NCBI GenBank assembly: GCA_965603825.1 | Contig: CBFDEM010000001.1 | Location: 496,001-560,000, forward strand | Direction: 5' to 3' | Origin: Blepharisma stoltei ATCC 30299 | Taxonomy: Eukaryota; Protista; Ciliophora | Length of the DNA stretch: 64,000 bases | Shown here: positions 1 through 64,000 of the stretch, piece after piece | Layout: each line of letters opens with the position of its first letter | How positions within the stretch are numbered: position 1 is the stretch's first letter | Translations under genes and position numbers: made by a program | The notes under the pieces: model-generated | The model's input: only the letters and a program-made list of their open reading frames with translations | What the model was told of the DNA's origin: nothing | The model's database searches: none

Positions 1-366
1 ACTCCTGTGGATACATTATGTGAAGGGTATCCTAGAGAGTTCTCAATTTACATTAATTATTGCAGAAATTTGCAATTTGAAGACGCTCCTGATTATGCCT
101 ATTTGAGAAGGCTATTTCGGGATTTATTTTTACAAGAAGGATATGAATACGATTATATGTTTGATTGGAATGCAATTAACGCTGTGCAAAAAACTCCGAG
201 AAGAACACCGCAAAATGAAGAAACAAAGCATAATCTTGTCAATAATAGAGCACAGACATTCGGAAAAGCTGAGCTTGATAAGCATGAGCAAAAGCCAATA
301 GATAGATCAAAAACTGCAGATAACAAAGCACAAGAAAAAAAGAAAACTAAATGTGCTATATTTTAA
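1..366 (+). CDS. CK1: Casein kinase 1 family, C-terminal part (5' end outside window); ends in a CaaX-like CAIF
   Basis: [38 protein letters not shown]...YDYMFDW matches the CK1 C-lobe. Frame is open from base 1; TAA at 364-366. Confidence 0.92.
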
Positions 367-668
367 TAAATTATTATAAATAGTTACTAATATATAACGA
401 CAAATTTCTTATGAATTGTTAAATTTATATTAAATGAGAAATTTATTACCCTAAAGTACTTTAAAAATACTTCCTGACAGCTCAATTCTGCTATTCTAAT
501 ATTATGAATATTATACAATATAAATAAATAGATTAAATCAGAAATGATTTTATAAATATTGATGCAAACTTTGGCAAACTTAAGAATTATGAAGCACAAT
601 AAGAAATTCTTATAAATCAGCAATTCTTCTGTCATATTAATTATTAAAACATCAATAAAATCAATTTT

Positions 669-3600
669 TTAATCAATTTTTTCTTTTATCGAACTCCTTC
701 CTGTCAAAATTTTAATGATTTCTGGCGACCTCATAATATCAATCAATTCATAGTACATTTCTTCTTCCTTCAACAAATCTCCAGTCATTCTGCTAATATG
801 GACTGCAGTGCACATATTAATTAGTGGCTCAGAGTTTGGTATATCAGTTAAGACAATATTTTGAGCACCTCCTGACAGTGCCATTCTAAGCAGCCTCCCC
901 GCCACATAAACTACTGAAATATAAAACGTCAGCACAGAAAAATCAAAAGTGGCAGGAGAATAATACTCCGATATCGTAATAAATGACAATCCTGAATTTT
1001 TCCCATCCGCATCAATCATTTCCCAATAAGAAAATTCATTTGTTATAGGAATTAATGAAAGAACCAGCTGACTTGTATGATGCTCTTCTAATAATACTTC
1101 TGGGGTAATTTTCGTCCCAGTGCTTGGCAGTTTAAAAATTTGGCGCTTTAAATCAGGGTAAATAAAAGTTTGGTTATGGTTCAAACAAATCATACTATTC
1201 AGATAAGTAATTTCTTCTTTGTCAAGGCTTGTTTGTGTAGATGTATATGTTCTCTGCTGAGTTGTTGGAAAATCTCTTACAAAAGTATAGCTGAGCTGCA
1301 TACTGATTTTTGTGTTTTTTGGTCCTAAGCCATCTACAAATGAATTGCAAAGCTGCAGCTTGCTTGGAGGTGCGATATCTCATATTGAATCTGATGTAGT
1401 CGGAATTGTAATTACTTGTGTGAGCTCTTTATCAGTGGCTTGAATTTCTTTTAAATCCTGCAAGCCCATTTGGTTTCATTCTGTATCTGTAACATCATGA
1501 ATATCAACTACTCTTGATGCTAAATATAATTTAAAATAATTATTGTCTTCAACTAAAATCCCAAACTCCAAGCCCATAGTTTTCACTTTATTCAGTTCTA
1601 TAATGGGATTTAAAGAGCTAAACAAGATAAGTGGGGTTAAAATCACTATTAAAATCAAAAACAAGCCGCAGCCACCTATAGCAAATTTTGATAAAAAATC
1701 CATTTTTTCGCCTCGTGGATGTTCTGCATAGCGTTTTTGGATACATTGTGTAATGTATAGCTGGGCGTGGATTTCTTCGAATTTTATCCATTGGAATAAG
1801 TCTAGGGCTGTAGGGGTGAAGGCTCAATCAATAATGGTGCGGAGCTCAAACATGAATGGAAATCCACGGTATATTTGGAATAAGATTTTACTTGGTCTTG
1901 ATGTGCTTCTCATTAGTGGAAATGACCCAGTTCTGAAGCTTGGCATTCCATATCGAATTTGCAAGGAAACAGTAATAAAATAAATCATATAAAGTACATA
2001 AAACCACTGCAATGCGTCATTTATTTGAAAATTGTTACACCTTTCTTTATCATATAGATCTGTACATGTAGGTTTCCCTATAAGAGATTGAGTTCCGTTA
2101 ATAGGAAAATACCAAAAAACAAGTGCGTGAATTGTTAATAATAGCAAAATGTGGAGTGTCAGCTTTACTTTAAGTGGCCGATTCCATCGAGAAATCATAT
2201 TAGATCGCTGCTCTTGGCCATCTACCATAGTTGCTTTATAAAGCGCTAGTTTAAGTGCTTGTGAAGTCCTTTCCAAATACAAATATCTTTCCAATAATAT
2301 AAGTGTAACGTGAAAAATCAAAGCAACCACCATTCTTCCTTGAAATTGATTAGCCCTATATGAGATTTACTTAAATGCCTTTGAAATATTTGCATTGGTT
2401 CCGTCCATGTTTCCAAAAAAACATATAAGATAAAATAAAATGACAAGCTGGATTATGATGGTTGGGGTATAAAGGTCTTCGCCAGGCTTTTCTTCTTTAT
2501 TATGAGGCAAAAGTCTTTTGAAAAATCCTATAACTTCTTGAGACCTTGGAATTTGATTGATAATGGATAGTCTTGACATTATTCGTGGAGCTGAATCTTC
2601 TGCGATAATAAAAGAATCATCATCTTCGATAGAAAACCTAGACTTAGCAGTTTCAAGAGTTTCTAGGCCTATTTCAGTTTGGTTTCATAAGCCAACTCTT
2701 AGTAAATAATATTCATGAATCAAAAGAAAAAGCATAACCATGGCATCTCATAAAATATAATTAAACAAATTTTCACTATAAGTATTTTTCGTCAAATTAA
2801 AGCCAGTTTTTAAAGTATCGTGATAATTAGCTAGGATCCCATTCGCGAATATATAGTTTCATATATCTAGTTGCAAGCTGAATTTTATAAAAAAGACAGT
2901 TTCTGTATATAGCAGCATAAATCTGAAATATTTGGCAGGAGGTCTTGGATACTCCAGCATAGAATATCCAATTGTAAAAATTGGCAGGGCCACAGATTCC
3001 ATGCTGGCATAAATTATATGGTTCACAAAGAAAAATAAATAAACTAGTGCTTGAGTATTGCTGGCCACAACATAGGCAGATAAAATAAAATAATCCTTCC
3101 ACTTTAAGTCATATTCTGATTTATTTTTGGCTTGATCTTCACTGAAGTTTACTTCTTCATCAGAGTCTTCTACATTTTTATCTTCAAGAAATTGAAGCGT
3201 TTTAGTTCTTCCTCATACTCTTGGGCTTACCTCATCAGGTGTTTTTTCTCCTTCTTTCTCTTCTTCTATGTCACTTTCTTTGGCTTCTTCCTCTTCTTTT
3301 ATTTCATCTAAATGTGGGTCTAGGCACTCTTCTTCATTTTCTCTGTCAAATGGACCTTCTCCTTCTCTATTTCATTTAGGCTTGATATAAATTTTTTTCT
3401 TTTTTCGAGTTTTTATTTTTTTAACGTAATTTTTGTAAAGGATGGGGTTAATCAAGCTAATGAGCAGGTTTTGGAATTTTACCTTGATGCTTTTTATTTC
3501 TGATGTCCCGATTTCTAAATAAGTAGGCTGAACTGGGCTTGTAGCAAGCTTTGTTGAGGTCATTCTTGATCTGCTTCTAATGCCTCCTATAGAAGCTCTG

Positions 3601-6600
3601 CCCTGCTCAGCTAAATAAAATTTTTTATTCCACTTGCTCACATTCATATCAAGTTTTCTAATTTCATTTTCAAACCTTTTTCTTTTATCTTGGTACTGCT
3701 TATTATGCTTTATACGCTTATTATTAAAATGTTGTGCCATTTCAAAGCCAATCCTTTTTGACTGGACATAGATTTTTTGCCTTTGCGTCCTCATGAAGTC
3801 TTGATAGTCTTGGCTTTTCATCATCCGATACATGATATATAAAAACGCGAACGTAAACACTTTAAACCTTACTAAATTTCTTCTTTCAGATAAATCTGAA
3901 GGCTCATCATCTTCTCCTGCACTTCAAAGTCGAAAAATCCCAAAGGCAAGAATTCAATTTCTGAATTTATCATCATGAATATACGCTGATGGGATTTGGT
4001 ATATCATTTGCAATGTAAGATCAACTAATAAGCAGACTAAGAAATAATTCCTTAAATATTTTAGATAGGAATTCCAGCTTTCTTCGTTTCTTATAACTTC
4101 ATTTGCTTTAAAAATAAAAATAAGGCAAAATAGGCAATATAAACTGGAAACAACTCCATAACTGAGACTGATAAATATTAGTACAAAAATAAGGATCAGG
4201 ATGTGGGACATGTTATACATGGCTTTTTTAACAAATTTAAAAATTTTTCTTCCTCTAGTTTTTCGGGTGATGTTAGTATCAGATGAAGAATGAGACTGAC
4301 TTAGCTTAGGCTCTATACTGTCTTCAAAGCCTTCTAGTTCGCTTTCTCTGGTCGATAAAAATGTATAATAGCCTAAAATAAATAAAAACGTCAATAAATC
4401 ATAAAAAATGCTGTGTAACTGAGAAATAGAGGTCCCAAGATTCAAAAATGTTGCATAATCTTTGGTTCTTCAGTCAATATTATTGTATCAAGGAGTATCA
4501 AAAGGCTTATAGGTTACATGAGGCATTTTATGAGGCGAATTACCTTTTTGAATATTGCTCAAAATCAGTGTATATTGTGTGATACACATAAAAATTATAA
4601 CAATATACAAAAATAGTGTCCTATAATAAGGTGATTTTATATAGATTGAAACAAAGACTGATACTACATAAGTCAATCCTACAAAAGTAAGCTTGGAAAA
4701 TGCCATTAAAAGCATAAATAAAGGTATCATAGATTCAGCAAAAACTCTCATGAAGTTCAAAAATTTTATCAATATTTTTATTTTTTCAAAAGCACTGATT
4801 TCTTTATTCAGAATTCTCCTATTCATCATATACTCCAAACAATGTCTCTCTATTATTAGCAGAATAGCAATAATAATATATCCATAATTTTCTGAAATTA
4901 TAAAACTATTATCACTCTTTTTTGTAAATCCAGAAAAAAAATACAGCCATATTATATTATCATATGCAATTTCGTGGAAAATCAGCCTTGTTATCATAAA
5001 GCACGCATATGAAATTACCACATAAATTAATGTGAAATACCATAACACGTTTCAGCAATATGATCTAATTTTGTGTTCCTTTGCTAAATTTCTTCTTTCT
5101 AAGCTTAGAGATACTCTTGTAAAATAATAACCAAGATAAGCGCATGAAATGCAAATTGATATCAAATAAATATTCATTGAGATAGATAGCCTCCAGTAAA
5201 CTGAAAATATTGAGATAGTCAAATAAATAAAAAATGGAAAAAATTCTTCGAAATAATTGAAAAATTTAATTGATTTTTCTTCAGGCTTTCTTGATAAATT
5301 CACTTTAATTATGCCTGATAAAAGTCCAATGTCATCAAAAATCCCTCCATCTGAATTCCCATAATTTATATTATCTTCTTTTTTAAACGCTTTTGCCCCA
5401 AGCACAGTCACTATAAGCAGAATACAATCAGACACCATGCTCCCATATAAAGTGCTAGAACTAAACACTTCTAAGCCAAACAAAGGATACTGCTTTACAT
5501 CATAAAAAAATGGCAAAAATTGATACAAATATCTAATAACCAGTATTATGCCACTGATATATTCTAATATAAATCATATTTTTCTTACAAGAAAATAATT
5601 TTTTCCAACCTTGAGCTCCAAAGGACTTCTTAAGTGAATAATCATAAAAGATGCAACTATAAGCAGCCTAATAAAATTAAGCAAATTTAGTGAAGATACC
5701 ATAACGGTGATCATTATTACAGAGTAAAGCACCCAAACTTCAGTTAAAAAATATCACTCATATATAAGCACCAATACTTTTACTAAAAGAGGATGCTGCA
5801 CAGATACATTGACTCTGTTAAATTGTTGAAAAAGAATTGAAAAAGTAGTCGACCGATACGCTTTGAGCTGCATAGACGCAGAAACTAAAAGAATCCATAC
5901 AAGATAGTCATAAGGAATTATTGAATTTTTGAGTGTTAATTCAGAACGATTAGCTGGCATGCCTACCAGCCTTAAATAGTTTCTAGGAATATAATCTGTA
6001 AATTTCAATGGAAAAGCAAGAATTCATATATACCGAAATAATAGTAAAAACATTGTGTAAATTACCAAAGATGTCCAATGATTTTTTGCGAGCTTTGTGT
6101 TAAGCATAAATATTAAACAGATAATCATAAATCCAGTATGAAGCAAATTGATATCTGAGAGACCAACCACAAAGAGAACGCATAAGGAAAGTTTATCAGC
6201 GTTTTCAACTATTATTCTTACAAAAAGTCCTACAACTGATTTATCTTTATCTTTCAAGTGCTTATCTCTTTTTTTCCTCTGTAGAATATTATTTAGGTAT
6301 AAAAATAATAATATGGTTAGCAGCTGAAAAGCAATTTCCAAAGGCGGGATTTTTAATAGGCATATGCCAAATACTTCTGATACATCAATTTGGAATAAAT
6401 TTATAATATAAAACCCAAAGAAATTCAAAATAAGGATAGGAAACAAAGAATATTTAGACACTTGCAAAATCCTTTTTAAATCATAATCTAAAAACGAGTA
6501 AAAAAGCCACAGCATCAGCAAGATCCCTACAAAGCTCCGATAGCGGATAATCCATGAAAAGATCAAAACCCTAGCAAAAAAGTAGACTACAGAAACAGAA

Positions 6601-7511
6601 AAAAAATATCTGATAAACTCAGGTATTTTTGAGCTTTTCCAAAAAGCTTTTCTTGGCATTTCTGTATTAATTACAATGATTTCTTCGATAGATTTGCTTT
6701 CTTCAAGATTTTCATCTTCAATAGAATCAGTTTTAAGTTTTTTCATATATACTTTGAGTTCTTTCATAAGGATTTTTCTCCCAATTGAAAGTGAAAATCC
6801 ATGCATAAAAAAGACAATTATATAGTCTGGCAAGCCCCTCATTGATTTTAAAATAATCCCATATGTTAGAACGTCACTTTCTGATACATAATCTTGTCAT
6901 AACATATAATATAGAGCCGAAAATAATACTTGAAGTATGGTTATAAAGCAAACTATTCTACAGCCAATTCTATAGCCATTTCAGCATCTTAAACTCCATG
7001 AGATCGCCCAATAAAATATAACAAACAAATAAAATAAATTGACTATTGAAAAGTTTATTACACAATTGCAGCAAAGCAATAAAAAAAGCGTAAAAAGCCT
7101 TGCTCTTTTTACGTGTTTATGCTCAGAAGGCTTAATTCTTGATCTTTTTGCATAAAAGATTCCAATAATGCCAATAATAAACGTACAAATATCAGGCAAA
7201 AACGTCAAAGATGACTTAAATTCAAATTTATTTCTGCTCAGGTGAATTCCTAAATATTTCAAAAGCCAATCATAATCTGAGAAAAAATCAGGAAATTGAT
7301 TAAAGTAAAATAATATAAGCACAACTATTTTCCATAGCAAAAACAAAGTGCTAACAGCTGTCAAAGTTTGATATAAAAATCTTGGAACCTGATAGAAAAA
7401 CATTAAAGTAAGCCAAATTCCTATGGTAAACCCTATATAAACAAATGAAAGTAAAGAAGGAGCAAAAGAGCCACAAAGCAAGATGACCATGCTCAAGCAT
7501 TCTTCAATCAT
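669..7511 (-). CDS. PIEZO: Piezo mechanosensitive ion channel, ~2275 aa, TGA=Trp, one 15-nt intron
   Basis: Twelve track fragments share one frame and are separated by TGA codons, except one TAA inside the intron at 2356-2370. Many TM segments; PFMFELRTIID-W(TGA 1824-1826) is the PFEW motif; also GLW(TGA), W(TGA)DIAPPSK and C-terminal EEEMYYELIDIMRSPEIIKILT. Confidence 0.93.
2356..2370 (-). other. 15-nt spliceosomal intron in Piezo
   Basis: GTAAATCTCATATAG; removal deletes an in-frame TAA and gives KAFK-ANQFQGRM. Confidence 0.9.
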
Positions 7512-7552
7512 TTTCCAAATTTATTTATTTATACTTAAATCAATTAACTTTA

Positions 7553-8224
7553 CTAGGCATTATTTTTGAGCCTTAAATTCTCTGCTTTTAATTTAGTAAT
7601 AACTTCTAAAAACTCGCTTCTTTGATTTTCCATCCTCTCTTCTGCTTCTTCTATTTTAGTTTTATAATATGCTACGTTGCTGAAAAAGTTTAGATTGTCT
7701 TCATCAGACTTTAAGTGTGTGCTGACCTCTGAGCTGGCCAATTCTTTATCAAATTTATTGAAATCTGATTCTGCTGCTTTCAATTTATTAGTTAAATAGA
7801 AATTTTCTGCTTTTATTTCAGCTAGATCAGCAGCTTGTCTTTCGATAATGTCTTCGTAAAACATTTTTAGCTTTTCATATACAGTTTCATATTCTTTCGA
7901 TTTTTCATTTAATAAATCGGTGTCGTCTCTTTCTGTGTGGCAGCTTCTAGGAGTAAGAGAATTTTGGCTGGTTTTAATGTTCCGGAAATCCTGATTGATA
8001 TATTTTGGCGTGCACCTTGCAGAAGTTAAGGAGCTTATACTGTTGAAATCTAAATTTGATGCAGCCCTTTTACGATTTTTTTCAATCAAGTAGAACTCTA
8101 AGCGTCTTTTATGCTCTAGTTCTTTAGGACAAATCTTAGAAGGAGCCTCAGTTTTAGCTTTAGGGGATCTTAAAGACTGGCTTCAAGATTTATCTTTGAA
8201 ATTTTGTGAAGAATTATTTTTCAT
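7553..8224 (-). CDS. Hypothetical coiled-coil protein, 223 aa
   Basis: ATG at 8224 reads MKNNSSQNFKDKS-W(TGA)-SQSL into track ORF 7553..8089; E/K-rich heptad C-terminus; TAG stop. Confidence 0.75.
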
Positions 8225-8385
8225 ATTTTTTAATGACTATTTGATAATTAATAAAGAAAGAAAAATTAGGTCATCAAACAAAATTAAAAATTAAATGAAA
8301 TATTTTTAGAAAATAAAAAAATAGAATATAGCTTTATTTCCTTGTTTAATATGGAATATTTAATTAATTATGCAACAGTTTGCAT

Positions 8386-11300
8386 TTACCTACGATATTT
8401 TCTCGCTGATCTTTGACTAGTAATCTTGGTTTTCCATTTCATATTCCATTTCCTTTTCGAATTATTTTCTATATTTCTTATTTCTGGCAGCACCATTATT
8501 TTCCAACTCTGCAATCTGCTTGTAGCTGCTTCTGTCTCTTTAACCGAATTCGAAATAATTTGTGCGAAATCAGGTGGCTGAATCGATATATTTGTTTCCA
8601 AATTATTAAGAGTATTCGAAATCAAATTGAATTGGCTTAATAAAAAGTGCATATCTAAGGCTTTCTTTAACGGCATCTTATATAAACAATTCAATAAATC
8701 AGTATGATACTTGCTCGTAATATGTAAAAGTCTCAAATATTTCCTTGAGCTCATCCATAATCTAAATATAGAAGCTGGAAGTTTATCATAAGCTACATTT
8801 AATTTTTCAGAAATCGACGAAAACAATACAAGCTCTAAAATATTCCTGATTTTATTGCGTTTGAATTTTGGTATTCTAAGCTTTTTAATTTTAGCTGCAG
8901 ACTGATGATGGACTGCTAATAGCCTTACTTCATTGAACCATGCTGTATTAAGTTCCTCTATAGAAACTTTGCTGTCTTTTACTGATTTATGGAATAAATT
9001 TATATACCCTTTTCTTTGAGTTTTCTTTCTTTGCTCGCTTTGGTAATCTTGCAGCTCACCAATAGTATTTAAAGTGTCAATTTTTCTGATAAAAGATGGA
9101 GAATGCACAATCTTTGAGGCAGTTTTAAATGCTCTATCAGTATCTCCACCTCGAATCTCACCGATTATTTCTCTTGGAATTCCCCATGTAGCGAGCAACC
9201 CGAAGAGATCATAAGCATCATAGATAAAATTCCTGCTCTCTGTTTTATCTATATTAGAGCTTTCCCCTAGGACTTGTTTTAGGATTTTAACAGTCCATCT
9301 CATTAAATCTGGGGCCAAATTTCTTGCATTTCCTCTTGAAATATCAGAAAGGTGAAGTTCATCATCTTTGATAGGACTTTGAATATATTGGCATAGGTGT
9401 TTTGGGATTAATAAATTGGTGTTTAATGAAATAAGCCAGTTTGAGACTGCTCTTTCTATCAGCATTATTTTTCTGCTAAGGTCTATGTTGGTGAACTGAG
9501 CTTCAAAAAGAGAGCATATCGATTTAGCGATCTCATCAGGACAGTTGTATTGGCTATAAATGTCAATATCTAAATAGCTCAATGCATATTTATAGTCATA
9601 TGATATGTTTGGTCCTTGTCCATTAGGAGTTATGATAGTCTGATATCTGGATTTCAGCATTTCTTGATAATAAAGCAAGTTTCCGCTTAACTTGCAGAGT
9701 GTATAAGCGTTAAAAAGTGATCGGTCTATATTAAATCTGTCTTCTAGTACTTCAGATACCTTTATAAGCACCTGGGCTTGTGTAAATAGTGCATGCTTGC
9801 TAATTTCAGTAATTTTTGGTATATCAAAAAACACATATTTTGCATTTTCCAGCATTTTCGTAAACAGCTCATCTTTGTCTTCTACTCCGATCCTGTTTCT
9901 CCATCTCTCATAATTAGCAATTTCTTTTTCCAACCATTTTATATGTCCTCTATATCTTGCTTTAATAAATTCCAGCATATGTTTATCGTCCTCTGCACCT
10001 GCGAATATTTTCTTTAACGCCTTTTTGTTATCTATATACTTTTTTTCTTCATTTGATAACGAATAAGTATCAGTAGACACCTTACTGAAAGTATAAGGCC
10101 GACTTGTAAGCTGAGAGTTAATGAAGTCTCTCATAAAGGCTTCTCCATACAAATTAGCGAGATCTAGGATCTTTATTGAGTTTTTCTTAGCTTGGTATCG
10201 TAAATTGACTAAATGGTTTACCCCATTTACATACTCCCTGGCTAGTTTTTTCTGTAAATCTGAGATTGGGTATAGTAAAAATTGGCCTTCAACGTCTGCT
10301 ACATAGGTTTCATCTGCCCCAAAACCATCATTTAATAAGTTGCTAGCTTTATGAACAACAGCATGGGATAAATAAGGAAGAGCCCTTGTAACTGTAGACT
10401 CTGAAATCTGTCGGACTCCTAATGGTGATAGTAACCCAAAAACGATTTTCGCAAAGTAAGGATTCGCTGCTAAAGCTGAGGAGCTAAATTGTAAGAAATT
10501 AACAATCATGCTTACTGACCTCAAAAATTCTTGAAAATTGTAATAGCTCATGCTTTTGAATTCAATTTCCACTTGTGGGTGGGTTCTGAAGTATAATAAC
10601 TGTGTGTAGCACGATAAAATGTCCCATGCTTTAATGTCACTGAAATTTGATTTAAAGAAACCTTTATTGAAAATTTCTTTGGTTTCCTTAAAAAGGTCTT
10701 TTAAGTAGCTTTGGAATAGCTTTTTGTGGGATTTGTGAGATATAAAGTTGTAGAGCTGGGAGTTGTAGATAAAATATTCAGGGAATTTAGGAATAATAGT
10801 CCGCTCTGAATGGATATAAGCATGGTTTAAAGTGACAGGGTATAATGCATTTAAGTTCCAGAGCACGGAATCTAATGCAATCTGGGCAGCTTTTACTTCA
10901 GCTTTAGTTTTTGGGACTTCAAATGGCAACCACGAGAAGTCTTCATGATTTATTTTCTCTACAATTTCATCACTGGACTTCTCAAATGCTAAATAAACGT
11001 GCTTAAAGTTCTTAAAATCTGCAAAAGTTGAAGCAACCGCTAATGAATTTTCTTGGTCCATAATATAAATCGTTTTCTTTCAGTACCCCATCAATAAAAG
11101 TCCTTGAAATGCTTCAATTCCGATGTTTTTTCTATCTAAACTCTGCTTAAGATTAAGATATTCAGGGTTTATCATCTCAAAGACATTATGGACTCCTGTA
11201 TAAGCAATAACGGCTCTATGAGCTTGTGCCACATCAAATCCAGGCTTCTTAATCTCTAAAGGATAAATCGACGATATATTTGAAAATTTAAAGCCTATTG

Positions 11301-14300
11301 AGATTACATATCTCCCAAGTCTTTCTGATAAGTTATAACGGTTGCATACGACTAAGCACATCTTATAGAGTCCAAATTCTTCTAGGGTGTCTAGAAGCAG
11401 CCCAAGCAATTCTGGACTAATTTCATCTAAATCAACTAATGATGCAAGCTGCCATTCTTCTGAGAGCTGCTGAGAGCTTACTAAAGATTCTGCAGACCTA
11501 AGTGATTTCAAATAAGCTCCTACATCTTCAGAAAACATGCTTATATATTCAATTATTTTTCTCATGACTTCGTCTTCCACATAAATGTCAGTCCTTGTAT
11601 TTATAAGTTTTCCTCCTAGATTGAGGGCTGCTGCATGGGTGTTTTCTATAATTGAGTAGTCTGACAGTAAGCTTCCATCTTTATTGATAGCAGACGACAA
11701 GGATTCAACGATTGATCCTGTTTCAATTTGAAGCCATTCATCTTCAGGGTCTACGTCTGCTAAAGCTTCTTTAAGCTGCTCATTATTGCATTCAGAGCCT
11801 AGAAGGCTGAAACTGTCGCTGCTTGACTTGTCAAGAAGATAAAATGAGCTTTGTGATTGGCTGTCTTCAGATAATCCTAGTGGCTTATTTTCATTATCAT
11901 TGATAACTAACTGCTGGCTTTCTATAACATTTTTTGGAGATTCTTCTATTTTTGGTTCTTCAATTTCTTCATTTTCTTCTTCAACAATTTCGTCTTTGTC
12001 TTCTTCAATGATTTCGCTTATAAATTTAGTTTCTTTTTCAACAGCTGGGAGAATTTTTGGCATTAGATCTTCAAGGGCTACAGGGACGTATTTATAAATA
12101 TATTTTTGCCTTTCTTCTTTTGTCATTAAATCTTTGGATTTATATATACAGTGGACTAGCTTGTCCCATTTTCTTCCATGTCTATAGCATTGTATTGCTC
12201 TTATGTACTCTTTTTTCTCATTAAACATATCTGCTGCAGTTTCATATTTGCCTGCAGATAAATAAGCTTCAGCTGCTTGGCCGAAAAGGCCAGATTCTTT
12301 AAAAAGCTGTGCAGCTTTTAAATTTTTTTGTGCAGAGGCATAACATCTGGCAGCCTGCTTTTTAAGGAATTGCGCATTTTCATTGTTTTCTTCTAATGCC
12401 AGCCTTGAAAAAATATCAGCAGCTTTGGCAAATAAATCTTTTGCGATTTCTTTATTTTCCTTGATTTTCTTTTTACTTCCTTTTCTATCACCAACTCCTT
12501 GAATAGGGTTTTCTAATGCTTCTGCCTCAGTTAGCAGTTCTGTTGCCTTATTTGCATTAGAATATGCAATGGCTTTCATTTCAAGTGATTTATCTCCAGA
12601 TGCCGCAAAACACTTGGCAGCTTGATCGTAAAATTTGTGAGACATCATTCTTAGCCCTTGGTTTTTCCACGACTCTGAGTCAGTTTTCTTTGCAATTTTA
12701 GTGATATCTGTGCAGGATTCTGACAAATTTTCTCCAATTATAATATCATCTTTGCTTAGAGCTCCCATATATTCCCAGAATTTTTGCATGTAAAATCTTG
12801 CGTCTGGGTTTTCATCATAAATAACAAGTCTTGACTTAGGCCTTGTAATGGCTACATATAGGTGTTTTAGTTCTGTGCATAGCAGAGCTAGTTTACTCTG
12901 ATCAATATATGTGCCGCATTTCAATTTTGGCACTCCTTCTTCTAATTCCTCAAAGCTGTTTACTTTATAGTCAGATCTTTCATCTGATTTTTCCATCTGA
13001 GATAAAATTTTCCATTTATCTCTTGAGACTTCACTATCAGTAAAAAAGTTGTATAAAATGACATCTTCAAACTCTAGCCCTTTTGATTCATATACAGTCA
13101 AACATAGTGCATGCTGAAGAAGAGGATGCAATTTTTCTTTTGTTTCTTGATTTCTCACAATAATCACTTGGTCACAACCAAATAAGACTTCACCTTGAGA
13201 ATGCATTTGTTGCTCTCCTAGCAAGACAGACAGTAAAATGCTTGTACTTCCACTGTCAATTAGAATTGGCTTAGGACCATCAGTTAAGCTTCTTTCTTTG
13301 TCCATCTTGTCAATAGTCTGTGGAAACAGTGTTTCTAGCAGCGAAATAACAGAATTTGCGAGCTCTAAAATTTGATTATGAGATCTAAAGTTCACTGTAA
13401 GCTGCTTTATTGTAGGAAGGACCAAGTGTGATTCTTTAAATAATCTGCTTAGTTCGCAGAATCTAAATCCAACACCTTTCGCTATTGTTTGAGCTGTATC
13501 TCCAGAGAAAAATAATTTTTGCTGTGTGACTTGGATTAATAAATATAAAGTGGCAGGGGTCAAGTCTTGCACCTCATCAACCATCATATAGTGGATTGGA
13601 ATTCCTTGATATCCTGTCAATCTGATGCAAGAGAGTATATAATTAATGACATCTTGGAAGTCATAAGCACATTGGTCTACTTTTCACCTCTCGTAAATTA
13701 GGAACAAATCCCATATTCTGCATTTTTCTTCAACTGTCAAAATCGATGCTTTTCGTTCTGAACGCGCATAAAGATCTTTAGGCAAGTAATACCCCGGATA
13801 TGTAAATGAACTTGCAGAGCCTTTAATATAAGCTGAAATTTCAGTCCACATCACTAATGCAGAATTGTTTGTTTGGCCTTTTATTTTCGGCCAAAATTTT
13901 TCTTTGAAAATTTTGAAATCTATCTCATATGGCCTCTTTTTTTCAACAAAACAAGTTTGAACCGAATTTAAAAGCTTATCTCTTTTGGCGTCCAAAGCAG
14001 ACTCTTCATCAATATACCCTTCATTTTCTTCCTCAGAAGAATCAGAAAATTCTAACCCTTCTTGGGCTTTTCTTTCATTTTTATACACACTGCTAATTTG
14101 TAAAGCCCCTTTAAATTCATTATGCCATTGAAAATTCACACTAGAGCCAATCACATTCCCCTTTAAATCCCTACTGAAAAATGGTTTCCTTAACGTAGCG
14201 TCTATCATAAATATCAGTCTTCTCACAGTTACAAACAACGGGAAATCTTCATCTTTTAAATAAGCCATAGAAGAAGGCCCAGCTGCTTCTTCTTCCTCTG

Positions 14301-15717
14301 ACTCATAGCCATTATCTTTATCTTTGGCTTCACTGTCTTGATGCTCAAGCTTAATTTCTTCAATTTCTGCTTTTTGTTTGAGGATTTCTTCTTTATGCTT
14401 GAGTTCTTCTTTTAAATGGAAATTTAGTTTTTCGTGGAATCTTTTTACTTCATTTGTGAGGACAGGGGAAGCTGTGACGAAAACACTGTGGAGCTCTGAA
14501 GATCGGTCGAGGTCTTCTGGGCCGAGTCTTCTTGACTTGGACTGTGAGCGATATCGGAAAACAACTTCAGCAGAAAATAGTCTAAGGACTGAACATGTAG
14601 TTTTCCCTGTACCAGACCTGCCAATGGCAAGCACATTTCCAGGCGTGCCTATTAAATCTTGCTGCTCTTCTGTTAGTTTTATTCGAAAGTTAGGAATAGT
14701 GTTTAGGAGATTGATAAAATCATTGCAGCTTGTGGTTTGAGCAAGCATTCGGAGTATTTTTTCTTGGCGCTCATTATTAGTATTGATATTAGACACGATT
14801 GGTGCTTCTTTTGAGCCGATTCATCTGCTTGTGGCTGGGTCAAATACAATGTTCTCAGTTTCCCATTGTGACAGATACATCTTGGGAAATATCTTAGGAT
14901 AATGCAGATCTCCTACTTTTCTTGTGCTGTTATTAAAGCTTGGGTACCATTGATTGTTTTCAGCAGTTGCTTCATAAGCAATATTCCTATCTTCATCATC
15001 TGAAATTTTAAAAAGATAGTCTTGAATGGAACCATCAACTGCATTTGTACTTTTACATATATCAATAACTTTCAAATAATGATGAAACTCATATTGAACC
15101 ACTGCATTGTCACGGACTATTGGAAGCCTATCTAGCTCTGTCGCTAATAGTATGATTTCGTTAAAATTAGGAAGAATTGTTGTGATAAAAACCATACAAG
15201 TATAAGGACCTTCTTTTACAATCCTGCAATTGTTACCTGGGATTATTAATCCTGCGCCGAGCTCAAGGAGCTTTAAAAGTAATGCTTTTTTCTTTTTGTC
15301 GTTTCAGCTCCCAATTTTATTTTTTGCAAGCTGATTGAAGCGGATTTTTCAGACGATTTCTCTGATGTCTTCAAAAAGATCGTAGGATTTCCAGATTTCA
15401 TCAATGTTTTGAAGCTTATAAAGCTGGTTAGGGTCAATTATATAGGGATGGTCTATACCTGAAAACCTGTCATTCTCGTATTTTTCGATCTCATATTGAA
15501 GCCAGTTGTACCATACTTCGGAGTAGCTTGAAAACAATTGCTTGTAGGATTCTTTTTTAGCTCCAAATCTAGTAAGCTGAGCTTCTAAGAATCGGCAGTT
15601 TTCTTCAAACTTAGTTAAGACAGCACTCAAAGAGTTAGCAACTGCTTGCTGAAGCTGAGTAAATCTATATTGGTTAATCATAGGCTGATTCTTAGCAGCA
15701 GTTTCGTTTTTAGACAT
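8386..15717 (-). CDS. TRANK1/Lba1-like UvrD-type superfamily 1 helicase with TPR-like repeats, ~2443 aa
   Basis: Five same-frame fragments joined by TGA. Walker A GRSGTGKTT, Walker B VDEVQD, FSGDTAQTI, LTVNFRSH, TVYESKGLEF, LYVAITRPK, followed by helical AAxCF/AAxxY repeats; TAA stop. Confidence 0.88.
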
Positions 15718-15730
15718 GTTTTATTATAAA

Positions 15731-15748
15731 TAGATCTGATCAGATCTA
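15731..15748. repeat. Perfect 18-bp palindrome just upstream of the helicase ATG
   Basis: TAGATCTGATCAGATCTA equals its own reverse complement. Confidence 0.85.
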
Positions 15749-16374
15749 ACTGATAATGGCTTGTAGATCACTACAAAATCAAAAGAAATCTGATAATTAT
15801 AAGAGTGATTGCAAATTGCATTTGATTAATTATTTTTTATTAAATTTATGACAGGATACCAATTGAAGCAAACTTTCATACTGCATTGGGAGATCCATAC
15901 AAAATTTCATCGCGTAATTTAATTTAATTTATAATGAAAACAATATGATTTAAAATGCTTTTCATGTTCATCAATACTCATCAAATTATAATATCTATAT
16001 CTCTTTTAATTCAAATATGGCAAGCAAACCATACAGCCAGTTTCTCTAAATCTGTCTCTATCTGTTCTTATCAATTCTTTTAATATTTAAATTCAAAGAC
16101 TCAATATTTTTGTAAAATTTACTTGGTAGTTTTATATAAATTCAAGTAATATTAACTGATAATAATATATTATCAGATTTATCTTTGGTCAAGCAGCATA
16201 ATAATAGAAAAATTATTTCTATAAATGAATATACAATTTTTCGTCAATTTTATTCTAAATCCTCATTATTTATACTTGATACACAAAATTCAAAAATATT
16301 GAATCCTCTTATTACATTTTCTAATTTTCTAATAATATTAAATCCAATATTCTGAATAATAGTAATAATAGGAA

Positions 16375-18828
16375 ATGTTTCCAAAATACACAAAGCATGA
16401 TGATATAACTCAAACACTTTCTCTTAGAATCACTAAGTTTATGGATCCGAACCACATTCTTGCAATATATGACGAGCCAAATACATCATCATCAGCTTTG
16501 ATGATCACAGTTAAACTTTTTTCTCAAAAAACTCTCCTTGCACAAAGTTCTCAAGGTGTTATTAAGATTCCTAACGAAACTTCAAACCTTGCCGATTTCA
16601 CTTTTCCCCTCAGCATTCAAGACTTACCTCCTGATGCTTATTTCAACGTATATATATGAGCAACTTCTAGGAAGCAGACAAATATTCCTGCCGCAAGCAC
16701 ATCATTTTCTTTATTTACAGAATCATCTGAAAAAGCTAGCAATCTTTCTGCGAACTCTTTGCTTCGGCAAGGGTTATATAAGCTTTTTCTATGGCCTGAA
16801 GTTAATGCAGACTTAAAAAATACTCCAGGGATAATAGAAAATTATGCCCCACTCCAAGAAATCACAAGACTTAGTAACAACATCGAAAAATTCGAACAAG
16901 GCGAAATAGAGAAAACTCCATGGCTTGATACTTGGTCAATCAAAACAATGGAATCTCAAATATCTGATTTATGCACTGAGCATAATTTATGTCTCATTGA
17001 AGTCGAGCTTCCACGATTTAAAAACGCTGTTATATATAAAGAAAACGAATATGACCTTGACAATGAGCTGCTACTACCTCCAGAACAGGAAAAAAGGCTT
17101 TGGATTGTGCCAGATTTTGAAGTTTTATTTGAAAGGATCAACCCAGTCGCCGAACAGTATTCAAGACTCAGCAGAGAAAATATTATGGACCATAAAGATT
17201 TAGTCCCAACAGAAGAAATCAAAGAAACCCTCAATGAAATTATAAATCAGCCTGACCATAAACCTTTAGAGCCAGAACAAAGGGATTTAATATGGGTTTA
17301 TAGGTATTTCCTCGTACAAGACAAACATTCTTTAACCAAATTTTTGCATGCTGTCTGCTGGGACAAAGAAAAAGAAGAAAAAAACGCTTTAGAGCTTATG
17401 AAAATTTGGGCGCCAATTGATAAAGAAGATGCCTTGCATTTATTGTCTTACATTTTCTCATGTAATCCTCATTATTCCACTATAATTTCCAAAGGTATAG
17501 AAGAGGTCAGAAGATATGCTGTCGAACGTTTGGACTGTTGCAGCAACCAAGAACTTTCTGACATCTTATTACAGCTTGTCCAAGCCTTAAGATATGAATC
17601 AAACGTCGAATCTCCTTTACAAGAATTTCTAGAGCGGCGTGCCATGAACTGCAAAGAAATCGCAATTTTTTATTATTGGTATTTACAAGTAGAAAAACAA
17701 GGGCCACCTGGAAAACTGACTGACTGGTATAAAGAAACTTGTGAGAAATTCGAAAATACTTTAAATATGAAAGCCAGAGACATAATGGACTGCATTGATT
17801 TACAATGCATGCTTAAAGGGAAACTTGCACATTATTCTATATCAATAAAGAAAAATAAAGGTGATACCTCTACTTTTGAAAAGAAAAAAGCCAAGCTGAG
17901 GGCTATGATAGAAGACGACCTAGAAATGCAAGTTTTTCCTACCCCCGTGCCTCATTATCTTGACCCAAATATTCTGCTCACAGGAGTTTTGCCTGAATCT
18001 TGTAAGATTTTCTTCAGTAAGCAGCTGCCTATAAAATTAGATTTCACATGTACGGAACAAGACATAAAGGTGTCAGTGATGTATAAAAATGGAGACGATT
18101 TAAGGCAGGATCAGCTTGTAATTCAGATTATTAGACTTATGGACAGGCTGCTTAAAAACGTGAATTTAGATATGTGTTTAAAGCCTTATAACGTGATTGC
18201 TACAAGTGCGAGTGATGGGTTCGTAGAATTTGTGAGAAATGCCAGCACAATTCATGAGAGGATTCAGAAAAAACAGCTAATAAGTGCGTATTTAGAAGAA
18301 AATAAGACTAACAACCCAGATATTTTTGACACTTTTATTAAAAGCTGTGCAGGCTACTGTGTTATTACATATTTGCTAGGAATAGGGGATAGGCATCTAG
18401 AAAATCTTATGATTGACATTCAAGGCCACTTATTTCACATTGATTTTGGGTTCATTCTAGGTAAAGATCCTAAGCCAATGCCACCTCCAATGAAATTATG
18501 CAAAGAAATGGTGGAAGCAATGGGAGGAGAAAAAGGTGAAGGCTACGAAAAGTTCAAGGTAAAGTGTGTAGAAGTATTTTTGCAGCTGAGAAGGCATTGT
18601 AAATTAATTGTGAACCTCTTCTACTTGATGATTCATTCAGGGCTTTCAGGAATGGCTGGAGATCCTATCAAAATTATCGATAAACTGTACGAAAGGTTCA
18701 AAATTGGTCTAAGTGATGAAAAAGCTGAGCGATATTTCTTAGACTTGATCACAGAAAGTGTAAATGCTATTATGCCGCAAATAATGGAAAAAATTCATGT
18801 TTGGGCTGTTTATTGGAAGAAAATGTAA
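16375..18828 (+). CDS. VPS34: Class III phosphatidylinositol 3-kinase Vps34, 817 aa
   Basis: C2 region DLPPDAYFNVYI-W(TGA 16657-16659) continues in-frame; helical LLQLVQALRYE; kinase KNGDDLRQDQLV, SCAGYCVITYLLGIGDRHLEN, HIDFGFILGKDPKP; C-terminal HVWAVYWK. Confidence 0.95.
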
Positions 18829-18898
18829 ACTTTTAAAAGCCTTAACATTTAGCTTTATTTTAATAAGTGAATAACGGCCGAGAATTTTAAGAATATAA

Positions 18899-20110
18899 AT
18901 GGTGCTTCTCAAAGCGCTTCTTAGTGGAATTGCAGCGACAGCAGCTGTTGGGATTGCTTCTTACTATGGTCTTCAATACTATATCTCCCACGCCAAGCTT
19001 CCTCCAGAACTCACTTACACCTTTGAAGAGCTATGCACCAGCAAAGGTTATAAAGTCCAAACCCATCAAATCACCACAAATGATGGCTATATCCTTTGCC
19101 TTTATAGAATATCTGCAAAAGACCAAGACTTTGTGAAAGGAAAAACCCCTGTTTTGATGGTCCACGGCTTGACTCACCATGCAAGTTCTTATGTGATTTC
19201 CCAAAAATCAAAAGCTCCAGCCTTTGCCTTAGCAGACGAAGGCTTCGATGTATGGCTTTTAAATACCAGAGGAAACCATTTAAGCAGAAAGCATGAAACC
19301 CTTGACGCAAATCAGCCTGAATATTGGGAATGGTGTGCTAACCATATAGGTGCCAATGATATTCCTAAAACAATTGACTATATACTTGAGCAGACTGAAA
19401 AACCAAAATTAAACTATATTGGGCACTCACAAGGCTGTTTTGTGCTGTTTCAATGTGTGTGCTTTAGACCAGATTACGGCGACAAAGTAAATGTAGCTGC
19501 ACTTATGGCGCCAGTGGCTGGCTTTATAAGTGTTGATACTGCCTATCTTAGGCAGCTCTTAAATCCTCCATTTCTAGAAGTATATGAAAAGAAAGGAATA
19601 AACTTTTTAGTCAATTATTCAGAAACCCCAAATTACCCTGCAAGACTAGCTTATGCATTTCCTAGATATGCAGCTTGGAAATACCAAGATAAACTTGATT
19701 TGTATTTAAATAACGAGGATCCTAAAGACTTAGCTATATATTTACAAAAGTTCTGTGGCGGCACAAGTATAATGAATCTAAAGTATTGGTCACAAGTACT
19801 AAAAGAAAGGTCTCCTTTGCCTTATTCCTATGATTATGGTGAAGAAAAAAACAGAGAAGTCTATGGAACCTCAAAGCCGCCACAAATGCAGCTTTCTAAT
19901 TTAAGGTGCAAAGTGGCGTTACTTTATGGAAAATATGACACTGTTATTACCCCTGAAGATGGAAAAGTCAGTATTTCTCAGATGCCACAAGACAAAATAA
20001 TTTTCCAAAAATTCGACTATAACCAAGACCACGCTGGATTTGCAGTATCAGCAAACCAAGAACATATGGCAGACATTTTGAAAATATTTAAGGAGAACCC
20101 AATCGAATAA
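18899..20110 (+). CDS. AB-hydrolase lipase (acid/gastric lipase family) with N-terminal hydrophobic anchor
   Basis: TTNDGYILCLYRI, VHGL, GFDVWLLNTRGN, GHSQG nucleophile elbow; candidate triad Asp (KYDT) and His (QDHAGF). Confidence 0.92.
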   Translation: MVLLKALLSGIAATAAVGIASYYGLQYYISHAKLPPELTYTFEELCTSKGYKVQTHQITTNDGYILCLYRISAKDQDFVKGKTPVLMVHGLTHHASSYVISQKSKAPAFALADEGFDVWLLNTRGNHLSRKHETLDANQPEYWEWCANHIGANDIPKTIDYILEQTEKPKLNYIGHSQGCFVLFQCVCFRPDYGDKVNVAALMAPVAGFISVDTAYLRQLLNPPFLEVYEKKGINFLVNYSETPNYPARLAYAFPRYAAWKYQDKLDLYLNNEDPKDLAIYLQKFCGGTSIMNLKYWSQVLKERSPLPYSYDYGEEKNREVYGTSKPPQMQLSNLRCKVALLYGKYDTVITPEDGKVSISQMPQDKIIFQKFDYNQDHAGFAVSANQEHMADILKIFKENPIE

Positions 20111-20134
20111 GTTATATAATAGGTACAAATTAGA

Positions 20135-21262
20135 TTATTTTTTATGCCTGTCTTGCTCTAGAAGTTCTTGTTCTCTTTTCTTCAATTCTTGCTCTTTTGC
20201 CTGAATCTTTGACACACAGTCTTGCAATACCCTCAATTCTTCCCAGTTTTTCCTTTGTAAAACGTCTTCGCTCATTAATAATCCTTGCAGTCTCAGCTCA
20301 AGCTCACTTTCAAACTCCCTGCGGATTCTCAATGATTTATCTCTTTGTTCTGCTTCTGCGATTTTTTTCCTTAAGTCTTCTTCTTGTTTCGCTAGCTGGT
20401 TTTCCTCTTTTCTTAATTTTTCTTCTTTTATTCACAATTCTTCAGCTTGTATGATGGCTTCTTGTTCTTTTTTTTTTAATTCGTTTTCTTGGATTTCCAG
20501 ATCTTTTTCTTCAAGCTCGGCTAGGGCGATTTTTTCTTTCATTTCTTCAATTTGTTTTTGGAGCTGAAAATATTCGTCTTGGGCTCTTTTGGTGGCTTCG
20601 TTGAGTTTTTGTTCTTCTTTGAGCAGGGATTCTTGGACTTGGTTGGCTTGGGATCATTGGGATTCAATTTCTTTTTCTTTGGACTCAAGCTCGATTTTTT
20701 TGTCTTCCAGGTTCTTTTTTTCGACTGAAAGCTGTTGGGTGACTTCTTCGATTTCGTGGCTGTGCTTGGAGATTTCTTCTTGTTCTTTGGCACAAGCTTG
20801 CTCTTGGAGCTCAATTTCTTTTTCTTTTATGATTAGCTGGGCTCTAAGTCTTGCTATTGGCTCTTTAGAACTAGGCTTATTGATAGAAGAACGGACACTC
20901 GAGGAGATTTTATCTTTTTCGGAAATAATTCTTTGAGTTTGTGCATCGATTTCTGCTTCTCTTTCGAGAAGCTCTCTTTTTCGGGCTTCAAGTTCAAATT
21001 TTTTATTGATGATTGTGCTTTCTCTGTCTTCAAGCTCTTTTCCGATTTCAATTTGAGCTTTGGTTTCATATTCTTTGCTCTGTAATTGAATTTGAGATAA
21101 TAAAGTTTTCAGTTCTTTTTCTTCTTTTTCGCATTGTTCTTCTTTCTTTTTTATTGAAATTTCAGCCTTTTTAATTAGTTGGATTTGTTTTTCAATCGCT
21201 TCTGATAATTCATGCAATTTTTGTTCTCTTTCTTCAAATTGGAATCTATCGTTATTATGCAT
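20135..21262 (-). CDS. Hypothetical E/K/Q-rich coiled-coil protein, 375 aa
   Basis: Track ORFs 20654..21262 and 20135..20332 share a frame and join through two TGA codons; TAA stop. Confidence 0.8.
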
Positions 21263-21782
21263 TTTTGGTTCCTTGATTAATTGCTATATATATTTGTTAT
21301 AATAAAAATGAATTAGGTTTATTGGTTTAATTAAGGGGCCAGAAAGCTAATCCCTTATGGCGAATTTTTAAAGTATAAATAAATTAAGCTACTGTTTTTC
21401 TTAATGTCATTTATAAAGCCTTATTTTTTATTTCTAATATAAAATTTTAAAATCTGCTAAATGCTCTAAACTCTATCATTAATTAAATCCAATCAAAACG
21501 CATAAATAATTATCGATATTTTAAACAGTAAACACTAAACAGGAATCAGCAATATAATCATGCTCGTTTTTTATTTTCTGTTATAAAATAACTCTTACAT
21601 TTATCTACTATAAAATTTTCAGACGTACTTTTGTCACAGTTTTTTTAAATTTGAGCTCATTCTTATCCTAATTTAAAATTGAATTAAATGTAAACTAATG
21701 GCTATAATTTACATGATTACTAATGCACTGATTAGGTTTAAAAAATCCAAAAATTAAAAAATATCCTTGCATAATAATAAAA

Positions 21783-22277
21783 ATGTACTTACTCGATGAA
21801 ATAGAAGACGGATTATACCTTGGAGATAAGGAGCAAGCATCCCAGCTTAATCTTCTCTTCAAATTCAAAATCACCCATATTCTAATTGCTGGCACTGGAT
21901 CAGGACTTGAACCTTATTTTTCTTCAAGGTTTGTCTATAAGCAGCTTCCAATTGTGGACTGTCCATCATTTGACATATTAAATTATTTCGATGAAGCCAC
22001 AGAGTTCATTGAAGAGGCCATTAACAGTGGAGGAAGAGTGATGGTACATTGTGCTCAAGGAATATCTAGGAGCGCTTCTATAGTTATTGCCTATATTATG
22101 AAACAAAGATGTTGGAACTTTAGAAAAGCAAAGCTTTTTGTACAGTATCTTCATCCACCAACTAAGCCAAACAGAGGATTTGCAAAGCAGCTAGAAATAT
22201 ATAGTCGAATTCTCTCAATCAGAGAGCCAGCAAGTACTACAAAGCGAAATGCTTCATGTGCCTGCACTTTATTTTAA
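21783..22277 (+). CDS. Dual-specificity protein phosphatase; C-terminal CACTLF
   Basis: GLYLG, LPIVD, active-site VHCAQGISRSASIVIAYIM, PNRGF. Confidence 0.93.
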   Translation: MYLLDEIEDGLYLGDKEQASQLNLLFKFKITHILIAGTGSGLEPYFSSRFVYKQLPIVDCPSFDILNYFDEATEFIEEAINSGGRVMVHCAQGISRSASIVIAYIMKQRCWNFRKAKLFVQYLHPPTKPNRGFAKQLEIYSRILSIREPASTTKRNASCACTLF

Positions 22278-22535
22278 TATATATAAATGTAAATAATTAT
22301 ATATAGGAAATTTATTTCAGAGGAACTTAGCACTTTTGAATTAAATATAAAAACTATGCCATCCACAAGTAATAGGCTTTGAAATTTGCTTGAAAGCATT
22401 TATTTCCTCTTTTCACATAAAAAAATAAGATGATTGAAATATTCCAGTTGGTGATGAATTAAAAAATTAAAAAATCCTATCATATATCATAAAATAAGCC
22501 ATTAGTTAAATATGATTTAAATATCATTAGTTTTA

Positions 22536-24032
22536 CTAATATTTTTGTGGTGATTTCGGAGTTACTTCATTCATAAACTCCGAATACGAAACTCTTCCAT
22601 CTTTGTCTTTATCATATCTCTCCATTAAGCTCTCCACATCTTTTTTAGAAGCAATCAGCCCATGCTCATCCAAAATTTGTTGAAATTCTTTAAAAGTTAT
22701 GTATCCATTTCTATCCCTATCAATTATTTGAAAAGCGTCCATAATATTAAAGCTTTGGCTTCTACTTAATCTTTGCCTCAAATTTTCTGCCATAGATTCA
22801 CATTCTAAGTGCAGCTGAAGGACCCTTATCAATTTGTTCATAGTTTCAGGCCTAAAAACATTTCTCCTATTAGCCCCTTGAGCATTATAAGGGACCCTAT
22901 TTTTTACCAATCTTGCATATTCAGGGTCTTTAGGAGTAAAAAGTTCATTTAATTCACTAAACCTCATCTTTTTGTCTGAGCTGTGACAGTAGTGCTTAAA
23001 TAAAAGAGAAATTTCGTCTTTAAAAGTGCGGATTCCAAAATCGTTTAAAGTTTCTTCAGCGTCTAATTCTGTAAAAAACCCTTTATCATCTATATCAAAC
23101 ATCCTGTAAGCATCAATTAAATTAAAATCAGCCCTTAGGCCGAGCTCTTTAATTGCTGCGTCTAATTCTCTTGACAAGGCAACTTGCTCGCTTAAAACTT
23201 GAGCAATTTCTGAAATATTGACACTTTTTATAGGCGTTTTCCGATAAGAAGACTCTAAAGATCGACTGTTATATGAGCTTCTATTTGGTGAAAATGATTT
23301 TCTTAGAGGTGAAGAATGCCTTACTGGACTTGCTATTGATCTGTATGGTGACTCAAGCAAAATTTCTGAAGCTTGAACTGCTTCAACAAACTCAGCATAG
23401 CTTATCCTTTCGTCACCATCTGTATCAACTCGTCTTAAAATGGCATCAATGTCCTCTTCATACACAGGAAGTGAATGCCTCCTAAAAAACTCAGCCAAGT
23501 GGTCTCTGGTGATAAAAGACTCGTTTGCATAATTTATGCATCTAAAAGCATCCAAATGCTTATAGTCAATTTGACTGGTCAAGCTGTATCTAGACGATTC
23601 AAGTTGTCTCTGGAATAGGGCTTCTTTTTCGAGCAGTCTAATAAGGAGATATTCCACGTCTAATGAAATTTTCATATACGATGGACGGGCGATTACGGAT
23701 TCCCGAAGGTAAGTGTTAGTGGACGGAAGAACGATCTGATAAAAATCTGATATCAAAAGCCTTCCATCTGAGTCAGAATCGTATTGTCTTATCAGTAGCT
23801 GTATGTCTTTATCTGCGGTTTCAATTCTTTTATTTTCAAAAAACTCCTGAATGTCAAGAAAATTCAAGTACCCATTTGAAAATCTGTCAAGCTGCCTAAA
23901 AACACTTAAAGGCTCAAACTCTCTGTTTCCACAAAGACTTATTCTTGATTTTTCTATTTCGTTTTCTCCCTCAGCAATAAGCAGTAGAAAATCAGCCAGT
24001 TTTCTCTCTGTTTCTATGCTAATTAAAGCCAT
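22536..24032 (-). CDS. Multi-EF-hand calcium-binding protein, 498 aa
   Basis: EF loops DSDSDGRL, DTDGDERISYAEF, DIDDKGFF, DRDRNGYITFKEF, DKDKDGRVSYSEF. Confidence 0.9.
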   Translation of the reverse strand: MALISIETERKLADFLLLIAEGENEIEKSRISLCGNREFEPLSVFRQLDRFSNGYLNFLDIQEFFENKRIETADKDIQLLIRQYDSDSDGRLLISDFYQIVLPSTNTYLRESVIARPSYMKISLDVEYLLIRLLEKEALFQRQLESSRYSLTSQIDYKHLDAFRCINYANESFITRDHLAEFFRRHSLPVYEEDIDAILRRVDTDGDERISYAEFVEAVQASEILLESPYRSIASPVRHSSPLRKSFSPNRSSYNSRSLESSYRKTPIKSVNISEIAQVLSEQVALSRELDAAIKELGLRADFNLIDAYRMFDIDDKGFFTELDAEETLNDFGIRTFKDEISLLFKHYCHSSDKKMRFSELNELFTPKDPEYARLVKNRVPYNAQGANRRNVFRPETMNKLIRVLQLHLECESMAENLRQRLSRSQSFNIMDAFQIIDRDRNGYITFKEFQQILDEHGLIASKKDVESLMERYDKDKDGRVSYSEFMNEVTPKSPQKY

Positions 24033-24194
24033 AATTCGTTAGCAGAGTTTATAATTCCGTTTAGTGAATGAATTAATTTTTTCAATATTAAGTTTGTTTT
24101 CTGCTCAGAAAACCAAAGCTAATTTTCACCTATTGGTTTTTTTGTTATTACGTCATGAACCAACATAACCTTAACAAAATTTCCAGAGATATAA

Positions 24195-25343
24195 ATGGAT
24201 TTCGAATTTCTAGAATCATATTACAGAACTTATTTCCCGTGCAATGACCTCTGCAGATGGTTAAATCAAGGAATAATGCTTGAAACAGACAACCCCTTAG
24301 ACAATAAATCATATTTCGAAAGGCGAGAATTTTCTTTTTATCTTCAAGGAGACGTGTCCTGCCGACACATAAGCTTTAGTTCACCAGGTGAATTTAGAGA
24401 GCAACTTATCCACGATAAACCAGAAAAATTTGGTATTGGGGCAGTTTATACCATTCCCCCAAAAACTAAAAATCTCAAAGATAAAGAAATTAAATACGAA
24501 CCAGTCGAACGAGAATTCGTGATCGACATAGACATGACCGATTACGATAAAGTTCGAACCTGCTGCTCTGGTGCAGTTGTATGTCAGCTTTGCTGGAAGT
24601 TTATGGTGCTCGCTTGCAAATCAATCGACACCATTCTCAAAGAGCTATTTGGCTTCAAAATTAATTTATGGATTTATTCAGGCAGAAGGGGTGTTCACTG
24701 CTGGGTGTGTGACCCAGCCGCAAGACGTTTAAATGACTTCAAGCGCAAAGCATTAATTGAGTTTTTGAATTCTGGACCGAATTCTAATTCTCGTTTCCTT
24801 GAAATCTGCTGGGAAATTTTTAAGCCTCGCTTTGAGGAAATCATTGTACAGGATCAAAAATTGTTTGAAAATCAGGAAAGACTCAACGAATGCGTTGAAA
24901 TTATTAATGAAGAGTTGGGGACTGATAGTAAATTCACAGTTAAAGGCTCCAGCGAAGAGACATGGGCTGAAATTCTGGAATTTATTGACTCACAGCCAGA
25001 CCCTCAGCTGATAGACCAAATCAAGTATAAGATATGTTTTAAGTATTTATATCCAAGACTCGACATCTACGTTTCTATGGAAATGACTAACTTGCTGAAA
25101 TCTCCATTTTCTGTTCACCCGAAGACAGGGAATATTTCTATTCCAATTTTAGTCGAAAATGTTGAAAATTTCAGAGTCGACAAAGTCCCAAATCTGGCAG
25201 GCCTATGTGAGGGTACAGATGATCTTACCCCTTATGTAGAAATTCTAAACAATGTGAGTGACCAACTGAGAGAGTCCAACAGAAAAGACAGAAAAAGAAG
25301 GTCAGCTATTTCTCATGTACAAAATGTGGAGCCAAGGCTTTAA
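24195..25343 (+). CDS. PRIM1: DNA primase small (catalytic) subunit
   Basis: RREFSF, EFVIDIDMTDYD, Zn knuckle RTCCSGAVVCQLCW, YSGRRGVHCWV, YPRLD, LLKSPFSVHPKTG. Confidence 0.93.
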   Translation: MDFEFLESYYRTYFPCNDLCRWLNQGIMLETDNPLDNKSYFERREFSFYLQGDVSCRHISFSSPGEFREQLIHDKPEKFGIGAVYTIPPKTKNLKDKEIKYEPVEREFVIDIDMTDYDKVRTCCSGAVVCQLCWKFMVLACKSIDTILKELFGFKINLWIYSGRRGVHCWVCDPAARRLNDFKRKALIEFLNSGPNSNSRFLEICWEIFKPRFEEIIVQDQKLFENQERLNECVEIINEELGTDSKFTVKGSSEETWAEILEFIDSQPDPQLIDQIKYKICFKYLYPRLDIYVSMEMTNLLKSPFSVHPKTGNISIPILVENVENFRVDKVPNLAGLCEGTDDLTPYVEILNNVSDQLRESNRKDRKRRSAISHVQNVEPRL

Positions 25344-25379
25344 AGTATGATTAACTCTTATGGATTATAAATAAATTAG

Positions 25380-27959
25380 CTAAAGGTCTGTTTTAGGCTC
25401 TTTTTGGCTGTCTTCAGCTGGCTGGGATGTTTCACCAGTTTTAGCATCAGCCTGGCTATTGGCTTCCTCATCAGATTTTTTGGCTTCTTCTGGAGCTTTT
25501 TCTTGTGCAGCTTCACTTGGTTGCTGATTTTCCTCTGTTTTTTTATCATTTTGCTCCTTATATTCTTGTCTTGGCCTTCCTGTTTTTTTTATGATTTCTA
25601 CTCTTTTTTCAACACCTTTGACTTTTGACTCCAAAACTGCAATTTTTAATACTGGCTCTTCCCATTCTGGGGTATTTTTCTGCTCCTCAACCTTTTGGTC
25701 AAGCCATTCAATAGTTTCATTAATTACCATGAAAACTTTTTCTTTTTCAGGTAACGGAATCCATGTTTTGGTTTTGTTTAAATAGGACATTTCTCTGTAA
25801 AGTTCTTGCAATTTTAAATAGCCGTCTAATATTTTGTCTTCTCTTGACATTAATTCTGTTTCTCTGTCAAGGAATTTGGCTGTCATTTTTTCAAGCTTTG
25901 TTTTTTCTTTAATTAAGCCTGAGCTGCCTTGTTTTTTGTAGTCACCAGACTCAAGCCAATGAAGGGTTTCGTTAATTTGAATCTTTAAGGTTGATAAATC
26001 GTCTGGACTGATTACTCTTAAAAATTCTGAGCCTTCTAATTTTTCTTGAATAAAATATATATATGACTCCAGTTCATTTCTGTTGTGGGCTAACTGCTTT
26101 CTCTCTTCTTCAGCGACTGTGTATGCATCTAGCTTTTCCTTGATTATTTTTGCAAGATCTTTTTTAGGAGGCAGAGGGTTTCCAAATTCCAATTGCTTAA
26201 TATTTAATTCTTGCTTAATAATTTTGTTTTTTTTGACTTTTTCAGTCACCGTTTGTGCAACTGTTTCATTTTCTGGCTTTTTTTGTGCCTCAGTCTCGTT
26301 TTCTGGTATTTTTTGTGCCTCAGTTTCATTTTCTGGCTTTTTTTGTGCCTCAGTCTCATTTACTGATTTTTTTATTTCGACTTCGACCTCAATTTCATAT
26401 TTTGCTTCAGCGCTGTCAAGCTTCGGAATTCCACTATAATCTAAGCTAAAAACAAAAATTACTTGGGGAGCTTTACCATACCTCTCTTGATTTCCTGTAA
26501 CAGAATAAAGTGAAAAAGGCACCCATTCATTATTTTTTTGATAAGAAAAGACACATTCTACGTCATTTTCAATAGTAAACCCAATTTTTTTGGTTTGTCC
26601 TAGGACACTTCCAGACTCAAAAAGAATTTTTTCTTTATTAAATTCTTTATTGCTTGGAGAGGTAAATACAGCTTTAATTGGTAAAGACGTTTTTTCTATC
26701 AGCCAAAGTGGTTTTACCATAACTTCACTCGAAAAATTTGCAGCATAAATCGCCGCGCCTTGTGCCATTGATTCATCTCCATTTAAATGTGTTTGTGGCT
26801 GTTTAAATTTCTTTTCAATAATTTCCTGTATTTTTGGAATTCTTATAGGGCCGCCCAGAATTTCTATAAAATTGATATCGTCTATTGTCAATTTAGCAGT
26901 ATCCAGGGCATTTTGTATTGGTTTTATTAATCTTTCTGTGTGCTTTTCTACAATATTTTCTATAATTTCTCTTTCTAATGTGAATGTAAAATCATGCCCA
27001 GGGATAATATTAGGGACATTGACATATGAGGTTTTGCTTGCACTTAAAGTTTTTTTGGCTTGATTGGCTGCATGCAAAAGCTTAGACATTGCTTTTACGT
27101 TGTCTTTTACATCAGAACCCCCGCTTGCTATGAATTTTTCATTGAGATATTCAGCGATCTCTGCATCTATAGTCCTTCCTCCGAATTCAGAATCCCATGT
27201 ATTTGCAAGAATTTCGATAGTTTCTACTTGTTTTGCTGACAGTTTACTTGCTTTTTTGAGTGCAGCGAAGTACCTTACAATTGAAACTTGGAGATATGAT
27301 GCCCCCAAGTTATAAATAAGGATTTTATGGTCTGTTTTATTATCAAATCTATCAATTCCATAATATAAAGCAGCCCCAGTGTTATCACTAATCAAGCTCA
27401 TCACGTTTAATTTTGCAGCTTCAGCAGCAACTAATAGGCTTCTTCTCTGTGGAACAGTCCAAAAATTCGGCACTGTAATAACGCAATCCCTTGCAGAGTC
27501 CCCTGAAGTTTTATCTGCAAGTTTTCTAATAAATTCTAGCACCATTGCAGCTGTTTCTTCTACTGAGAATTTCTCATTTTTTATTTTAAATTCAATTGAA
27601 AATCTTGAGGAGTCTTCAGAAACTTCAAGCGGGATAAATTCATTGAGAAATCTTTTTTGAAGATCAGTATCGTTAAAAGCTTTGCCAAGGGCTCTAGTTG
27701 TGAAAATTAAAGCAGATTGAGGATCTTTTTGCATGTAATTTGTGGCTTCTTCACCTAAGAGATGATGCTCGCCTTGTAAAGCAACAATGTTGTGGATCAT
27801 TCTTTTTGATTGAGGGCTTTCAATGGCACCAAGTTTTCGGCCAGGCTGAATTATTGAAGTCTAAATAAGATTTACCTTGATTAGTTCAGTCCCGAAATCA
27901 ATTCCTATTACAGCTCCTGATGCAAAATAAGAAAGTAAAAATAATGCCAGGAAATACAT
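25380..27959 (-). CDS. HYOU1: ER Hsp70-like nucleotide exchange factor HYOU1/GRP170/Lhs1, 854 aa, one intron
   Basis: ATG at 27959 gives signal peptide MYFLALFLLSYFASGA then VIGIDFGT. Also CVITVP, AALYYG, GGRTID, LNGDESMAQGA, RNELESYIY and C-terminal ER-retention-like KTDL. Confidence 0.92.
26252..26360 (-). repeat. 30-nt coding tandem repeat (~3.6 copies) encoding NETEAQKKPE
   Basis: Repeated ttttgtgcctcagt(c/t)tc(a/g)ttttctgg unit on the + strand. Confidence 0.9.
27861..27875 (-). other. 15-nt intron in HYOU1
   Basis: GTAAATCTTATTTAG; phase 0, removes TAG, joins ELIK-TSIIQPG. Confidence 0.92.
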
Positions 27960-28022
27960 TATATACGTGTCAATAGATAAATGAAATTTAATTTAGAAAA
28001 ATATTTTTGGAAAAATATCAAA

Positions 28023-28728
28023 TTATGACTGCTCAAAATCAACATCACAAAACCCTCTATGGTAAAAAAATTCCTTACTTCTGCCCATTTTAAGCACACA
28101 TCTTTTCAAAAGAACTTTTCATCTGTCTCCAGTTCTTGCTACCTAATTATCAGCTTACCTTGTCATAAGAGCAATACATAACATCTTTAGTTTCTGGAAT
28201 CAAAATATTGGTATCCTCATCACTAATATCGCCTAAATCTTCCTCTTCTTCTTCCTCTTCAGATGGCTCGATTTCTTGGGCATTTTTTCCTAAATTTTTG
28301 TATTTTTGGAATTCCAGCTCAGCTTCATTTTGTTCTTCGTCTGATTCTTCTTCATCTTCATTAGAACTTTCTGAATCACTCTGTGGCTTAGTGATTACTT
28401 CTTGCTTCATTGGAATTTGTGGGATTGGAGGATTTTTTATTTCTTGCTCTTGCTTTTGCGCAGGGGATTTGAAGTATTCTTCGTTTTTAGGGAAATTTTT
28501 TTTTGGCTTTGAAATCTTTGGATTTGCGAATAGTAAGTTCTAGTTAAAAATTACATGACGGATGACTGGAGGCCGCATGATCTGATTTAGATTTCTTAAT
28601 CAAGAGGATTTAAAATTTTGAAGAGTGGTTTCTTGTAGTGAAGAATTTTCTGGGTTTCTTTTAATTTGATCTAAAACATTTTCAATTATTGTATTGTAAA
28701 AATCTTCTGTTGTTGCGGAAAGTGCCAT
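28023..28728 (-). CDS. GTF2A1: Transcription factor IIA large (alpha/beta) subunit, 224 aa, two introns
   Basis: N-terminal FYNTIIENVLDQI...S-W(TGA)-LRNL; acidic linker; C-terminal VMYCSYDK|VARTGDR-W(TGA)-KVLLKRCVL, matching the TFIIA CQYDKxxRxKNKWK motif. Exons 28555-28728, 28159-28539, 28023-28142. Confidence 0.88.
28143..28158 (-). other. 16-nt intron in TFIIA
   Basis: GTAAGCTGATAATTAG; 16 nt are required to restore the conserved C-terminal frame. Confidence 0.88.
28540..28554 (-). other. 15-nt intron in TFIIA
   Basis: GTAATTTTTAACTAG; removes an in-frame TAG. Confidence 0.88.
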
Positions 28729-28902
28729 CTTTTATTTTTAGAAAATGAATTTACTAAAGTAAATTTGATCATTTTATGGAAATAATAAAGCGTGTTTTAT
28801 AATTATTAAGATTAGCTTTAATATATAGACTTATAACTTTCTTAAAATTAAATAAAAACCCAAAATTAGCAAAATTCTAAAATTATATATAATCAAAAAT
28901 TA

Positions 28903-30141
28903 CTATTTTTCTGTGTTTTCCACTATATCTTTAAAACGATTTTTCAAGTCTGCTACAAATGACTTTATATTTTTATCCATTAAAAAATTTTCTCTATATT
29001 CATCAAGCTTTTTATTAGACCTTCCGCTTTTGATTTGATTTTGGTACTCTTTCAGCTTTTCCTGGCTAAAAGGAACAGGACTTTTTCTAGGACGAGGATT
29101 ATCTTCCTCAGAAGTATCAAGATGATCATTAGACGGTTCTGTCTGCACATATTGCACTAAATCATCTATTTTCCCTCGGCTTGTTTTTGCGGCGAGGTAT
29201 TTTCTATTATGAAAAGTATAGTGAGCTTGCTTATCATTTTTTGGCTTTTTCTCAATATTTTTGTTTCTTTCAGTTGCTGGCATCCTAGGACCATTTGATG
29301 ACGGAGGTTTTGATTCAGGAGTTTTTGCTCTTAAAAGAAAAGGTGAAAGTTCTCTATTTTCAATAAAAGGTGATTTACTTTTGTTTTCTGCTCTGACAAT
29401 GATCCTTTTGAAGTTTTCATTTCTCTCTTTATTTCTCAGCCTTGTTTTTCTGAAATTGCTAGTCTTGACGGCTGAATCATACGCATTTTTAAGATTATCA
29501 ATAACAGAATGGCCTTTGGATAAATATTTTTCTGCGAAATCGACAGATCTTCTATAATAATCAAGCGATTCTTCATACTAAATAAACACTACTCTTTTTA
29601 AATATTCCATTTCAACTGCAACATTATGAAAAGCAATTGCTAATATTGGCGCTCTTATATCAATTGTCGCAAAATCTTGCTCATAAGCAGCTTGGAATGC
29701 TTCATCCTGGATCAAAATAACAGCTTGCATTGCATATTCTAAAGCTTTGTCATGCTTCCCTATAAGGGAACTCACTGCACATAGATTCAGATGAACATCA
29801 CCTGTGGGGTTAATAGATAAGGCGTCTTGTAAAAATTTTAATGCAGTTCGATATTTTGCTTGCTTTTTATAATAGCATGCGTAGTTATTATAAGTAGCAG
29901 AAAGCAAATCTGGATTTGCTCCTGAGAGCTCTTCTGCTTTTTTTAACAGACTTAAGGCTTCATTTTGAGCGCCTTGATGTAACTTATCCATTGCATGCAA
30001 GTTATAAAGCTCACAGAGGCTTGTAGTGGTCTCTTGGTATTCGGCACTACGTTTATCAAGTGTAATAAAATCTTGTTCTAGGATTTCGATGGCTTGCTTG
30101 TAATTTCCTTCTCTTTTAAGAACATTTATCTTTTCTTCCAT
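28903..30141 (-). CDS. TPR-repeat protein with basic low-complexity tail, 407 aa, one intron
   Basis: TYNNYACYYKK, VHLNLCAVSSLIGKHDKALEYA, LAIAFHNVAVEMEYLKR|YEESLDYY; same frame as track ORF 28903..29283. Confidence 0.85.
29578..29592 (-). other. 15-nt intron in the TPR gene
   Basis: GTAGTGTTTATTTAG; removes an in-frame TAG within a TPR helix pair. Confidence 0.88.
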
Positions 30142-30282
30142 AGATACTTATTTGCAACATATTAAATGCATTATGATGTCAAAAAGGAAAATTATATTTA
30201 TTGAAAGAAACAGTATTTAGCTTTAATAAAATATCTATAAGAAGCTTAAAATATTTAATAAATATAAAAGTGACAAAAATAA

Positions 30283-30708
30283 TTATGTTAAATTTTTATG
30301 CCTGAGATAAAGGTGATTTCTACTATCACGTCTTTTAATTCCACGCTCATCTGCACACGCTTCACATTGATAGAGAACATTTCCTTTTTCCAACGATCCT
30401 TGCCCTGGGATAACTCTAAAAGATATTTTCTTCCCATTATCATAATTTTGAATAAGCAGTCTTGTAGGCAGAATCCTATTATTTTCAAAAATCCTGATAT
30501 TAGCTGGCAGAACATTTCCTTTTGCTATATCATTTATATATTTAAGCCTCATAAAAAATTCAGTGGAGTCTCTCATTGACAGCTTCAGGTCATCTAAGAC
30601 TGAGAAAAAATCTTTAGAAGAGAAAAACAAGGCATCTAGATCGCAGCCAAGCTCATCAAGTCTTTTGATATGCTTTGGGTCATTTCCTACAATATAATCT
30701 AAATTCAT
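30283..30708 (-). CDS. Orphan-family paralog 1, 141 aa: putative SAM-like N-terminus plus C-x2-C-x13-H-x4-H zinc finger
   Basis: Intact ATG..TAA ORF; aligns without gaps to the ORFs at 30748 and 31158; CEAC...H LYLR H. Confidence 0.85.
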   Translation of the reverse strand: MNLDYIVGNDPKHIKRLDELGCDLDALFFSSKDFFSVLDDLKLSMRDSTEFFMRLKYINDIAKGNVLPANIRIFENNRILPTRLLIQNYDNGKKISFRVIPGQGSLEKGNVLYQCEACADERGIKRRDSRNHLYLRHKNLT

Positions 30709-30747
30709 TATAAGGGGGGTGTATTCTAAAAAATCTGGCTTTTTATA

Positions 30748-31161
30748 ATGGATTTAAACTATATCGTAGGAAACGACAAGAAGAAGCTTAAAAAGTTTGA
30801 TGAGCATGGATATGACCTTGAGTCCTTATTTATCATTTCCAAGGATTTTTTCTCAATTTGTGATGATCTCAATCTGTCTCATAAAGAAGCATCAGAATTT
30901 TTTATCAGGGTCAAAATAATGAAAGAAGCTTCTGAAGGCCAGCCATTCCCTCCAAATCTCCTCATGTATGAAAATAGCAAAAAATGCCCTACAAGAATCA
31001 GCATTGTCAATAACGATACTTATAATAAAGTATTATTCAAAATTGTCCCAGGCCAAGGAAAATGTGAAAAACTCAATGTTCTTTTTAGATGCGAGATGTG
31101 CAGAGAAGATTCCCAAATTAAAAGAAGTGACTTAAAGATACATAGTAATATTTTATTTTAA
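30748..31161 (+). CDS. Orphan-family paralog 2, 137 aa; zinc finger lacks the last His
   Basis: MDLNYIVGND, EFFIRVK, PTRI, IVPGQG, CEMC...H then stop. Confidence 0.85.
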   Translation: MDLNYIVGNDKKKLKKFDEHGYDLESLFIISKDFFSICDDLNLSHKEASEFFIRVKIMKEASEGQPFPPNLLMYENSKKCPTRISIVNNDTYNKVLFKIVPGQGKCEKLNVLFRCEMCREDSQIKRSDLKIHSNILF

Positions 31162-31583
31162 TTAAGATTTTTATGTTTGGCAAATATATGCCTTTTAGTA
31201 TCGAATCTTTTTATTGCAGTATCTTCTTGGCATTCTTCACATTTATAAAGAATGTTCCCTTTTCTGACTGATCCTTGGCCTGGAATAATTCTAAAATATA
31301 GTTTATTTCCTGTCTCTTTATTCTGAACAATAAGTCTTGTAGGTAGAGTTTTGTTATTTTCATAAATTTGGATATTTTCTGCAAGATTACTTCCTTGAGA
31401 TGCATCATGGATATATTTAAGCCTCATAAAGAATTCTGCAGAATTTCTTAAGCTGAGCTTAAGATCGTTCATTACTGAAAAAAGGTCGCTGGACATAGCA
31501 AATAGGGAGTTCATGGTGCATTCAAGTTCTTCAAATCTTTGAGTGTGCCTTAAATTATTTCCTACAAGATAATTTAAATCCAT
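31158..31583 (-). CDS. Orphan-family paralog 3, 141 aa
   Basis: About 55% identical to paralog 1 by hand count (77/141, ungapped); CEEC...H IFAK H. Confidence 0.85.
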   Translation of the reverse strand: MDLNYLVGNNLRHTQRFEELECTMNSLFAMSSDLFSVMNDLKLSLRNSAEFFMRLKYIHDASQGSNLAENIQIYENNKTLPTRLIVQNKETGNKLYFRIIPGQGSVRKGNILYKCEECQEDTAIKRFDTKRHIFAKHKNLN

Positions 31584-31727
31584 TATAAATGGGGACTAAA
31601 AAATAAATTAATTAATTTGGGAAAATATAATCAAAAATAAAATATGCTACTATTAAACACTGATGTTTATTTATAAAATTAAGCTTGAGAATATGAGCTT
31701 TAGAAATTAAGAAATAAATTATGTTAA

Positions 31728-32384
31728 TTAATCAGCTATGTCATAGACAATGTCTCTTTTTGTTAATGAAGACATATAAATATAAAAAAATTTCAATATC
31801 AAAATCACAGGCATGATACAAATAATTAAATAGCACGATTTGAAATAAAAACTAAAGCTAAATGTTGAATTCTTTGGGCAATTTTCTCAAAAATCTGGAA
31901 TAGTTTCAACAACACATAGTGCCTCAAAAAGAGTTGCTAATGGTATAAGAATAAAAAATGCATTATATTTCAGCCAAAATATCCAATTTATCAACCCATA
32001 AAATTTCGTAAGAAAATATAAATAATCAGTGATATCAATTAAAGCTCACGATAAAACAGCTCCAATAGGCCAATTACTCTATATTAATCCTACTCATGGT
32101 ATCAAATCCCTTATCCCAAAAAATATCAAAATTCTGACACAGTTTTGGACTATATTAGGCCAAATATTGCAAGATAGTCTATAATACTTGTGAAAGACCT
32201 GAATATACCTTACTTCAACAATACTTAATCCAAGCATAATCTCTAGTAATCTCCTAATTTTCACATCATATAAGATTTCAACTGTTTTGTTCTCCACAAC
32301 ATACTCGCACGCGAATCACAGCACAGAAATTCATCCCACAAGCTGTACGCTATTAAAAATCGCCAAATAATCTTCAAATTTCAT
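31728..32384 (-). CDS. 3-hydroxyacyl-CoA dehydratase (HACD/PTPLA/Phs1)-like membrane protein, divergent, ~208 aa, two introns
   Basis: YLAIFNSVQLVG-W(TGA), E-VFH...QNCVR, S-W(TGA)-ALIDITDY, WLKYNAFFILIPLATLFE; ATG 32384, TAA 31728-31730. Confidence 0.8.
32079..32093 (-). other. 15-nt intron in the HACD-like gene
   Basis: GTAGGATTAATATAG; removes an in-frame TAG. Confidence 0.85.
32199..32213 (-). other. Probable 15-nt stop-free intron in the HACD-like gene
   Basis: GTAAGGTATATTCAG fits the consensus with A at position 10; removal restores the family spacing E-x-x-H. Confidence 0.7.
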
Positions 32385-32403
32385 AATTAATTTCCTTACT
32401 AAA

Positions 32404-33504
32404 ATGAATTTTGATGAAGAAACAGACAAAGAATACGAAAATAACGCCATAAAACTCCTTCAAAATCAGCTCTCCAAAGTAAATTTAATTTAGTTAACAG
32501 TCCAATCCCGAAGCCTTTGTCAATCTCTCAAAGGTGAAAAAGAGCGGCTGGAAAGACTTTCGTCCCAACTGCATCTCACAAAGCAACAAATCGATTTTTT
32601 CTCACAGGAAACTCACCGTGCCTTAGAAGGTATTAAAGACGCCAACTGGCAATTTACCAAAGAAATATGTAGCGAACTCGGAAAAATAAAAAATCCTACT
32701 AACACATTGCTTGAAGTTTGCGATAAATTCATGCTCATGCTTGACCAAAAAGACAGATCTTGGAAGACTTTTCGGGCAATCACAAAAAATTACAGCCCAC
32801 TAAGAAGCCTTATGAGCAGCGTCCAAGCAGAAAATTTGACTGATGAACAAGTTAATGAAATTTTACCTATATGAAAAAAGCAGCAACAAATACAAGCAAA
32901 ACTTCAAAAAGTCAGTAAAGGTGCCCAAGTAATCGCAGAATGGATTTCTTACTCAGTTGAATACAAGCTCAAAAAAGAAACCCTGACTTCTTCTAAACGA
33001 AGGCTGCCTGAGCTAGAAAAAAAGGTTAAAAATCAAGTAAGCAAAATTGCAGAAATTAATGCTCAGATTTTGATATTAGAAGAACAGATAAGTGAAGTGA
33101 AAATAAATATTGATAACTCCCCTGGCGACGAGGAAGAACAAACTGAAGAAGAAATGAGCGTGATTTCTATGAGGTCGACCAATTTATCAGTTAAGCCGAA
33201 AAATGAAGAAAAAGTGGTTAGCTTTGCACAGGATGGGTTTGCTGAAGAAATAGTTCAGCGATCGAATATAAAAGACACACTTTCTGAGGTCCCAAATGAA
33301 GGGTGTGATATTAAAGAACAAAATATTTTGATAGATACGCCTAGGTTTATTGAAAGCAAATTCCCGAATTTTAATTTGATGTCGGAAGATCTGTATGGGG
33401 AAGAACCGAAAAAAAGCAAAGAAGACGAGGATCATGTAGATATTATTTATGAGGACAATCATGAGCTTATGGGGTGCTGCCGATCAAGGTTTTTTTGCTT
33501 TTAA
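32404..33504 (+). CDS. Coiled-coil protein with dynein-stalk microtubule-binding-domain-like region, 361 aa, one intron
   Basis: ATG 32404; intron 32479-32493; one TGA; ELGKIKNPTNTLLEVCDKFMLMLDQKDRSWKTFRAI...VSKGAQVIAEWI; joins track ORF 33070..33504; ends GCCRSRFFCF. Confidence 0.75.
32479..32493 (+). other. 15-nt intron
   Basis: GTAAATTTAATTTAG; removes an in-frame TAG. Confidence 0.88.
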
Positions 33505-33646
33505 GTGGTTAATTTTTGTATAAATTTAAAATTTTCAAGGAATTTAAGGAATTTGTGGGAAAAGGAATAGCCTTTTTATTTTGATTCCATTTAAAGAAAT
33601 CTAAAGTGCATTTAAAATGATTTTTTCTTACAATTATAATTAAAAT

Positions 33647-33799
33647 ATGGAAAGCACTTGGGTGATTATATTTTTGGTGCTTCTAATATTTGGAGGAGGG
33701 TTTGGGTACATTTATTGGAAGAATCTTCATATGCTTAACAAGCCGAAGAATAAGAAGCCTAAGAAAAAAGATAAACAAAACTGGTCAATTGATGGGTAA
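33647..33799 (+). CDS. 50-aa single-pass membrane microprotein with Lys-rich tail (absent from the ORF track)
   Basis: MESTWVIIFLVLLIFGGGFGYIYWKNLHMLNKPKNKKPKKKDKQNWSIDG*; AT-rich leader aaaatATG; more GC-rich than its flanks. Confidence 0.7.
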   Translation: MESTWVIIFLVLLIFGGGFGYIYWKNLHMLNKPKNKKPKKKDKQNWSIDG

Positions 33800-34239
33800 C
33801 TAATCACTCTACTTTAACACTTACTTTTCTAGAAAAAATTACTTTATTTTATGATTTCTTTTCGATTATTATTTTAAGAATTCAATAACATGTTTTTTGG
33901 AAGTAATTTGGCTTTAAGCCCTGATTAATAAAATCAATTAACTGTACCAAAAATTTAATTGCTTTGCAAACTATATGAGGGTAATATTTTATTAAAAAAT
34001 AAAAATTTATCTCACAAGCTAAACATTTAAATAGAAAATAAAACATGCTTTTTATTATAAAACATCCATAATTTTGTATTACTTTGCCTTAAATTAACTA
34101 AATAAAGCTAGCTGTTAATAAAAATATCAATTAAATCAATTAAAATATGAAGAAATTTGATTAATGGCAAATTGGTTTAGAATAAATAATCCATAGGCAC
34201 TTTCCTTATGGTTTAATAATTCAGACGTTCGTATAAAAA

Positions 34240-34536
34240 ATGGGCTGCGCTGGATCGAAGAAAGTTAAAAAAGAAGCTAAATTGCATCCTTCACGGACGG
34301 AGCCAGCAGAAAAAGAGCATCCAGAATTTGAAGAATCAAAACATGGAATCTCAAAAGGGAATATCTCAGAAGACTCCAGAGTTCTTGCAAAGCTTCAGAC
34401 TATAAATAATATTTACAGAGTTGTTGTAATGGCAGAATTCAATGAACAAATCGGAATTCAAGTAGATAATGAGCATCCACAAGAGTTGAATAAAAAAAAG
34501 GACGAAGAAAATAAACTTGAAAATCAATCTCAGTAG
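34240..34536 (+). CDS. Small hydrophilic protein with N-terminal MGC acylation-like motif
   Basis: MGCAGSKKVKK start, aaaaaATG context, TAG stop. Confidence 0.7.
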   Translation: MGCAGSKKVKKEAKLHPSRTEPAEKEHPEFEESKHGISKGNISEDSRVLAKLQTINNIYRVVVMAEFNEQIGIQVDNEHPQELNKKKDEENKLENQSQ

Positions 34537-34988
34537 TTGATGGCTTTAAAATTGCATTGTTTTCTAACTTAAAATGTTCAGTTTTTTATTTTGTTTTTTT
34601 AATTATATATTGATGTGCACAATTAGAGATTAATATGCAGTATTATGTTTATTAATTTTCATAATTAGATAAAATGTAGGTTTTAATTCAGGAATTGATA
34701 AATTATTATTACTAAAAATTTGAAAATTTTATAAAATTTTTATACTTCGCAGGAATAACAAGCTAAGATAAATTAAATTTCATCCTTTTTCATATTAATT
34801 CGAATATTTGGTTTAAATTAGTATCAAAATATAGCAAAAATCATTTAAATTGCTAAGCATCTTAGATATGCTTTTATAAAAATAAAAATTAATTTTAATT
34901 GTTTTCAATTAAATAAATAACTGAACCATTTTGGAAAAGTTTTTAATCGAAAAATGGATTTATTTTTCATCCACATGATAATAATAAA

Positions 34989-35264
34989 ATGGCAGATCAC
35001 TTTGAGAGAGTTGCGCAATTGGTTGTTGAATTCAAACTAAGCGGAGGTACCCTAGAGGGAGATAAAGGATATCAAGTCTACGGACTTTATAAACAAGCTA
35101 CATCAGGTGATAACACCGCTCCTAGACCAGCAGATGAAGCAGCTGCACGCAAGTGGGACGCTTGGGAAGCCAAGAAAGGCCTAACTCACGATCAAGCCAA
35201 GGAGCAATACGTTGAATCCTTCCGTGCCTGGTTCCCAGCTGATTGGGTCGCGAGATTGGGATAA
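34989..35264 (+). CDS. ACBP: Acyl-CoA-binding protein
   Basis: YGLYKQATSGD, KWDAW..KKG, AKEQYV. Confidence 0.93.
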   Translation: MADHFERVAQLVVEFKLSGGTLEGDKGYQVYGLYKQATSGDNTAPRPADEAAARKWDAWEAKKGLTHDQAKEQYVESFRAWFPADWVARLG

Positions 35265-35999
35265 TTTTATTAATTAACTCAGTCTAAATCATTTAATAAT
35301 TATTGCTCCCACTAATTAAAGATAGATAGCAATTCTTATGAGTTTATTGTGCAATTTTATATTGCTAAAAGCTTTAAAAATTAATTCGCCAACAAATGCT
35401 CTTGTTATTTGATGAAACTGCAATGCTATATTTTAAGTTTATTTTAACATTCCTATTTGTTGAAGATAATTAATACTTCAACACAATTGATAATTTTATT
35501 AAAATAAAGGTTCGAGTTGAAAATTGATAATAATTAATTCGCTTTCGAATTTCTCTTACACGTGCATAACTTTATGCCATTTATAACACTAATGAATCAT
35601 ATATAAATGCAATTAACACATTAAGAATGACACTTAATTAATTTGTGAAAAAATTATAATTCTTTCATAAAATACTTCAGAATTGTAACAAAACCTAAAA
35701 TAATTTAATAATAAATTCTCTCGAAAATCTATTTTAGTTTGCCAATTCCTAATTATTAATCAATTAACTTAAATTTTTGTTGATATAAAATATATTTTTT
35801 ATTTCTTTATAAAGATCTTTGATTCTGAAAGAGCTTAAACTTTGGCACTGAAATATGGTTACAGCTTATCATTTTATAAAAATGAGCATCATAAACAGGC
35901 ACCTTTTTTATAATAATCAAAGACTGCAAATTATATAAATTTCATTGAATATAATTCAGCAAATCATCGGTAATTTTAATTAAAATAATAATGATCGCA

Positions 36000-37293
36000 T
36001 TAATAGCCTCTTGAAAGGCTCGAGCTCTCAGACATCAAATAATGTGGGACATCAGGAATTAGCGGCTTAATATCATAATCTCCTGGGCCAGGAACATCAC
36101 TGATTTTTAAATCATTTCTTCTTGAAGTTCCAAACCCTCATTTTGGTCCAGAAAGTGTTGCTTTATTATCATAACTTCCAGGCCCGGGGACTAACTCTTT
36201 TGTTTTTTCTCAATTTTTTTTGGTCTTGCTGACTCTTCAAGCCGGAGAATTTTCTTTTACATATGCAAGCTTCGGATCATAAATTCCAGGTCCCTAATTC
36301 TAAATTACTGGCCCAATTTCCATTTTCGCTGTATATTTAGTTCTCAAGCTGTATTCAGGGCTTCCCTTTTGAGGTTTTGGATTATAAGCTCCAGGACCAG
36401 GGGTTTCAGTTGAAGAGTCATTAAAATTTCTTTTGCTTTTGCCAATTCTATATAATATCTGACCTTATTCCTTTATTATTTTCAATTCTTGGAGAATACG
36501 CATTTGGACCAGGCATGATGCAAGTTTTATTGAATTTGTCCCTTTCGGATTTACCTAAAGAAAACTTTGGAGAAGATGACACAACTCTAGGCGAATAAGC
36601 CCCTGGCCCTGGGTTTTCTTTAGATCCTGATGTCATTGGTCTCCTTGGACTCATCGAAAATTTCGCTGACGAATTTGAAAAATGCGAATTATAGCTCCCA
36701 GGCCCAGGACTGCTACTTCTTTTCAAATGATTTTTCTTCTCTGTCCCAAATCTTCATTTAATTCCTTTTTCCTCTTGCGAAACTGTGTAAGTCCCAGGAC
36801 CAGGCGAATAATCATCTGAATAAAAAATTTCTCGTTTTGCTTTTCCAATCTTTACCGTTAAATTTTGCTCCTTTAATGCCTCGATTTTTGGATCATAAGT
36901 CCCAGGCCCAGGAACTTGTTCTAATGAAATTTTGTAATTTTTCCCTTTAAGGCTATAGCTTGGGCCTTTAGCATTTCCATCAGTTTTATAGTATCCAGGT
37001 CCTGGGGTAGATGAAGAGCCTTTATAAGCATTTCTTTTGGATTTTCCAAACCTGCATTAAATTTACACTGTTCTTGCAGTTTTTCTTCATGAGTTTAGAG
37101 GTGTGTATGTGCCAGGGCCAGGGCTTTGATCTTTTGTTTTAAGCTGCAGTCGAAATGAAGTCCCCATTCCGTAATTTGGGGAGGCTTGGAAACTATAGTT
37201 TGAAGGGGTATAAGCTCCAGGGCCAGGTGCATCAGATGAAAAAGCCCTTTGGTGTTTTCCTTTAAAAGATCATGCAGGAGACGATTTTCTCAT
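36000..37293 (-). CDS. SHIPPO/ODF3-like PGP-repeat protein, 415 aa, three introns
   Basis: Twelve PGP(G/N)xY repeats; ATG 37293; introns 37052-37066, 36448-36463, 36294-36308; several TGA=Trp (SPAW, PKWGFG); TAA 36000-36002. Confidence 0.88.
36294..36308 (-). other. 15-nt intron in the SHIPPO-repeat gene
   Basis: GTAATTTAGAATTAG; splicing rebuilds P|GPGIY. Confidence 0.9.
36448..36463 (-). other. 16-nt intron (GTC start) in the SHIPPO-repeat gene
   Basis: GTCAGATATTATATAG; required to restore the frame into RIGKSKR...TPGPGAY. Confidence 0.82.
37052..37066 (-). other. 15-nt intron in the SHIPPO-repeat gene
   Basis: GTAAATTTAATGCAG; removes an in-frame TAA. Confidence 0.88.
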
Positions 37294-37421
37294 AACTGAT
37301 TATCCTATTTTAATTCTCAATTGTATTTAAACATGAATTTTGTGCCCTACTCCTAATTCTAAAGTGTTTTGTCAATAAAATATAGGTATTAAATGGATAA
37401 ATTAATCTGATTTATTATTAG

Positions 37422-40400
37422 TTATTGAATTTTTACTTCTGAGCTTGTTCTCGGCATAATGCTTTCAATAATGCTAAGGTCTACATAAAAATTACCAAAC
37501 AGCCCAATTCCATATCCTCCAATTTTTTCTTTGATAATAGTCAGACACAACGTCTCTGCACTAATTCCATTTTTGATATCCATATCTTGATTTCTAGCTT
37601 CTTCATAAAGTCTAGTAATTTCATGTTCTTCAATTGTAGGGTCTATATCTAGTATATATTTATTAAACATTGATTGATCTACCGTCGGATGTTTAAAGCT
37701 CTGCCTCAACTTGCTATACTCCTGTATCATCTCATGCTCATATTCTTCCAGAATTGCATTAAATAGATGAGCTTTGGTAACCATAGCTGCACTAGAATAC
37801 GCCAAATCTAAATATTTTGGAAAATTGATTTTTGAGTTTCATTCTTCATGAGTGATTATTCCTCTGGCATCTTCATCAATAAACGCACACAAGTCTTCTG
37901 CTTCTTCTTGAGTGACCCAAATATTGAGTTTTATCCTAATAGCGTCTACAAATTCATGATAATCAATTGTCCCTTGGCGGTCTAAATCAAGGATCTCAAA
38001 CATATAGTCTGAGCCTTTATTCATTTTTGCCATGGTTCCGCATACTTTTATTATAATCATGTCCATTTTATTGTCTGCATCCCTTTTAAGCGAATAAATA
38101 ATCCTTTCACCTCTATCTCTTTGGTTTTTACATATTTTCATGACCAGCTCCATGGCGTCTACAATAGAAACATTTCCGCCATATTGTTGAATTTCGTACT
38201 GCTGGGCAAAACTGTCGAATTTTAATTTCGTCCTGTTTGTGAGGGTGTTAAAAAGCTCGTTCACCATAATTAAAAATGCAGCAACATGGGTTGGGATTGG
38301 CCTTGAATGGAAAATCCCTAGGAGTCTACAAAAAATCGTCCCATATGGGTGGTTAATTTTGAAAAGCTCTTCTAATGAAGAAATTAAAGCTTTTAGCTGC
38401 TTAAGTGCAAGCGTTTTAAGTCCAAACTGCAAATACATGAAATCTAAAGTGAAATCTACAATAGACCGTGGCTGTCTGCCTAATGCCATTTCTAGCCTGT
38501 CAAGCTTATACTTTTCCTGCATCATATTTTCAAAAAGTTTCCATACGTTTGAATAAGACATAGGCGGCTCCTTTTTCATTTTTGAGACAGTTTTCATTAG
38601 TGGGTTTGCTTTAATGTCAATTTCTGCGAGACTTTCAATAATCATTAGTTCTTGGATACTAATTGAGCTGCTAAAGCTCATTTCAGAGCTGTTGCTTTTT
38701 TCTTCTCTTGAGGCTGAAGGCGACATTTGCTTTTGGAGCTTGATTTCAAAGAGCTCTTTATGCAAATTTTGGTTTTCTCCGCTGAGGTCGCTTAATTCTT
38801 GGGATTTTAAATTAAGCTGCCTTCTGAGCTCTTCTTTTTCGTCAAGGAGTTCTTTTAGCTTTTTTTCTGTGTCTTTTAGGTTGTTGTCGAGCTCTGCATT
38901 TTGCTGGCTGAGGATTTTGCTGAGTCTTTCTTGTTGAGCACTTTTTCTGGCTTCGCCTTGGCTTATTTCGTCAAGTTGAGAATCTCTTGCCACGAGCTGC
39001 TGCTTTAAGGCGTCTTGGAGATGGCGAAGTCTTTCAACTTCACTTTGGGTCATGTCATATTGGGTTTTATAATACTTGACTTCATCTTTTAGCTTCTCTA
39101 AGCTTTCAGTTAATTCTTGAATTTCTTTGTCCAAACTATTTTCTTGAGATTTAAGCCGGCTTTGCAGCTGCTCAACTTCTCTTTTTAGTTGTGAAATTGC
39201 GTAGTTGAGTTCACTTTTTTCTTCTTCCCAGTCAACTTTGTCTGTTTGGTACTTTTCTCTTAATTCTTGTAACTGGTTTTGATATACATCAGACAATTTT
39301 TTAATTTTTTCTAAATCGATCTCCGCTTTTGCTTTTTCAGCAGAAAGGATCGACAGACTTTCATTTTGAGTCTTTAAGCTTTCATTTTCCCCCTTTAACG
39401 ACCCTATTTCTTCTTTCGCCTTATTATACGCCACACTTAGCATTTCATATTTTTCCACCACAGGCTCCAATTCTTCATTTTTAGCTTTTATCTCTTTGAT
39501 CTGCAGCTTAAGTTTATCTATCACAGAATTTGAATCATTTATTTTTTCCAACAAGCCAATCCTCTCTTTTTCCAAATTTTCATACTGTCCATATTTTATA
39601 GAAATTTCTCCAAATTGCTTTCTGACTTCATCATAAGCCTCTGAAAGCTGTTTATATCTGATATCAAGGTCATCTTTTGCCATTTCCAAGTTCTGGTTTT
39701 TCGAAATCAAGCTATTGGTTTGGTCTCTCTGCATTTCCAGCGCTTTTGAGAGCTGGGTAATTTTATCCTTCATGCTATCAATATCTAAGCTTCCAGTCCC
39801 TATATTTTCGCTTGACATATCTGTGCTTCTTCCTTCTTTTAAAGCTAAAACTTCTCTTTTTGAGTTATTTAGCTCAGCTACCAATACATCATATTCTTCA
39901 TTTCTTGTCCCAAGTTCCCTTCTTGTTTCGTCTCTTTCCCTTCTAAGTTCTTCAATCCTCTTTTCTCTTTCCATTAAAAACTTATTAAGCTCTTCTTTAT
40001 TTTCTTTTAGCGCATCAATGGTCTGTTGATTTACAGCTGAATTTCTTTCAATTTCTTCAATTTTCATATCTTTTTGTAATAATTGCCTTCTTAAAGCTTC
40101 TAATAAGTTCCTCAGTCTTTGGATTTCTTCTTCTTTTGTGTCAAGCTGACTATTTAATGCTGCTAGTTTTTCATTTTTGCCTTCATCTTTGGAGTCTTCT
40201 ATTGACTTGTGGAGGGAGTTTATTTCTTTTATAAGTCTTTCGTTTTCTGTTTTAAGGAGGTCGTTTTCTCGGGCTGCTTCTGGGGCACCACTTTCAACTT
40301 TGGCTTGTCGTGGCTTAATCACGATTTCTTCGATATCAGGAGACTGAAGCTTTGTGGTGGATTTTTCTGAGAAAAGTCCTTTGGTCCTGGAAGGGGTCTC

Positions 40401-41060
40401 TGTTGGCCTTTCTAAGTCTGTAGGCCTGGATCCAATACTTTGGGTCATTGCTGCCAAATAGTCAAGATTTTTAAATTTCCTTACAAATAAATAGTGGAAC
40501 AAAGTGACAAAAGCTACAAGTGCAATTGTAAAAAGAAGCTCAATCCCCGTTTCAGTCTGAACATCTACATCTTGCGAGTTTGGCGGCGTTATATTGTCGA
40601 TATTACTCAAAAGCATATAGCTTATTGCCACCAGCACAAAACCCGCTGCATTTACATAATGAGGGATCCTTATTTTTGTAAAAAAATTGTCTTGACTCGT
40701 TATAAGCATCAGGAGGTTGAGTATTGACCCAAGCACAAAGATCAGTAAGAATGCTGCAAAAAATGCATAAACAAACCCTGCGACTTCAAAATTGTCGATA
40801 TTGCTGCACATTGTGAGGATTCCTTCTTCCTTTGACGATTGACAGGCTGTTGTTTTAAAATCCTGAAAATAGGCAAAGACCTGGACATCTCCTACATCTT
40901 CGTATTGGAGAGGATGAGTAATTGTGAATAGTCCTACTTTGTAGTTCTAGATATGGCTTACCAGAAAAGAAAAATAGTTGAAAGCTAAGGAGGTAGCGAG
41001 TAGGACGAAAAAGCACAAATTTAAAGTGAGGTTAATTGAGGCATGCACTTTTAAAATCAT
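37422..41060 (-). CDS. Four-TM (claudin-like) N-terminus plus long coiled coil plus C-terminal EF-hands, ~1200 aa
   Basis: ATG 41060; TM1; intron 40947-40961; VGLF...C...C loop; three more TM segments; ~520 aa of heptad repeats; DLDRQGTIDYHEF and DEDARGIITHEE-W(TGA); joins track ORF 37422..37805. Confidence 0.82.
37481..37495 (-). other. Probable 15-nt stop-free intron
   Basis: GTAATTTTTATGTAG is a close consensus match (A at position 10) but is not needed for the frame. Confidence 0.65.
40947..40961 (-). other. 15-nt intron
   Basis: GTAAGCCATATCTAG; removes an in-frame TAG. Confidence 0.88.
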
Positions 41061-41528
41061 GTCCTATTATTTAATGCTGATCGTTATTTTGAATAGAAAT
41101 TAGAATTAAAATTGAGGGAAATGATAAGGAAAAGGATAGATAGGCTAAATTAGAGATAGAGATAGGGATTTATTTGTTTAACGTTGCTATGAATTAGGAC
41201 CCTTTAAGGAATGAAATGGAATCAACACCATGGAAGATTTATCTAATCTAATGGGACACAACTAAAATAAGAAATGTTTATTGATTATAATTGATCTGCA
41301 GAAAAATAAATTAATATTATTTACTTATTAGAGCAAGGATTTTTAATGAATTTAAAATAGGTGAAGAATTATTAGCTTATAGAAGATGATATTAATATTT
41401 ATTTTATTAATTTTATTAAAATGCATCAATCACAAATTTAAATATCATCCCTGATTATCCTTATGTTCATATTTATCAGCTCAAAATATTATAAAATATT
41501 CCATTTATACCTAAAGATACAATTAATA

Positions 41529-43214
41529 TTAATGCATCATATAACTTTTCCCATTCCCTCCACACACAACACATCTGCTTTCCATTCTGCATCTTTCACA
41601 TATTAAATGCCCACAAGGCACAAACACATACTTTTTTATCCCTCTGTTGCACTTACATTTTGCTTTCAATCTCTGCTCATATTCTTCAAGCTCTTTTTCT
41701 CTCTGATCCAGCTTATGGAAAACATCCCCACACACATTTTGAGGCTGGACTCTTGGCTGGTATGGTGGAATAGTAATTTCTGGCTTATTAGTCCGCCTGT
41801 GTGTAAAAACGCATAGCTTCCCCATGACGCATTCTTTTCCTTCCTTTTGGAATGGGCATTCCAAAGACATATAAGTTTGAGGGTGATATAAAGCTTCATA
41901 TAAATTATGAGCTTTTGAGCATCGGTCTCCACATGCGCAGTTTTCTGCATTTTTGCATAGGGTAGGAAAATATGTAGATTTTGGGTCACGACGTTTTTCT
42001 CCAATGTAGTGATAGTCCATACATGGGCCTTTGCATTCGCTTCCTTTACTGCAAGGTTTGGTTTTATAGGTTTTTAAGTCGAAATCTTGGCTAGAGATTT
42101 CGTTAAAGAAAGGGGTGTAACTTGATGAAGGGATTTCTATACGTTGGGATCGGGTTTGAGAAGATTGCAGGCCTGCCTGAATGGGTTTTTGAGATCTGGA
42201 ATTTACTGCATTTAGAGTGGCTGTAGGCCAAGGCTTTTGGACAATTTTAACAGTTTTCGACTCAGGTTTTTCTGTTTTGATAACAAACTCTTCTTCTTCA
42301 TCGTTTGGCTTAGCTGTGGTTTCAATTTCTTCTTTTGGATTTGCTGTAGTGTTTGAAATTTCTCCTTTAGGCTTAGGAGTGACAGAAAATTTATCTTTAG
42401 GAGTCACAGTTGCCCACATGTCTGAAATGTCTGGGCTTGGCTCTCAGCTGTTCAAAGGCGCCGACTGAAAATTATTTGGCCTTGCTGTTGTGGGCTTGTG
42501 AATATTTTCATAGCGCTTGTCTGAGACTCCTTTTTTAGTAGGCACAGGCTGAATTTCTTCAGTTTTTTCTGATCCTGATGACTCGACATTTGACCACGAA
42601 TCTTCGCTTGGCTGGCTTTTTTTCTCATTTTTCTCCCAGCTGGCTTTGCTTTCTTCAATTCTTTCTTTCTGCCTTGGCTTTATATCCTCAAGATCTGGCC
42701 ATCCAATTCTCTCCTCTTTTTTTTCTTCTTCTATTTCCTCTTTCCTACATTTAATTTCTTCATTATTTATTTGTATCTCATCATTCCCTTCTTTCTTTAT
42801 TAAATTATCTTTTTTCTTCCACTTTTTTGTAGGAAATCCATACCCACTAGACGTCCCAGCCTTGAAATCGTCGTCACTTTTGTACTCTTCATTCGTTTTG
42901 GCTATCCATTCATCATTTTTTAAGAATTTCTTTTCGGGAATAATAATTTTTTCTTTCTTTTTCTTGTTTTCTTTGTTTTCTATAGGCTTGTTTTCTTCAT
43001 CAATTTTTATAAGTTTGTCATTTGATACAGTAGCTTTATTATTTTCAGGGTTTTCCTTTTTTGTGCTTGATAGTGTGCCTTCATAAGCAGCAAACATGTC
43101 ATCAAATCTTAAGGCATCTGCTGGGGCTGTAGGTGAAACAATGCAGTCATATAAAATTGGTACAAAAGGCTCTGATTTGGGATTTAGAGTGTTCGCTTTT
43201 TCATTCTGCTCCAT
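41529..43214 (-). CDS. Unkempt-like CCCH zinc-finger protein with C-terminal RING, 561 aa
   Basis: Two fragments joined at TGA 42444. YKTKPC..CMDYH..EKRRDP, CGDRCSKAHN..EALYHP, CVMGKLCVFTH; RING ..PCGHLICERC..CVVC. Confidence 0.85.
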
Positions 43215-43244
43215 TAGAATTTTTAAAATTTAATCCATAAATTA

Positions 43245-44945
43245 TTATTTTACTAAATTCTCTCTTTTAAGAGTTTCTGAAATAATTTCGAAACTTTCCC
43301 TCCAATCTCCAAACTCCTTACATAAGCTTTTGATATCACTTAATAAAAATCCAAAAACTTCTTCTTTAACCCTTTTGTCTTTCATATTAGCAAGAAATAT
43401 AGACTCAACATCTTTTAAACAATACGCAAGAATATTTTTTGATAGCTCATGAGATGAGTGCTGCAAAAGCTGCTTAAGCATTTTATTTACTGGCTTGACC
43501 TTAAGCTGACCAACCTCGAATCAGGCTCTGTTCCTTGTATATGTCACAATTTCTTCTTTAACTGTATACATAACTAGGCTGACTATTTTATCTAAAATTA
43601 CTTTTTTCAGCTTGCTGATTGTAAGATGTTCATCTGAAAAATATTCATTTTGCAATTCAACGATAAATAGCTGGAAATGGGAAAGCCCTTGATAAAATGT
43701 TGCTAATTTGCTGCATCATTCTGCCCATAATGAAGGGTTTGATTCATAATGAATTATATTGTGTTTAGTTTCATTGAACTCATCTTCATATCTTAAAATT
43801 GTTTGTGGGACGATTCATTTTTGGACTCTATTAACTAGCTTTTCTCTGATCTCCTCATTGAAAACTCGTGAATATCTGACGTAAAGAGAATCATACAGAA
43901 CAATGATATTTCTTATATTATTATATTCATTTTCCACAATTTCTGACTGGTCCCAAGTTTTCTCATTAAATATCGCTAAAAATTGTGACTGCATAAAATG
44001 TATATCAATTTCAAGCCAAATTTGGAATATCTGAGGCACAGTAAATAAATCTAAAATGCTGCTGAGCCAATTAAACTCTTCATATATTTCCCAGTCAAAT
44101 TTTATCACTTCATCTATATAATGCAACAAAATTGAATTTAGAGAATTTTGTGGCAGTTTTATTATAACTTCTAAGTCATTTTCAACCCTTTCTTTAGTAA
44201 TCAGCATCAGCTCATTAATAAAAACTTGCTTTAGCGTCACTAATTCATTAGTGGAAACTCCTATTAAGCAGGAATAGCAAAACTCAAAGTGCCAAGAAAG
44301 GATTTTTAATATATAACTAAAAAGCCATTCTGGCTTGTCAATCCTATTTGTGTCTTTTTCTGAAAAGAAATGGAATTGGACCTTTTGTTTGAGGCCCTGG
44401 ACTAGAAATAAAGCAACACCTTGAGTTGAATCGAGCTCGGAAAGCTTGGAAAAGAGTGATAAAAAGTTTTCTCGGTAATGCTTGTGAACCCCTATAGAGT
44501 TGCCTTGGCTTTGAAAAGGCCATCCAATTTCGTCAAGTAAGGTTTCGAACTGTTTATAAAATTCTTCTTTTAGAATATTGCCTGCATAAGATAGCCTTTC
44601 TAGTACTAATTCAGTCAAGTATGGGCTGAAATTTTGATATTGCTCAAGATCTTTATATAAATTATAAGCTTTTTCATTATCTGTCCTTATAAAGCTTTTT
44701 AATTGGTTTGATATAGCTTCTATTTGCTGCACCTTTTGTAGATAAATTAATCTCTTTTCCAAAGTTTCAATGACTTTTATATTCTTAATTATTTCTGAAA
44801 AATATTCATTTGTCTTGAGTTTCTCTAACATGCTGTTAAGCTCTTCTAACTGCTCAATCTCACGTATAAGTTTATCACTAAACTCTTGGATATTTTCAAT
44901 ATCAGAAACATGATTATCTATTTTTTGGAAAATTTCTTGAAGCAT
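43245..44945 (-). CDS. RINT1: RINT1/Tip20 family tethering subunit, ~566 aa
   Basis: FHFFSEKDTNRIDKPEWLF and LLHYIDEVIKFD signatures; same-frame fragments separated by TGA. Confidence 0.85.
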
Positions 44946-45078
44946 TATACAAATTTTTATAAAATTAAAAGGTATTTAATTAGAGCCTTTATAAACGAAA
45001 AGTTTATATCAGGATAATTACTGAATTACTCGACTTTTAATAATTACTTAGAGATAACTTATGCAAGCTATCAAGTAG

Positions 45079-45834
45079 CTACTTATCCCCTAACCAATAT
45101 GAAGCTTCTTTAATTTCTCCAGCGCGCAGACGTTCCCAGTGCTTATGCCCAGCCTCAATAATCTCCACCGCGACTTCTGGTGTCTCAATAAGTCCTTCAA
45201 AGAAATTTTCTGGTTTTCCGTCAAAAGTCTTGATTTTTTCAAACCAAAACCGAATCGCGTCTAATTTCCCTGGAAAGCTTCTATTAATGTCCTCAAAAGA
45301 GTTCGTGTTTCAGCATATTTCATCCTCTTTGCTTACACATATAATTTTCCAATCAGCTTCTCCTTGGTCTATAAGGCACATTGCTCCTAATATTTTTACT
45401 TCGTGAACAGAGCCAGGTTCTATCGCTTTTGAGCCTATTTCTACCACGTCAATAGGGTCTCCGTCTCCGTGGTATTTGCTGTATTTCATATCGCCTTCAA
45501 AAGAATTTTCCCAGGTTTGAGGGATAAATCCATAATTAAACAAAGGAAAGCGGCCATAGTATCTGATCTCAGTTTCCCCAGTTTTTTTATTTTTGCGGGT
45601 ATCTGGCTTGATGGGATTTAGCTTCTCTTTAGTGGCCATTTCTAGTTTTTTGATGTTGTGCTTTGAAATTTCAAAGACAGCATTGGCGAATGAGCTATAT
45701 TTAGTAGGACGGACAGGGATATCGTGCCATGGGGAAATAGCCTTACCGGAATCATCTTGGAAATGAATGCGCTCAGAAAGGCCAGATCCACTTCGAGTAG
45801 TCAGATAAGTTCTAAAAATCAGCCGAGAAATCAT
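45079..45834 (-). CDS. Family I soluble inorganic pyrophosphatase, possibly organelle-targeted, 251 aa
   Basis: ISPWHDIP, NYGFIPQTWE, GDGDPIDVVEIG, LIDQGEADWK; reads through TGA 45310 to WFEKIKTFDGKPEN and TAG at 45079-45081; start MISRLIFRTY. Confidence 0.9.
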
Positions 45835-46336
45835 ATTATAATTTTGATAAGTTTCAAAATGTAAAAACTTAGATCTTTGATCATGCACTTTGAAAGCAAA
45901 TTTTTAGCTTTATAATTGCTTTTAGCAATATTGATTTGCTATTTGATTTTAACAAACTTACAAAAACTTGTAATTTTTTATATAATACGGGTGCAATAAT
46001 TCTATTTTCAAATGTCTCTGCTCATGATAATTGGATATTACAGTAATCTTCATTAATGAAAACCAAAAATTGTCATTAAAAAATATTCCCTGTTGCTAAT
46101 AATCCAAAAATAATTAAATTTATTGAGATTTAACATATGATCACTTATAAAATCAAAAATGGAACAGAAATTACTGAATAATAAAGCCTCAATTGCTGAT
46201 TAAGACTCTTTTTATAAGCTGATTCTTGATCTAAATGATTAAATCTTAATTTAATTCGTGCAATTCAGCCATTATACGTCGCAAGGTTACATTTATTAAA
46301 AATACTGACCTCTTATTAGATTATAATCCATTAAAT

Positions 46337-47221
46337 ATGCTGAGAAGATCTTGTTTTTTTCTAAGACGATTTGCTTCAGATCACTCTCAACAATCAAGTA
46401 GGCTCACAGGCTTGCTTGCTCCTGAAAGATTTAGAAGAAAAGAGGACAAAGATCACGTTGAAAATCTGCTGAAAAACCTCAGTGACCTTGATGCTGAGAA
46501 AAAAGTAAAGCCTGAAGAAAATTGCTGGCATTATGGTAAAGCTGAACAAGACTGGGAAGACCTTTGCAACCCTGGCAATTATCAGTCCCCAATCAACGTC
46601 GACCCCGGCCACACTTACAAAGGAAATGAAGTTCTAGAAGTTTCTTTTTACCCACTCCAAACACGATATGTCCCTCAAACCAAAACTGGAAGATTCACTA
46701 CAAAAACCTTTATCGTCCAAGGTAATTTTGGCACTTTGACTATAAATCCTTTGCTCGACCCAGTCCCACGTCAATTTGACAGTCTTCAATTCCATTTCCA
46801 TGCCCCTGCTGAACATTTGATAAATGGGGATAGGCATGATCTAGAAATGCATATTGTACATTCAGAACGAGGAAGACCTAATAATATGGCTGTCGTTGGG
46901 TTTTTCTTTAAAAACGATGGAGTTACGAACCCATTTATTGAACAAGTTATGCATAGCTTGGATAAACCGACATTGATGGATCTTGATATGCTGATTCCTA
47001 AAGAAAAGATGGGAGTTTATCTATATGAAGGCTCATTGACAACTCCTCCTCTTACACAAGGGATTTTGTGGTTTCTTGTATCAAATCTGCATTCCATAAG
47101 CAAAAAACAGTTGGAGTTTTTCAGGTCACAGTGGGAAAGGAACCCTGAGTTTGCAGAGGGAAGAGGGAACAACCGAGAAGTCCAGCCTTTAAATCGAAGA
47201 AAGATATTGTATTTTGATTAA
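46337..47221 (+). CDS. Alpha-class carbonic anhydrase with mitochondrial-presequence-like N-terminus
   Basis: QSPINV, QFHFH (Zn ligands), AEH, EMHIVH, YEGSLTTPP, NNREVQPLN; N-terminus MLRRSCFFLRRFAS. Confidence 0.92.
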   Translation: MLRRSCFFLRRFASDHSQQSSRLTGLLAPERFRRKEDKDHVENLLKNLSDLDAEKKVKPEENCWHYGKAEQDWEDLCNPGNYQSPINVDPGHTYKGNEVLEVSFYPLQTRYVPQTKTGRFTTKTFIVQGNFGTLTINPLLDPVPRQFDSLQFHFHAPAEHLINGDRHDLEMHIVHSERGRPNNMAVVGFFFKNDGVTNPFIEQVMHSLDKPTLMDLDMLIPKEKMGVYLYEGSLTTPPLTQGILWFLVSNLHSISKKQLEFFRSQWERNPEFAEGRGNNREVQPLNRRKILYFD

Positions 47222-47363
47222 GGGATTAATAGCTATTTAATATATACTTTTAAATAATAAAGTTTCTCTTATTTGATATAGGAAAATAGCTATTTCCTAC
47301 ATATGAGGACTGATTTCGACCGATAAATAATAAGTCAAAATGATAAAGGCCAAATATTACCTC

Positions 47364-47496
47364 AGCTAATATCCTTATTACCAGATAAACACATTTTTAG
47401 AAAGCTTAGCTTTTAATTTTAATTAATAAGTGCCTGCTTGTTAGGCTGTTGGATATTAGCCTGCTTCAAAAAAGCAAAAAGCTAATATCCTTATTA
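47364..47496. promoter_or_regulatory. Repeated and inverted GCTAATATCC motif cluster upstream of importin alpha (function unproven)
   Basis: Exact 17-nt direct repeat AGCTAATATCCTTATTA at 47364-47380 and 47480-47496, plus inverted copy GGATATTAGC at 47451-47460. Confidence 0.5.
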
Positions 47497-47521
47497 ATTT
47501 CATATTTTAGAGCGGGAAATA

Positions 47522-49108
47522 ATGTTTTTAAAGATAAACCGAATTGAAGAACGAAAACAAAAGTACCACACTCCGCCACTAGTTGACGAACTAAAGCGGA
47601 AGCGTGAATTAACAATGATAGAGCTTCGCAAAAAGAAGAGAATGGAGCACATCGCCAAAAAGCGGGCAAAAGATACAGCTGATGGCATTGTAGCTCAGAG
47701 TGCATGTGAGAACTCTCCGGATGCAATAAAATTCCCAGAAAGCATAGTCCCTGAGATGTTATCTGAAATTGACTATAGGCTTACTGATCTTTCACTTACT
47801 CCTTTACAAAGATTTTTTGTGCTGATTTCCCTCATCCAAAATACTGATTCCAATCCTTTATTAGCGCTTTCTGTTTCTACATTAAGGAAAGTATTATCAG
47901 AAGATTTTAATATTTCTCCAGAACTTATATTGAAAACAGAATTGCTTAAAAAATTAGTAAAATGCTTAGAGATAGACTATGAAGATTTGCAGTTTAATGC
48001 CTCATGATGCCTAACTAATTTGACATCCTATTCGACTGAATTAGTGGCTGATAGTGTTGCTAATGGAATAATTGAAGCCCTTATAAAGATTTTATCAGCA
48101 AGTAAGTCTGATGCTAATTATTCTCAAGCTGCTTGGTGTCTTGGCAATATTGCAGGAGACTCCCCTAAGCATCAAGATCTCGTTTATACTAGCGGCTCTG
48201 GAGAGCTAATAATCAGAAAAATTGCAAATTTACGCATAACAAGAATAGGCGAAGTCTCAATACTTATATGGTCACTATCAAATTTACTTAAAGGTCCTTC
48301 AGTGTCTCGAATTTTTATCAGTGAGTTTTTTGAAATTGTCCCTAAAATATTGAGCTCTGAATATGAAGAAGTTTTAAGAGAAACCATGCTTTGTTTATAC
48401 TTAATATCTGAAGGTAATAGAAAACTAATTATAGATGCCGGCATAATTCCTAGAATAATAGAAATCCTGATCTATGAAGATCCATCATTAAAAGTCTTAA
48501 CGCTTAGAACTTTAGGAATTATAGCAGGAGGTGACAGCTATGACACAAATATTCTTTTAAATTACGGAATTATCGACAAAATATCTTCATCTATCTGTTC
48601 TACTAAACCAGAAATAAAAAAAGAAGCTTTATGGTGTTTAAGTAACTTATGTGCTTGTGAATCAAAAAAAGCTGATAAAATTTTATTCCACCCTATAATG
48701 AAATCAATCCTAGACTCTCTATTCCACACACATTTTCAAATTCGCTTTGAAGCTTCTTTTGTTATTACAAATTTAACAGCTTCTGCATCCCATGAAGCCT
48801 TAATGAAATTTATGGAAGGTAACATATTAGAAGTCCTATCAGAGCAGCTTGAAAATAAGGACTCCAGGATTTTGCTGCTTATACTTAAAACAGTTTTTAA
48901 TCTGATTAATGTAGGGAGCCAAATGGGGAAAAATGAAAATAAAATAAACATAAAGTTTGATGCTGCAGGAGGTATTACAAGGCTAGAAGCACTGCAAGCT
49001 CACCCAAATAGACAAGTGTATAATAAAACAATTGAAATTTTGTCTAAGTTTTTTGACGCTGAAGAGGACTTAGAGATGAGTAAAAAATTAGATTTTAATT
49101 TTAGTTAA
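47522..49108 (+). CDS. Importin alpha, 528 aa
   Basis: IBB KRKRELTMIELRKKKR...KKR; ARM motifs QFNAS-W(TGA 48005-48007)-CLTN, AAWCLGNIAGD, KKEALWCLSN; LQAHPN..VY. Confidence 0.93.
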
Positions 49109-49160
49109 TTTTTTTGCATAAATATTTATTTTAACAAAAATCAAATTTGCTAATAATACA

Positions 49161-50720
49161 TTAAATTGGCAGTCTATTAATAAAGGTTATTTTCTTATCA
49201 ATATCTGAACCTTTTCTTATAGGAACTCTTGGACATTTAAGCTTAAAAAAATTGTCCCTGCTTTTTTCTTTTAGTAATTCATTAAGCACTGTTTTTACAT
49301 CAATGGTTTCGCTGCCTTCATCTGATTCGCTATGTAAAGAATCATCAGCCCATCCTGCAAAAGGCTCTCTAAAGCTATTTGAATATTTTCTAGTACTATG
49401 TATATCTGGAAGCGTTGGAACTTGTGTAAATTTACGCGAAGATTGCTCATCATTACTATTAGATGTAAAAGAGTTTGTTTTTGTTCGTCTAGGGGTAATG
49501 CCTCTTAGGTCTTCTCTTATTTCTTCCATCACAAAAGGCCGCGGCTGAGGTGAAAATGACTCTTTTTTGACAGGTGGAAGCTTTGTTTTTTGTTCTATGC
49601 GATGGCAAGCTTCTTCTGTTCTTGGTCTTTGGGGTGGGACGGATTTTACGCTCATTCTTCCTATGACTCTATGCTTATACAAATTTTCAATAGCAGTGAT
49701 TTTTTCTTTAGAAATATTTATTTTCAGTGAACTTGTAATTAATGATTCAGGGTCTATAAGATTTTTGACCTCTTTTAGAGCTTCACATATTTCTACCGTT
49801 TCTAATGTTAAAAGAGTAGTCTCAATAGAAGAGAGAATTGATAACGCAACACGATATAGCATTTTAATGCCATCTATTAAAAAACAGTCCCAAATTCTTA
49901 TAATTGTTTCGAAATTTAAATTCATGATATAAACAGTCATAAACCACTTCAAAATTCACGCATCATCAGGGACATTTTCGTCTTGAAAATGCTGCCACAG
50001 CTTTGGGAGCTTCAATCTAAAAATCCTGTTGAAAATTCATACACTTTTTTTCAAAAAAGGCATTCCTTCAATAAAAAATCCTTTTAAATCATATTTTTCA
50101 CAGAGGATTTCAAGAGCAAAGAGCACTTCAATTTCGCTTCCTCCTGACACCATAAGTAAAAATCCAGCAATAAAATTCATCCCTTGGCAATATCCTATCT
50201 CCTGATGCTGATAAGCAAATTTTCCTAATATTCGCTCCAATGCGCCTTGGCCTGCATTATTAAACTGCTCTTTCTGAAAATATGGGTGATTAGGGAAGGT
50301 TCTATCAAGATCTCTTCTTATTGTAGACATAACACTCTCATCTGCCATTGGCAGCTTATTATAAGCATCTTCATTGACCCTGGCACTTAATTTCATCAAT
50401 GCAATTCAAGCTTGCCAACGATATTGCACAGGTGGCCCTTTTTTGATTCTTCTTAACAGCTTTTCTTTTCTTTCAGGATCTTTTAAATATACTTCAAAAG
50501 GATGAGCGGTTGACGCATACATGCTCATCATTTTATTTCATTTGCCAAGATGATCTAAAAGCTTGTCGTTCATTGTTTGAGGTATCAAATAAGGACCGAT
50601 CCCGGCTTCTCGAAGATCAGGAGGAGGAAAACCATAAGGGAATTTAGGCCTTTGCATTGGGAGCACGACTTGTTTGATATCTTTGCCGTTTCTTCGTAAT
50701 ATACCACATGTAGTACCCAT
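49161..50720 (-). CDS. TBC-domain Rab GTPase-activating protein, ~519 aa
   Basis: IRRDLDRTFP and GYCQGMNF catalytic fingers, RRIKKGPP..RWQA-W(TGA), KWFMT, RIWDCFL.DG; likely start MGTTCG at 50720. Confidence 0.9.
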
Positions 50721-51222
50721 CTTAACAGTAAGAATTAATTTACTTGTAGATTTAAATAAGGAGTCTTCGAAAAATAACATGATATAATATTGAAATCATT
50801 ATTTTGTATAATTGATAATAATTAATATAAATAAAATTGTGTTTTAATAGAAGTAATTGTTTTTGAATAATGCTTTAAATCAAAATATTTCTAAAGATTT
50901 ATTTTATTTCGCCAGATATTTTTATTAAAATTTTATTATAATATCAAAAATATTAATATTAATACCTAAAGGGAACTAATTTTTAATTTAAGCCCATGCT
51001 TAATAATATCTATTATTTTTATGCAATTTAAAAGAATCGCTTATTTAACTATTTCTACCAATTGCAATATTCTAAATAATTAAAAATTTTATAATCTGTC
51101 ATTAAAATAGCTAATCAAATATGTTATTAAACATTAATTGTTTAAACGTAAAAATTTTTGGTATATGCTGGCTGGAGCTCTGAAATAACAATAATAAATT
51201 TTTAATTAGATTATTAGCACAA

Positions 51223-51450
51223 TTACTCAAAATCTCGAAAACTTGAAAGAAGATTTTGCTTTCTGATATTATTTGATTCAGCGATTTCTCTTTCCACTCT
51301 AGGCAATATTTTACTTTCTGGCTTTCGGTCTCGAACAATACGATTAATGACAACTCCTTGCTTTGCAAATATAGATTCTGGATTTGATTTTCGATTGGGG
51401 CATGCTTTTCCTTCCAGTGTTTTAAGGAATAATTCCCTATTACTATTCAT
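51223..51450 (-). CDS. Small hypothetical protein, 75 aa
   Basis: ATG..TAA ORF with aaaATG context; coding-like composition inside a very AT-rich spacer; no recognisable motif. Confidence 0.5.
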   Translation of the reverse strand: MNSNRELFLKTLEGKACPNRKSNPESIFAKQGVVINRIVRDRKPESKILPRVEREIAESNNIRKQNLLSSFRDFE

Positions 51451-51697
51451 TTTATATCCATATATGCAAATAATTGTATCAAATCTAGTCGCTGCTTAGC
51501 AATCTAAGCTGCCTTATTTTCTTACAATTAAGAATAATACGAATATTTTAGCATTTTAACTTATATAAATTTTATGCTTTCTTAGATATTTATTCTCAAG
51601 AATTAGCAAAACGCCTTTTAAAATTAAGAAAATGACTATATCAATTATTCAAAATTTTGAAAAATATTTATTTCATTAAAAAGATAGGTTATTTAGT

Positions 51698-51967
51698 CTA
51701 AGGCTTTTTGTCGAACGTAGGAGTTGTCATTCTTGCACGAATTCTCTGTCCTTTTACAACATGTCCATTTAAAACTTGAACAGCATATGCTGCATCTATT
51801 TGGGAATCGAAGCTTATAAAGCAAAATTTGTTGTGAATGGCGATCCTCTGTGCTTTTGGTAAATAAGGTGTTAATTCATGTATTAAAGTTGGCTCAGGTA
51901 AACCAATAACCATAATTTGCCTTCCAAATTGAGAGCTTAGGAGTCTCTTTAATGTGCTCTTAATCAT
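51698..51967 (-). CDS. Small single-RRM protein with presequence-like N-terminus
   Basis: IMVIGLP (RNP2-like), FCFISFD (RNP1-like), A..AVQVLNG..VKGQRIRA. Confidence 0.8.
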   Translation of the reverse strand: MIKSTLKRLLSSQFGRQIMVIGLPEPTLIHELTPYLPKAQRIAIHNKFCFISFDSQIDAAYAVQVLNGHVVKGQRIRARMTTPTFDKKP

Positions 51968-52261
51968 AAATTAATATGGCAATAATTTTTATTATTCTTA
52001 ACATCAAATAAGCATGGCTTACCAAAGAAGGGAAGAAAGGGGAGTTTGCAATTTTTTACTCATATATGAATTCTTTTTGCATTAGAATGATGCACAATTA
52101 TTAAATTTTTTGATCAGTTGATACTTTAGGAGCTTATCACAATAATCCAATTTTATTTATTTTAATGCTATTTTTAGTCATATATGATTTATTCAATATT
52201 ATTACCTTACTTATAAACCTATGTTGTATTAACCATAAATAAATACAAAATATTTATTTTA

Positions 52262-58504
<6,243 letters not shown>

Positions 58505-58826
58505 TTTATTAAAATAAAGATTGAAACAATTGAAACTCCAATCTTTCTAGTAAATTGGAATATAATAAAATAATAATTGTAGCTGCAAATCACTATAAAA
58601 TTTATTTATAAGAATATTTGCATTATTAAAGATTCTCTAATCCCTGAATTAGGGCAAAGAGATAAGCTTGTTTCTGATGTAAAACAATATAACTAATTAT
58701 CTTGGTAAACGTGATATAGCGAAAATATATGTTTACTCCAATCCAAGTGATAAATATATTAAAAAATTCCACAATTAATACATGGGTAACTAAATTTTTT
58801 AAGATTATCTTATTCAAATTACTTTA

Positions 58827-59690
58827 TTATGGTGACGCTCTCGACCCACAAACTGGGCACACTTCCACATTATTATTTTTCATGTTTTGTGCGCAGTTTT
58901 CACAGCACAAGCATTCCTTCTCACAAATTTCTCTGATCTTATCTACACTATTACAAAACACGCAGATAATATTCTTTCCAGGAGGCGGTGGCACTTCTAT
59001 TTTATTTGGCAGTGTCGCCAAAGCATATTTAAGGATCTCTCTAATTTCCCCTGAATATATATTTTCACATCCTATTCTTGGACACTTTAAATTATAAAAA
59101 TCCTTCACGTTATTTATGCAATTCTGAGTTGTGCAGGAATCACACACATTGCAGCCTTCAGATCTGACTAGTGAGAACTCAATATCGTCTTTTCCTTCAT
59201 TACAGACTGGGCAAATTTTATAAGTTTCATTTAGTTTAGTGATCAGTACAGCAATATCTGATTTTTCTTTTTCAAAAGTGTTCTTGCCGTGCTCACAAAT
59301 GTCTTTGTTAAAAAAAAAATCCCTGATGCACTCTCCGCAGTGGTCTAATTTGCAGGAATCGAGCTTGTAGAATTTAGGCTTAGTTCTGTGCTCAGCAAGA
59401 ATGTGGGCTAATTGAAGCACTTCAAGAGGGATTTTTTCGCCTCTTCCAAGCTGTTTTAGACGAGATAAGATTATTTGTTTGCTTTCGTTTCTAATTTTAA
59501 CACCGTTTTCGAGGGCAAACTTGGATAGTTTGTTAGCAAATTTTCTGAATGCTTTTTTGCCTGCTTTAACAGGATTGGGTCTTTCTTCGACTGGAGCTGG
59601 GTCAATTTTGGCTTCTTCTTTAGCCTGTTTTGGTGTTTCTTGTATAAATCCTGAGCTGTACATAAAACTTGATTTAATTGGTCCTCTCAT
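58827..59690 (-). CDS. Cys-rich multi-RING-like zinc-finger protein, 287 aa
   Basis: CPVC..GCNVCDSC..CPRIGC and CVFC..CLCCENC..CPVC clusters. Confidence 0.78.
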   Translation of the reverse strand: MRGPIKSSFMYSSGFIQETPKQAKEEAKIDPAPVEERPNPVKAGKKAFRKFANKLSKFALENGVKIRNESKQIILSRLKQLGRGEKIPLEVLQLAHILAEHRTKPKFYKLDSCKLDHCGECIRDFFFNKDICEHGKNTFEKEKSDIAVLITKLNETYKICPVCNEGKDDIEFSLVRSEGCNVCDSCTTQNCINNVKDFYNLKCPRIGCENIYSGEIREILKYALATLPNKIEVPPPPGKNIICVFCNSVDKIREICEKECLCCENCAQNMKNNNVEVCPVCGSRASP

Positions 59691-60165
59691 GATTCTATAA
59701 ATTTATTAATCTTAAAAGATGTATAAAATTTTATAAGAAACAGGATTTTATTTACTTTTCCTCTTCTTTTTGGCTCTTTTGTATATTTTTGCTTTAACTT
59801 TAAATACTAGTCGGTATGAATTATATTTTTTCCAATCCCAAAATTCAGTTATGCAATTATTGATATCTAATTAATAATATTCTCGGTATAAGTAAGCCCA
59901 AAGCAAGCAACTAAGCCAACATTTTCCTTTATGCTGATTAATAGCTACTGTTCTCTTTCAGCAAGCTATATAAAGACTTCTGAATTAGGCTTTGCATCAA
60001 TATAAATTGCTCGAGGAAATCTCAATGGTGAGTGAAGTTTGCTGGCATCATTTATCAATGCTCTAAATTCTCTTAAAAAGATTAGATTCATAAATAAAAA
60101 TTTGAAAGTTTTTCAGTGTATAAGCTTTATAAAAACATAGATATTTATAATACTTCATATAAATA

Positions 60166-62568
60166 TTATTTTATTAAATTTTGCCATTCCCAGAATTTAA
60201 TTATGCCGTTTTTGAAACCTAAAGCAATTATTTTCTCACTAGTTGAAAATTCAATACAAGTAATTAAATCCTCAAGTTCATTAAAACTGACTAATAACTC
60301 TCTACTCTCAACAAGCCATATATAAATATTATTGATACACTTTATCTCAGAGTCTTCTAAGCTCAAAGCTGCAATATATTTTCCACTGGGGGAGAATTTG
60401 ATATATTTATAAGGATTATTTCCATTTCTTTTAAATGTGCTTTGGAATCCGTCATTAGAATTTAAATCATAAAGAAAAATATCAGTTGAAGATCCAAAAG
60501 CATAAACAAAAATTTGTTGAGAAGGAGAAACTTGAAGTATGACATTTAATTTTTGATGGTTTTTGAAGAAATGTATACATTTCTCTTCTTTGTAACTCCA
60601 TACTTTGATTTTGTTATCGTCAAAACAAGAGACGATGATTCCTTTATTTCGAGTAAATCCTAAGTACTTTGCACAATTAAATCGCCCATTAAGGGTGCAA
60701 ACTTGTTTTATGGAGTCTAAGCTTTTTTCTCAAAGCACAATTTCATCATGTACAGTTCCGACAGCAATTAATTTTCCATCATGAGAAATAGTTAAAGCCT
60801 TGATGTAGCTAGTACAACCTGAAAATTCATGTAGTAGGTCTAAATGTGGAGAGTAAATAAAAATTAAATTATTACTGGGCATTGCTATATAGTCGCCAGA
60901 TGATGAATATATTATAGTTTTTACTGCATGATTCGGAGAGCCTGCGTATAAGTGCTTTATAACCTTATGCTGCGCGAAGTCTCATAATTCAATCTCTGCC
61001 TCTCCGCAATGTGTAACAAAATAATTTCCACATGGAGAAAATGAAATAGAGTTGACAGTATAATTGCTTTTTTTTATTGATTTATTGCTGTTTACATCAG
61101 AAATATCGAAGAATGAAATACCTTGTCTTTTACTTGCAGCTGCAATAGATTTTCCATTAGGCATAAAGACAAGCTTTCTGGATTCTTTACCTGGCTCACA
61201 ATAGATTTGATAAGTAAATTGCTGAGTCTCTATGTCAAAACCCAGAATAGCCCCATCTTCTCTTCTAAATGCAATTAAATTTATTTGATTGAAAGAAGCT
61301 TGGGAAGGAAATAAAGTTGGGCAATATAAAAGCACTTTTTCTCCCAAATTAATGTTTCATACTGAAATATTTTGTGATAAACAAATTAGGAACTTTCCAT
61401 TACTACTAGGTGTTATCGATTTAACTCATTTTTCTTCTTGAAAACGCTTTATAAGTTTTTTTCCTTTCTTTTTCTTATTTCGAATAAAAGTTGTGCCTTT
61501 ATAGCACGGTACTATCTTACCCTTTGCGTCAAAATCTCACACTAAAATGTAAGAATCATCGCCAGCTGAATATAATAACTTATTGCAAGGAGAAAACGAC
61601 ACATCCACAACTTGTGCTGCATGCCCATTCAGCATATGAATAAGTGCTTGGCTTTTTAAATACCAAACTTTTATACTGTTATCCATGCTTCCCGCTGCAA
61701 AATACGTTTCGCATGAAGAAAATGCAAAGCAAGAGGCATTGTAGAAAAAGCCTTCAAATTTAATTATTTTGTACTCATTTTGTAAATCATATAAAGTAAC
61801 TATTCCAGATTTTATTATCCCAATATAGCGGGCACTTGGTGAAAATCGTAATAAATGCATGAGTCCTAAATCTCCACAATTAATTTCTTTTAATAGTTTA
61901 TCAGACTCTATTTCCCATAATCTTATTCTCGCTTCATTTTCAAACCCAAATGCTACTAAATACCTCCCACATCTGGAAACATCAAAACTTTCCCCTACTT
62001 TTTTATAACTTAAAATCACGTGATTTTTAGAAAATTTCGCATTTTTTAAGTCGCAATTTTTAAAATTCACGTGGTAAAGATTTGACTGATTGAAATTAGC
62101 TGAATTGAGACTGCTGTCTTTAAAATTTGTGTTAATGAAAAGAGAGTTGGATAAGTCGGCATATGGGATATTTGTTGATTGAAGATCAGTGTTATTAAAT
62201 GAATAGCCAAGCTTGTTTAAAATAGAAATTGCGTTGCTTGCAGCTCTTGAGATCTCAGGTAACCCTTTTGAGAAAATAACGATTTCAAACAGAATTTCTT
62301 GTAGATCTGTTGAGAAATAAGTTTTAAATAGCTCGAGACTTGGATAAAATGATGCGAGATCAACTGAGTTGAAATAGGAGTCCCTGAGACTTTCAGTTTG
62401 CGTTCATTTAGGAATATCTTTAACTATAGTGTTTCACACCCTAAAATAGATATCTTTTAAGCATCTTATCTTATTAGTAACCTGCTTATAAGGTTTGCAA
62501 GATAAGAGTTCTTTTGATTTAGGCGAATTTATGCTTGACTTTCCTCTTTCAATACGATTTTGTACCAT
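60166..62568 (-). CDS. Pentapeptide-repeat plus WD40 protein, ~800 aa; start uncertain
   Basis: Single frame open from ATG 62568 to TAA 60166 with TGA=Trp, often at WD positions. AASNAISILNKLG..DLQSTNIPYADLS..NF..SL..ANF..NL pentapeptides precede the WD40 repeats. Confidence 0.8.
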
Positions 62569-62669
62569 AATGAAATCAAGATTATTTATATAATTGAGAA
62601 CCCAGTCAAAAAAAATTAAATGGAGTTTTGATTTAATTTTTCGTGGATTGAGTTCAGTGGCTTCAAGCT

Positions 62670-63110
62670 CTATCACATTTGTAACATCTCTACTGTTTCT
62701 TCTTCAGACCCATCACTAGTTTCGTTTTTAAAAGTAATAACTTCATAATGAATTTGAAGTGGAAGAAAAGGGCAACTCCTGGGTGTTGAAAAACTTAAAC
62801 TGAAATTAGAAGCGTCTTGACTATTATATTTTTCTCTAATTAAATTATATAAATAATTTTGAAGAGAGTCCCCTTTTCAATTGTAAGAAAATATCGGTTT
62901 ATTGGTTATATCAAATTAAAAGTTCATTAAATAGGTGAGTTAACTTTTCATCATGATTTGTATCGATGGCTGAAAAATGTCACGCAATATTTTTGTGTCT
63001 TTCAAAGAAATAAACTGAGATGTTAAAAGCATTTATTGCATCTTCTAGCTTACTTGAAGCATGATACTGCTGAAGAATAATTAAGGCTGACCAAATTAAT
63101 TCAGAATCAA
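62670..63110 (-). pseudogene. Coding-like but frame-broken segment upstream of the pentapeptide-WD40 gene
   Basis: Protein-like stretches in different frames (..SKLEDAINAFNISVYFFERHKNIAW.. and ..YNWKGDSLQNYLYNLIREKY..) separated by TAA/TAG; no 15/16-nt intron restores the frame. Confidence 0.35.
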
Positions 63111-63187
63111 TAAAATTTAAAAATATATATAATTCTACCACAAAAGTTAATTATGATTAAAGCTATAAATCATTTTTATTTTATTTG

Positions 63188-64000
63188 CTAAAGTCTACAT
63201 AGCTTGAAAGTGTTATCAGCACTTACAGAAGCGAACTCAAGTTTTTTATTGTTGAGAAACTTAAGAGAGTCAACTGCATTGGAATGATATTTTATTTCTT
63301 TAATCAGAGTGCCTTCCCAAGTATTCCATATTTTGACACAGCCATTTAAGGTTCCAGTTATCAAATAATCCCCACATAAAGACACAGCTATTGAAGGTAT
63401 CATCTGATCATCAGCTTGAATTTCTAAAATTTTCCATTGCGCTTCAATATCCCAAAGTATAACTTGCCCACCTGCATCTGCTGAAACCAGATAATTTGTA
63501 GACTGAACGAAGCTCATACATAATAAATTCTGTTTATGGCCATCCAATTCCAACGATTTTCTGCCGCCAAGTTCTCATAAAAGCAGCTTTTTATTATTGC
63601 ATGCTGTAGCCAGATATTTCCCACATGGTGAAAAATTGATACAAGTGAGAAATTCTACGCTGCATTTTAAAAAAAAATAATTTGACGGAGCCGTTAGATC
63701 CCACACCTTAACTTCACCGTTAGATTGTCCAGTCGCTATAATTTTATCGTTAAAAGCTATATCAATTGCAGAAACCTGAATGTTTCCCATTATGAATTCT
63801 TTTAAAGGATATTGATTTTCGGCATCCCAAACAGTGATATAATTCCTTGAGCACAATGATATAAGGAAATACCCAAATTTCAGAAATTTGACATAAATAA
63901 TTATTCCTTTGCTGCTTTTAAGTTTAAATTTGTTTTTCTTTGTCTCGGCATCTTTAATCATGATTAAGCTTGAGGTGTCTGCCACTGCAATATATTTCCC
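63188..64000 (-). CDS. WD40-repeat protein, 3' part (5' end outside window)
   Basis: Fragments 63575..63985 and 63188..63553 joined at TGA (LLL-W-E); GH..WD repeats; TAG stop. Confidence 0.88.

Follow-up and report, generated by a model that had tools for sequence, protein, structure and literature searches.

Three paralogous genes of Blepharisma stoltei belong to an apparently lineage-restricted heterotrich family with a single predicted C2H2-type zinc finger

Heterotrich ciliates, including Blepharisma and Stentor, serve as models of genome editing and of regeneration in single cells, and much of their proteome is unannotated. In the 64,000-nucleotide stretch of B. stoltei DNA analyzed here (the window, whose coordinates are used throughout), three small related genes are packed into 1.3 kb. 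What kind of protein do they encode, and what might these proteins do together? A sequence-only reading of the locus had proposed orphan paralogs that combine a SAM-like domain, a beta region and a zinc finger and assemble into one nucleic acid-binding complex. The analysis defines an abundant, conserved and apparently lineage-restricted heterotrich family with a confident structural model, in which two predicted modules without a described counterpart are joined to a single C2H2 finger.

The cassette contains three intact open reading frames of 141, 137 and 141 residues (copies 1, 2 and 3, named w1, w2 and w3) in the order (−)(+)(−) at positions 30283–31583, each with an ATG start codon and a TAA stop codon. 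Its features are as follows.

30265–30282, − strand: short 3′ UTR of w1, with a probable poly(A) site at its end; the X4 contig stops at 30265, at a loose run of eight T
30283–30708, − strand: w1 coding sequence, 141 residues, TAA stop included; full Cys-Cys-His-His finger; pI 9.0
30709–30747, no strand: divergent spacer of 39 bp that separates the start codons of w1 and w2
30748–31161, + strand: w2 coding sequence, 137 residues, TAA stop included; the most divergent copy, without the fourth zinc ligand and without the upstream C-run
31158–31161, no strand: 4-bp convergent overlap of the w2 and w3 frames at both stop codons (ORF coordinates)
31158–31583, − strand: w3 coding sequence, 141 residues, TAA stop included; full finger; sister of w1
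31161–31253, − strand: w3 residues 111–141, predicted beta-beta-alpha C2H2-type finger (C115, C118, H132 and H137; AF2 model and profile matches)
31254–31397, − strand: w3 residues 63–110, linker and predicted three-strand beta meander (AF2 model; conserved P81, R83 and F97)
31398–31583, − strand: w3 residues 1–62, predicted acidic N-terminal helical module (AF2 model, block pLDDT 87–97)
31584–31594, − strand: w3 upstream element, a C-run of four bases and then ATTTATA immediately before the ATG (oriented upstream sequences)

The three proteins are 46–55% identical (47% between copies 1 and 2 and 55% between copies 1 and 3) and align with zero internal gaps, w2 being four residues shorter near the C-terminus. 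Using copy 3 as the query against the whole genome, copies 1 and 2 are recovered at E values of 1.8e-52 and 6.2e-37, far beyond chance. The invariant columns of the trio comprise M1, L3, Y5, V7, G8 and N9; D40, L41, L43 and S44; E50, F51, F52, R54 and K56; P81, T82 and R83; P101, G102, Q103 and G104; and C115, E116, C118 and H132. Within the trio, the second histidine (H137) is restricted to copies 1 and 3. The sequence-only reading described this layout accurately: the ORF list bears out three intronless frames, with which the RNA-like contigs are collinear where they cover; the gap-free alignment and the ∼55% identity of copies 1 and 3 are reproduced; and each of the shared blocks it named is found among the invariant columns. 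Because the w2 and w3 frames overlap at their stop codons, their mRNAs must overlap antisense at the 3′ ends.

Four sequencing runs (X1–X4) behave as RNA: two 15-nt introns are missing from their contigs, the intergenic DNA is left uncovered and a poly(A)-like end is present. The cassette contigs reach depths of 78–102, 570–599, 78–88 and 124–138 in the four runs, compared with ∼9 in each for a neighboring gene, a ratio of 8–68 obtained from contig depth, which is a poor measure of expression. In all four runs, w1 is covered from 30265/30271 to 30588/30610, with the 5′ 100–120 nt uncovered, and the w2/w3 junction is spanned by a single RNA-like contig. The w2 coverage starts at 30752 in X1, 30772 in X2 and 30843 in X3 and X4, and that of w3 extends to 31573–31579 except in X2, where it reaches 31556. 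The three cassette genes are real and transcribed, and they are transcribed together insofar as their contig depths co-vary across the four runs. NG dN/dS values within the trio range from 0.26 to 0.38 (0.31–0.38 for w2 versus the other two copies), well below 1 and with dS above 1; across all seven pairs with measurable dS, each above 1, the range is 0.10–0.38. Judged from these substitution ratios, the three genes are selectively maintained.

The B. stoltei macronuclear genome (41.46 Mb in 64 contigs as searched; described as a 41-Mb genome with UGA read as Trp and introns of 15 or 16 nt, PMC9942806) contains 11 family loci, including the window trio. An exhaustive HMMER search with a limit of E≤0.001 returns 68 sequences, which with few exceptions are full-length unnamed proteins of 120–145 residues. 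They include one MMETSP transcript and SteCoe_7601 (OMJ90113.1), so that Stentor coeruleus has at least one member. Several dozen unnamed environmental clusters belong to the family. The term orphan was thus too strong, given that members occur in S. coeruleus and among many environmental sequences, although its range found so far comprises only Blepharisma, Stentor and unnamed environmental relatives and is apparently lineage-restricted. SteCoe_7601 and the B. stoltei proteins labeled ‘C2H2-type domain-containing’ (e.g. CAG9311071.1) are true members that agree in length and in their three-part architecture, but they are only 24–30% identical to the window copies and carry no functional annotation. 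No literature on SteCoe_7601 was found, and the family is absent from the text and appendix of PMC9942806, in which gene-ID prefixes for the region, based on a guessed gene-number range, are unmatched. Two long proteins with weak deep-search matches (P0070 and P0072) are spurious and correspond to DUF11 and TPR/STAND repeat proteins. Longer ‘isoforms’ of P0021, P0086 and P0089 were rejected as fusions and look like upstream read-through by the gene caller.

In the family tree, w1 and w3 are recent sisters (SH-aLRT 98), and w1, w2 and w3 form a five-gene B. stoltei clade with a divergent pair on contig 34. The similarity between contigs 1 and 34 ends at the family genes and the flanks are unlike, and a segmental duplication was accordingly rejected. 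As far as flanks and tree indicate, the five-gene clade is specific to B. stoltei and was built by gene-sized duplications. The earlier idea of an old triplication kept under selection therefore holds for the selection but not for the isolated triplet, as the genome has 11 members and the contig 34 pair falls within the clade. Duplications of gene size without flanks, along with a few sub-threshold Pfam matches to transposase-associated zinc modules, would also be expected of ORFs that arose by chance, of duplicates undergoing decay or of transposon remnants, all devoid of function. Such an origin is extremely improbable in view of the low dN/dS, the strong RNA coverage, the homologues in Stentor and other species and the 11 B. 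stoltei frames, all intact, in which the sole internal TGA codons are read as Trp.

AF2 models were built from 10 and 58 sequences (pLDDT 82 and 90.8, respectively) and have the same topology. The N-terminal module opens with a conserved Met-Asp-Leu-x-Tyr motif and is predicted to contain four helices (residues 3–6, 11–19, 24–40 and 45–62), the two long ones being antiparallel. Three strands (residues 71–75, 83–88 and 94–99) then form a meander, in agreement with the beta middle region noted earlier, and F97 is kept in 94% of the 58 sequences. The finger packs with the meander into a single compact alpha+beta unit. A family protein of ∼125–145 residues is thus modeled as a four-helix acidic module, a three-strand meander and one C2H2-type finger. 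The median pI is 5.9 for the family and 4.6 for its N-terminal part; only w1 and w3 reach 9.0.

Comparison with described proteins leaves the finger as the only part of a known kind; for the remainder, neither a Pfam family nor a solved fold is matched. Pfam is empty at threshold for the trio, 10 B. stoltei paralogs and the 58 members, and none of its families is matched by more than 4 of the 58, so that no described family spans the whole protein, as the sequence-only reading had anticipated. A PDB sequence search with a three-sequence profile gave nothing useful. Among structural searches, Foldseek against the PDB gives a best E of 0.4 over the two models, and VIA-align against PDB representatives gives best Z values of 4.5–4.7, to SH2-like parts and helical hairpins, where Z below 5 lies under its chance range. 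The shape search of the ESM Atlas yields TM values of 0.41 or less, and the N-terminal module alone has no usable named match there, the structure rows depending on a poor Atlas model.

The proposal that the N-terminal 60 residues form a SAM domain, through which the three products hetero-polymerise into one nucleic acid-binding complex, draws on some resemblances. The module is all-helical, ∼60 residues long and located beside a zinc finger, and on inspection a conserved Arg-Leu-Lys in its last helix recalls the SAM helix-5 motif. An hhalign comparison of 51 N-terminal modules with 12 genuine B. stoltei SAM_1 domains detects a faint similarity over SAM helices 2–4 (probability 38%, P 3.3e-4, 31 columns; query residues 12–45 versus SAM 16–46). 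Its score of 21.7 exceeds 13 for reversed controls and beats 199 of 200 block-shuffled SAM profiles, and a SAP control scores 8.6 with a probability of 0.3%. The co-varying contig depth of the three genes would also suit a common complex. Direct searches argue against this assignment. With the SAM_1 model, the B. stoltei genome yields 38 SAM domains, none of which falls at any of the 11 family loci, and Pfam SAM families are matched by 0 of the 58 members even at E≤1. In the pLDDT 90.8 model, inspection shows a single helix at residues 24–40, a stretch that the hhalign register aligns with SAM helices 3 and 4; the module has four predicted helices rather than the compact five-helix arrangement. 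No SAM chain is among the best 50 of 48,161 PDB representatives in two whole-protein searches (Z cut 3.3–3.4), and the best Z values of the N-terminal module, 4.0–4.2, are to unrelated helical hairpins. A complex prediction for w3 and w1, run without family alignments, gave an ipSAE of 0.00, which is evidence neither way. A SAM domain and a SAM-mediated complex are improbable. Polyhomeotic is a Polycomb protein with SAM plus zinc finger, but the order of helical module and finger is reversed in the family. A SAP domain at residues 24–62 was also rejected (0.3% probability in hhalign against four B. stoltei SAP motifs).

At the C-terminus, C115, C118 and H132 are invariant in the 58 sequences, and the fourth ligand, H137, is a histidine in 77% and is missing in w2 and at least one relative. 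The two histidines are separated by four or three residues in most members, and the gap between the second cysteine and the first histidine is 10–13 residues (13 in the window copies). The model places a strand at 112–115, a bridge at 124–125 and a helix at 126–136 (block pLDDT 83–94 over 111–140). Profile positions 108–136 match solved C2H2 fingers, including ZBTB17 (E 5.9e-4), ZFAT, ZFY, LYAR, ADR1 and CTCF, to E 0.1. Moreover, the deep search matched a multi-C2H2 protein through the finger part of the family, and the language-model neighbors in ESM Atlas features are C2H2 clusters with scores under 0.9. By its ligands and by the model, the C-terminus is one ordinary predicted C2H2-type beta-beta-alpha zinc finger. 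It shares with classical TFIIIA/Krueppel-type fingers (ZBTB17/Miz-1, ZFY, ADR1 and CTCF) the Cys-x2-Cys ... His-x3-4-His pattern, an aromatic residue two positions before the first cysteine, hydrophobic residues at two core positions and the predicted beta-hairpin and helix, in addition to the profile-level similarity. It differs in being single and fused into a larger sheet with the preceding meander, and no member reaches the Pfam C2H2 gathering score (best, zf-H2C2_5 with 11.9 bits against 27). BED-type fingers occur in hAT transposases and chromatin insulator proteins and resemble the family in the Cys-x2-Cys ... His-x3-5-His pattern and in beta strands ahead of the finger. Nonetheless, zf-BED does not appear in the Pfam listing of any member, and the Hermes BED domain is matched only at Foldseek E 1.4 and TM 0.14–0.23. 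Of the C2H2/BED-like finger proposed earlier, the C2H2 part is supported and the BED part is not.

The start codons of the cassette share a short upstream sequence. TTATA lies directly before the ATG in all three genes, as first noticed from the sequence, and in none of the 39 other window ORFs of at least 120 residues. In the divergent spacer, the w1 side consists of a six-base C-run (a G-run on the + strand at 30714–30719), TTATA and the w1 ATG, and the w2 side presents TTTTTATA before the w2 ATG. C5 runs are rare in the window. The last 30 nt ahead of the ATG include a C-run and then TATA in 7 of the 11 B. stoltei members and in two environmental homologues, versus 0 of the 39 other long window ORFs (7/11 versus 0/39; Fisher p 3e-6). 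Because this oriented element is common to most members of one subfamily and is kept despite saturated silent sites, it suggests common regulation of the paralogs.

Three environmental relatives (P0047, P0044 and P0113) carry a histone-H3-like N-terminal tail. Residues 1–28 of P0047 share 71% identity with the H3 tail of B. stoltei (pairwise E 5e-11), and the P0044 tail is 46–54% identical over five H3 copies. All three proteins have a Cys in place of the family Met1, which leaves the H3-like Met as the necessary start of translation. Behind the tail comes the family module rather than a histone fold, and Pfam Histone is not matched in the three relatives. The H3-like tail is absent from the three window proteins, and the fusions may say little about the window genes because they belong to a remote subfamily with a long branch.

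No homology tying the family to a function was found. The reading that we prefer, at a probability of roughly 40–45%, is that the family members may be small chromatin- or nucleic acid-binding adaptors in the nucleus. Contact with DNA, RNA or a histone surface would be made through the beta/finger unit, and the acidic helical module would engage a partner protein, which could be a second member of the family. Of the two roles first suggested, a chromatin-related one is supported indirectly by the H3-tail fusions of relatives, and a developmental one is unsupported. This tentative reading draws on three observations: a lone C2H2 finger rarely acts alone; the H3-like tails of three relatives are a nuclear or chromatin signature; and the C-run/TATA element is conserved in most of one subfamily. 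Against it, the family is not basic overall (the median pI given above), which is unusual for abundant DNA binders. Nor does the finger helix point to diversified DNA specificities, as its positions vary rather little among the paralogs (K130 in 75%).

The conservation of finger surface residues among paralogs would also suit cytoplasmic or cortical protein–protein adaptors, whose zinc site would serve structure alone and be unrelated to nucleic acids. The acidic N-terminal module, the high contig depth, as for structural proteins, and a weak likeness of the C-terminal half to peptide-binding alpha+beta domains (SH2 and RWD/UBC-like; Z 3.4–4.7) point the same way. Since these Z values fall under the VIA-align chance range, the finger profile resembles DNA-binding C2H2 fingers and the H3-tail fusions point to the nucleus, such a cytoplasmic or cortical role is unlikely. 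Alternatively, the fingers could be of the RNA-binding matrin/JAZ/U1 kind and recognize double-stranded or small RNA, for example in ciliate developmental small-RNA pathways. Clusters of zf-met and zf-C2H2_jaz are among the language-model neighbors (0.87–0.88, where a score below 0.9 is a lead only), a LYAR-type finger is among the profile matches, the overall charge is acidic to neutral and the w2 and w3 transcripts are themselves convergent and overlapping. Matrin-type fingers have a longer His spacing, and the His-x3-4-His pattern of the family suits classical fingers better. In addition, zf-met and JAZ are absent among the Pfam families listed, and the family is unnamed among the development-induced genes of PMC9942806 and its appendix, as searched with the guessed gene-number range. 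An RNA-binding role of this matrin/JAZ/U1 kind is thus quite unlikely.

The nuclear-adaptor reading can be extended to a heterotrich-specific class of non-histone chromatin proteins, in which a new helical module and a beta/C2H2 unit would dock on nucleosomes or DNA, the H3 tail would have been gained in one lineage and the paralogs would be co-regulated, perhaps autoregulated. Taken as a whole, this joint scheme is a long shot. If it were true, the H3-tailed proteins would display or decoy H3 tail marks, and members might bind their own C-run/TATA element as autoregulated small chromatin adaptors; such self-binding might occur, given that G/C runs are a frequent target of C2H2 fingers. Should the chromatin link fail, the family would simply add to the lineage-specific families of small zinc-finger proteins and be of modest interest. 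The natural H3-tail fusions and the conserved upstream element are two testable leads, and both can be followed directly because RNAi works in Stentor and a Blepharisma RNA-seq time course is published. This B. stoltei series, PRJEB45374 with runs ERR6049461–ERR6049485, comprises starved and gamone-treated samples and times from 0 to 38 h. Genome-wide, the C-run/TATA element is modestly above control (47 versus 30 and 63 versus 56). A tie to histone genes was rejected, the element being carried by 1 of 45 histone-fold loci. It is also found upstream of unrelated genes, such as those for a dynamin, the RNR large subunit, H2A, a BAH-PHD protein and a NIF phosphatase.

The cassette at 30283–31583 is a transcribed, constrained cluster of a C2H2-finger protein family of heterotrich ciliates, and its anatomy is well established. 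It contains three small paralogous genes in (-)(+)(-) orientation:

30283–30708, minus strand, w1, ORF of 141 aa
30748–31161, plus strand, w2, ORF of 137 aa
31158–31583, minus strand, w3, ORF of 141 aa

The ORF list and the alignment bear out the sequence-only reading of three related 137–141-aa frames. The w1–w3 proteins align without an internal gap, with w2 and w3 being 47% and 55% identical to w1, respectively, and every conserved block named in that reading is found in the alignment. All three ATGs are directly preceded by TTATA, also as first described, and this placement occurs at 0 of the 39 other window ORFs of at least 120 aa. In a search of the whole genome, matches among w1–w3 exhibit E values of 1.8e-52 and 6.2e-37. 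The cassette is very compact. The start codons of the divergent w1 and w2 genes are just 39 bp apart, and the stop codons of the convergent w2 and w3 frames, on opposite strands, share 4 bp (31158–31161), so that the 3' ends of the two abundant mRNAs must have complementary sequences. w2 stops four residues short and lacks both the fourth zinc ligand and an upstream C-run; it may be drifting or using a three-ligand zinc site. The fourth ligand is also lost in the relative P0027.

Nei–Gojobori dN/dS ratios, calculated with TGA read as Trp, show that the family genes are under purifying selection. The ratios within the trio (0.26 for w1/w3, 0.31 for w1/w2 and 0.38 for w2/w3) are all well below 1, in agreement with the earlier proposal that the trio was kept under selection, and those against the contig-34 paralog C34b are 0.10–0.33. 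dS exceeds 1 throughout, and four other pairs have reached saturation; since saturation leads to underestimates of dS, the ratios are probably overstated. With the highest dN/dS in the trio, w2 is the least constrained copy. Junk ORFs were excluded as the identity of w1–w3.

Transcription was assessed in four runs with coded identities (X1–X4), whose RNA label is only a guess. At each of 29578 and 32196, exactly 15 nt are missing from the contigs of these runs, which is a B. stoltei intron size, and intergenic DNA is left uncovered, with almost no depth at 30149–30255 and none at 31647–31860. One contig stops at 30265, 18 nt past the w1 stop codon, with eight loose T residues, which fits the poly(A) tail of the w1 mRNA. 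Given the missing introns, the bare intergenic DNA and the poly(A)-like end, X1–X4 behave as RNA. The 29578 intron lies within a TPR-like gene upstream of the cassette (the minus-strand ORF 29578–30141 continues past the intron), and the 32196 intron lies within a weakly covered gene at about 31926–32383.

Contig depth in X1–X4 (a poor measure of expression; the two-gene w2+w3 contig is not one transcript)
w1: X1 102, X2 570, X3 88, X4 138
w2+w3: X1 102, X2 599, X3 78, X4 124
neighbouring TPR-like gene: X1 8.9, X2 8.7, X3 9.0, X4 9.4

Within the limits of contig depth, the trio clearly exceeds its neighbour in transcription, and the w1 and w2+w3 depths co-vary over the four runs. The 5' 100–120 nt of w1 and most of the 39-bp spacer (30589–30751) are in no contig of any run. 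The first bases of w2 are also uncovered (4 in X1, 24 in X2 and 95 in X3 and X4), and the w3 5' end is covered to 4–10 nt from the ATG in three runs. The w1 gap may reflect strain polymorphism in mixed-strain mating samples; repeats were rejected as its cause, as no 21-mer of the stretch recurs in the window.

The genes had been read as an orphan triplication. They are indeed three paralogs, but they are neither orphans nor an isolated triplet. The genome searched comprised 64 contigs totalling 41.46 Mb; for B. stoltei ATCC 30299, the macronuclear genome as published is 41 Mb in size, with UGA encoding Trp and introns mostly of 15 and 16 nt (PMC9942806). Ten family loci were identified by six-frame search, and a profile search added an eleventh, on contig 3, whose frame contains TGA codons for Trp:

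contig 1, three genes, the w1–w3 cassette
contig 34, divergent pair 53 bp apart
contigs 47, 12, 20 and 3, one gene each
contig 48, two genes

A word-based protein search returned only B. stoltei proteins and four unnamed environmental/Logan proteins. When 1.84 billion cluster representatives were searched exhaustively with HMMER, 68 proteins matched at E ≤ 1e-3, 50 of these at E ≤ 1e-10, nearly all of 120–145 aa and aligned end to end. Few members are named, namely the hypothetical protein SteCoe_7601 of Stentor coeruleus, for which no paper mentioning it was found, and one MMETSP transcript. On present evidence, the family is confined to heterotrich ciliates and unnamed relatives.

In a quick IQ-TREE run, w1 and w3 are sisters (SH-aLRT 98) and form with w2 and the contig-34 pair a five-gene B. 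stoltei clade (support 93). Other B. stoltei paralogs pair with outside sequences (C48a with P0007, C20 with P0010 and C3 with P0059), indicating diversification of the family prior to the separation of these lineages. The contig-34 locus and the window resemble each other no further than the family genes, and the duplications were therefore gene-sized. Two further members are encoded at L011:5001-5420 and 5496-5909, from the ENA GROS21 freshwater metagenome contigs (up to 302 kb). This pair, from a heterotrich-like environmental genome, is a direct tandem 75 bp apart with an upstream C-run/TATA element at both genes; local clustering of the family thus recurs in another species in another orientation.

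The C-run/TATA element, an oriented run of 4–6 C with TATA after it in the 30 nt before the ATG, precedes 7 of the 11 B. stoltei family genes and two environmental homologues, compared with 0 of 39 other long window ORFs (Fisher p 3e-6):

window 30709–30747 and 31584–31594
L006/L003 spacer, G000:C34:305954-306006
L005, L007, L008, L009 and L011, upstream of family genes

The 53-bp spacer of the contig-34 divergent pair contains two mirrored copies. The second major subfamily (C20, C3, P0010 and the members with a histone H3-like tail) lacks the element. This element has been kept despite saturated silent sites and is thus probably functional, and a TATA so near the ATG implies very short leaders. 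Two patterns of the element occur 47 and 63 times genome-wide, versus 30 and 56 for reversed controls. Sampled sites (L040–L059) also head genes for dynamin, the ribonucleotide reductase large subunit, histone H2A, a BAH-PHD protein, a NIF-type phosphatase, a PB1/trypsin-like protein and others, and the element is therefore not private to the family. The arrangement may represent an uncommon class of promoter or 5' leader in B. stoltei.

For w3, AlphaFold2 reached a pLDDT of 82 from 10 paralogs; from 58 family members, the value was 90.8 (pTM 0.56) and the topology identical. The N-terminal module (residues 1–62) is predicted to form four helices (3–6, 11–19, 24–40 and 45–62), followed by a β meander (63–110; strands 71–75, 83–88 and 94–99) and a finger (111–141; strand 112–115 and helix 126–136). 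Across the 58 aligned sequences, C115, C118 and H132 never vary, F97 is present in 94%, and most have H137 or a His at the preceding position. Profile positions 108–136 match solved classical C2H2 fingers, with ZBTB17 the best (E 5.9e-4), followed by ZFAT, ZFY, LYAR, ADR1 and CTCF, and the sole genuine non-family protein match is a multi-C2H2 protein. The C-terminal C2H2-type finger proposed from sequence is thereby supported. It is the only part recognised in searches for a characterised family: 0 of 58 members reach the threshold for any Pfam family, and the best Foldseek match in the PDB has an E value of 0.4. Against 48,161 representatives, VIA-align scores fall below the tool's range for chance arrangements both for residues 67–141 with SH2-type domains (best Z 4.7, rmsd 3.5 Å, 63 aligned) and for the N-terminal module with unrelated helical hairpins (best Z 4.0–4.2). 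The novelty is a C2H2 protein with one finger and two accessory modules without a described counterpart.

The sequence-only reading inferred a SAM-like domain at the N-terminus and suggested a possible SAM polymer. Its SAM-like spacing appears to be a real but faint resemblance over SAM helices 2–4. hhalign of 51 N-terminal modules with 12 genuine B. stoltei SAM domains placed module residues 12–45 on SAM 16–46 (probability 38%, P 3.3e-4, 31 columns), with a score of 21.7 versus 13 for reversed controls, exceeding 199 of 200 block-shuffled SAM profiles; a SAP control gave a probability of 0.3%. However, none of the 38 SAM domains detected in the genome by the Pfam SAM_1 model is at a family locus, the confident AlphaFold2 model lacks the five-helix SAM bundle, and SAM chains are not among the best structural matches. 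SAM membership, and with it the polymer, is therefore improbable. Complex prediction of w3 with w1, run without family alignments, yielded an ipSAE of 0.00 in both runs, a score that counts neither way.

The N-terminal module is acidic (median pI 4.6), and the β part and finger are mildly basic (8.2 and 7.8); the whole-protein pI has a family median of 5.9 and is 9.0 in w1 and w3. We infer, at a probability of about 40–45%, that the family proteins are small nuclear adaptors, in which the β/finger unit would contact nucleic acid or a nucleosome surface and the acidic helical module would contact a protein partner. Less probable rivals to this reading, besides the SAM polymer, are RNA-binding finger proteins and cytoplasmic protein adaptors whose zinc site is structural.

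There are two leads on function, the C-run/TATA element and a histone H3-like tail. Three environmental relatives, P0044, P0047 and P0113, carry this N-terminal tail of ~35 residues as an in-frame fusion:

L026:385-891, P0044, H3-tail family member
L027:1955-2464, P0047, H3-tail family member

P0047 residues 1–28 share 71% identity with the B. stoltei H3 tail (pairwise E 5e-11); the heterotrich-type Thr-Pro-Lys-Lys-His stretch is among them. The P0044 tail is 46–54% identical across the five H3 copies compared, and P0113 is 82% identical to P0047 overall. The family initiator Met is Cys in all three proteins, and the tail must therefore be translated together with the module. This fusion, which is natural and conserved, joins the module to a signature of chromatin and nuclear import; however, it lies in a distant subfamily on a long branch of the tree. 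Arg stands in place of H3 Lys4 and Lys9 in P0047 and P0113, and Lys4 is kept in P0044. The L026 and L027 loci have a neighbour in common, which is convergent and about 375 aa long.
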